A stretch of DNA of 40,632 nt from a virus. Taxonomy: Duplodnaviria > Heunggongvirae > Uroviricota > Caudoviricetes. Both the position numbers and the translations under genes were made by a program. This document shows positions 1-40,632 of this stretch, piece by piece; within the stretch, counting starts at the first letter, position 1; every line of letters starts with the position of its first letter. The stretch covers positions 1 to 40,632 of the IMG/VR virus record IMGVR_UViG_2541047846_000008; one strand, written 5' to 3'. A model generated the notes under the pieces. That model was not told where the DNA came from. It made no database searches and was given only the letters and a program-made list of their open reading frames with translations.

Positions 1-420
1 ATGACGGATTATCAGCCATACAGGAAAGGAACTGTGCTTGCCCCAACTGGGCCATGCAATCATCTTCATGTGATTTGTAATGATCCTGTTTATTACCCCG
101 TTAACGATTGTTATTGTGTTTTAGTTGTTAATATTTCTAGTATCAAGGATGGTGTCCCCCACGATCCGTCTTGCGTCTTGAATTCTGGTGATCATCGCTT
201 TATCAAGCATCCAAGTTATGTTGTTTACGCTGAAGCTATAATTTGGCGAGTGGATAACATGGTTAGAAAGCAGCGATCGGGTGAGATTTCTGTTCATGAT
301 GATATGCCAGAAGCTACATTCAATAGAATTCTGGACGGTTTTGATATCTCTGATGAAGTTACGCCAAAGAACCTTAAATTTAAAAATAAATATTGCGTAT
401 CATCTATTGATGATGAGTAA
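1..420 (+). CDS. Hypothetical protein, AT-rich cargo ORF (may extend or start upstream of window)
   Basis: 139-aa ORF from track; AT-rich codon usage unlike the phage core; no recognisable motif. Confidence 0.35.
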   Translation: MTDYQPYRKGTVLAPTGPCNHLHVICNDPVYYPVNDCYCVLVVNISSIKDGVPHDPSCVLNSGDHRFIKHPSYVVYAEAIIWRVDNMVRKQRSGEISVHDDMPEATFNRILDGFDISDEVTPKNLKFKNKYCVSSIDDE

Positions 421-459
421 ACAACAGGAATTGTTTCGGTATAACTTCAGGAGTTTTCT

Positions 460-633
460 ATGGAAGATCAAAAAGCAACCAAGCCACAGGTTAAGTTCGA
501 CACAATGAAAGCATTCGCAGGTATGGGTGCTGCTGTTGAAGTTCTGATGAAGGCTGCTCCTAATGCGTTCACTCACGCTACTGTCTCTGGTAAAGAGCAG
601 CAGGGTAAGCTTCGTCGTCGCAAAGCAGCATGA
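460..633 (+). CDS. Small hypothetical protein (57 aa) with basic C-terminus
   Basis: ATG at 460 preceded by AGGAG about 7 nt upstream; ends TGA at 631..633, directly before a strong terminator; not in ORF track (under 60 aa). Confidence 0.4.
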   Translation: MEDQKATKPQVKFDTMKAFAGMGAAVEVLMKAAPNAFTHATVSGKEQQGKLRRRKAA

Positions 634-652
634 TCATAGCTGGTGCTTTTTG

Positions 653-678
653 AAAACCCGCCTTTAGGCGGGTTTTTT
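653..678. terminator. Bidirectional Rho-independent terminator
   Basis: AAAA-CCCGCC-TTTA-GGCGGG-TTTTTT: 6-bp GC stem, tetraloop, flanking A-run and T-run; sits between convergent genes. Confidence 0.7.
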
Positions 679-680
679 AT

Positions 681-989
681 TTAGTGATGTTCTTTGCCCT
701 TCTGTTTGCTTGTTCTGACCTGTTCCCACTCGATACGTCCTTCTTCTCGTCTTTTGTCTATGTATTCCGCAAGATCCTGAATATTGATGCAACGTTTTGC
801 TTTTTGTGATGTGCCGATGCGATATGTTGGAACGGGCAACTTACAAGCGTTTGCTTTTGCTTCTGCCGTGGCTGGACTCATGCCAAAGTACTTTTGGCTA
901 ACTGCTGAGAGTTCAATGTTAGGGGTATTGAATTCAGCCATCAGTAAAAACAAGGTGTTCATAATTTTCTCCATCAAAACCGGCTGCAC
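681..989 (-). CDS. Excisionase-like small DNA-binding protein (PrtN/Xis-like); true start probably an internal Met
   Basis: Small basic protein at the distal end of the leftward early operon; composition and position typical of phage Xis-like regulators. Confidence 0.45.
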   Translation of the reverse strand: MQPVLMEKIMNTLFLLMAEFNTPNIELSAVSQKYFGMSPATAEAKANACKLPVPTYRIGTSQKAKRCINIQDLAEYIDKRREEGRIEWEQVRTSKQKGKEHH

Positions 990-998
990 CCGGGAAAA

Positions 999-1574
999 TC
1001 ATAATTCTGTGCTGGTGGCAGGAATTAATTTCTGCCAGATAGCGGAAACATATTTTGCCTGATGACGGGCATCAGCCAGGGCGTTGTGCCGTTCGCCATC
1101 GAAAGGCATGTCCATTTTGGGGTCGAATCCGATGGAACGCCCAAGCGTAACGATCGTGCGTACATCGTGGTCATTCCAGTATGCCCACGGGCAGATTTGT
1201 CCTGCTCGCTCATAAGCTCCACGTAAAATTACGTTGTCGAAGGTGGCTCCGTTACCCCAGACTTTTAAATATTTCGTATTGTCTGCGTGCCGGTTAATGA
1301 AATGATTTAGTTCTGAGAGAGCATCGCTGATCGACAAAGTATCATCAATACAGATTGCAGCTCGTGCTTCAGGGCTTTGTTTCAACCACCACAGGATGGT
1401 ATCGCCGTCAGGTGTAGCTCCTTGCCCCATAGCACTTTCCAGGCTAACAACCGTATAGAATTCTTGTCCGATGTCTCCGGTTTCTGGAGTGAAGAACACC
1501 GCGCCAATGGAAACGATCGGTGCATCCTTATTTTTCCCCATCGTCTCAAGGTCGATCATTAAGTTGTTCATCAC
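999..1574 (-). CDS. DnaQ-like 3'-5' exonuclease (DEDD family)
   Basis: N-terminal MIDLETMG motif (Exo I D-x-E) and conserved acidic and His residues downstream; ~190 aa. Confidence 0.6.
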   Translation of the reverse strand: MMNNLMIDLETMGKNKDAPIVSIGAVFFTPETGDIGQEFYTVVSLESAMGQGATPDGDTILWWLKQSPEARAAICIDDTLSISDALSELNHFINRHADNTKYLKVWGNGATFDNVILRGAYERAGQICPWAYWNDHDVRTIVTLGRSIGFDPKMDMPFDGERHNALADARHQAKYVSAIWQKLIPATSTEL

Positions 1575-2380
1575 TTCACCTCTTGTGATGGTTTTGCTGC
1601 AAAATACTCGATACCTTTATCCCAGATAGATTTTATGGTCGACCACGTGACTGGCACTTTAATTTCAATACGTCCGCTCCCGTCACAGGTATCGCAATCA
1701 TCATCGCCAAAGCATTCCAGGCAGCTTATAAACGTAGTTTCTGAAAATTCACCGGATAGCGCCCCCTTAGCGCCGTTCTCGGCTGTTAGTCTCTTCGGCA
1801 CCATAACCCAACCATCCGGAGTTACCGGAGAGTTGCCAGACAGTGCGTTCTGCAATCGTTCCAGCTTAACGTATTCCTGAACCCTGTTTCCGTCGCACGC
1901 CTGAAGCCATTGCACAGCCTTTTGCGCATCAGTGTGAAAGGCACAAGTGCGACCGTCATCAAATTGCATTTCGTAGAGGTCAGCAACCTGTTTAAACTGC
2001 GTTTGTGGCAACTTGTAAGCCTGGCTTGCAGGTACGGCACCATAGAGCATGGCAGCGCGGCAGGCGTTCCAGCCTTCATCAAAACCGACTATGCCATTAT
2101 TTAAAGACGGACGAGCATCTGGCACCACCGGCACTGGCTTGGCTATATATAGCGGCTGAACATACCAGCCCTTTGATAACCAACTGTCAGCAATGTTTTT
2201 ACTCCTGGTTATTGCCGGAATACCTAAGCCATTGTCTGAATGCAGCCATGCCACCGGATCCTCTTCCAGCGATGCCAGAGCAATTTCATAAGCACGGCGC
2301 TCAACATTGTCTCGCACGTCCATGCTGCTGATTCGTTCTTTGATTTCTTTAATCAGTTCTTTATCGGTAAATGTGGTCAT
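1571..2380 (-). CDS. Hypothetical phage early protein with C-terminal Cys-rich (CxxC..CxxC) segment
   Basis: 269-aa ORF with start overlapping the downstream gene; Cys cluster CLECFGDDDCDTCDG. Confidence 0.55.
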   Translation of the reverse strand: MTTFTDKELIKEIKERISSMDVRDNVERRAYEIALASLEEDPVAWLHSDNGLGIPAITRSKNIADSWLSKGWYVQPLYIAKPVPVVPDARPSLNNGIVGFDEGWNACRAAMLYGAVPASQAYKLPQTQFKQVADLYEMQFDDGRTCAFHTDAQKAVQWLQACDGNRVQEYVKLERLQNALSGNSPVTPDGWVMVPKRLTAENGAKGALSGEFSETTFISCLECFGDDDCDTCDGSGRIEIKVPVTWSTIKSIWDKGIEYFAAKPSQEVK

Positions 2381-2742
2381 TATGCTCCAGCCTCCAGTGC
2401 TTTTGGCATTACTGCCCAGTGAGTGATGTTGACGTTTTCAAGGTCCCCGACCTGAAATGTCCACTGCCATTCTCCGGTTTCTTTTTGCCCCCATGTATAC
2501 CAGAGAGAACGCCAGCCAATCAGCCAGCCTTCTCCATTAGCATCAAATAACAGAACACTTTCATTCGCTGGCGGCAGTTCAGCTGACACTGGTATTACTT
2601 TGTTTTCCAGTGCTGCACATTTAGCTTCAAGCGCATCAAATTTACGCACCAGGTATTCAGCATCCGTTTCATTCACTTTCAGATCTCGCGGTACACATTT
2701 CCCGCGAAGAAATCCTTCCATTTCGAAAACATTCATGCGCAT
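2380..2742 (-). CDS. Hypothetical protein, YfdS-like (120 aa)
   Basis: 120-aa ORF in a block whose sizes and order match the CPS-53 yfdP-yfdS block; assignment by analogy, not sequence recall. Confidence 0.5.
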   Translation of the reverse strand: MRMNVFEMEGFLRGKCVPRDLKVNETDAEYLVRKFDALEAKCAALENKVIPVSAELPPANESVLLFDANGEGWLIGWRSLWYTWGQKETGEWQWTFQVGDLENVNITHWAVMPKALEAGA

Positions 2743-3269
2743 TTGCGTAACTCCGATAATTCGTTAAAGCGTTCCATAAACATCCCGTAGGCATGGCCTG
2801 GAGCCAGTGGAATCACGTTGAACATCTCTGTTGCCGGGATACCTTCCAGTACAGGCCAGAAAGAGCCATCATCAAGCCCGAGATCGCGGCGTTCGGTTGC
2901 CAGCATGATGAGATCGGCATATTTCACGGGCGTACTCATAACCGGTGGTAACCCGTATTTCTCACGGATTACGGCGTCTATTTTTTCTTCCATCCGTTTA
3001 TAGTCAGGAAGAAGGCGTTTCAGTGGTGCGGGAATGTCCTGGCAATACGCTTCTGTTGCATCATGCATTAACGCTTCAAAAGCAAATTCCTGCGGCACCA
3101 GCTGGCTGCAAAGAACCGCATGTTGGGCGACGCTGTAGAAGTGCGAAAGATGACCGGCAAAGCGACAGATATTTGAAAGGGAAACCGCGATATCGTTAAT
3201 ATCGATGTCGTCTTTATTTATCCTGTCATAATAAAAATGCTTCCCGGAAAAAGTTTTAATAAATGACAT
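2733..3269 (-). CDS. yfdR: HD-domain metal-dependent phosphohydrolase (YfdR-like)
   Basis: HD-domain His/Asp pattern (AGH..H, MHDATE); 178 aa from the internal Met (track ORF 2733..3296). Confidence 0.65.
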   Translation of the reverse strand: MSFIKTFSGKHFYYDRINKDDIDINDIAVSLSNICRFAGHLSHFYSVAQHAVLCSQLVPQEFAFEALMHDATEAYCQDIPAPLKRLLPDYKRMEEKIDAVIREKYGLPPVMSTPVKYADLIMLATERRDLGLDDGSFWPVLEGIPATEMFNVIPLAPGHAYGMFMERFNELSELRKCA

Positions 3270-3396
3270 TTTGTTCTCCACGTATATGCGCTGCACCGCG
3301 CTGAATTCTGCTAAAAAGAATCCCTCACCATCCGGTGATTATTGAGTTAATTACGTTTCCATAAATGCCCCCGCAGGGGCATTTGCAGTAATGAAA

Positions 3397-4221
3397 TCAG
3401 GCGGTGAAAGTACCAATAAAGGTTTCTACTTTGCTGTCTTTGAATTTCTCAACAAGCAGATCACGAAATTCGTTAGCCATTTCTTCCTGCACCGCTTCCA
3501 GCTGAATAATGCGCAGAACCAGTACAGGACGATCGCCAGTGATAATGCTGAGGCGTAATTTAAACGGACGTTCTTTCAGACCTTCAAACGGAACGCATTT
3601 AAATTCAAATGCCACTGGCATAATGTCTTTGGTCTTCGCTTCGACAGACTCCATCAGGGAGCGTTTGCCGCTGAAGTCATTGTCTTCAAAATCAGCGGTC
3701 TGGTTCGCTTCAATTGTGATTTTACGGATCGCCGCAGCCGCTTTGGTTGCCTGAATGGCGTCACCATTAGCATCAAAGCCCACAAGGTAGTCGGCCCAGT
3801 CTTCAATCCATTCTGCCAGTGACTTCTGGGAGTTACGCTCGCCATTAACAGACAACAGAGCATAGAACGGTGCTGTCTTTTTCAGTTTGAGAGTGGCGGT
3901 GTTATCTGCGTGACCTGGTTCATCAATAGTACCCAGGTTAAGCACACTGACGGCTCGCATATTATCGGCATCGATAAAGCAGCGGGTGCCTTCATCTGCA
4001 AGATCTTTAGAATAACGGGTAAAGTCATCGATGCTGGCAGTGGAAAGTGCACCACGGAAACGGAAACGATTTAAATTAAATTTTTCCAGATCATGAATGC
4101 GGAAATTCTCAGGCAATGCCACAGCATCGGCACCAATCTTACTGATAATTTCATTAACACCCTGAGCAGAAATAAGGGCATGGATTTGATTAATTGCGGT
4201 TGAGTCTAAGTTCTGAGACAT
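3397..4221 (-). CDS. yfdQ: YfdQ-like (DUF2303-type) phage protein
   Basis: 274-aa ORF; size and position match CPS-53 YfdQ; symbol by analogy. Confidence 0.55.
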
Positions 4222-4286
4222 AATAAGTCCTCACTATATTAAGATATTCAGTGATGAGATAAATAATCAGTTAATTAAGAACGATA

Positions 4287-4649
4287 TTAATGACCTGCTG
4301 CGCGGAGTTTTCCGTCAGGTTCACCGGCAAGAGTCAGTAATTGTCCCTGGTCTTCCTGCAGAATAGTCAGGCGACCACCGCGATTGACATACATCGGCGT
4401 TTCGGTGGTGTCTTCTTCGGAAATTTTCCCGCGGTTAGTCGGGCGAACATATGAGAGTTTGTGTTTGATTTTCACACGGTTCTCATCAAATGGTTCGATT
4501 TCCAGGTTGAGTGAGACCTTACCTTTGGTTTTCGTGTTCATCACACCTGAAGCGACTTCACTGAGAACTGCGCCGATTTTGGTTTCAAATACGCCGCCGT
4601 CCAGCTCCCCGATAAATGCCTGCACATCAGTACTGCGTTCGCTAGCCAT
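4287..4649 (-). CDS. YfdP-like hypothetical protein (120 aa; start at internal Met MASERS)
   Basis: Track ORF runs to 4835 but the N-terminal 62 codons are Cys/His/Arg-rich and look non-coding; internal ATG gives a 120-aa product. Confidence 0.5.
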   Translation of the reverse strand: MASERSTDVQAFIGELDGGVFETKIGAVLSEVASGVMNTKTKGKVSLNLEIEPFDENRVKIKHKLSYVRPTNRGKISEEDTTETPMYVNRGGRLTILQEDQGQLLTLAGEPDGKLRAAGH

Positions 4650-5520
4650 TTTGCTGCTCCTCATCATATCGACCCTGCAAGGTCGGTTGGTTTCTCCACA
4701 AAACAGAGAAGAACACCTGCGGTGGCAGCCGCCCGGATGGATTGGGTTATGAGCCCGTCGTCCGGTGATGTTCTTCTCTGTTTTGTAAAAAGAGCGGTAC
4801 CAGCCGGAAGCAAGTGTACAAACTGGTACCGCCAAAGCAGTGGCTGTTGTGGTGACCGGTGCTGATCTCCGGCTTGCGGTTATTTCAGACTCTCACGGGC
4901 GTTTAATTGCCCCGCCGAACAGCTCTTTTCCGCAATAGCTGCAATGTCTTTCGCGCATCAGCCTGCGCATTCACCACAACGCTGAGAGCACTTAGCCAGT
5001 TACGGCACCACACTTTGTCGCGGTTCCATAAATGCCCTCATCGTTGCACCCTGGTCTCTTCCCAGGCGTCAAACCGAATCGCCACGCTGGTTAGGCGTCT
5101 TATCAGCATCATCATTGACTTGCACATTCCGGCTACCTGGTTTGTTTGCCCGAGCAAGGAGTGGATTGTCCCCTTTAACGTCACCAGACCGCTAACGACG
5201 CATGTGCCATACGCCGTGTTACAACCAACCTTTCGTTAACAACAGTCTGTTGTTTGTTCAGATAATGATGCTACTAAAAGTAGCAAAAATCAACAACAAA
5301 AAGTAGAAGTGTGTATTTAATTTTTAGTTTTCTATATAACGTTATGAATTAAAAGGTTTTTCACAGATGGGGTGATGTGGCGTAGTTACGTATAGAAAAT
5401 ATCGAGTGTCTTTTGTTTTGGTTTAATTATTAGGTTAATTAGATAGTAATAATTTGGGGGAAAATAGTGGGAACTATGGATACAACGGGTCAGGAACAGT
5501 GTTATTAAGCAGGCTACGAG

Positions 5521-5545
5521 TATAAAACCCGACCGGTTGGTCGGG
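5521..5545 (-). terminator. Rho-independent terminator downstream of the ParA-like gene
   Basis: CCCGACC-GGTT-GGTCGGG hairpin followed on the minus strand by TTTTATA. Confidence 0.6.
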
Positions 5546-5581
5546 CGAGAATTATGTTCGTTCTAAATCATGGTTATTGTA

Positions 5582-6667
5582 TTACAGACACTTGACTACT
5601 GTTGAAACATCAGATTCTAGTGCTTCAATTTGTGCTCTATTAGCTTGGGTCGCCATACCATAGATAGTGTAACTCTTATGCTGCAGCCTACTTAAAGGGC
5701 ATCCCTCATGGTTTATTATTGCTGCAAGAGTATTACCATCTTTGACATTTTGAACTCTCTCGAAAGTAGCCACATTTGTGAACAGATGAGGATGTGTATT
5801 TAACAGGTCATCCGTGATTCTTTTGATCTCTTCTGCATGTGATTTGAATGCTTTTGCTGCATCACTTTCATTAGTTCTTGAGCGGTTTTGTACGAAAAGG
5901 TGTAGTTCAGGTAGTTCGATAAGGTTTTGCTTTGCTTCTTTGTTGAAATCTAAGAACATTTCATCTTGTTCTGACTTGTCAATAGACACTCCATAAATAA
6001 GTTTAACAAGGTTTTTTATTCCGCGAATTGATGCAGCATCGGCAGTGCAAGGGATAATTATTCTATTTGCCGCGACTACTCCCAATTCTGTGTAGCTGGC
6101 AAAACTTGGGTTACAATCAATAAAAAATGTTTTTGCTCTGTCAGAAATGTTTTTATCGGCTTCAAAAGATGCTATTAGATCTACCAGCAAAGATCGGCTT
6201 TTCTTCCATGCTTCTTTTACTGGGGATGAGCCAATGTGAGATATTAAGCGTGAACAGATATCAAGATCGACATCACCAGGAAGAATATATAAGTTCTCTG
6301 GCATTTTTGCATTAACATCATGGGCTCGTACAAAGTAAGAAGATTCATTTCCTAAACGAGACAAAGGAGATTTGCTAAAACGCTCCTTGATATAACCTGC
6401 GATTGTAACATTTCTGTCTCGCAATTTATTTAGATTTTCTTCCCCGGTACCATTGCCACCAAGAATAATTTCTGAAACGTTTGATTGAGGGCATGAGTCA
6501 ATAACCACAACATCTTGATCCGGATGAGATATAGCAAACTCAACGGCAAGATTATATGTAAGAAAAGTTTTTCCTACACCACCTTTGTTGTTCCATACTA
6601 AATATTTTGTATTGGTGGAAATCATATCTGCTACCCCATCTGTCGCTTCAGTACGTTCATTAATCAT
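5582..6667 (-). CDS. ParA/MinD-family P-loop ATPase with ~110-aa C-terminal extension; AT-rich moron next to repressor
   Basis: Deviant Walker A NNKGGVGKT near N-terminus, FIDCNPS and IIIPCTAD motifs; 361 aa; AT-rich; own terminator. Confidence 0.75.
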   Translation of the reverse strand: MINERTEATDGVADMISTNTKYLVWNNKGGVGKTFLTYNLAVEFAISHPDQDVVVIDSCPQSNVSEIILGGNGTGEENLNKLRDRNVTIAGYIKERFSKSPLSRLGNESSYFVRAHDVNAKMPENLYILPGDVDLDICSRLISHIGSSPVKEAWKKSRSLLVDLIASFEADKNISDRAKTFFIDCNPSFASYTELGVVAANRIIIPCTADAASIRGIKNLVKLIYGVSIDKSEQDEMFLDFNKEAKQNLIELPELHLFVQNRSRTNESDAAKAFKSHAEEIKRITDDLLNTHPHLFTNVATFERVQNVKDGNTLAAIINHEGCPLSRLQHKSYTIYGMATQANRAQIEALESDVSTVVKCL

Positions 6668-6901
6668 TATCGTATCCTGTTGTATAGAATTGTCTATTAT
6701 TTATGTTTTATTTTGGTTTTTTTTGTGTTAGTAACGCACCCAAAGATAACATATGGTCTTTATCTTTTCTTACTTAGGGTAACAGCTCAGTGTTAATCCA
6801 TTTTTATGGACCAATGTGCCAAATAAAATTTGTATAAAGATTTTCTATCCTTATCTTTTATCATCTGTGCTCGTTTGCTTTAACGATTGCTAGATGCCTA
6901 A

Positions 6902-7642
6902 TTAAAGTCGATTATATTTAATCGACTCATGAATCAGTGCCTTACCCATAACATAAAGCTGATCTTGCGACTTCTCATCAATGTACCATTTCTCATAGGC
7001 GGGGTTATCCGAAAGAACAGCTAGTTTGTTGCCTTGCATTTGTAGACGTTTAACATGGAAAGTCTTACCGTAAACGAAAGAGTAAACTCCATCAGTCTGG
7101 AAGTGGCGAACGGAAATGTCGACAAACAATCGATCCCCGGAAACAAGAGTTGGGGACATACTATCTCCATTTACCGTCATAACTTTTATATCATTCTGAG
7201 AACGGTTTCCGAAAAGAGAACGGGCATGTTCAGTTGTGAACTCAATGGCGTAGAGCACATCAACATAGTCTGAAAGCATATAGGTCCCAGGTCCTGCGCT
7301 AACGCTAAGATCCAAAACTTCTATCCTGTATACATCGGGCTTTGTTGGATTGGGGATGCTTGCCATTTCCTTACATTCCTCTCTATCTCCAACACCATAT
7401 TCTAGATATGAAGCTGATACTCCAAGAGCCAACGCAAGTTTACTCATGACAGAGACACGTGGCTTCGCTGCGCCGATTGTGTATCGACGAGCCATTTCAT
7501 ATGTAACGCCCACAAGACTTTTGAGTTGAGTGACAGAGATTCCTTTGATTGTCATCAATTCGTTTAGTCTCTTGGCGAAATCTGGATACTTCTGTTCTTC
7601 TACCATAGGTAGAAGATTACTCACATCACACGCGCTAGTCAT
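6902..7642 (-). CDS. CI-like prophage repressor (N-terminal HTH, C-terminal S24 LexA-like autopeptidase)
   Basis: HTH segment followed by VNGDSMSPTL (S24 catalytic Ser) and downstream Lys; divergent from cro; internal ATG start consistent with a leaderless transcript. Confidence 0.85.
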   Translation of the reverse strand: MTSACDVSNLLPMVEEQKYPDFAKRLNELMTIKGISVTQLKSLVGVTYEMARRYTIGAAKPRVSVMSKLALALGVSASYLEYGVGDREECKEMASIPNPTKPDVYRIEVLDLSVSAGPGTYMLSDYVDVLYAIEFTTEHARSLFGNRSQNDIKVMTVNGDSMSPTLVSGDRLFVDISVRHFQTDGVYSFVYGKTFHVKRLQMQGNKLAVLSDNPAYEKWYIDEKSQDQLYVMGKALIHESIKYNRL

Positions 7643-7644
7643 TT

Positions 7645-7680
7645 CTATTTTAAGTAGTTGCAATTTGCTATTTTAAGTAG
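7645..7680. promoter_or_regulatory. Operator region of the cI/cro switch: two copies of CTATTTTAAGTAG
   Basis: 13-bp partly palindromic direct repeats at about 7645..7657 and 7668..7680 between divergent cI and cro. Confidence 0.5.
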
Positions 7681-7712
7681 CATCATCCCTCTGAATTTCA
7701 GAGGAGAAAGGT

Positions 7713-7976
7713 ATGTCATCTCAAAACTACACAGAGAAAGCAGTAAAGGCTGCGGGAAAGTCTTTATCTGAAGTAGCCCGTCGCTTTGGTTTTAAGTCCA
7801 CTCAATCCGTCGCCAATTGGGTAATTAACAATCAAGTCCCGTCAGAACGGGTTTTACAACTTTGTGAGTTGGGAAACTGGTCCGTGACCCCTCATGAACT
7901 GCGTCCTGATATTTACCCCAATCCAAATGATGGATTACCTGAGTGCTATTCAAAAGTTAGCGGTTCAACTGCGTAA
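7713..7976 (+). CDS. Cro-like HTH regulator (YdaS-family-like)
   Basis: 87-aa ORF with GAGGAG RBS, divergent from cI; HTH-like core. Confidence 0.6.
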   Translation: MSSQNYTEKAVKAAGKSLSEVARRFGFKSTQSVANWVINNQVPSERVLQLCELGNWSVTPHELRPDIYPNPNDGLPECYSKVSGSTA

Positions 7977-8004
7977 ACGTAACCACAGAAACGAGGAATG
8001 AACC

Positions 8005-8589
8005 GTGGGTAAAGAACCTGAATGGAAAGTTGATAAGCAACCAGCATGGCTGGTGGCAGCAATACGAAGAACGATTGCTGATTTACCTCATGGCTATGAG
8101 GAAGCAGCGGAAATTCTTGGTTTGTATAAATCTGATGATATCACCCCAGCGAAAGATCAATTGCATAACAGACTGCGTAGCGGTGGGGATCAAATTTTTC
8201 CACTTGAGTGGGCCATGGTTTTACAGGATGCCAGTGGTACCAGGCATGTAACGGATGCGATAGCGCGTCGTAGTAATGGGGTGTTTGTGCCGCTGGTGGA
8301 CATTGATGACATTGACAATGGTGACATTAATCAGCGGCTGATGGAGTCAATAGAATGGATTGGCAAGCATTCCCAGTACTTACGCAAGGCAACTGCTGAT
8401 GGAGTTATTGACCAGGCTGAGCGTGAGCAAATCGAAGAGAACAGCTACCAAGTAATGGCGAAGTGGCAGGAGCATTTAACACTGTTATTTCGTGTTTTTT
8501 GTGCGCCGGAAAAGAGTAACGCCCGCGAGTGTGCAGCTCCGGGCGTCGTGGCGTCGATTGCTTCTGGTTGTGGAGAAACTAACGCATGA
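8005..8589 (+). CDS. YdaT-like / CII-type early regulator (GTG start)
   Basis: 194-aa ORF directly after the cro-like gene, the lambdoid cII position. Confidence 0.45.
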
Positions 8590-8924
8590 ACAGTTTAACC
8601 ACACACTACCGTCGCTCGCAACTGATTGCGCTTCCTGTACCGGGTGGAAAAGCGAAGGTGGAGTATTGCTATGCGGTGAATGTACCAGGTGACAGGGAAA
8701 TTGTAACCCACAGCTTTGCAGAGTGGGCTGTGGGTGATTTCAACCGGCAGAAGGAGACAGTCCTTTGCAACAAGTTAACCGCTGGTTCAAAGATCACTAC
8801 GGAGTGCCCGTCAGAGTCATTCGTTGGGAACCGGAAACACAACGGGTTATCTACCTCCGCGAAGGCTATGAGCATGAGTGCTTCAGCCCGCTCGAACAGT
8901 TTCGTCGTAAATTCAGGGAAATAG
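8586..8924 (+). CDS. Hypothetical protein, probably frameshifted (C-terminal half continues in another frame to about 8944)
   Basis: ATGA overlap with upstream gene; frame-0 C-terminus is low-complexity while the alternate frame from about 8738 reads protein-like to a stop overlapping the next start. Confidence 0.3.
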
Positions 8925-8933
8925 AGGTCGGTC

Positions 8934-9875
8934 ATGAGCACTAAATTAACCGGCTATGTATGGGATGGTTGCGCTGCGTCAGGCATGAAGTTATCCAGCG
9001 TGGCAATTATGGCCCGCCTGGCTGATTTCAGTAATGACGAAGGTGTGTGCTGGCCATCAATTGAAACCATTGCCCGCCAGATTGGCGCGGGGATGAGCAC
9101 CGTCAGAACGGCTATCGCACGGCTGGAAGCAGAAGGCTGGTTAACGCGTAAGGCGCGTCGCCAGGGTAACCGCAATGCGTCGAATGTTTATCAGCTTAAC
9201 GTTGCGAAGCTTCAGGCAGCGGCATTTTCTCAACTGTCAGATTCTGACCCGTCAAAATCTGACGCATCAAAATCTGACCAGTCAAAATTTGATGCGTCGA
9301 AATCTGGCAAAAAAGCGGGTTTTCACCCGTCAGAATCTGGCGGGGATCCGTCAGTAAAATCAAAACATGATCCGTCAGATAAAAAAACTTCTCGTCCGGA
9401 CGCTTCGCAACCGGACACGCAGACGGCTGAACAGGAGTTTTTAACTCGCCATCCTGATGCGGTTGTATTCAGCCCTAAAAAGCGCCAGTGGGGAACGCAG
9501 GATGATTTGACCTGCGCACAGTGGCTCTGGAAAAAAATCATCGCCCTGTACGAGCAGGCCGCCGAATGTGACGGCGAGGTGGTTCGTCCCAAAGAACCGA
9601 ACTGGACAGCCTGGGCAAACGAAATTCGCCTTATGTGTGTGCAGGATGGTCGTACTCACAAACAAATCTGCGAGATGTACAGCCGCGTCAGCCGCGATCC
9701 GTTCTGGTGCCGTAACGTGCTCAGCCCGTCGAAGCTGCGGGAAAAATGGGATGAGCTTTCCCTGCGCTTATCGCCGTCCGTCAGCACGTACACCGAAAAA
9801 CGCGAAGACCCGTACTTCAAATCCAGTTACGACAACGTGGACTACAGCCAGATCCCGGCAGGATTCAGGGGGTGA
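8934..9875 (+). CDS. Replication initiation protein (N-terminal HTH, central repeat linker, DnaT-like C-terminal region)
   Basis: N-terminal HTH typical of phage replication initiators; SKSD-type pentapeptide repeats encoded by DNA iterons. Confidence 0.65.
   Translation: MSTKLTGYVWDGCAASGMKLSSVAIMARLADFSNDEGVCWPSIETIARQIGAGMSTVRTAIARLEAEGWLTRKARRQGNRNASNVYQLNVAKLQAAAFSQLSDSDPSKSDASKSDQSKFDASKSGKKAGFHPSESGGDPSVKSKHDPSDKKTSRPDASQPDTQTAEQEFLTRHPDAVVFSPKKRQWGTQDDLTCAQWLWKKIIALYEQAAECDGEVVRPKEPNWTAWANEIRLMCVQDGRTHKQICEMYSRVSRDPFWCRNVLSPSKLREKWDELSLRLSPSVSTYTEKREDPYFKSSYDNVDYSQIPAGFRG
9237..9311 (+). repeat. Iteron array (five 15-bp phased repeats, core TCAAAATCTGAC), candidate origin of replication
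   Basis: tcagattctgacccg / tcaaaatctgacgca / tcaaaatctgaccag / tcaaaatttgatgcg / tcgaaatctggcaaa, with degenerate copies to about 9389 and an A-rich tract. Confidence 0.55.
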
Positions 9876-10366
9876 TCATGAGTCTTTTGAATGAAGTTCA
9901 GAAATTCATTGAAGCCCATCCGGGGTGTACTTCCGGAGACATTGCGGATGCTTTTGCAGGTTACTCACGGCAGCGCGTTCTGCAGTATGCAAGCAAGTTA
10001 CGTCAGAGTGGGCGTGTGGCTCACCGTTGTGAAGGAGATACACGCAGACATTTCCCGCGCCTGACTGAGAGAGCGAAGGAGCTGGAACCACAACCAGTTC
10101 GTGAAACCAGACCTGTGCGCAATTTCTATGTCGGCACTAACGATCCACGGGTGATTTTGTGCCTGACCCGCCAGGCTGAAGAACTGGAGTCCAGGGGCTT
10201 ATACCGTCGTGCTGCAACGGTGTGGATGGCGGCATTCCGTGAAAGCCACTCCCAGCCAGAACGAAACAATTTTCTGGCACGTCGTGAGCGGTGCTTACGG
10301 AAAAGCAGCAAGCGCGCTGCATCGGGTGAAGAGTGGTATCTGTCAGGGAATTTCGTGGGGGCTTAA
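9872..10366 (+). CDS. Putative regulatory protein with PerC-like C-terminal motif
   Basis: 164-aa ORF with ATGA overlap; motif AEELESRGLYRRAATVW resembles PerC/Pch activators (from memory). Confidence 0.35.
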   Translation: MIMSLLNEVQKFIEAHPGCTSGDIADAFAGYSRQRVLQYASKLRQSGRVAHRCEGDTRRHFPRLTERAKELEPQPVRETRPVRNFYVGTNDPRVILCLTRQAEELESRGLYRRAATVWMAAFRESHSQPERNNFLARRERCLRKSSKRAASGEEWYLSGNFVGA

Positions 10367-11019
10367 TGAGTAATAAATATTGCCAGGCGCTGGTGGAACT
10401 GCGGAACAAACCAGCCCATGAACTGAAGGAAGTGGGCGATCAGTGGCGCACGCCGGACAACATTTTCTGGGGAATTAACACCCTGTTTGGCCCGTTTGTT
10501 CTGGATCTGTTCACTGACGGTGATAACGCCAAATGTGCTGCGTATTACACGGCGGAAGACAACGCGCTGGCGCATGACTGGTCAGAACGTCTTGCGGAGC
10601 TTAAAGGGGCTGCCTTTGGTAATCCCCCATACAGCCGCGCCAGTCAGCATGAGGGGCAATACATCACCGGCATGCGTTACATCATGAAACATGCCAGTGC
10701 CATGCGTGATAAGGGGGGGCGCTATGTTTTCCTGATCAAAGCTGCCACCAGCGAAGTGTGGTGGCCGGAAGATGCGGACCATATTGCTTTTATTCGAGGG
10801 CGTATTGGTTTTGAACTGCCTGCCTGGTTTATCCCGAAAGACGAGAAGCAGGTACCGACAGGCGCTTTCTTCGCTGGTGCTATTGCTGTTTTCGACAAGA
10901 CCTGGAAGGGACCGGCAATCAGCTACATCGGGCGCGATGAACTTGAGGCATGTGGTGAGGCCTTTCTGGCGCAGGTTCGCCAGCAGGCAGAAAAACTGGT
11001 CAGGGAGATGGCGGCATGA
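10366..11019 (+). CDS. Phage DNA N6-adenine methyltransferase (Dam-like), orphan
   Basis: NPPY catalytic motif (GNPPYS); start overlaps upstream stop; no restriction partner in window. Confidence 0.8.
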   Translation: MSNKYCQALVELRNKPAHELKEVGDQWRTPDNIFWGINTLFGPFVLDLFTDGDNAKCAAYYTAEDNALAHDWSERLAELKGAAFGNPPYSRASQHEGQYITGMRYIMKHASAMRDKGGRYVFLIKAATSEVWWPEDADHIAFIRGRIGFELPAWFIPKDEKQVPTGAFFAGAIAVFDKTWKGPAISYIGRDELEACGEAFLAQVRQQAEKLVREMAA

Positions 11020-11342
11020 CGACGTTAACTCAATGCCAGCAGCAGGTGCTGGATATGCTGATTTCTTATCAGAAAGAACGTGGCTTCCCGCCAACCAATC
11101 AGGAGGTGGCAACCATGCTGGGATACCGTTCAGTGAATGCAGCGGTGGAGCATCTTCGCGCACTGGAGAAAAAAGGCGTCATCACGATAAAGCGTGGTGT
11201 GGCCCGGGGGATCACGCTTCATACCGCAGTGAAGGACGACGACAGCGAAGCGGTCGGGATTATCCGCTCACTGCTTGCCGGTGAGGAAAACGCAAGGCTG
11301 CGTGCAACTCACTGGTTACATGAGAGAGGCCTGAAAGTATGA
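11016..11342 (+). CDS. LexA N-terminal DNA-binding-domain-like protein lacking the peptidase domain
   Basis: Pattern LTxxQQxVLDxxxxxxxxxGxPPTxxExAxxLGxRSxNAAxEHLxALxxKGVIxI matches the LexA winged-helix domain; 108 aa, no S24 domain. Confidence 0.65.
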   Translation: MTTLTQCQQQVLDMLISYQKERGFPPTNQEVATMLGYRSVNAAVEHLRALEKKGVITIKRGVARGITLHTAVKDDDSEAVGIIRSLLAGEENARLRATHWLHERGLKV

Positions 11343-11728
11343 AGCTGATCCTGCCTTTCCCGCCCAGCGTGAACACGTACTGGCGACACCCCAACAAAGG
11401 GGCATTTGCTGGTAAGAGCCTGATAAGCGCGGCGGGGCGAAAATTTCAGAGCGCGGCGTGTGCAGCAATAGTTGAGCAGTTACGTCGTCTGCCAAAACCA
11501 ACGTCGGCACCTGCTTCAGTGGAGATCGTGTTGTTTCCTCCGGATAACCGGATCCGCGATCTGGACAACTATAACAAGGCGCTGTTTGACGCCCTGACCC
11601 ACGCGGGTGTGTGGGAAGACGACAGTCAGGTGAAAAGAATGCTGGTGGAGTGGGGACCGGTTATCCCGGAAGGGAAGGTCGAGATCACTATCAGTAAGTA
11701 CGAGAAAACGGCGGGTGCAGCCGCCTGA
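11339..11728 (+). CDS. rusA: Holliday junction resolvase RusA
   Basis: 129 aa; LPxPPSxNxYWRH, DLDNYxKAxxDALT and WxDDSQV motifs characteristic of RusA. Confidence 0.85.
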   Translation: MKLILPFPPSVNTYWRHPNKGAFAGKSLISAAGRKFQSAACAAIVEQLRRLPKPTSAPASVEIVLFPPDNRIRDLDNYNKALFDALTHAGVWEDDSQVKRMLVEWGPVIPEGKVEITISKYEKTAGAAA

Positions 11729-11747
11729 TTAAGAGGAGAAACGAAGT

Positions 11748-12557
11748 ATGAATAATCTGATGGTCATTGATGGTATTGAAGTTCGTCGTGATGCTTATGG
11801 GCGTTACAGCCTGAACGATCTGCATCGCGCAGCAGTAGCATCTGGTGCAAATGCCAGAACCAAGGAGCCGGGAAAGTTTCTTTCCAGCCAACAAACTGTT
11901 GAGCTTGTTCATGAATTGACCAACACCCAGAATTTGGGTGTTGACCCGGTGAGTGTGATTCATGGGGGAAATGAACGGGGAACGTATGTCTGCAAGGAAC
12001 TGGTGTATGCCTATGCAATGTGGATCAGCCCGTCATTCCATCTGAAGGTGATCCGTACTTTCGATATGGTAACCAGCGCACCGGAAAAATTATCCGGACA
12101 GGCTGCTGACAAGATGCAGGCTGGCGTGATCCTGCTGGACTTTATGCGCCGGGAATTAAACCTGTCTAACTCTTCAGTGCTTGGTGCCTGTCAGAAACTC
12201 CAGGAGGCTGTTGGCTTACCGAATCTGGCACCGCGCTATGCCATTGATGCTCCTGCTGACGCGCCTGATGGCTCAAGCCGCCCCACGCTGTCACTGAGTG
12301 CACTGCTGAAGCAGTATGGTATCCGCCTGACAGCTAATCAGGCATATCACCAGATGGTGAAACTGGGGATCGTCGAGCAGCGCGAACGATACAGCCGTAC
12401 CGCGATTAACAACATCAAAAAATTCTGGTCGCTGACAGCGAAAGGTTGCATGTTCGGCAAGAACATCACCAGTCCCGCAAATCCGCGCGAGACGCAGCCG
12501 CATTTCTTCGAATCCCGATTCCCTGAGCTGTTAAAGCTGCTCGATACCGTTCATTGA
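11748..12557 (+). CDS. KilA-N domain protein (antirepressor-like)
   Basis: N-terminal KilA-N-like segment; strong RBS GAGGAG. Confidence 0.55.
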   Translation: MNNLMVIDGIEVRRDAYGRYSLNDLHRAAVASGANARTKEPGKFLSSQQTVELVHELTNTQNLGVDPVSVIHGGNERGTYVCKELVYAYAMWISPSFHLKVIRTFDMVTSAPEKLSGQAADKMQAGVILLDFMRRELNLSNSSVLGACQKLQEAVGLPNLAPRYAIDAPADAPDGSSRPTLSLSALLKQYGIRLTANQAYHQMVKLGIVEQRERYSRTAINNIKKFWSLTAKGCMFGKNITSPANPRETQPHFFESRFPELLKLLDTVH

Positions 12558-12558
12558 G

Positions 12559-13554
12559 GTGACCGTGAGAGCACTACTGACCCCTGAAATTGCCCCGCGT
12601 ATGGGGATCGTATTGTTCAGGCCAGGTTCAGAGCTGATGCCCCTGTTTATGCAGGGGCGTGTTCTGCTGGAGCCTGAGCCGGAACGTTATTCATCTTTCG
12701 CCAGTGGTGCCGTTCCGGCGGCATCACAACCGCTGGCGGATGATCCTGCCGTTCGGGCCGTGTTCCGCAATGAGGCAGTGATCCGTCGTGCTGGTGGCGT
12801 GGAATGTCTTGAAAGCTGGTTACTTCGTGAAAAAGGCTGCCAGTGGCCTCATTCCGACTGGCACAGCGAGAACATGACCACAATGCGACACGCTCCGGGC
12901 GCAATCCGTCTGTGCTGGCACTGCGATAACCAGCTGCGCGATCAGTTCACGGAACGGCTGGAATCAATGGCAACGGATAACTGTGCCCGCTGGGTGTTGT
13001 CTGTTGTGCGTCGGGATCTCGGTTTTGATGACAGTCACGTTGTGACAATGCCGGAACTGTGCTGGTGGCTGGTTCGTAATGATCTGGCGGATGCCTTACC
13101 GGAAAGCGCAGCCCGTAAGGCACTGAGATTACCGAATCCTGTTGTGCCGTCTGTCACCCGGGAAAGTGACCTTGTGCCTTCGGTTCCTGCCACCAGCATC
13201 ATCCAGGATAAGGCGAAAAAGGTGCTGGCGCTGAAAGTGGATCCGGAGTCGCCGGAGTCTTTTATGTTACGCCCAAAACGTCGCCGCTGGGTTAATGAAA
13301 AGTACACGCGCTGGGTTAAGACACAGCCGTGCGCATGTTGTGGAAAGCCTGCTGATGATCCTCACCACCTGATAGGCCACGGTCAGGGGGGAATGGGTAC
13401 AAAAGCGCATGACCTCTTTGTGTTGCCTTTGTGCAGAAAGCATCACGACGAGCTGCATGCGGATACCGTGGCATTTGAAGAGAAGTATGGCTCCCAGCTG
13501 GAGCTGATATTTCGTTTTATCGATCGTGCGCTGGCAATAGGCGTACTGGCGTAA
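12559..13554 (+). CDS. DUF968-family protein with C-terminal HNH-like zinc motif (GTG start)
   Basis: C-terminal CACCG..HHLIGHG..CRKHHDELH motif; nin-region position. Confidence 0.55.
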   Translation: MTVRALLTPEIAPRMGIVLFRPGSELMPLFMQGRVLLEPEPERYSSFASGAVPAASQPLADDPAVRAVFRNEAVIRRAGGVECLESWLLREKGCQWPHSDWHSENMTTMRHAPGAIRLCWHCDNQLRDQFTERLESMATDNCARWVLSVVRRDLGFDDSHVVTMPELCWWLVRNDLADALPESAARKALRLPNPVVPSVTRESDLVPSVPATSIIQDKAKKVLALKVDPESPESFMLRPKRRRWVNEKYTRWVKTQPCACCGKPADDPHHLIGHGQGGMGTKAHDLFVLPLCRKHHDELHADTVAFEEKYGSQLELIFRFIDRALAIGVLA

Positions 13555-13567
13555 GTGGAGAACGAGC

Positions 13568-14320
13568 ATGAACCTTGAAGCCTTACCAAAATATTACTCC
13601 CCAAAATCTCCAAAATTGAGCGATGACGCACCGGCGACAGGCTCAGGTGGTTTAACGATTACGGATGTGATGGCTGCGCAGGGGATGGTGCAGTCGAAAG
13701 CACCGCTTGGGTTTGCCTTATTCCTGGCAAAAGTTGGTGTTCAGGATCCTCAGTTTGCGATTGAAGGTCTGCTCAATTACGCGATGGCACTGGATAACCC
13801 GACATTGAATAAATTGAGTGAAGAAACCCGGTTACAGCTCATCCCTTACCTTGTGAATTTTGCCTTTGCTGATTATTCCAGGTCTGCGGCAAGTAAGGCT
13901 CGCTGTGAGCATTGTGCTGGTACTGGATTTCATAATGTATTGCGCGAAGTGGTGAAACACTCCAGAAGCGGGGAATCAGTTATCAAGGAAGAGTGGGTGA
14001 AGGAACTATGTCAGCATTGTCATGGTAAGGGAGAAGTCAGCACAGCGTGCAGAGGGTGTAAGGGTAAAGGTATTGTCCTGGATGAAAAAAGGACCCGGCT
14101 TCATGGCACGCCTGTTTATAAGATTTGTGGGCGTTGCAATGGAAACCGGTTTAGCCGTTTACCAACCACACTGGCGCGGCATCATGTCCAGAAGCTGGTA
14201 CCAGACCTGACGGATCATCAGTGGTACAAAGGATATGCAGATGTCATTGATAAACTGGTGACAAAGTGCTGGCAGGAAGAAGCATATGCTGAGGCGCAAT
14301 TAAGAAAAGTGACAAGATAA
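13568..14320 (+). CDS. Late-gene antiterminator Q-like protein (zinc-binding)
   Basis: Four CxxC pairs; sits immediately upstream of the pR'-like promoter, tR'-like terminator and lysis cassette. Confidence 0.55.
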   Translation: MNLEALPKYYSPKSPKLSDDAPATGSGGLTITDVMAAQGMVQSKAPLGFALFLAKVGVQDPQFAIEGLLNYAMALDNPTLNKLSEETRLQLIPYLVNFAFADYSRSAASKARCEHCAGTGFHNVLREVVKHSRSGESVIKEEWVKELCQHCHGKGEVSTACRGCKGKGIVLDEKRTRLHGTPVYKICGRCNGNRFSRLPTTLARHHVQKLVPDLTDHQWYKGYADVIDKLVTKCWQEEAYAEAQLRKVTR

Positions 14321-14351
14321 ATGATTTTCGCCGAAGATGGCGACATGATGC

Positions 14352-14389
14352 TTGCATTTTTCAAAAAATCTGGTTAGGATTTTCCTAAC
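14352..14389 (+). promoter_or_regulatory. Candidate late promoter (pR'-like) with adjacent hairpin (possible qut region)
   Basis: TTGCAT, 17-bp spacer, TAGGAT; overlaps perfect hairpin GTTAGGA-TTT-TCCTAAC. Confidence 0.4.
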
Positions 14390-14430
14390 GATGGGCTTTG
14401 TATGTCTGCCGTTAACGAAATCATAACAAA

Positions 14431-14451
14431 CCTCGCTTCGGCGGGGTTTTT
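14431..14451 (+). terminator. tR'-like Rho-independent terminator downstream of the late promoter
   Basis: CCTCGC-TTCG-GCGGGG stem with UUCG tetraloop followed by TTTTT. Confidence 0.6.
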
Positions 14452-14470
14452 GCTTTTCTGGAGGTCAATA

Positions 14471-14728
14471 ATGCAGGGCGAAAAGCAGCAGCCATATTTT
14501 TTTAACCCTGGTATGACTGTTGAACAGCTTGAAGACTGGCTGGAGCAGCAAAAGCTTCATCTAAGCCGCTATAACCGTCTGGTAAAAGAAAAAGCAGAGC
14601 TTGAAGAACGGCTCAGTGATATTTCTGTGGAAATTGAACGAATGTCTGCTGGTGGTTTTAACGGAAAGTTGAGTTTCCCCTGGGAGTCAAGTTCGCTTCT
14701 GAGAAATCATCAACAGGGTAGTGTTTGA
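14471..14728 (+). CDS. Small hypothetical protein (85 aa, coiled-coil-like) between tR' and holin
   Basis: Internal ATG with GGAGG RBS just after the terminator; the track ORF start at 14402 would overlap the terminator. Confidence 0.4.
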   Translation: MQGEKQQPYFFNPGMTVEQLEDWLEQQKLHLSRYNRLVKEKAELEERLSDISVEIERMSAGGFNGKLSFPWESSSLLRNHQQGSV

Positions 14729-14807
14729 CTGAAATAATAAACAGACTGTCATTAAGATCCCTTCCCCTCATATCTGAGAGGACCAACAGCAATTAAGAGG
14801 GGGCTAA

Positions 14808-15194
14808 ATGTCCGATCCGATTTCCGGTACTTGGCTGGCTGGTGGTGCCCTGACGGGTGCCAGTGTTTATGGACTGCTGACCGGAACTGATTACGGCGTT
14901 GTATTTGGCGCATTTGCAGGGGCTGTATTCTACATAGCAACAGCAGCAGATCTGAGTGCATCGCGCCGGCTGGCATATTTTATCGTGTCATATATTGCCG
15001 GGATTCTTTGCTCTGGGTTGGTTGGCTCCAAGCTGGCGAACTTGACCGGATACAGTGATAAACCTCTGGATGCTATTGGTGCCGTAATCGTCTCTGCTTT
15101 AGCCGTTAAAATCCTGACGTTCCTGAATAATCAGGATATCGGCTCGCTGGTGGCGCTCATAACGCGCCGGGGAGGTTCAGGTGGAGCTAAATGA
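14808..15194 (+). CDS. Putative holin (multi-pass membrane protein)
   Basis: 128 aa, Gly/Ala-rich hydrophobic segments; strong RBS; first gene of lysis cassette. Confidence 0.6.
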   Translation: MSDPISGTWLAGGALTGASVYGLLTGTDYGVVFGAFAGAVFYIATAADLSASRRLAYFIVSYIAGILCSGLVGSKLANLTGYSDKPLDAIGAVIVSALAVKILTFLNNQDIGSLVALITRRGGSGGAK

Positions 15195-15462
15195 CCCGAC
15201 AGCAACTATAAATGCGCTGTTATGTGCTTGTGTTGTTATTACTCTGATGTTTTATCGTCGTGGTGATTCGCGGCATCGTCCTTGGGTTTCACGTTTAGCC
15301 TGGTTGATTACTGTTACATACAGTGCTGTTCCGTTGGCCTATCTCTGTGGGATTTATCCCCATTCCTCATGGCCCATTATCGTGGCGAATACTATTTTTC
15401 TTTCCGTGCTGGTGGCCGTCAGAGGCAACGTTGCACGTCTGGTTGATCATCTGAGGCACTAA
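15181..15462 (+). CDS. Small membrane protein (holin or antiholin partner)
   Basis: 93 aa with hydrophobic helices; overlaps flanking lysis genes. Confidence 0.45.
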   Translation: MELNDPTATINALLCACVVITLMFYRRGDSRHRPWVSRLAWLITVTYSAVPLAYLCGIYPHSSWPIIVANTIFLSVLVAVRGNVARLVDHLRH

Positions 15463-16076
15463 TGAACCAACAATTATTTCAAAAGGCGGCTGGTATTAGC
15501 GCCGGGCTGGCTGTGCGCTGGTTTCCGCACATTGATGCGGCGATGAAGGAATTCGGCATTACAGCACCAGCGGATCAGGCGATGTTTATCGCTCAGGTAG
15601 GCCATGAGTCGATGGGGTTTAGCGCCGTAGTTGAAAATCTTAACTACACACCATCTGCGCTTGTGGCGACGTTCGGAAAGAGGATCACACAGCAGCAGGC
15701 TGATGCCCTTGGCAGAACATCCGGACATGCAGCTCGTCAGGATGCTATTGCCAATCTGGTGTATAGCAACCGACTGGGTAACAAAGCACCAGGTGATGGC
15801 TGGAAATATCGTGGTAGAGGATTAATTCAAATCACTGGCCTCCATAATTATCGCATCTGTGGCGCGGCGCTGAAGTTAGATCTGGTGACTTCACCTGAAC
15901 AACTGGAACAGGAACTACAGGCTGCGCGCTCAGCTGCATGGTTCTACACCTCTAAAGGCTGCATGATCTACGGTGCCGATATTAACCGTGTTACGCGCAT
16001 CATTAACGGCGGTCTGAACGGTATTGAGGATCGTAAGGTCCGATACAACAAGGCGCGGGCGGCGCTGCTGGTATGA
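15462..16076 (+). CDS. Endolysin (glycoside hydrolase family 19 / lysozyme-like)
   Basis: 204 aa; motifs FIAQVGHES and YRGRGLIQITG typical of GH19-type endolysins. Confidence 0.8.
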   Translation: MNQQLFQKAAGISAGLAVRWFPHIDAAMKEFGITAPADQAMFIAQVGHESMGFSAVVENLNYTPSALVATFGKRITQQQADALGRTSGHAARQDAIANLVYSNRLGNKAPGDGWKYRGRGLIQITGLHNYRICGAALKLDLVTSPEQLEQELQAARSAAWFYTSKGCMIYGADINRVTRIINGGLNGIEDRKVRYNKARAALLV

Positions 16077-16507
16077 AGATGAGTTATTGGGCGCTCATTT
16101 TAACGTTTATTGCTTGTGTCGCTGGTGGTCTTGTCTGGTCAGCGAATCACTATCATGGAAAGTTTCTGGAGGAGCAGAAGCGTGCTGATGCTGCGGAACA
16201 GCGAGCTGATTCTACTGAGGCTATCACCGCGAATGTTCTGCGTACTATGGCAATAACGAACATCATTCAGGAGGCGAATCAACATGCAAAACAGCAGATC
16301 GCACTGGAGTCACAGAGAACCCAGGAAGATATCAAAGTGGCTGTTGCGGATGATGATTGTGCTTCACGTCCTGTGCCTGCTGCCGCTGCTGACCGGTTGC
16401 GGAAGTACGCGAACAGTTTACGTAACAGTACCTCCAATTCCGCTTCCAGCTACTCTGACTTTGGAAACGCCAGTACCGCACATACCAGATACCCTGACCT
16501 ATGGTGA
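16073..16507 (+). CDS. Rz-like inner-membrane spanin (i-spanin)
   Basis: N-terminal TM helix then charged coiled-coil region; follows endolysin. Confidence 0.7.
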   Translation: MKMSYWALILTFIACVAGGLVWSANHYHGKFLEEQKRADAAEQRADSTEAITANVLRTMAITNIIQEANQHAKQQIALESQRTQEDIKVAVADDDCASRPVPAAAADRLRKYANSLRNSTSNSASSYSDFGNASTAHTRYPDLW

Positions 16508-16598
16508 CAGCCTGGAGTTGAATGTGAGTCTGTTGTCGGCGTTGGAACAGTGTAATTTTGATAAAGCGACAATAAAAAGTATTGATGCTAACAAGTAA
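16350..16598 (+). CDS. Rz1-like outer-membrane lipoprotein spanin (o-spanin), nested in and extending beyond Rz
   Basis: Alternate frame within Rz; signal peptide with lipobox LLTGC; Pro-rich mature region. Confidence 0.65.
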   Translation: MMIVLHVLCLLPLLTGCGSTRTVYVTVPPIPLPATLTLETPVPHIPDTLTYGDSLELNVSLLSALEQCNFDKATIKSIDANK

Positions 16599-16660
16599 AA
16601 GAGCCTGCACCTTTATAGAGATGATTCCATGTTAATATCGCTCCTCTAACGGGAGGCATT

Positions 16661-17152
16661 ATGATGGATTGGAATATGTGGTCTGCTATTGGGGCTTGTG
16701 GTTCGGCTATCGCGTCTTTTGGGGCGTTGTGTTATGCCCGTAAGGCGTTAAACACATGGAATAGACAGGAGCAATTTAAAGTAAAGTTAGAGTTTAAGAG
16801 AGCTTTACTTCAGTTGGAGGATGCCTTTGAGGCAATGCCTGATAATTGGAATTCCGTACAGTATAGAATAGCCAAAACATTTGCGTCTCAGAGGGGCAAC
16901 GATATATATAATGGAGTTGTTGAGGCTGAAAAACAGCTGTTTTATAAAAAACAAAACCTTAATTTAGCGTACGGACATTCCGTACAGGCATGGGTTTTGT
17001 GTGAAGAACTGTTTAAAGACAATACTATTCATGATGAATGGAAAGCTTTCAGAATTAGTTATGATAATTACATTCTGAATGGTGGGAACAAAAATGATTA
17101 TTTGCCAATGATAAAAAATATATATTCAAAAATTCCTGTGTTTAATGGTTGA
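16661..17152 (+). CDS. Membrane-anchored hypothetical protein (AT-rich moron between lysis and packaging)
   Basis: 163 aa; one N-terminal TM segment then soluble domain; GGGAGG RBS; AT-rich. Confidence 0.6.
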   Translation: MMDWNMWSAIGACGSAIASFGALCYARKALNTWNRQEQFKVKLEFKRALLQLEDAFEAMPDNWNSVQYRIAKTFASQRGNDIYNGVVEAEKQLFYKKQNLNLAYGHSVQAWVLCEELFKDNTIHDEWKAFRISYDNYILNGGNKNDYLPMIKNIYSKIPVFNG

Positions 17153-17200
17153 TTTCTATACGAAATGGACAATATGTTCCATCTTTTTTAGGGAAATTAT

Positions 17201-27397: not shown

Positions 27398-29222
27398 ATT
27401 TGAGCTTAAGGCGTTGATCACCGGTGTCGACAGGCTTTCTCCCGCGCTGTCGAAAATGCAAAAGAAAATCCGGGGATTTAAACGCCAGGCGGAAGAAGCG
27501 TCACAGGGTGGGCTGGCGCTTGGTGGCGGACTGGCAGCGGGTCTGACGCTTTCCCTGAAATCTTATGCCGATCAGGAAAACGCCGCCACCGGGCTGAAAG
27601 TCGCCATGATGGATGCGAACGGCGAGGTTGGAAAGAGCTTTCAGGACATCAATAAACTGGCTATTGGCCTGGGTAACCAGCTACCTGGTACAACGGCTGA
27701 TTTCCAGAACATGATGCAGATGCTGGTGCGTCAGGGGATCCCGGCAGAAAACATTCTGGGTGGTGTGGGTAAAGCGACAGCTTATCTTGCGGTACAACTG
27801 AAAAAAACACCGGAAGCGGCTGCTGAGTTTGCAGCAAAGATGCAGGATGCTACCGGAACGGCGTCAGAAGACATGATGGGGCTGTTCGACACTATCCAGA
27901 AGGCGTTTTATCTGGGCGTTGACGATACCAACATGTTGTCCTTCTTCACTAAAACCAGTTCTGTTCTGAAGATGGTGAACAAGGACGGTCTTCAGGCTGC
28001 GCAGAGCCTTGCCCCCATCAGCGTCATGATGGATCAGATGGGGATGAACGGGGAGTCGGCAGGTAATGCCCTGCGAAAAGTTATCCAGTCCGGATTAAGC
28101 GTTAAGAAAATCAGGGACGTTAATAAAGTTATGGCCCGCCAGAAACTCGGGGTACAGCTCGATTTTACTGACGGCAAAGGAAGTTTTGGCGGTCTTGATA
28201 ACATGTTCAGGCAACTGGCAAAGCTGCGAAAACTGACCGACGTTAAGCGAACAGGTGTACTTAAGGCAATATTTGGTGATGATGCCGAAACCCTTCAGGT
28301 GGTCAATGCACTAATCGATAAAGGAAAGGATGGCTACGATCAGATCCAGCAGAAGATGAATAAACAGGCCAGCCTGAATAAACGTGTTCAGGCACAGCTT
28401 GGTACGCTGTCCAACCTGTGGGAGGCAATGACAGGGACCGCAACTAACGGCCTTGCGGCTATTGGCGGCGCATTTTCTGGTGACGCTAAAAATATCACAC
28501 AATGGCTGGGGGAGTTGGGGGAGAAATTCACGAAGTTTGCGGATGAAAATCCCCGGGTTATTCGCGGCGTCGTCGGGCTTGCTGCCGGTCTTGCGATTCT
28601 GAAACTGGGATTGATGGGCGTGGGCAGTGCCATCAGTATTGTCAGCAGGATTATGTCGATGACGCCGATTGGCATGATTGCGACGGCGATTGCTCTGGCT
28701 GCGGGATTAATTATCACTAACTGGGATGTTGTCGGACCTTATTTTAAGAAGCTCTGGGAAACCATTGGTCCTTATTTTGAGGCTGGCTGGGAACTTCTGA
28801 AGAAAGTTTTTGCCTGGTCGCCGCTGGGAATGGTGATCAATAACTGGGGACCGGTTGTTAAGTGGTTTCAGGATATGTGGGACAAGCTGAAGCCAATTAT
28901 TGAGTGGTTTACCGACAGTTCCGGTGACACGGTCGATGCCATTAACTCTGCGCAGTGGGGCGCGGGTGCTTATGATGCTTATGGGACGGGAATACCGGCG
29001 CGGGGATACACACCTTATCCGGCGGTGGATCCGGCTCAGTCAAACAACGCCTCCGATGCCACAGGCTCGAATCCCTTCATGATTAACAAAGCTTCTGTGC
29101 CAAAAGTTGATGGTGAGATCAAGGTATCTTTTGTGAATTCGCCTCCGGGTATGCGGGTTATGGAAACGCGATCCAGCGGTTTTGATGTCAGCCATGATGT
29201 TGGCTATACGTGGTTCAGGTAG
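27390..29222 (+). CDS. Tail tape measure protein
   Basis: 610 aa, helical N-terminal half, Gly-rich hydrophobic central TM-like region; conserved position. Confidence 0.85.
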   Translation: MAEFELKALITGVDRLSPALSKMQKKIRGFKRQAEEASQGGLALGGGLAAGLTLSLKSYADQENAATGLKVAMMDANGEVGKSFQDINKLAIGLGNQLPGTTADFQNMMQMLVRQGIPAENILGGVGKATAYLAVQLKKTPEAAAEFAAKMQDATGTASEDMMGLFDTIQKAFYLGVDDTNMLSFFTKTSSVLKMVNKDGLQAAQSLAPISVMMDQMGMNGESAGNALRKVIQSGLSVKKIRDVNKVMARQKLGVQLDFTDGKGSFGGLDNMFRQLAKLRKLTDVKRTGVLKAIFGDDAETLQVVNALIDKGKDGYDQIQQKMNKQASLNKRVQAQLGTLSNLWEAMTGTATNGLAAIGGAFSGDAKNITQWLGELGEKFTKFADENPRVIRGVVGLAAGLAILKLGLMGVGSAISIVSRIMSMTPIGMIATAIALAAGLIITNWDVVGPYFKKLWETIGPYFEAGWELLKKVFAWSPLGMVINNWGPVVKWFQDMWDKLKPIIEWFTDSSGDTVDAINSAQWGAGAYDAYGTGIPARGYTPYPAVDPAQSNNASDATGSNPFMINKASVPKVDGEIKVSFVNSPPGMRVMETRSSGFDVSHDVGYTWFR

Positions 29223-29249
29223 TGTACAAAATGATTAATGTGTTTTTGT

Positions 29250-29295
29250 CTGGCATAATTTGGGTTTTCAGCTTTAAGTAGTTAATATAATCATT
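29250..29295 (+). promoter_or_regulatory. Promoter-like -10 elements upstream of the secreted-protein moron
   Basis: CATAAT and perfect TATAAT hexamers in an AT-rich gap; -35 elements weak. Confidence 0.3.
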
Positions 29296-29321
29296 CCTTA
29301 CAAATGATTGAAGGGATGATT

Positions 29322-29816
29322 ATGCGTATCTTTGTTTTTTTTATATCTGCACTTTTATCTTTTAACTTGGCTGCGGAAGAGTGTAAGTTCAGCTTTAATG
29401 AGTCAGAATTAATCTCTTCTATAGGTATTGCACCAGTTAAGCAAGAGATAATAAAGGATGAAGGAATAACTAAGCGGCAATATGAATTCAGAAGAGAATT
29501 ATCTTCTGAAGAAATGCTTAGTGATGACGCTGATGAAAAATATGAGCCGCAGTTTTATATATCTGTTTATAATCCATCATGCCCACAAAAGGTTATTGTT
29601 TGGTTTTTCAAAGACAATAAAAACACAATGGATTTAAGTAATGAGGTCCTTGCTGGTAGAGCGTTCAAGTATTTAACTGGTGTTAATGAAAGTATTTTTG
29701 AAAATAAAATGAAAAAGTTTTTAAAGGTACAGTCATTTGAATCTTTTGATGAAAGGACAGATTCTAAATTTATAAAGAGTGGTGATATTTATTCCATTGA
29801 TGTTCAACTCAGATAG
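29322..29816 (+). CDS. Secreted/periplasmic hypothetical protein (AT-rich moron inside the tail operon)
   Basis: Signal-peptide-like N-terminus MRIFVFFISALLSFNLAAEE; GAAGGG RBS; AT-rich; own promoter-like and terminator-like elements (track ORF starts 29304). Confidence 0.6.
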   Translation: MRIFVFFISALLSFNLAAEECKFSFNESELISSIGIAPVKQEIIKDEGITKRQYEFRRELSSEEMLSDDADEKYEPQFYISVYNPSCPQKVIVWFFKDNKNTMDLSNEVLAGRAFKYLTGVNESIFENKMKKFLKVQSFESFDERTDSKFIKSGDIYSIDVQLR

Positions 29817-29835
29817 TAATTAAAAATATTAGGTT

Positions 29836-29891
29836 CCCGCCACATCTTCTGCGATGTAAATAACTGACAAAGCAGATTTGGCGGGTTTTTT
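29836..29891 (+). terminator. Terminator-like structure after the moron
   Basis: CCCGCCA ... TGGCGGG outer stem around internal small hairpins, followed by TTTTTT. Confidence 0.45.
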
Positions 29892-29906
29892 GTATCCGGA
29901 GTTTAT

Positions 29907-31235
29907 ATGACGTGGAAAGACAGGCTTCAGGATGCGTCATTTCGCGGCGTACCGTTTAAGGTTGAAGAAGAAAGTGCGGGAACCGGTCGCCGTGTGGAAA
30001 CACACGAATATCCGAACCGCGACAAGCCCTATACCGAAGATCTGGGAAAAGTCACTTTCCGCCCGTCCATCACAGCTTATGTGGTGGGAGATGACTGCTT
30101 TGACCAGCGCGATCGCCTGATTGAAGCGCTGAATAAACCCGGTCCCGGCACGCTTGTCCACCCGACATATGGTGAGCTGAAAGTCTGTGTTGACGGGGAA
30201 GTTCGGGTCAGCACATCGAAAAGTGAAGGGCGTATTGTCCGCTTTGACCTGAAGTTTGTCGAAGCAGGAGAACTCTCTTACCCCACATCAGGTGCGGCGA
30301 CGGCGCAAACGCTGATGTCATCCTGTTCTGCACTGGATGACTGCATCAGTGACAGCTTCAGCGGTTTCAGTATCGATGGTGTGGCGGATTTCGTGCAGAA
30401 CGACGTCGTCGGTAATGCCAGCACAATGCTTGGGTATGTTTCTGATGCGATGAAAGTGGTGGATTCTGCCGTATCGGATGCCGCCAGGCTGTTGCAGGGG
30501 GATATCTCGGTACTTCTGCCGCCGCCATCGTCAGGCAAAAATTTCGTTGAGCAGGTGCAGAAAATGTGGCGTACCGGGAAACGCCTTTATGGTAACGCCA
30601 GCGACCTGGTCACCATGATCAAAACGCTTTCCGGTGTCAGCCTCGGCAGCGATCTGCAACCGCGCGGCGTCTGGAAAACGGACAGTAAAACCACCGCCAC
30701 GGCGACGCAGCAGCGTAACGTGGTTGCCAGCACCCTTCGTACGACCGCAATCAGCGAAGCGGCGTATGCCGTCACCCGATTGCCTGCGCCAACAATTTCT
30801 GCGGTGATGCAGAATGCCGCAGTGGGGCAGGCAACAACACCCGCGCAGAGCACTGGCTGGCCTTCCGTCACGCATCCGGCACTGAACAATGCACCGGCGG
30901 TGAAAAACACGGTTGACCTGCCGACGTGGGAAGAACTGACTGACATTCGCGACACACTGAATACGGCAATTGATAAGGAGTTGTCCCGTACAACCAGTGA
31001 TGCGCTGTTTCTGGCGCTGCGCCGGGTGAAAGCAGATCTGAATGCGGATATCAACACGCGCCTTGAACAGTCTGCACGGATCATTCAGCGCACGCCGGAT
31101 GAGGTTTTACCCGCGCTGGTGCTGGCGGCGACCTGGTTTGATAACGCGGCGCGTGACGCGGACATTATCCGGCGTAATGCCATTACACATCCCGGCTTTG
31201 TGCCGGTGATCCCTCTGAAGGTGCCAGTGCAATGA
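29907..31235 (+). CDS. Mu gpN-like DNA circularisation protein (tail component)
   Basis: 442 aa; N-terminal region typical of Mu N-like proteins; follows tape measure. Confidence 0.75.
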   Translation: MTWKDRLQDASFRGVPFKVEEESAGTGRRVETHEYPNRDKPYTEDLGKVTFRPSITAYVVGDDCFDQRDRLIEALNKPGPGTLVHPTYGELKVCVDGEVRVSTSKSEGRIVRFDLKFVEAGELSYPTSGAATAQTLMSSCSALDDCISDSFSGFSIDGVADFVQNDVVGNASTMLGYVSDAMKVVDSAVSDAARLLQGDISVLLPPPSSGKNFVEQVQKMWRTGKRLYGNASDLVTMIKTLSGVSLGSDLQPRGVWKTDSKTTATATQQRNVVASTLRTTAISEAAYAVTRLPAPTISAVMQNAAVGQATTPAQSTGWPSVTHPALNNAPAVKNTVDLPTWEELTDIRDTLNTAIDKELSRTTSDALFLALRRVKADLNADINTRLEQSARIIQRTPDEVLPALVLAATWFDNAARDADIIRRNAITHPGFVPVIPLKVPVQ

Positions 31236-32311
31236 ACGACAATGTCACGCTACGGGTAAATGGCCGGGAGTGGAATGGCTGGACATCGGTGCGCATCGGT
31301 GCCGGTATTGAACGGCTGGCGCGGGATTTCAGTGTGGAGATCACTCGCCAGTGGCCGGGAGATGAGGGTATCACCACGCTTCAGCCGCGCATTAAAAACG
31401 GTTCAAAAGTGGAAGTGCTGATTGGTGATGAGCTGGTGATCACCGGCTGGGTGGAGGCGACGCCCGTTCGTTACGATGCCCGTTCGGTCAGCACCGGTAT
31501 TGCCGGACGCAGTCTGACGGCTGACCTGATTGACTGTGCAGCCGAACCGACACAGTTTAACGGACGCTCGCTGGTGCAGATTGCGCAGGCGCTTGCTGCG
31601 CCTTTCGGCATTGAGGTGGTGAACAGCGGTGCGCCGTCGGGTGTTATTCCTGATGTTCAGCCTGATCACGGTGAAACGGTGATTGAGGTAATCAACAAAA
31701 TACTCGGTCAGCAGCAGGCGCTGGCTTACGACGACCCGCACGGCAGGCTGGTGATTGGCGGTATTGGCTCAACGCGGGCACATACCGCGCTGGTACTTGG
31801 GGAAAACATCCTTTCCTGTGATACGGAGAAGAGTATCCGGGAGCGGTTTTCTGTTTACCAGGTGGCGGGGCAGCGTGCCGGAAACGACGATGATTTCGGT
31901 GAGGCCACCACCACCGCGCTGCGGGCCCGCACAGAGGACGCATTTATTGCCCGTTACCGTCCGATGTATATCAGGCAGACAGGGCAGGCTACGGGGGCAG
32001 GCTGTATTGCCCGTGCGGACTTTGAAGCCCGACAACGGGCGGCGCGGACGGATGAAACCACCTATGTGGTGCAGGGCTGGCGACAGGGTAACGGTACGCT
32101 GTGGCAGCCAAACCAGCGGGTGATTGTCTTTGATCCGGTCTGTGGTTTCGACAATACCGAACTGCTTGTTTCGGAAGTCACGTTTACTCAGGACCAGAAC
32201 GGCACCCTGACGGAAATCCGTGTCGGCCCACCTGATGCTTATCTGCCTGAGCCCGAAGCCCCCGGCGCGCGGAAAAAGAAAAAAGCCAGAGTACAGGAGG
32301 ACCCGTTCTGA
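31232..32311 (+). CDS. Baseplate hub protein (Mu gpP-like)
   Basis: 359 aa, overlapping starts within baseplate cluster. Confidence 0.65.
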   Translation: MNDNVTLRVNGREWNGWTSVRIGAGIERLARDFSVEITRQWPGDEGITTLQPRIKNGSKVEVLIGDELVITGWVEATPVRYDARSVSTGIAGRSLTADLIDCAAEPTQFNGRSLVQIAQALAAPFGIEVVNSGAPSGVIPDVQPDHGETVIEVINKILGQQQALAYDDPHGRLVIGGIGSTRAHTALVLGENILSCDTEKSIRERFSVYQVAGQRAGNDDDFGEATTTALRARTEDAFIARYRPMYIRQTGQATGAGCIARADFEARQRAARTDETTYVVQGWRQGNGTLWQPNQRVIVFDPVCGFDNTELLVSEVTFTQDQNGTLTEIRVGPPDAYLPEPEAPGARKKKKARVQEDPF

Positions 32312-32859
32312 TGAGGACGATTGAAGCCATGCAGCGACAACTCCTCGGCCTGATTGGGCGGGCCGTTGTGAAAAGCATCAGTGCCGCCACGAAATGTCAG
32401 ACCGTGGATGTGTCCCTGATTGCCGGTGAACCCAAAGCAGGGGTTGAACATCTTGAACCCTACGGTTTTACCGCAAGGGCAAACAGCGGTGCGGAAGCGG
32501 TGGTGTTGTTTCCGGATGGCGACCGTTCTCATGCGGTGGTTGTTACGGTGTCGGACCGGCGCTACCGCCTGAAAGGGCTGCAGACGGGTGAGGTGGCTGT
32601 CTATGACGATCAGGGGCAGTCCGTGACGCTGACCCGGGAGGGGATCGTGGTGGACGGTGCAGGTAAAACGATCACGTTTCGCAATTCACCTAAAGCACGT
32701 TTTGAAATGGACCTGGAAGTGACAGGACAGGTGAAAGACCTGTGCGACTCCGGCGGCACCACCATGTCAGCGATGCGGCTTGCCTATAACGGGCATCGTC
32801 ACAGAGAGAACGGTCAGGGAAGTAATACCGACAAACCTGATAAAGCGATGGAGGCATGA
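32311..32859 (+). CDS. Baseplate assembly protein V (spike)
   Basis: 182 aa; gpV-like motifs; conserved order. Confidence 0.75.
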   Translation: MRTIEAMQRQLLGLIGRAVVKSISAATKCQTVDVSLIAGEPKAGVEHLEPYGFTARANSGAEAVVLFPDGDRSHAVVVTVSDRRYRLKGLQTGEVAVYDDQGQSVTLTREGIVVDGAGKTITFRNSPKARFEMDLEVTGQVKDLCDSGGTTMSAMRLAYNGHRHRENGQGSNTDKPDKAMEA

Positions 32860-33284
32860 TGGAACTGTGGCTGACGGTGAACGGTAAACGCACCTGCGCC
32901 AGCGCACCGCTGGATCCGCTGACCCGCGCCGTGGTGATTTCCCTGTTTACCTGGCGGCGGGCGGAGCCTGATGACAACGCCGACGTCCCGATGGGATGGT
33001 GGGGGGATACCTGGCCTGCGGTACAGAATGACCGTTACGGCTCCCGACTGTGGCTGCTTCAGCGCAGCAAACTGACCAATCAGCTGGTGCAGACGGTAAG
33101 GGGGTATATCCGCGAATGCCTGCAATGGATGATTGATGATGGCGTGGTGTCCCGTATTGATCTGGATATCCGCCGCACCGGGATTAATGAACTGGGTAAC
33201 AGTATCACTCTCTGGCGTCGTGACGGACCGGTAATGATTTCTTTTGATGATCTGTGGAGTGCGATAACGCATGGCGGACAGTGA
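32856..33284 (+). CDS. Baseplate protein (Mu gp46-like)
   Basis: 142 aa between gpV-like and J-like genes. Confidence 0.6.
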   Translation: MMELWLTVNGKRTCASAPLDPLTRAVVISLFTWRRAEPDDNADVPMGWWGDTWPAVQNDRYGSRLWLLQRSKLTNQLVQTVRGYIRECLQWMIDDGVVSRIDLDIRRTGINELGNSITLWRRDGPVMISFDDLWSAITHGGQ

Positions 33285-34329
33285 ATTTCAGCGCCCGACG
33301 CTGGCAGAAAATATCAGTATGCTCCGTAACGATTTATTCGCCAGGCTGGACGTCAGCGACACGCTCCGGCGCATGGATGAAGACGTGCGGGCAAAGGTGT
33401 ATGCGGCGGCGCTGCATACGGTTTACGGGTACATCGATTATCTGGCAATGAACATGCTGCCTGACCTGTGCGATGAGTCCTGGCTGGCGCGACATGCTGC
33501 GATGAAACGGTGTCCGCGCAAGGGGGCCACGGCTGCCAGCGGGTATATGCGCTGGGAAGGTGTCAGCGATGGCCTGAAGGTGACCGCCGGGAGTGTTATT
33601 CAGCGCGATGACCTGGTTCAGTACACGGCAACTGCCGATGCAACCAGCTCCGGTGGTGTCCTGCGCGTGCCGATCGCCTGCTCAAGTGCAGGCGCGGTCG
33701 GTAACGCTGACGACGGTACGTCATTAATCCTGGTCACGCCGGTGAATGGTCTGCCGTCTTCCGGCGTGGCAGATACACTGACAGGTGGATTTGATACTGA
33801 AGAGCTGGAAACGTGGCGCGCCCGCGTCATTGAGCGGTATTACTGGACGCCTCAGGGCGGGGCTGACGGGGACTATGTCGTCTGGGCTAAAGAAGTTCCC
33901 GGCATTACCCGCGCATGGACATACCGACACTGGATGGGAACGGGGACTGTCGGTGTGATGATTGCCAGCAGCGACCTGATTAATCCCATTCCGGAAGAAT
34001 CAACGGAAACGGCGGCAAGACAACATATCGGGCCACTGGCCCCGGTGGCAGGCTCTGATTTGTATGTGTTCAGGCCGGTGGCGCATACGGTGGATTTTCA
34101 TATCCGTGTGACGCCGGATACACCAGAAATACGGGCTGCCATCACCGCCGAGTTGCGTTCGTTCCTGCTGCGTGATGGTTATCCGCAGGGAGAACTGAAG
34201 GTGTCGCGTATCAGTGAAGCGATTTCCGGTGCGAACGGGGAATACAGCCATCAGTTGCTTGCACCGGCAGACAATATCTCCATTGCAAAAAATGAACTGG
34301 CGGTACTGGGGACGATTTCATGGACGTGA
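33271..34329 (+). CDS. Baseplate J-like protein
   Basis: 352 aa; position and size. Confidence 0.75.
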
Positions 34330-34904
34330 CAAACGATGATTACATCCGTCTGTTGTCGGCACTGTTGCCCCCCGGTCCGGCGTGGTCAGCCAGCGATCCG
34401 GCGATTGCCGGTGCGGCACCGTCATTAACCCGCGTTCATCAGCGTGCGGATGCCCTGATGCGGGAGCTGGATCCGCGCACCACCACCGAACTGATAAATC
34501 GCTGGGAGCGTCTGTGCGGCCTGCCGGATGAATGTATTCCCGCAGGGACACAGACCCTTCGCCAGCGTCAGCAACGGCTGGATGCGAAGGTTAATCTGGC
34601 GGGCGGCATCAATGAGGATTTTTACCTTGCACAGCTTGCTGCCCTGGGCAGACCAGACGCCACTATCACGCGATACGATAAAAGCACGTTCACCTGCTCA
34701 TCGGCCTGTACTGACGCAGTGAATGCGCCGGAATGGCGGTATTACTGGCAGGTCAACATGCCAGCCGCCACCAACACCACCTGGATGACATGTGGCGATC
34801 CCTGTGATTCCGCACTGCGTATCTGGGGCGACACCGTTGTCGAGTGCGTGCTTAACAAACTCTGCCCTTCGCATACCTACGTAATTTTTAAATATCCGGA
34901 GTAA
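34320..34904 (+). CDS. Tail protein (Mu gp48-like / YmfQ-like)
   Basis: 194 aa upstream of tail fibre gene. Confidence 0.55.
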
Positions 34905-34907
34905 TCC

Positions 34908-35654
34908 ATGCATCGTATAGACACGAAAACCGCGCAGAAGGATAAGTTCGGCGCGGGTAAGAACGGTTTTACCCGTGGTAACCCCCAGACCGGCACACCT
35001 GCCACCGATCTGGATGATGACTACTTTGACATGTTGCAGGAAGAACTTTGTAGCGTGGTGGAGGCCTCCGGTGCCAGCCTGGAGAAGGCGCGGCACGACC
35101 AGTTGCTTACCGCGCTTCGTGCGCTGCTGTTAAGCCGCAAGAATCCGTTTGGCGATATCAAATCGGATGGCACGGTGGAAACGGCTCTCGAAAACCTTGG
35201 TTTGGGAGAAGGTGCTCCAGCTATTGGCGTTCCGTTCTTCTGGCCGTCCGCTGCAATGCCAAATACTGTAATCGACAGCTGGTCCAGTATGGTGTTTTTG
35301 AAGTTCAACGGCGCGAAATTCTCTGCCACTGATTATCCTGTGCTGGCGAAAGTGTTTCCTTCGCTGGTATTACCTGAAGCCCGCGGTGATTTCATTCGTA
35401 TCTGGGATGACGGGCGAGGTGCAGACGGTGGTCGCGAATTATTAAGCTGGCAGGAAGCTACAAACTTTTCTCAGTTTGCCGGGAATATAGTCGGAGGTGC
35501 GGGACACGCAATTAACTTTCATGATGGCATCGCCGGAAATCAGCCAGGATTTTCACGATTTAATTTCACCAGTAACTCTGTGGGTGATGGTGTGAATTTT
35601 GTTGCTGTCAGACCGCGAAATATTGCATTTAACTTTCTGGTGAGGGCTAAATAA
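34908..35654 (+). CDS. Tail fibre protein (constant N-terminus to about 35216, variable C-terminus inside invertible segment)
   Basis: 248 aa; crossover site inside the gene; an alternative C-terminal exon lies on the opposite strand. Confidence 0.8.
35187..35216. repeat. Left recombination (crossover) site of the invertible segment, inside the tail fibre gene
   Basis: ctcgaaaaccttggtttgggagaaggtgct; matches the inverted partner at 36925..36954 in 20 of 21 positions; resembles hix/gix-type sites. Confidence 0.5.
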
Positions 35655-36247
35655 TGAAACCTGTTTTTGATGAAAATGGGCTGGCCACAGTGCCGGGCGA
35701 TATGCGTTGTTTTTATTATGATGCTGAAACATCTGAGTATACGGGCTGGTCTGATGAATATATTAATACTGGCGTAAGTATGCCCGCCTGTTCCACTGGT
35801 ATTGACCCGGGCGAAAACATTCCGGGGAAAGTGGCAGTATTTACGGGTAAGGGATGGAGCCATGAAGAAGACTATCGCAATGAGACTGTTTACTCAACAG
35901 AAAATGGCGCAGCTGTTACAGTGGATTATATCGGTGCCATCAAAAACGGTTATGTCACGCTTTCACCGTTAACGCCATATGATAAATGGGATGGTGAGAA
36001 ATGGGTGACAGATACTGAGGCACAACACGGTGCCGCAGTAGAAGCAGCAGAAGCACAGCGCCAGTCACTGATTGATGCAGTAATGGCTTCCATTAGTCTG
36101 ATTCAGCTGAAATTACAGGCCGGACGGAAACTGACTCAGGCAGAAACAACCCGACTTAACACCGTGCTGGATTACATTGACGCGGTGACGGCAACAGATA
36201 CCAGCACCGCGCCGGATGTCATCTGGCCTGAACTGCCGGAGGCGTAG
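35654..36247 (+). CDS. Tail fibre assembly protein (Tfa), active orientation
   Basis: 197 aa; conserved C-terminal motif TSTAPD(V/I)xWPExP shared with the inverted copy. Confidence 0.8.
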
Positions 36248-36647
36248 GCCATTCAATATCGGGTGCTGTTGAAGTATCAACACGCATCAGCAGCACACGG
36301 TATTTCTTCCATTCGGTGAGAGTTGAAGTTTCTTCATCAGTTGCGATATCAGCATCAACAGCATCCTGACGCCAGGATATTTCACTGTCAGCTTTTTCCC
36401 GTAATTGGGATTTTTTAACTTCAGCAATAGCTATTAATTCCTTTTTGGTCGGCTGAGGAATATCTATCAGTGCTGGTTTTCCATTCAGTGTTCCAATCTG
36501 TTTTCCTGGTGGAATATCCATAAATAACTTTTTATGTTCTTCCTCACTGACTATTACACCATCATCAGGCCACAGACCTGATGCCTCAAATTTTTCTTTC
36601 TCCGATATGGGGAAAAAGCCATTTGATTTAGCGCTCCATACGTACAT
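36219..36647 (-). CDS. Tail fibre assembly protein (Tfa), alternative copy in inverted orientation
   Basis: 142 aa; C-terminal motif [15 protein letters not shown]; convergent with the other Tfa. Confidence 0.75.
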
Positions 36648-36648
36648 A

Positions 36649-36915
36649 TCAATACCCCACCGCTATAATGTCCACATTAAATCCCCCGGGACCTGCCTGC
36701 CAGATGCTGGCCCCTGTTAATGATTTTGTTTGATGAACAACCGCCACATTTGCTGGTGATTGTGTTTCAGTTGTTACAGTACCGATATCATTCCAGTTAA
36801 TTGAGATGGAATAGTTCGTTGTTGTAAACGACCGGGGGAAAGTTATGTGTCTTGCATTGGTGCCAATAGGAAATCCAAGATAAACACGCTGAATTATCAT
36901 TCCTCCAGGTAACAT
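36649..36915 (-). CDS. Alternative tail fibre C-terminal segment (promoterless; frame stays open upstream to the crossover site)
   Basis: Upstream in-frame sequence reads ..[12 protein letters not shown].., matching ..ENLGLGEGA.. of the expressed fibre. Confidence 0.6.
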
Positions 36916-36924
36916 AACCCAGTT

Positions 36925-36954
36925 AGCACCTTCTCCAAAACCAACCTTTCAAAT
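36925..36954. repeat. Right recombination (crossover) site of the invertible segment
   Basis: agcaccttctccaaaaccaacctttcaaat, inverted relative to the site at 35187..35216. Confidence 0.5.
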
Positions 36955-37015
36955 ATTTTTCTGAATCAGGTGATATTTCGCCTCTTCTCCTGTTTTTACA
37001 ACAGGAGAAGCACTC

Positions 37016-37579
37016 ATGATTTACGGGTATGTTCGTGTATCAACAAATCATCAGGATACAGAGTTGCAACGTCTTGCACTTGAGTCAGCTGGCTGTGAGC
37101 GAATTTATGAAGAATATGCCAGTGGCAGAACAGCTAATCGCCCTGTGTTAAAGGAATTAATTACGGTGATGAAAAGTGGAGATGAGTTGATTGTCTGGAA
37201 GTTAGATCGGATAGGGAGAAATGTGCTGCATGCGCTATTGATGTTTCAAAATCTGCACGAAAAAGGTGTTAATTTTCGGAGTATTACAGATGGCGTAGAC
37301 CTGAAAACAGCAAGTGGTCGCTATAATTTCCGTAATATTCTTTCTGCTGCGCAGTATGAATCTGATTTGAATAGCGAGCGAACTTTAGCTGGTTTGGCTA
37401 TTGCCAGATCCAAAGGCCGGATTGGTGGGCGTAGACCGAAGTTTAGCGACGAGCAGTGGCAACAGATGGGAGCGCTCATAGCGGCAGGGAAATCACGGCG
37501 TTATGTTGCACGTATCTATAACGTTGGGCTATCAACCCTATATAAACGATTTCCTGTTACTGGCATTCAAACGAAATAA
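37016..37579 (+). CDS. pin: Serine DNA invertase (Pin/Gin/Hin family)
   Basis: N-terminal YVRVSTxxQ catalytic Ser motif and C-terminal HTH; 187 aa; adjacent to inverted crossover sites. Confidence 0.9.
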   Translation: MIYGYVRVSTNHQDTELQRLALESAGCERIYEEYASGRTANRPVLKELITVMKSGDELIVWKLDRIGRNVLHALLMFQNLHEKGVNFRSITDGVDLKTASGRYNFRNILSAAQYESDLNSERTLAGLAIARSKGRIGGRRPKFSDEQWQQMGALIAAGKSRRYVARIYNVGLSTLYKRFPVTGIQTK

Positions 37580-37619
37580 TTTAAAAGCAATTTAAAGAGT
37601 TATTTGTCTAATGTTGGAA

Positions 37620-37655
37620 GCCGCAGCCACGTCGTATGCAAGAACGTGCTGCGGC
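37620..37655. terminator. Terminator-like hairpin between convergent pin and dinI-like genes
   Basis: Long imperfect GC-rich inverted repeat GCCGCAGCCACG ... CGTGCTGCGGC; no strong U-tract. Confidence 0.35.
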
Positions 37656-37722
37656 TGGCTGGCGAACTTTCGATAGTGCGAGTATTGAATGATTTCCAGC
37701 CGTTACCGATTTTACGTGTTAA

Positions 37723-37971
37723 TTAGTGAACAAACCACTCGTCAGCAGATTCCCAGGTATCTTTCAGAGTCTCCTGAACAAAAGTTTTTGCAGAATCCTT
37801 ATCTGCGGTGCGTGTAACAGAAAGGCCATCGTTGCTGGTGGCTTTTACGATCACCTCTACATCGTCATAACGTTTACTGATGCGTCGGGTTAATTCTTCC
37901 TTTAACGCATCCACAGCACCGGTTGGCATTTTAGTCATTTTTTCTTTGGCTATGCAGATTTCAATACGCAT
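37723..37971 (-). CDS. dinI: DinI-like protein (predicted RecA/SOS modulator)
   Basis: 82 aa; MRIEI.IAK and C-terminal TWESADEWF motifs as in DinI; two LexA boxes upstream. Confidence 0.8.
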
Positions 37972-37986
37972 AAAAGTCCCTCTATA

Positions 37987-38030
37987 CTGTGTTTGTATAC
38001 AGTATTATTTTTAACTGTATAGATAAACAG
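37987..38030. promoter_or_regulatory. Two tandem LexA (SOS) boxes upstream of the dinI-like gene
   Basis: taCTGTgtttgtatACAGta (37987..38002) and aaCTGTatagataaACAGtg (38015..38030); both CTGT-N8-ACAG. Confidence 0.65.
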
Positions 38031-38032
38031 TG

Positions 38033-39130
38033 TCAAGAGGCCTTATTTCTGCTCCTTTGGAGCTCTTCAAAACGATTATGTAAAGATTTCGGATACAGTT
38101 CGGTATATACCTGCCATAGCACGTTTAATGAACGATGCCCTGTAACCTGGGCGACTTCCTCAATACTAAAACCAGCCTCAAATAAGCGACTTGCCCCTTC
38201 TCTACGCAAATCATGGTATCGCAGATCTTTAATACCTAATTTGCTTCTTACCCTCTGGAATCCCGCAGTAACAGAAGTGCTGTTATATGGAAAAATGAAT
38301 TCTGATTTTTTGGGTTGTCGTTGGACGATATCCCAGGCTTCCCCAAGCAAGGCTACTTTCATATGGTTGCCTTCCTTTTTACGTGGATCTTTCCTGTCTC
38401 TTACGAGTATGGATTTTTGTTCCTGATCGAGATCCTCCCATCGTAATCGGCATACTTCACCGATTCGCATACATGACCACACAGAAAATTTGAGGATATC
38501 AACGAACGGAATTTTTGAGCATTTATGTGTAGATCGTTGTTGAAGACCTTCAATGAGCATGTCCAGTTCATCAGATGCCGGTCTACGATTACGACGATTT
38601 GATTTACCAATTAAACCAAGTTTAAGTAGATATGGACGAGCGGCTTTTGCTGGGTTTGATGTGTAATTAATTCCATATACAGGTTTGGCAGCATCCAGAA
38701 CACTGCCAAGATAACTAACATCGTGGCTAACTGTAGCTGGACCTGCACCAGCGTTGTTTCTTAGCCTGCAATGTTCAATTACGTCATTTTCTGTCAGTTC
38801 AGATAGTTTGAGCGCGGAGACGTCACTATCCATAAGCAGTTCCAGCACATATCTTTTAGTACGGCCTGCTTTACCTCCGGCATTTGGGTCATTTAAATAT
38901 TTGTGTAGTAAGTCACGGACTGTAAGTCCGTCAACTGCATTTGATGATGGAATGCCATATAGATCTAATTCCATCACTTTCTGTGTGCCCCATGTTTTGG
39001 CATGAGCATGTTTAGGGAATGTTTTACTTTCCCTGTAAGTGATAACACCTTTTTCTTTGATAATCACATTACAGCGATAGCGTGGTGTGCCATCGGATTT
39101 TAGTCGTTTCTCTATGTTATAGTATGCCAT
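38033..39130 (-). CDS. int: Tyrosine integrase (DusA-targeting type)
   Basis: 365 aa; C-terminal catalytic region with RxxR ... HDLRR ... Y pattern; adjacent to dusA. Confidence 0.9.
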   Translation of the reverse strand: MAYYNIEKRLKSDGTPRYRCNVIIKEKGVITYRESKTFPKHAHAKTWGTQKVMELDLYGIPSSNAVDGLTVRDLLHKYLNDPNAGGKAGRTKRYVLELLMDSDVSALKLSELTENDVIEHCRLRNNAGAGPATVSHDVSYLGSVLDAAKPVYGINYTSNPAKAARPYLLKLGLIGKSNRRNRRPASDELDMLIEGLQQRSTHKCSKIPFVDILKFSVWSCMRIGEVCRLRWEDLDQEQKSILVRDRKDPRKKEGNHMKVALLGEAWDIVQRQPKKSEFIFPYNSTSVTAGFQRVRSKLGIKDLRYHDLRREGASRLFEAGFSIEEVAQVTGHRSLNVLWQVYTELYPKSLHNRFEELQRSRNKAS

Positions 39131-39218
39131 TACACGACCTCGTTATTTCGGGTTCCCATAAAACGTGGGAACCTGTGCGGGAACCTAACGCGAGAAAAAT
39201 AGCCTGAAATGTTCAAAA

Positions 39219-40256
39219 ATGCACGATAATCATGAAGCACAAAAAATTAATCAAACCAGCGTGATGCCTGAAAAAACTGGTGTTTACTGGAATTCTCGGT
39301 TTAGCATTGCTCCTATGCTTGACTGGACGGACAGACATTGCCGTTATTTCCTGCGTCTGCTTTCCCGCAATACGTTGCTGTATACCGAAATGGTGACCAC
39401 AGGGGCGATTATTCACGGTAAAGGTGATTACCTGGCGTACAGTGAAGAAGAACATCCGGTAGCGTTGCAACTCGGGGGTAGCGATCCGGCGGCGCTGGCA
39501 CAGTGTGCGAAGCTGGCAGAAGCGCGCGGATATGATGAGATCAACCTGAATGTCGGCTGCCCGTCTGACCGGGTGCAGAACGGCATGTTTGGTGCGTGTC
39601 TGATGGGTAATGCGCAGCTGGTTGCCGACTGCGTGAAAGCGATGCGCGATGTGGTGTCGATTCCGGTGACGGTGAAAACGCGTATTGGCATCGATGATCA
39701 GGACAGCTATGAATTTCTCTGCGATTTCATCAACACCGTTTCCGGCAAAGGTGAGTGTGAGATGTTCATCATCCACGCACGTAAAGCCTGGCTTTCTGGG
39801 TTAAGTCCGAAAGAAAACCGTGAGATCCCGCCGCTCGATTATCCGCGTGTGTATCAACTGAAGCGTGACTTTCCGCATCTGACGATGTCGATTAACGGTG
39901 GTATCAAGTCGCTGGAAGAAGCTAAAGCGCATTTGCAACATATGGATGGCGTGATGGTCGGGCGCGAGGCGTATCAGAATCCGGGGATTCTGGCGGCGGT
40001 AGACCGAGAGATTTTTGGTTCCTCGGATACCGATGCCGATCCGGTGGCGGTAGTGCGCGCCATGTATCCGTACATTGAGCGTGAACTCAGCCAGGGTACG
40101 TATCTCGGCCATATTACCCGGCATATGCTGGGCTTGTTCCAGGGTATTCCTGGCGCGCGGCAGTGGCGGCGTTATTTAAGTGAAAATGCCCATAAAGCGG
40201 GTGCAGACATTAATGTGCTGGAACACGCGCTCAAACTGGTGGCGGATAAGCGTTAA
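39219..40256 (+). CDS. dusA: tRNA-dihydrouridine synthase A
   Basis: 345 aa; conserved Dus motifs; followed by pspG as in E. coli. Confidence 0.9.
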
Positions 40257-40389
40257 CTTTTCACCAAAAAGTAGTCAAATTCACCACGCCCTGCGCACCG
40301 TCGCGGGGTGTTTTGCTGTTAAATCAACAGATTATTTTTGGCATGATTCTTGTAATGCCAGCAAGAGATTTCATATTTGGGAGAGCATC

Positions 40390-40632
40390 ATGCTGGAACT
40401 ACTTTTTGTAATTGGCTTTTTTGTCATGCTGATGGTCACCGGTGTTTCGTTGCTGGGTATTATCGCCGCGCTGATTGTGGCGACGGCCTTTATGTTCCTC
40501 GGCGGTATGCTGGCATTGATGATTAAGTTGCTGCCGTGGCTGCTGTTGGCGGTTGCGGTGGTGTGGGTGATCAGGGCAATTAAAGCACCAAAAGTGCCGA
40601 AATATCAGCGTTATGACCGCTGGCGTTACTAA
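40390..40632 (+). CDS. pspG: Phage shock protein G
   Basis: 80-aa highly hydrophobic protein ending KVPKYQRYDRWRY; internal ATG of track ORF 40180..40632. Confidence 0.8.
   Translation: MLELLFVIGFFVMLMVTGVSLLGIIAALIVATAFMFLGGMLALMIKLLPWLLLAVAVVWVIRAIKAPKVPKYQRYDRWRY

Follow-up and report, generated by a model that had tools for sequence, protein, structure and literature searches.

Does the tail-fibre operon of this prophage carry a working DNA switch that exchanges the tip of the fibre, and what would such a switch mean for the phage? The stretch analysed here, referred to as the window, is 40,632 nucleotides long (IMG/VR record IMGVR_UViG_2541047846_000008). It is an SfV/e14-like myovirus prophage at the E. 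coli dusA site, carrying an intact DNA-inversion switch of the e14/Mu/P1 type. We are confident that this is a site-specific inversion switch of the Din family (Hin/Gin/Cin/Pin-type) in the tail-fibre operon, which swaps the receptor-binding tip. Over the remainder of the prophage, identity to SKA5, an isolated phage with the same invertase and an equal layout, is ~98%; the prophage is essentially complete. The features of the locus are collected in Table 1.

Table 1 Features of the tail-fibre switch, with positions counted from the first letter of the window.
Feature	Position	Strand	Details
Tail-fibre gene as now assembled, Sc + tip A	34908-35654	+	248 aa; open reading frame
Constant fibre N-terminus (Sc)	34908-35196	+	outside the invertible segment; common to both simulated isoforms
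Left crossover site	35185-35210	-	26 bp, inside the fibre reading frame; core dinucleotide 35197-35198
Invertible segment	35197-36944		1,748 bp core to core; from BLAST against PEC122
Fibre tip A (expressed), tail-collar type	35199-35654	+	PHROG matches
Chaperone A, tail-fibre assembly protein	35654-36247	+	197 aa, expressed orientation; Pfam Caudo_TAP 4e-27, phrog_105 5e-83
Chaperone B	36219-36647	-	142 aa, silent orientation; Pfam Caudo_TAP 7e-34
Fibre tip B (silent)	36649-36948	-	no start codon, no upstream promoter of its own
Right crossover site	36931-36956	+	26 bp; core dinucleotide 36943-36944
Two leader hairpins	36968-37010	+	precede the invertase gene; AGGAG ribosome-binding site buried in the second (36984-37010)
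Serine DNA invertase, PinL-like clade of the Din family	37016-37579	+	187 aa; Pfam Resolvase 3e-36 and HTH_7 7e-12

The segment consists of two back-to-back cassettes, an expressed fibre tip with its chaperone and a silent chaperone with its fibre tip, and all five genes are intact. The first-pass annotation had described just this gene content, with a fibre C-terminus and a chaperone for each orientation. The assembled fibre matched phrog_1858 (3e-62), its N-terminus phrog_1396/2617 and its C-terminus the tail-collar phrog_523/6459, all of which are PHROG tail-fibre families; the expressed fibre had no Pfam match although PHROGs did match, and no NCBIfam family was found for the fibres. Its product shares 240 of 248 amino acids with the expressed fibre of E. 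coli NADC1036. At the nucleotide level, Sc is 97% identical to the 5′ ends of SfV orf21 and e14-type stfP, and tip A is 92.6% identical to the side-tail-fibre C-termini of the lambdoid phages mEp213 and mEp043. Between tip A and tip B there is no sequence relationship (BLASTP E = 8.2). Each tip is paired with a Caudo_TAP chaperone of its own, and the 3′ end of chaperone B overlaps chaperone A by 29 bp. As had been claimed, the alternative frame stays open to the site: it runs through the inner half-site and the core, and ends at a TGA (36949-36951) within the outer half-site. Disabling mutations were not found in the alternative segment, since both tip B and chaperone B share 98-99% identity with counterparts that occupy the expressed position in other genomes, and so are not decayed; chaperone B, for example, is identical to the expressed chaperone of E. 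coli PEC122 at 140 of 142 residues. Automated annotation is weak at loci of this kind: the silent tip is routinely labelled an incomplete pseudogene, and in one genome the expressed fibre is labelled an "integrase".

The crossover sites, read as 26-bp Din-type sites, are TTCTCCCAAACC AA GGTTTTCGAGAG on the left (reverse strand) and TTCTCCAAAACC AA CCTTTCAAATAT on the right. They are inverted relative to each other, with an identical central AA/TT dinucleotide and inner half-sites that match at 11 of 12 bases. The arms of the inverted repeat (35192-35216 and 36925-36949) match at 22 of 25 positions, and the uninterrupted inner repeat (35197-35216 against 36925-36944) at 19 of 20; the match of 20 in 21 first reported was therefore right in substance and off by about one base. 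Compared with Table 3 of PMC4134206, the sites fit the family consensus. With a 19-nt degenerate consensus, the perfect matches in the 40.6-kb window were exactly these two sites, on opposite strands. When up to three mismatches were allowed, three matches were obtained against 0.23 expected, a count reached by none of 100 shuffles. The sole extra match (37769-37787, three mismatches, beside a dinI-like gene) was treated as chance, and a multi-site, Min-like shufflon was rejected. The left site is identical to the left site of e14 and contains the e14 repeat TTGGTTTGGGAGAAGG, as reported in PMC12529663, and the inner half of the right site differs from it by one base. The core dinucleotide has the same codon phase at both sites (CTT / GTT), so that a simulated inversion is in frame.

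Inverting the segment in silico at the cores joined the 98 constant codons of the N-terminus, in frame, to the second C-terminus, giving a fibre of 194 amino acids with a Pfam Gp53-like_C match (25.4 bits against a cut-off of 24.9, profile positions 2-84 of 84), and placed the start of chaperone B 1 nt past the new fibre stop codon. This simulated fibre is identical at 191 of 194 residues to the one expressed in E. coli PEC122, which carries the same dusA prophage (97.6-98% identical) with an invertase identical at 187 of 187 residues and the segment flipped. By BLAST, 35197-36944 aligned in reverse to PEC122 L001 8045-6298 at 97.6% with both flanks forward, and the simulated inverted sequence aligned to PEC122 in a single alignment over 2,701 of 2,701 nt (98.1%). 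The tip swap by inversion that the first-pass annotation had proposed is supported by this naturally occurring flipped isomer, whose prophage is nearly identical and whose invertase is the same; the segment is not confined to a single orientation. Both orientations of the 1.75-kb segment are present in many sequenced E. coli genomes, the variation followed here being between genomes (the window against PEC122, NADC1036 against B1S11). Among 5,426 complete E. coli genomes, none gave a high-identity match to the right junction as it stands in the window, where tip B adjoins an invertase of this type; only the flipped isomer was found.

These isomers also reveal where the exchange takes place. 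Position 7 of the inner half-sites is polymorphic (C/A), and between the window and PEC122 the two bases change sides along with the segment, with the outer half-sites staying put; the same marker swap is seen independently in NADC1036 against B1S11. Because the marker moves with the segment and the outer half-sites are fixed, the exchange is confined to 7 bp including the core, and falls in the site core, as predicted for site-specific inversion. General homologous recombination by RecA between the short inverted repeats would likewise produce an orientation polymorphism, since the repeats agree at 19 of 20 bp and recombination between inverted homologous stretches is possible in principle, but we give this explanation almost no weight: the shared stretch of only 20 bp, with one mismatch, is shorter than RecA usually requires to act efficiently, in each of two independent pairs of isomers the exchange maps to the 7 bp around the core, and the repeats fit the Din crossover consensus with an invertase gene adjacent.

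The neighbouring gene, located 60 bp outside the right site, does encode a serine invertase, with Resolvase and HTH_7 domains in a 187-aa frame, as the first reading of the locus had it. The protein matched phrog_125 (DNA invertase, 1e-72), gave only sub-threshold matches in NCBIfam, and aligned without gaps to residues 1-181 of Gin in the structures 3UJ3/4M6F (E = 1e-56). The catalytic residues Y5, R7, S9, D64, R65 and R68 are invariant with Gin/Cin/Pin, and the enzyme also keeps two elements of Pin, the minor-groove arm GRIGGRRPK and the recognition helix STLYKRFP. A serine recombinase with an HTH domain, inverted 26-bp sites, a fibre-switch architecture and both orientations between genomes place the system in the Din family. 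The invertase is 100% identical to that of SKA5, 80% identical to phi80 PinL, 54% (101/187) to e14 PinE and 50-53% to Gin/Cin. "Pin-driven", as the switch had been called, is hence correct for a Pin-like enzyme of the Din family but not for Pin itself; judged by these identities, the enzyme does not appear to be an ortholog of e14 Pin (PinE), and "Pin-like, Din family" is the accurate name. We assigned it to a PinL-like clade, which was defined in this analysis by at least 77% identity, a helix-E motif and a conserved leader hairpin, and is not a named family. The clade comprises 120 clusters at 77-100% identity, with the helix-E motif Y-N-F-R-x-I-x-x-A-x-x-Y fixed in 120 of 121 aligned sequences; it is large and, to judge from this conservation, evidently under purifying selection.

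In the proposed working of the switch, the invertase would bind as dimers at both 26-bp sites, one in the fibre frame and the other 60 bp upstream of its own gene, and would cut at the central AA/TT with a 2-bp stagger. One pair of half-sites would then rotate by 180 degrees before religation, so that the 1,748 bp from core to core are flipped. As the segment now lies, the products of the late tail operon would be the 248-aa Sc-tip A fibre and chaperone A; after the flip, they would be the 194-aa Sc-tip B fibre, which ends in a Gp53-like domain, and chaperone B. A population of lysogens would consequently release two particle types with different receptor-binding tips, a form of host-range bet-hedging. 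We infer that the flip is performed by the window's own invertase, as we do its rate, and the two tips presumably recognise different receptors.

Inversion might instead mainly serve the lysogen, through a fibre-derived protein that blocks the adsorption of other phages, rather than the host range of the prophage itself. For e14 and PinQ, Kirigo et al. 2025 (PMC12529663) showed that flipping the homologous P segment, whose repeats are the same, gives rise to StfE2 and prevents T2 from adsorbing. In the window, however, a reverse-strand in-frame TGA lies directly outside the right site, where a start codon is also missing, so that an e14-like chimeric StfE2 cannot be made from outside the segment; a chimeric reading frame entering from there is ruled out by the stop codon. 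In addition, in an essentially complete prophage ~98% identical to a viable phage, the fibre would have its normal role in the virion. We therefore regard a mainly defensive function as very improbable, while noting that host-defence and host-range uses are not mutually exclusive.

The preferred reading, a fibre-tip switch acting on host range, is a mechanism known since work in the 1980s on Mu G, P1 C and e14 P, and is thus nothing new in principle as biology; the locus is a further case of this textbook arrangement. The e14 P segment, flipped by PinE in a cryptic prophage of E. coli K-12, has the same gene order (ymfQ, stf (Sc+Sv), tfa, tfa′, stf′, pin), the same constant fibre part at 96% nucleotide identity and, besides the shared left site, a similar segment size (1,797 bp (PMC12529663) against 1,748 bp). 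However, the outer half of its right site and its leader differ, its tips and chaperones in K-12 are other cassettes, and e14 is defective and integrated at icd, whereas the window is a complete prophage integrated at dusA. With an e14-like left site and constant fibre part and an invertase only 54% identical to Pin, the window represents a new member but no new mechanism. In phi80, the outer half of the right site, the 60-bp spacer downstream of it and the hairpin IR3, all upstream of pinL, are 100% identical to those of the window, but the phi80 arrangement is a remnant with one site, tail-collar pseudogene fragments and a PinL without the end of its HTH domain, whereas the window has the complete switch. 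The Mu G/Gin and P1 C/Cin systems share the constant N-terminus with alternative C-termini, the mirror-image paired chaperones (U/U′), the invertase gene just outside one site and the 26-bp sites with a 2-bp core, but have segments of 3-4.2 kb and much longer fibres. Other E. coli prophages carry fibre segments of 2-3 kb that can invert at 26-bp sites, e.g. Phi2 ...ACCTT GGTTTAGGAGAA, and both orientations were seen by reads in one culture (PMC4134206); those prophages (P2-like and others) and their cassettes are different from the window's, and coexistence there was read-based whereas our comparison is between genomes. Direct precedent includes experiments on the same repeats in e14 and long-read evidence of fibre switching in E. 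coli prophages (PMC12529663, PMC4272514, PMC4134206).

An intact architecture might also be a frozen relic that does not switch by itself, its invertase unexpressed or inactive and its orientations produced by rare events or by invertases acting in trans. Trans-inversion by unrelated Pin proteins is documented, and PinQ acts on e14 in this way (PMC12529663); moreover, the very same cassette pair lies beside a canonical pinE in NADC1036, and in B1S11 the flipped segment adjoins a truncated recombinase. Since other invertases can flip such segments, the natural isomers are no proof of the activity of this enzyme. A stable 11-bp hairpin covers the invertase ribosome-binding site (leader fold -29.3 kcal/mol, z = -4.8), the enzyme is without several of the residues that contact Fis or the enhancer, and a plus-strand scan from the right site to the ATG, uninformative in that overall counts fell below shuffle expectation, found no convincing sigma-70-like promoter. 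Low expression is, however, normal for the Gin/Cin enzyme class. The frame is full length with all catalytic residues present, the protein is 100% conserved among the window, PEC122 and SKA5, and the clade of 120 clusters bears the marks of purifying selection, all of which make a relic improbable.

How this enzyme is controlled may be less conventional. The leader hairpin is annotated as IR3 in phi80 and is conserved in seven genera, with one compensatory pair; phi80 and five other genera share it with the window. As an invertase operator, the palindrome would have arms that begin with TTCTCC like the half-sites, but its hexamers are 13 bp apart rather than 14, and it stays unchanged even in species with a different hexamer at their crossover sites; we therefore prefer the RNA hairpin, a single compensatory pair proving neither reading. 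Residues uniquely conserved in Fis/enhancer-dependent invertases correspond to Hin K47, R/K48, R/K51, Q151, R154 and L155 (PMC3798978), at which the window's enzyme has K, E, T, Q, A and L, keeping three of the six and departing in this from Gin and Cin, whose enhancer and Fis-contact residues are canonical. Positions 50, 150, 153 and 154 vary across the 120 clusters, in which the residues for Fis contact and the basic residues of helix B are either lost or variable, and the helix-E "lock" residues are replaced clade-wide (Hin F105 by Asn, H107 by Arg, M109 by Ile and M115 by Tyr). The Hin F105N substitution gives hyperactive, Fis-independent inversion. A Fis-bound recombinational enhancer would be expected in the 5′ part of the invertase gene (+19 to +90 in P1). 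The 15-mers at +22 and +71 have the signature G...C in gin and pinE but G...T and C...C in the window, a comparison confounded by the degeneracy of Fis sites and by coding constraint, and a shifted G...C 15-mer lies at +20. Scanning for the G-N13-C signature with 48/49-bp spacing gave an indecisive criterion, since P1 cin itself is without the C at site I.

Taken together, the prophage can probably release two types of virion that differ in the receptor-binding tip, which is relevant to host-range prediction, phage typing, phage therapy, and correct assembly and annotation. Only the regulation of the PinL-like clade is potentially new; its control may differ, given that several residues through which Hin depends on Fis and the enhancer are missing and that a hairpin buries the ribosome-binding site. 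It is a speculative and rather unlikely possibility that its members are natural invertases which need neither Fis nor an enhancer, or are activated in another way, and which are restrained at translation. If confirmed, they would be natural enhancer-independent invertases, and their relaxed topological selectivity might help to explain the exchange of fibre cassettes between prophages exactly at crossover sites.

The five genes within 34908-37579 (see the table) have the same architecture as Mu G/Gin, P1 C/Cin and especially e14 P/Pin, in which inversion and host-range switching are established. The first-pass annotation thus correctly identified an invertible tail-fibre switch of a known type; all that is new is that this member is uncharacterised and its invertase has diverged.

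Features of the invertible region and its downstream flank (window coordinates)
Feature	Position	Strand	Basis or remark
Tail-fibre gene, 248 aa	34908-35654	+	ORF; PHROGs tail-fibre and tail-collar families
Left 26-bp site	35210-35185	-	TTCTCCCAAACC-AA-GGTTTTCGAGAG
Invertible segment	35197-36944		1,748 bp
Fibre-assembly chaperone, 197 aa	35654-36247	+	Pfam Caudo_TAP
Second chaperone, 142 aa	36219-36647	-	Convergent; Pfam Caudo_TAP
Fibre C-terminus without start codon	36649-36948	-	ORF scan of region
Right 26-bp site	36931-36956		TTCTCCAAAACC-AA-CCTTTCAAATAT
Two adjacent leader hairpins	36968-37010		Invertase leader
Serine recombinase, 187 aa	37016-37579	+	Pfam Resolvase and HTH_7; PHROGs 'DNA invertase' phrog_125, 1e-72
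DinI-like gene	37723-37971	-	Downstream of invertase
dusA-type tyrosine integrase	38033-39130	-	Downstream of invertase
dusA, intact	39219-40256		Prophage integrated at dusA 5' end

Mu-type baseplate genes (Pfam Baseplate_J and Mu Gp48/YmfQ) lie upstream of the fibre region, which, with the DinI-like gene, integrase and intact dusA downstream, indicates that the window is the right part of a dusA-integrated prophage. The gene layout at 38033-40256 is that described for the dusA integrase family (PMC4482086), and pspG comes after dusA, as in E. coli PEC122. Over most of its length, the window was ~98% identical to the isolated Escherichia phage SKA5. The exception is ~4.6 kb around 3380-7980, which has short matching stretches only; since the SKA5 flanks matching its edges (13870 and 11844) enclose the SKA5 cI repressor gene, the immunity module of the window probably differs from that of SKA5. 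The fibre cassettes of the two also differ.

The best inverted repeat of the region was 35192-35216/36925-36949 (22/25 matching; 19/20 in the inner 20 bp). The two sites have the 12+2+12 layout of hix, gix, cix and pix, with the same central dinucleotide and inverted orientation, and were the only perfect matches to the degenerate 19-nt consensus in the whole window. Allowing up to 3 mismatches gave 3 matches in the window against 0.23 expected; the third, at 37769-37787 in the dinI-like gene region (GTCTCCTGAACAAAAGTTT, 3 mismatches), recurs in PEC122 and SKA5 and probably reflects chance. The left site is identical to that of e14, and both sites contain the e14 P segment repeats reported by Kirigo et al., TTGGTTTGGGAGAAGG / CCTTCTCC(C/A)AAACCAA (PMC12529663).

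We then inverted the segment in silico. At both sites, the core dinucleotide occupies the same place within its codon (CTT in Sc, the constant fibre N-terminus outside the segment, and GTT in the silent copy), which keeps the fusion in frame. This yields a 194-aa fibre, consisting of Sc (residues 1-98) and the alternative C-terminus and ending in ...VGY, the last 87 residues of which match the entire Pfam Gp53-like_C profile above the curated cut-off; the second chaperone then starts 1 nt past the fibre stop codon. As now oriented, the silent copy has no start codon and its frame ends at a TGA within the right site's outer half; it is a genuine cassette lacking both promoter and start. The expressed and silent tips (A and B) are unrelated in sequence (E = 8.2), and the similarity between their chaperones is confined to the C-terminal ~67 residues (33% identity). 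Both chaperones share a C-terminal DTSTAPD(V/I)xWP motif, and the 3' ends of their genes overlap by 29 bp (36219-36247).

The inverted form was found in another genome. The simulated sequence matched PEC122 over 2,701/2,701 nt in one piece (98.1%), at the same dusA prophage with an invertase identical at 187/187 residues. Local BLAST of the window against PEC122 revealed collinear flanks and a reversed segment, all at ~97.6-97.8%. The inner half-sites (inside the segment) carry a C/A marker at their position 7, with C on the left and A on the right in the window but the reverse in PEC122, while the distinct outer half-sites are unmoved, indicating that the exchange was confined to 7 bp including the core. 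The marker swap was repeated in an independent pair, E. coli NADC1036 and B1S11. Both carry the same 1.75-kb segment (97-98% identical; loci L051, 2509-5166, and L052, 2509-4734): in NADC1036, it adjoins canonical pinE, and the 248-aa fibre is annotated 'integrase'; in B1S11, it is flipped and adjoins a truncated recombinase. With the copies expressed in these comparison genomes, tip B and chaperone B share 98-99% identity, and thus the silent cassette shows no decay. Cultures of E. coli holding both orientations side by side have been documented (PMC4272514; PMC4134206; PMC12529663). Our comparison between genomes suggests that this switch flips in nature, although the natural isomers could have been produced by trans-acting invertases.

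The window invertase shares 80% amino acid identity with phi80 PinL, 54% with e14 PinE, 53% with P1 Cin and 50% with D108 Gin. The occurrence of the same segment beside pinE indicates that one segment is served by two invertase lineages, 54% identical. The enzyme aligns without gaps to the Gin crystal-structure sequences and retains the GRIGGRRPK arm, the STLYKRFP recognition helix and all catalytic residues, as fits an enzyme that acts on the sites used by PinE. Its clade is large: a homology search returned 120 clusters (77-100% identity) from Escherichia, Salmonella, Citrobacter, Klebsiella, Enterobacter, Serratia, Kluyvera and others, with an additional 14 loci in other Enterobacterales species.

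The same cassette pair occurs in either orientation in many complete E. coli genomes. Right-site junction queries matched ~200 genomes, and among the matches listed, homology starts where the inverted repeat has its outer edge (query positions 124-131), indicating that this invertase has been joined to many different cassettes precisely at the site. The right-site outer half was shared by 29 IMG/VR contigs; in the 17 where the left site was located, segments were 1,457-3,226 bp long, with tip A in either position. Such mosaicism at crossover sites follows the pattern that Sandmeier (1994) reviewed (cited in PMC4134206).

Hin residues K47, R/K48, R/K51, Q151, R154 and L155 are reported to show conservation specific to Fis/enhancer-dependent invertases and to be required for activation (McLean et al. 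2013). The window enzyme has K46, E47, T50, Q150, A153 and L154 (Gin numbering) at these positions; those in contact with Fis and the enhancer are variable or non-basic in the clade (E47, T50 and A153 in the window enzyme). F105 and M109 lock the inactive Hin dimer, and F105N causes fast, Fis-independent inversion (Chang et al. 2015). Helix E of the window enzyme reads Y103-N104-F105-R106-x-I108-x-x-A111-x-x-Y114, versus F-F-F-H-x-M-x-x-L-x-x-M, and the YNFR-I--A--Y motif is invariant in 120 of the 121 aligned clade sequences. Asn104 equals the hyperactive F105N substitution. In addition, the G...C signature of the gin/pinE 15-mers at +22 and +71 is not retained at those positions in the window invertase gene.

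The second leader hairpin, an 11-bp stem (CTTCTCCTGTT/AACAGGAGAAG) directly upstream of the ATG, is predicted to bury the AGGAG ribosome-binding site, which lies 8 nt ahead of the start codon (z = -4.8). An identical hairpin is annotated IR3 in phi80, and all 29 IMG/VR loci carry it unchanged, even those in which the gene is ~20-30% diverged. Five other genera (Kluyvera, Trabulsiella, Pseudocitrobacter, Shimwellia and Apirhabdus) have retained it, with one compensatory pair; relatives at 65-72% identity lack it. Taken together, the residues, the Fis-site motif and the leader hairpin suggest that regulation in this clade may differ from that of the classical invertases, and its regulatory make-up might be new.

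Follow-up and report, generated by a model that had tools for sequence, protein, structure and literature searches.

We find that an E. coli prophage inserted in dusA very probably carries, beside its integrase gene, a self-contained SOS-inducible accessory cassette, a candidate moron, in which a sigma-70 promoter, a single gene of the DinI family and a 3' hairpin together add to the DinI dose of the cell after DNA damage. The window, as we call the whole stretch of DNA analysed, comprises 40,632 nt and corresponds to positions 1-40,632 of IMG/VR record IMGVR_UViG_2541047846_000008 (Caudoviricetes). The cassette itself is already known; its gene, promoter and SOS box stand in public annotations, and it is ordinary among E. 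coli prophages. What we add is a small comparative point: the phage-type DinI clade has two operators where chromosomal dinI has one, which defines an expected difference in timing. Roughly one complete E. coli genome in three contains the cassette, frequently as multiple copies, and Stx-converting phages carry it too. If it is true that it shifts RecA-dependent cleavage of repressors, antibiotic-triggered prophage induction and toxin release would be influenced.

The dinI-like gene, its boxes and its promoter

The 82-aa open reading frame encodes a DinI-family protein. It matches the Pfam DinI profile PF06183 from end to end (all 63 profile positions; E = 1.1e-19; 70.9 bits, where the cut-off is 24.2) and the E. 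coli DinI structures of the PDB (1GHH, 7YWA) over residues 1-81 (E = 3.7e-13). It also matches phrog_189, 'RecA filament binding protein DinI' (5.7e-31), spanning only positions 71-149 of the 151 in that profile; the protein is a single DinI domain without an N-terminal extension. An identical protein stands in RefSeq as WP_001217553.1 under the name 'DinI-like family protein'. The AlphaFold2 single-sequence model (pLDDT 77) has the order strand-helix-strand-strand-helix with a long C-terminal helix, and a fold search of this model against the PDB returned 1GHH (E = 1e-5) and 7YWA (E = 1.5e-5) as the sole significant matches, both at a TM-score near 0.65.

Cryo-EM and mutagenesis have defined the determinants by which DinI binds the RecA groove: a hydrophobic pocket made up of L13, L21, W71, W77 and F78, and an acidic patch, E24, E69 and D76, that contacts the groove (PMC9926225). 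By alignment, the equivalents in the 82-aa protein are M15, L23, W73, W79 and F80 for the pocket and E26, D71 and E78 for the patch; five of these eight RecA-contact positions are identical to those of E. coli DinI and the remaining three are conservative replacements. Judged by its sequence, the protein appears equipped to occupy the groove of the RecA filament.

The first-pass annotation had described an 82-aa DinI-like gene just downstream of two CTGT-N8-ACAG boxes at the integrase end of a prophage, and both the gene and its place are borne out (Table 1). The prophage's extreme end is formed by the integrase gene, which lies directly upstream of the dinI-like gene and in the same direction; beyond it follow dusA (39219-40256) and, adjoining, pspG. 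The gene content of the prophage includes lambdoid early genes, among them those for antiterminator Q and a CII-like protein, and a contractile tail. The same annotation had named an S24-type CI repressor, and rightly so: in addition to the domains listed in Table 1, the translation contains the Ala-Gly site, the serine of GDSMSP and the lysine of VKRL. The true start of CI is probably an internal ATG, and a sequence search of CI against the PDB gave no match at an E of 0.001 or better. Given the S24 domain, the Ala-Gly site and the Ser/Lys dyad, induction by RecA-stimulated self-cleavage is to be expected, and CI is presumed to be the RecA*-dependent switch of the dusA prophage.

Table 1. Features of the dinI-like locus and the repressor gene, in window positions
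Feature	Position	Strand	Basis
dinI-like CDS, 82 aa, ATG start	37723-37971	-	ORF list; Pfam, PHROG and PDB matches
Shine-Dalgarno GAGGG, 6 nt 5' of ATG	37978-37982	-	direct reading of the sequence
Proximal LexA box (predicted), TACTGTATACAAACACAGTA on gene strand, core 37987-38002	37985-38004	.	HI-like score 4.9, best in the window
-10 hexamer TAAAAA (predicted), 4/6 match to TATAAT	38008-38013	-	promoter scan
Distal LexA box (predicted), CACTGTTTATCTATACAGTT on gene strand, core 38015-38030	38013-38032	.	HI-like score 5.2, second best in the window
-35 hexamer TTGACA (predicted), perfect	38031-38036	-	promoter scan
Tyrosine integrase, dusA-specific	38033-39130	-	Pfam PF00589 at 1.1e-20; next to dusA in E. 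coli strain 81 annotation
GC-rich hairpin, candidate terminator or RNA-stabilising element	37619-37656	-	RNA fold; between convergent dinI-like and invertase genes
CI-type repressor	6902-7663	-	Pfam HTH_3 and Peptidase_S24

The motif CTGT-N8-ACAG occurs exactly twice in the window, and the two cores are separated by 12 bp (38003-38014), as had been reported from the letters alone. With 0.57 matches of the eight-base core expected per window, and two or more found in 10 of 100 shuffles, core matches alone carry little weight; the evidence from the full 20-mers is much stronger. The proximal box, TACTGTGTTTGTATACAGTA (37985-38004), has three mismatches against the consensus TACTGTATATATATACAGTA, and such a site arose in 0 of 100 shuffles; the distal box has four mismatches. 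On an approximate heterology-index-like score derived from 22 known LexA sites of E. coli, the two boxes are the best LexA-like sites in the window and outscore the median training site (7.0), while mononucleotide shuffles produced no site that reached 4.9 or 5.2. The runner-up in the window (11.4), at 36471-36490, lies inside the tail-fibre-assembly gene and is at chance level; no further SOS-controlled unit was found in the prophage, and window-wide scoring yielded no credible LexA site elsewhere in the prophage. Across 20 E. coli promoter variants, obtained by a single-protein search of virus contigs that returned near-identical E. coli copies only, the CTGT and ACAG cores are invariant.

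On the gene strand the elements follow one another as TTGACA (38036-38031), the 17-nt spacer CTGTTTATCTATACAGT, TAAAAA (38013-38008), TAA, the proximal box, the Shine-Dalgarno sequence and the ATG, from which the proximal box is 13 nt and the distal box 41 nt away. The predicted -10 is weak, and an alternative register, AAAAAT, would give a spacer of 18 nt. Between -35 and -10 the 17-nt spacer is taken up by the distal box, and the proximal box begins 3 nt past the -10, over the start of transcription predicted at about 37999-38001. Such a placement is classic for promoters repressed by LexA, the sigma-70-like promoter itself being a prediction; an identical 29-bp promoter has been annotated independently in phage mEp460. 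The box centres lie 28 bp apart, about 2.7 helical turns, a spacing that argues for two independent blocks over cooperative LexA dimers.

The stop codon of the integrase gene, TGA (38033-38035), falls within the -35 hexamer, and read-through from the co-directional int could also express the dinI-like gene, independently of the gene's own promoter. Control of int by the boxes was considered and rejected, as they are located 3' of the int stop and are also present in phages that have no int at this place. On the other side of the gene, the ORF list holds no ORF of at least 30 aa on the same strand; given this, and that the prophage has no other credible LexA site, we take the unit to be monocistronic. 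The hairpin of Table 1 lies about 65 nt past the dinI-like stop, within a region (37590-37725, minus strand) that folds at -35.5 kcal/mol with z = -3.4. Because a U-tract is absent, it is not a canonical intrinsic terminator, and a terminator scan 3' of the gene found none of that type.

Distribution of the cassette and of the two-box layout

Of 5426 complete E. coli genomes, 1691 (31%) contain the 341-bp stretch formed by promoter and gene at a coverage of at least 80%, with up to 7 copies per genome besides the chromosomal dinI. Among phages, it follows immediately on the same integrase gene in mEp460 (99.7% DNA identity) and SKA5 (99.4%). At 90-95% identity it is carried by cdtI, 2H10 and dozens of phages of the Stx1 and Stx2 types (VT1-Sakai at 90.6%), and BP-4795 has it at 72%. 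In phages without the adjacent integrase the homology runs from about 37607-37621 to about 38036-38040, so that its upper bound coincides with the -35 hexamer or lies a few bases beyond it, and the hairpin is included in this common stretch. Such sharp bounds of homology, in phages with different neighbours, indicate that the unit moves as a cassette of promoter, gene and hairpin. Its location differs among phages: in this prophage and in mEp460 it stands beside int, in cdtI and the Stx phages behind the tail-fibre genes and close to att. It is also kept in degraded prophage remnants, for example in E. coli strain 81. The unit is a candidate moron: it has a predicted promoter of its own and occupies different places in phage genomes, but the 3' hairpin is not a canonical terminator.

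Both boxes are retained in phages whose DNA identity to the cassette is 72-91%. A related dinI in an Stx2 phage (locus L006, Stx2_499) has had its 5' end replaced and is without promoter or boxes; therefore not all copies are under LexA control.

How far does the two-box layout extend beyond E. coli? We surveyed the best 80 of at least 407 dinI loci, one genome per species, scanning 130 nt upstream of each; these diverse loci were obtained by a genome-contig search with an alignment as query. Where the encoded protein is at least 56% identical to the 82-aa protein, two boxes were found at 11 of 15 loci, in a clade that comprises Escherichia, Shigella, Mixta, Erwinia, Pantoea and others. The flanks inspected in Mixta, Erwinia and Pantoea are phage-like, with tail-fibre, Ant/BRO-like and Arc-like genes, and a further phage-like neighbour at the inspected loci is smpB beside a probable ssrA attachment site. 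At most loci of this clade the boxes are 13-15 and 39-42 nt from the ATG (31 and 59 nt at the Pantoea locus), and at most of them, including those of Escherichia, Mixta and Erwinia, TTGACA abuts the distal CTGT directly. The other 65 loci surveyed include none with two boxes; 35 of them are pyrC-adjacent chromosomal dinI genes with one box 15-23 nt, mostly 18-20 nt, from the ATG. The association of two boxes with the phage-type clade gives p = 1.3e-10 in Fisher's exact test, with loci counted as independent and thus uncorrected for phylogeny. Across genera, then, the predicted two-operator promoter is conserved within the phage-type DinI clade; it is not an accident of the window.

Proposed function and rival explanations

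In the scheme that we favour, LexA occupancy, the timing of expression, binding to RecA and the net effect on prophage induction are what we infer. In an undamaged lysogen, LexA dimers would sit on both operators, the dimer in the spacer blocking RNA polymerase and the other covering the start. Because both operators are near consensus, basal expression would be very low, and derepression would come late or under strong SOS, when LexA is deeply depleted. Upon DNA damage, RecA filaments would trigger the self-cleavage of LexA, the promoter would fire, and a short monocistronic mRNA would give rise to the 82-aa DinI paralogue. [quoted passage not shown] An effect on the cleavage of CI is plausible. 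Our best guess is a modest brake or threshold effect on slow cleavage substrates (CI, UmuD), and not a requirement for induction; given the Gifsy deletions described below, the multiple copies of the cassette and the chromosomal dinI, the cassette may matter little to the physiology of the cell or be redundant.

What, then, would the phage or its host gain from the additional DinI? One possible answer, which we regard as less likely than not, is that the cassette serves as a timer or brake of induction: late in the SOS response, occupancy of the groove would slow the cleavage of the S24-type CI, so that only sustained damage induces the prophage, and co-resident prophages would be affected in trans. 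The idea that a phage dinI limits induction is not new, as it has been published as a speculation for Stx2a phages (PMC8456039). In keeping with it, the CI of this prophage is a self-cleaving repressor like LexA, DinI and lambda CI bind the same L2-loop and basic-patch elements of RecA (PMC9926225), and all eight RecA-contact positions are retained in the 82-aa protein, five of them unchanged. Moreover, with two strong operators the promoter is predicted to stay tightly repressed until LexA has fallen very low, and the cassette is carried by many CI-type lambdoid and Stx phages. Weighing against a brake, DinI at moderate levels stabilises filaments rather than inactivating them (PMC9926225) and could equally favour CI cleavage, and a cell usually has the chromosomal dinI and several further prophage copies, so that the marginal contribution of one cassette may be small. 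[quoted passage not shown] Because of this difference, the Gifsy result leaves the case of phages with an S24-type CI unsettled. A stronger form of the idea is that the phage-type DinI clade is distinct in function, kept off by two near-consensus operators until late or deep SOS and then a competitor with S24-type repressors for the RecA groove that sets the threshold and timing of induction in its own and in co-resident CI-type prophages, Stx prophages included; this we consider improbable.

Another answer, likewise less likely than not, is that the benefit falls to the host. As a moron without a role in the decision between lysis and lysogeny, the cassette would supply extra DinI that serves the lysogen, for example by reducing UmuD cleavage and SOS mutagenesis or by stabilising RecA filaments for repair. 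The unit of promoter, gene and hairpin has the appearance of a moron, standing in unrelated phage backbones and at different positions; its occurrence in 31% of complete E. coli genomes and its persistence in the degraded remnant of strain 81 would fit such a use, as would the unaltered induction of the Gifsy mutants. Against this, the host already has a dinI of its own, and persistence in remnants may merely reflect the location beside int and att.

It is very unlikely that the 82-aa protein is a LexA-controlled antirepressor like Tum of coliphage 186, binding the phage repressor instead of acting on RecA. Tum is indeed controlled by LexA and DinI-like in its C-terminal half (PMC3121763), and a dinI homologue heads the antirepressor operon of the Gifsy prophages. 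The antirepressor activity of Tum, however, resides in the other half (PMC3121763), which is absent from a protein that covers only the last part of phrog_189, and in PSP3 the activity maps to an upstream gene that is not DinI-like (PMC3121763). With a DinI domain alone, no small ORF after the gene on its strand, and a CI whose own S24 cleavage module makes an antirepressor unneeded, this candidate was rejected.

Least credible of all is that the boxes are chance palindromes or sites of another factor, the gene being constitutive or read through from int: the eight-base core is not rare and the co-directional int ends within the promoter, but the full 20-mers stand far above all else in the window and its shuffles, the boxes sit exactly on promoter elements and stay with the gene in other genera although the flanking DNA differs, and cassette and boxes occur without int in many phages.

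Comparison with known systems

The same cassette is found in VT1-Sakai, where the gene is H0001 (DinI), and in mEp460, SKA5, cdtI, BP-4795 and many Stx1 and Stx2 phages. The database records of these phages mark one SOS box and leave the distal box in the spacer unannotated; in the VT1-Sakai record (AP000400), for example, the gene is annotated as DinI with a promoter and a 'putative SOS box', which is the proximal box only. VT1-Sakai differs from the window in its distal core, CTGG...ACAG, and in having no adjacent integrase; its downstream small gene H0002 has been proposed to be co-transcribed, whereas the gene of the window is monocistronic. For functional studies of an E. coli prophage DinI, our literature search found annotations and speculation only. 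The statements on dinI in one preprint refer to the chromosomal gene.

That LexA controls prophage dinI homologues was established by experiment earlier, in the Gifsy prophages of Salmonella. The homologues of Gifsy-1, -2 and -3 have a LexA box and a promoter upstream (Lemire et al. [quoted passage not shown] Each of the Gifsy dinI genes has a single box, of heterology index 3.9-5.3, at 19 nt from the ATG (PMC8072944), and nalidixic acid induces these genes 4.6- to 23-fold (PMC8072944). The locus of the window is likewise a prophage-borne DinI gene directly behind a LexA box and a predicted sigma-70 promoter; yet it has two boxes, no downstream antirepressor and an S24-type CI, whereas the Gifsy loci have one box and repressors that are not cleaved. 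Compared with Tum (146 aa) and the split tum genes of Fels-2 and PSP3, the protein of the window has the DinI domain alone.

With chromosomal dinI (1GHH, 7YWA) the gene shares the family, the size and fold of its product, the C-terminal WESAD(D/E)WF helix and, by prediction, control by LexA. The two proteins are only 47% identical; the chromosomal gene is pyrC-adjacent and has one box, whereas the gene of the window is phage-borne and has two.

Double SOS boxes, a layout linked to tight repression, are also known from the colicin operons, lexA and recN, and genes with high-affinity or double SOS boxes show no detectable basal expression (PMC2994835). In common with these, the promoter of the window would be held by two LexA dimers; but the boxes of the colicin operons overlap one another, whereas those of the window are separate, each lying on a different promoter element.

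LexA boxes upstream of phage-type and chromosomal dinI genes

The dinI-like gene of the window was compared with dinI genes in genome_contigs, using the best 80 of at least 407 loci, divided into those whose protein is at least 56% identical to that of the window (L087-L101) and the others (L102-L166). In the first group, two LexA boxes spaced about 26-28 bp apart precede the phage-type 82-aa DinI genes of Escherichia, Mixta, Erwinia and Pantoea, and in most of these two-box loci TTGACA directly abuts the distal box, whereas in the second group all pyrC-adjacent chromosomal dinI genes (35/35) have a single box, 15-23 nt from the ATG and mostly 18-20. Three loci of the first group (L092, L094 and L097) retain the proximal box alone, and the Rosenbergiella locus L101 retains only the spacer box. 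E. coli-style LexA boxes and an enterobacterial-type dinI are also present in four records with non-enterobacterial labels, namely Chryseobacterium sp. (L091), a Saccharibacteria MAG (L092), a Wohlfahrtiimonas MAG (L093) and Vagococcus sp. (L118); these taxon labels probably reflect assembly contamination or mis-binning, rather than the true distribution of dinI.

SOS control is absent from some prophage copies. In the Stx2a phage Stx2_499 (L006), neither the promoter nor either LexA box is left at a related dinI copy adjoining nleC (1523-1765), and the usual N-terminus is lost as well (MPHRYPAA...). In phage BP-4795 (L005, 1505-1753), Arg replaces the Trp of the RecA pocket (W73 in the window, W71 in E. 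coli DinI) and the distal box is degraded to CTGG...ACAA; this copy may be decaying.

The third-ranked LexA-like site of the window (36471-36490, TGCTGGTTTTCCATTCAGTG) lies within the inverted tail-fibre-assembly gene. Its score of 11.4 on our approximate HI-like scale, where lower is better, is at chance level, given 0.4 sites scoring 12 or less per shuffled window.

The integrase junction and the dusA site

The perfect -35 hexamer of the dinI-like promoter, TTGACA (38031-38036), contains the stop codon of int, TGA (38033-38035). In phages that bear the cassette without this integrase, homology stops at the hexamer or a few bases beyond it. Because int and the dinI-like gene are co-directional, read-through from the former onto the latter is possible; such transcription could provide additional, LexA-independent expression of the dinI-like gene, or could be stopped by bound LexA.

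The prophage is inserted at the 5' end of dusA, whose reading frame (39219-40256) is intact beyond the integrase. In E. coli strain 81 (L002) the int-dinI-invertase end is part of a heavily degraded prophage remnant, a displaced fragment of the original dusA is annotated at the opposite end of the element (13046-13150), and the host lexA lies only about 4 kb past the far (attL) end of the remnant.

Accessory genes and tail-fibre inversion

The CI gene is followed directly, and on its own strand, by a ParA/MinD-like ATPase gene, an unusual cargo in an integrated lambdoid prophage, which could serve in partition or be related to defence.

Accessory and tail-fibre features of the window
Feature	Coordinates	Strand	Remarks
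ParA/MinD-like ATPase, 361 aa	5582-6667	-	AAA_31, CbiA
Tail-fibre segment gene	35654-36247	+	
Tail-fibre segment gene	36219-36647	-	
Tail-fibre segment gene	36649-36915	-	
Hin/Gin/Pin-type serine invertase	37016-37579	+	Resolvase and HTH_7; adjoins the inverted-repeat segment

A 25-nt inverted repeat, 88% complementary (arms 35192-35216 and 36925-36949), encloses 1708 nt in which genes for tail-fibre C-termini and for tail-fibre assembly lie on both strands. Together with the invertase, this segment constitutes an invertible host-range switch, a tail-fibre inversion system of the same kind as those of Mu, P1 and e14.

Follow-up and report, generated by a model that had tools for sequence, protein, structure and literature searches.

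A prophage that ends beside dusA raises two questions, namely which DNA encodes the beginning of that gene and what the short repeats between it and the integrase gene are for. We addressed both in IMG/VR record IMGVR_UViG_2541047846_000008, of which all 40,632 nucleotides were analysed (the window). Sequence comparison shows that the window contains the right-hand junction (attR) of a temperate, SfV-like E. coli phage inserted in the 5' end of dusA. It is highly probable, in our assessment, that the full model holds, in which a dusA-specific integrase (Int) acts at this attR, dusA is chimeric, three repeats (P1–P3) serve as arm-type sites for Int and excision depends on the directionality factor RdfN. 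The replacement of the dusA 5' end by a prophage is real and had been correctly interpreted in the initial annotation, but it is already published and ordinary, because such behaviour is well documented for dusA-specific integrases. The putative arm-type repeats of these integrases apparently have not been described before.

Prophage DNA occupies positions 1–39322, its left end being cut off by the window edge, and has a structural module of SfV type and an early region of lambdoid type, with a contractile tail resembling that of Mu and a tail-fibre segment that can invert. It is 97–98% identical to an annotated dusA prophage of NZ_OZ038590, and its structural and tail genes are 97–98% identical to those of SfV, SfII, SfI and Escherichia phage SKA5, the last of which also has the integrase in common with it; for the structural genes, identity to SKA5 and SfV is 98%. 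SfV-type phages differ from it in what is presumably another integrase, a tRNA attachment site and O-antigen modification genes adjoining int. In strain CT29, the prophage left end is 100% identical to window positions 1–1500, while the integrase differs by 6 residues and the tail-fibre region is different. At the right junction (window 38900–39600), the best match among the complete E. coli genomes in the collection was 99.6%.

The integrase gene (38033–39130, minus strand) encodes a tyrosine integrase of 365 amino acids (Pfam Phage_integrase PF00589, E 1e-20). An AF2 model predicts an N-terminal beta-beta-beta-alpha domain (residues 1–58) followed by core-binding and catalytic domains, with a fold that matches lambda Int, Tn1549 Int and Cre; residues R222, H306, R309, H332 and Y342 are invariant in our alignment (A4). 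With 99.2% identity to the Int of phage 1720a-02, the protein is assigned by homology to the published dusA-specific class. The genes int and dusA diverge across an 88-bp gap (39131–39218), so that the distance of about 90 bp given in the initial annotation was right, but it is the int start codon (39130) and not the end of the gene that faces dusA. In 55 of the 80 homologous loci, which belong to many genera of Gammaproteobacteria, dusA likewise diverges from int at a distance of about 88 bp.

The boundaries of the crossover core were set by comparison with prophage-free E. coli, with lysogens in which both junctions are present and with the intact attP of the virion genomes mEp460, YeP1 and EKP1, and these comparisons bear out integration at the dusA 5' end. 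The window differs from prophage-free alleles upstream of TTGCxCCxATGCT and is identical to them downstream. The sole stretch common to attL, attR, attB and attP is ATGCTTGA (39315–39322, plus strand), which covers codons Met33-Leu34-Asp35 of the annotated dusA ORF and lies within a semiconserved 22-bp att region (39307–39328). The attachment core is thus inside the 5' end of dusA, as had been expected; the span originally proposed for the locus (38033–39300) stopped 15 bp before the core. The attR repeat at 39307–39328 has its attL counterpart in the related lysogens L003 and L004, where a displaced native dusA 5' fragment and the core are found at the far (left) junction. In NZ_OZ038590, the order at attL is native dusA 5' end, ATGCTTGA and TAGGATGTACCG, and in strain CT29 a dusA 5' pseudogene is annotated at attL. 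No second core copy or dusA 5' fragment was detected in the window at up to 3 mismatches, ATGCTTGA being single there, and a general direct-repeat scan of the window gave nothing relevant to the att core. The predicted duplication of the core at the left junction is accordingly found in close-relative lysogens but not within the window. Judged from the position of the attL core in CT29, attL lies about 830 bp beyond the left edge; we infer the attL of the window prophage from close relatives because its left junction is outside the window and no complete genome exceeds 99.6% at the right junction. The left half of the window attR and the right half of attL are contiguous as attP in the mEp460 virion genome, and attP is also contiguous in the virion genomes of YeP1, EKP1 and C5a. 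Sequence comparison thus establishes the junction with its core, the chimeric dusA gene and attP.

The dusA ORF (39219–40256, plus strand) is intact and encodes 345 amino acids, with the Pfam Dus domain at residues 30–340. Its first 96 nt (39219–39314) belong to the phage and differ from both prophage-free alleles. The remainder (39323–40256) is host-derived and matches B2-like E. coli; over 39323–40632 (1310 nt, including the downstream pspG region) the window is 99.5% identical to prophage-free B2-like E. coli. An estimate that the first ~20 codons are phage-derived was right as to their origin and not as to their number. The annotated ORF has 32 such codons, a figure that falls to 17 should translation begin at the ATG at 39264, which aligns with the native start codon. 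The exchange of the first dusA codons for the element's own version, as is typical of this integrase class, can be seen in the allele, attL and attP alignments alike. Beside int, the phage carries a segment that mimics the dusA 5' end, necessarily with a promoter, and recombination within ATGCTTGA joined phage DNA (39219–39314), the core and host DNA (from 39323). The gene was rebuilt as an in-frame chimera because the phage brings its own dusA 5' end. The native 5' end and its promoter would be left at attL, about 40 kb away and beyond the window, and the attB restored after excision is expected to have the native MPAESHTVYPAYRFSIAP dusA 5' end.

All DNA to the left of the core is phage DNA, and any dusA promoter here must therefore be phage-supplied. 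A scan of 38900–39500 called neither a sigma-70 consensus promoter nor a terminator. Two blocks, GAGAAAAATA and AAAATGCACGATAAT (39192–39230), are shared by enterobacterial P arms, among them those of Kosakonia, Izhakiella, Xenorhabdus, Morganella and Proteus. They are candidates for a promoter or for a site of a bending protein, either of which would serve the divergent transcription of int and dusA. An IHF site in the conserved block was considered and dropped, the consensus matches being poor. By eye, GATAAT (39225–39230) and an opposite-strand TATTTT are conserved −10-like hexamers, neither with a convincing −35.

The gap also holds the repeats. The perfect inverted repeat reported earlier was confirmed as GGTTCCCA (P1, 39151–39158, minus strand), seven nucleotides and TGGGAACC (P2, 39166–39173, plus strand), P1 being the inverted copy of P2; likewise, the further GGGAACC copy is CGGGAACC (P3, 39178–39185, plus strand), 12 bp from P2 start-to-start. 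A perfect 8-bp inverted repeat is by itself not rare: with a loop of 3–10 nt, 23 overlapping matches (about 14 loci) occur in the window versus about 5 in Markov simulations. An inverted repeat with a third copy within 20 bp occurs twice, against a simulated mean of 0.23. YGGGARCC has 8 copies on both strands of the 40.6 kb, three of which fall within 35 bp at 39151–39185. The main support for the repeats is comparative and comes from a three-copy architecture that recurs at a fixed distance from the int start in many genera.

This architecture keeps the same distance from the int ATG in every lineage, but the motif itself varies between lineages (GGGAACC, GGGGTGCT, GGTGTAC, GGTGTCC, GGGATAC and others). 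P2 keeps an offset of about 34–37 nt from the int ATG across loci, the P2/P3 direct-repeat pair retains its architecture with lineage-specific sequence, and an equivalent of the inverted copy P1 is present in many homologous loci. In four of four intact attP sites, the lineage's own motif recurs on the P' arm, as two direct copies in mEp460/CT29, YeP1 and EKP1, where they are positioned +50 and +61 relative to the core, and as an inverted copy in C5a; for the window prophage, the expected P' arm is TGGGAGCC-TAT-TGGGAACC at +50/+61. The class of motif tracks residues 28–35 of the Int N-domain (VITYRES, KYIYREN, KHLHRET, KRIYNES, AIVYQES), in counts that are not independent since the loci are phylogenetically related. 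The distant lineage L061 pairs HRET with GGTGTAC, and Int homologues located away from dusA (L031–L033) keep the same pairing of motif and N-domain. These patterns make it most likely that P1–P3 are putative lambda-style arm-type sites of the integrase. They would be bound by the small N-terminal beta-sheet domain of Int together with two further copies on the other attP arm, the five arm sites forming a lambda-like intasome of about 235 bp. Since P1–P3 separate the int start codon from whatever precedes it, Int bound there would probably also reduce transcription of its own gene.

Other readings of the locus were weighed against the same evidence. The start of dusA in the window might be a native allelic variant, with the element boundary outside the gene and no 5' replacement, and 79% of complete E. 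coli genomes do have a comparable 'MH.N...' 5' allele with no integrase beside it. Yet in the virion genome of mEp460, phage DNA directly flanks 39131–39322, with the dusA 5' segment, at either end, and the B2-like host flank (99.5%) adjoins a 5' end quite different from the native B2-like one, which sits instead at attL of a related lysogen. The attP, attL and attB comparisons refute this reading, to which we give almost no probability. Alternatively, the inverted repeat could form an RNA hairpin that attenuates or terminates transcription or affects transcript stability, either within the int leader or upstream of dusA, instead of binding a protein. The plus-strand RNA fold of −21.3 kcal/mol (z = −2.56) and a matching change in both halves at locus L006 (GGTCCCCA...TGGGGACC) would fit such a structure, but there is no T-run or terminator call, and the minus strand, which is the int-sense strand, folds ordinarily (z = −0.99). 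Moreover, many lineages (e.g. L031, L037, L042) have two perfect direct copies beside a degenerate inverted one, and the motif is found again on the P' arm, at a distance of more than 180 bp. A hairpin role is very improbable.

A further reading is that the repeats bind not Int but the PrtN-like RdfN or another phage regulator, as an operator or directionality-factor site beside int. RdfN is the other gene common to dusA-specific elements (PMC8409611), and it also differs between lineages with different motifs. The repeats lie directly upstream of int. Tandem direct repeats with a spacing of 11–12 bp are typical of excisionase sites such as those of lambda Xis, which counts in favour of RdfN. 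Covariation alone is compatible with RdfN as the reader of the repeats because RdfN diverges between lineages too, and its sequence comparison was uninformative as a discriminator, RdfN differing between motif classes. However, the motif is present on both attP arms at kept distances; sites on both arms are a hallmark of Int arm sites, whereas directionality-factor sites are normally confined to one arm. The motif class also correlates with the Int N-domain beta-strand residues, including in L061, and is retained with its N-domain partner by the Int homologues that have no dusA neighbour. We consider a regulator-binding role unlikely and keep Int as the preferred reader of P1–P3.

The expected RdfN is encoded by a PrtN-family gene (681–989, minus strand; Pfam PF11112, E 4e-23) at the end of the prophage early-left operon. 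Once the phage genome is circular, this gene and int are on opposite sides of attP. RdfN homologues adjoin attP in mEp460, YeP1 and EKP1. By analogy, the product is expected to be the recombination directionality factor of this dusA-specific element, and excision would need this protein from the other prophage end. RdfN is required for excision in related elements, which also supply a promoter and reading frame to dusA (PMC8409611).

Integration and excision, the restoration of promoter and frame and the need for RdfN have been shown experimentally by others in near-identical or related elements. Phage 1720a-02 (Phi-stx2dact) integrates in dusA of C. rodentium and E. coli (Balasubramanian et al., 2019; PMC6328086), where it is inserted 100 bp into the gene, with an in-frame PhidusA' fusion, a core of 7 bases and circular attP reads. 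Together with the contiguous attP of virion genomes, these reads give indirect support for excision of the window element as a circle that would restore native dusA. Phage 1720a-02 resembles the window prophage in its 99.2% identical Int, a phage dusA 5' ORF, a core of 7–8 bases and an int gene beside the dusA-rebuilding junction. Only the integration module is common to the two, since 1720a-02 is a lambdoid Stx2-converting phage whereas the window prophage has an SfV-like head and a contractile tail and no stx. The DusA-associated integrase family was defined by Farrugia et al. (2015; PMC4482086); its elements likewise have a tyrosine integrase divergent from a dusA 5' end that is replaced, and semiconserved attL/attR repeats of about 21 bp in a conserved part of dusA. 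Nothing essential differs from the window, although arm-type repeats are absent from that description. In IMEVchUSA3 and other Vibrio dusA-specific elements, int and a PrtN-like rdfN flank attP (Durand et al., 2021; PMC8409611), but elements of this type are plasmid-mobilised islands under AcaCD control, unlike the full tailed prophage described here. Lambda offers the structural parallel of a three-domain Int, of arm sites that are repeated on both arms and differ from the core (putative in the present case), of an attP of about 235 bp and of a separate excisionase. Full-length lambda Int aligns over the whole length of the window Int and is among its best structural matches, despite 17% sequence identity. 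The attP arms deduced for the window (one inverted and two direct copies on P, two direct on P') are unlike those of lambda in motif and arrangement, and so is the target, a protein-coding 5' end that is rebuilt.

The K-12-type dusA 5' end and its upstream region, which 79% of complete E. coli genomes carry together with yjbL/yjbM, have the look of a fossil left by an ancient dusA-specific element. The sequence upstream of K-12 dusA shows significant similarity to the window from about 39196 to the core only, and a remnant of an integrase or its arm sites upstream of K-12 dusA was rejected on this ground. Neither such a fossil nor arm-type repeats or a heterobivalent reading of dusA-specific Int was found in the searched literature. 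On balance, we favour the combined proposition that dusA-specific integrases are lambda-style heterobivalent enzymes with five arm sites of fixed geometry, three beside the int ATG and two at +50/+61, whose 7–8 bp motif has diversified with the N-terminal beta-strand residues in a readable specificity code, and that the K-12-type dusA 5' end is an element fossil.

For annotation, the right prophage boundary is now fixed to 8 bp and the integration module is identified (int, attR with its putative arm sites, and rdfN). Such a precise att map aids prophage typing and excision assays because Stx-converting phages are among the carriers of this integrase. If the fossil reading is true, most E. coli would express dusA as a chimera whose upstream sequence and start region come from a mobile element. 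The common allele appears to be element-derived, which bears on the choice of start codon and promoter in DusA studies. For the integrase family, arm sites of fixed geometry and variable sequence, paired with a variable N-domain, may offer a natural system in which to study and re-engineer arm specificity.

The tyrosine integrase gene of the prophage (38033-39130, minus strand; 365 aa; Pfam Phage_integrase, E 1e-20) and dusA (39219-40256, plus strand; 345 aa; Pfam Dus, E 8e-105, domain from residue 30), followed by pspG, are divergent and separated by 88 bp up to the annotated dusA ATG. The spacing of about 90 bp in the initial annotation is therefore right, except that the start codon of int (39130), and not its end, faces dusA. 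Prophage-free E. coli carries one of two dusA 5' alleles: a B2-like allele, with zur directly upstream and a DusA of 331 aa, and a K-12-like allele, in which yjbL/yjbM (DUF2713) separate zur from dusA and DusA has 345 aa. Aligned with both, the window is divergent upstream of TTGCxCCxATGCT and matches downstream, and the 1310 nt from 39323 on are 99.5% identical to a B2-like strain and 96.9% to a K-12-like strain. In the related lysogen NZ_OZ038590, attL holds the native 5' end, ...CCCCG-ATGCTTGA-TAGGATGTACCG..., and attR reads ...GCTCCT-ATGCTTGA-CTGGACGG...; strain CT29, whose left end is identical to window 1-1500, keeps a 105-nt dusA 5' pseudogene at attL, followed by phage sequence as in the attL of that lysogen. 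Allele alignments and junctions together therefore place the exchange within ATGCTTGA (39315-39322), codons 33-35 (Met-Leu-Asp) of the annotated dusA ORF and thus inside the dusA 5' end, as had been proposed.

The phage-supplied part of dusA spans nt 39219-39314 and amounts to 32 annotated codons rather than the roughly 20 first suggested; an in-frame ATG at 39264 aligns with the native start (MPAESHTVYPAYRFSIAP), and if this is the real start, the phage-derived codons number 17. The RFSIAPMLD segment, which Farrugia et al. (2015; PMC4482086) describe as the TIM barrel's first beta-strand, is intact in the chimeric DusA. No second copy of the core was found in the window, where it occurs once; comparison with CT29 puts the left junction about 830 bp beyond position 1, and the duplicate predicted there is present in the attL of related lysogens. 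The phage mEp460, whose integrase is 97.5% identical, has in its virion genome, in order, the int start, three repeats, a dusA 5' imitation, ATGCTCGA, TAGGATGTACCG... and TGGGAGCC-TAT-TGGGAACC, unbroken to the left-end cargo gene; this attP is the exact join of the left half of the window attR with the right half of attL. The initial observation is thus confirmed and its interpretation supported, with these corrections.

The phenomenon is already known, near-identical integrase included. DusA-associated integrases were defined as divergent from the dusA 5' end, which the element replaces, with flanking semiconserved attL/attR repeats of about 21 bp and excision demonstrated by PCR (Farrugia et al., 2015; PMC4482086). 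Phage 1720a-02, whose integrase is 99.2% identical to that of the window, integrates 100 bp into dusA, carries an in-frame 'PhidusA' ORF and a seven-base core, and yields 0.44% attP reads in vivo (Balasubramanian et al., 2019; PMC6328086). The PrtN-like excisionase RdfN is located across attP from int (Durand et al.; PMC8409611); its gene lies here at 681-989 (minus strand; PF11112, E 4e-23), and homologues adjoin attP in mEp460 and phages YeP1 and EKP1. When one genome per species was scanned, dusA lay about 88 bp upstream and divergent in 55 of the 80 best integrase homologues, from Escherichia to Vibrio, Shewanella, Colwellia and Aeromonas, and the remaining 25 or so occupied other target sites. 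The int-dusA junction occurs in 741 of 5426 complete E. coli genomes.

Most of the window matches, at 97-98% identity, the annotated prophage of about 40 kb between zur and dusA in NZ_OZ038590, which encodes terminase, portal, HK97-type capsid, sheath/tube/baseplate, lysis genes, Q, repressor, an early-left operon, a DinI-like gene and integrase; phages SKA5 and SfV are 98% identical in the structural half. The stretch that separates the integrase stop codon from the DinI-like gene start (gene at 37723-37971, minus strand) contains two LexA-box-like palindromes, TACTGTGTTTGTATACAGTA (37985-38004) and AACTGTATAGATAAACAGTG (38013-38032), each CTGT-N8-ACAG, which suggest SOS control of this dinI homologue. 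An invertible tail-fibre segment (35654-37579) comprises a Gin/Pin-type serine invertase (37016-37579; Resolvase + HTH_7), frameshifted in related prophages, and opposed tail-fibre-assembly and fibre-tip ORFs (35654-36247, plus; 36219-36647 and 36649-36915, minus). Position 1 is the exact ATG of a 139-aa ORF (1-420) with no Pfam match; in CT29 a Panacea-domain (SocA-like antitoxin) gene stands upstream of it, just outside the window (L004:2932-3504), and the two probably form a toxin-antitoxin moron between attL and rdfN, a position where the cargo gene differs in related prophages (NZ_OZ038590, mEp460). A strong GC-rich hairpin flanked by runs of A and T (653-680; AAAACCCGCCTTTAGGCGGGTTTTTT) separates rdfN from a convergent small ORF (460-633, plus); it probably terminates transcription in both directions and so closes the early-left operon.

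The perfect inverted repeat and further copy noted initially in the int-dusA gap are present as P1 (GGTTCCCA, 39151-39158, inverted), P2 (TGGGAACC, 39166-39173, N7 after P1) and P3 (CGGGAACC, 39178-39185). Perfect 8-bp inverted repeats with a short loop are not unusual by themselves (the window has about 14 loci versus about 5 expected), but with a nearby third copy there are 2 versus 0.23 expected, and 3 of the 8 occurrences of YGGGARCC in 40.6 kb sit inside these 35 bp. Within ~60 bp upstream of int, every dusA-adjacent locus carries a directly repeated motif of 8-10 bp, its two copies spaced 11-12 bp apart, and an inverted copy usually comes before them. The pair stands at a nearly constant distance from the int ATG, but the motif sequence varies with lineage. 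The motif class follows integrase residues 28-35 (lineages bearing each motif in parentheses): VITYRES with GGGAACC (Escherichia, Kosakonia, Phytobacter, Pluralibacter), KYIYREN with GGGGTGCT (Izhakiella, Mixta, Shimwellia, Xenorhabdus, Morganella, Serratia, YeP1), KHLHRET with GGTGTAC (several Enterobacterales, EKP1), KRIYNES with GGTGTCC (Rosenbergiella, Proteus, Erwinia dacicola) and AIVYQES with GGGATAC (Oceanimonas, Zobellella); marine genera have GGGGCAC, GGGGTAC and others, and GGTGTAC recurs with a distant Thalassotalea integrase reading ...HRET. In all four intact attP sites examined, the lineage's own motif is also on the other arm: at +50 and +61 from the core, mEp460/CT29 have direct copies TGGGAGCC and TGGGAACC, YeP1 has GGGGTGCT twice, also direct, and EKP1 has direct GGTGTACT and TGGTGTACC, while in Pseudoalteromonas phage C5a the copy is inverted. 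The distance from third repeat to core is conserved at 136-137 bp.

Residues 1-58 of the integrase are predicted by AlphaFold to form a three-stranded sheet plus helix (pLDDT about 90), the topology that lambda and Tn916 integrases show in their arm-binding domains; the isolated domain had no significant Foldseek match, and full-length lambda Int aligns along the entire window integrase. RdfN, which likewise diverges between motif classes, could instead read the repeats, but their presence on both attP arms and the correlation of motif with the Int N-domain favour Int. That the inverted repeat works as an RNA hairpin is unlikely, given the missing T-run, the unremarkable fold of the int-sense strand (z = -0.99), the degenerate inverted copy in many lineages with a perfect direct pair, and the recurrence of the motif on the other arm. 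We infer that P1-P3 and the other-arm copies P'1-P'2 are the arm-type sites at which the integrase would bind a lambda-like attP about 235 bp long; no prior description at dusA elements was found in a literature search ('arm-type' + dusA) or in Durand et al. (PMC8409611).

Any possible int promoter would have to lie beyond P1-P3 as seen from the int ATG, so that Int, by analogy with other integrases, probably represses its own gene through these putative sites. A promoter scan of the int-dusA region (38900-39500) gave no match; the blocks GAGAAAAATA and AAAATGCACGATAAT (39192-39230), conserved among enterobacterial P arms, are the probable location of the divergent promoters or of a site for a bending protein. 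Should GATAAT (39225-39230) serve as the -10 element of dusA, the transcript would begin downstream of the annotated ATG at 39219, leaving the ATG at 39264 as the start. About 25 of the 80 closest homologues lie away from dusA and still have paired direct repeats upstream of int, mostly GGGGTGCT (loci L027, L031-L033, L036-L044, L063, L064, L068 and L080), with the KYIYREN pairing kept; this suggests that the dusA-type integrase scaffold, along with its arm sites, has been redirected to other attachment sites.

The K-12-type dusA 5' end, together with upstream yjbL/yjbM (DUF2713), appears to be left over from an old dusA-specific element. Between K-12-like and B2-like strains (L001:906-2599 versus L002:2368-2509, corresponding to window 39196-39322), homology is lost 68 bp after zur and returns exactly at the att core, with about 1.7 kb including yjbL/yjbM between the K-12-like breakpoints. 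The ~125 bp before the K-12 core are 82-85% identical to the P arm of the window phage and encode an element-type N-terminus, MHGNSEMQKINQTS...; DusA N-termini of Salmonella, Raoultella and three further fragments resemble the B2-like allele, and 'MHEN/MHDN...' N-termini occur in Shigella, Proteus and Xenorhabdus. Each complete E. coli genome has exactly one allele (4303 K-12-like and 1123 B2-like, 5426 in all). No paper linking yjbM and dusA as an element relic was found, and we regard this apparent K-12 fossil and the putative arm-site architecture as modest new observations.
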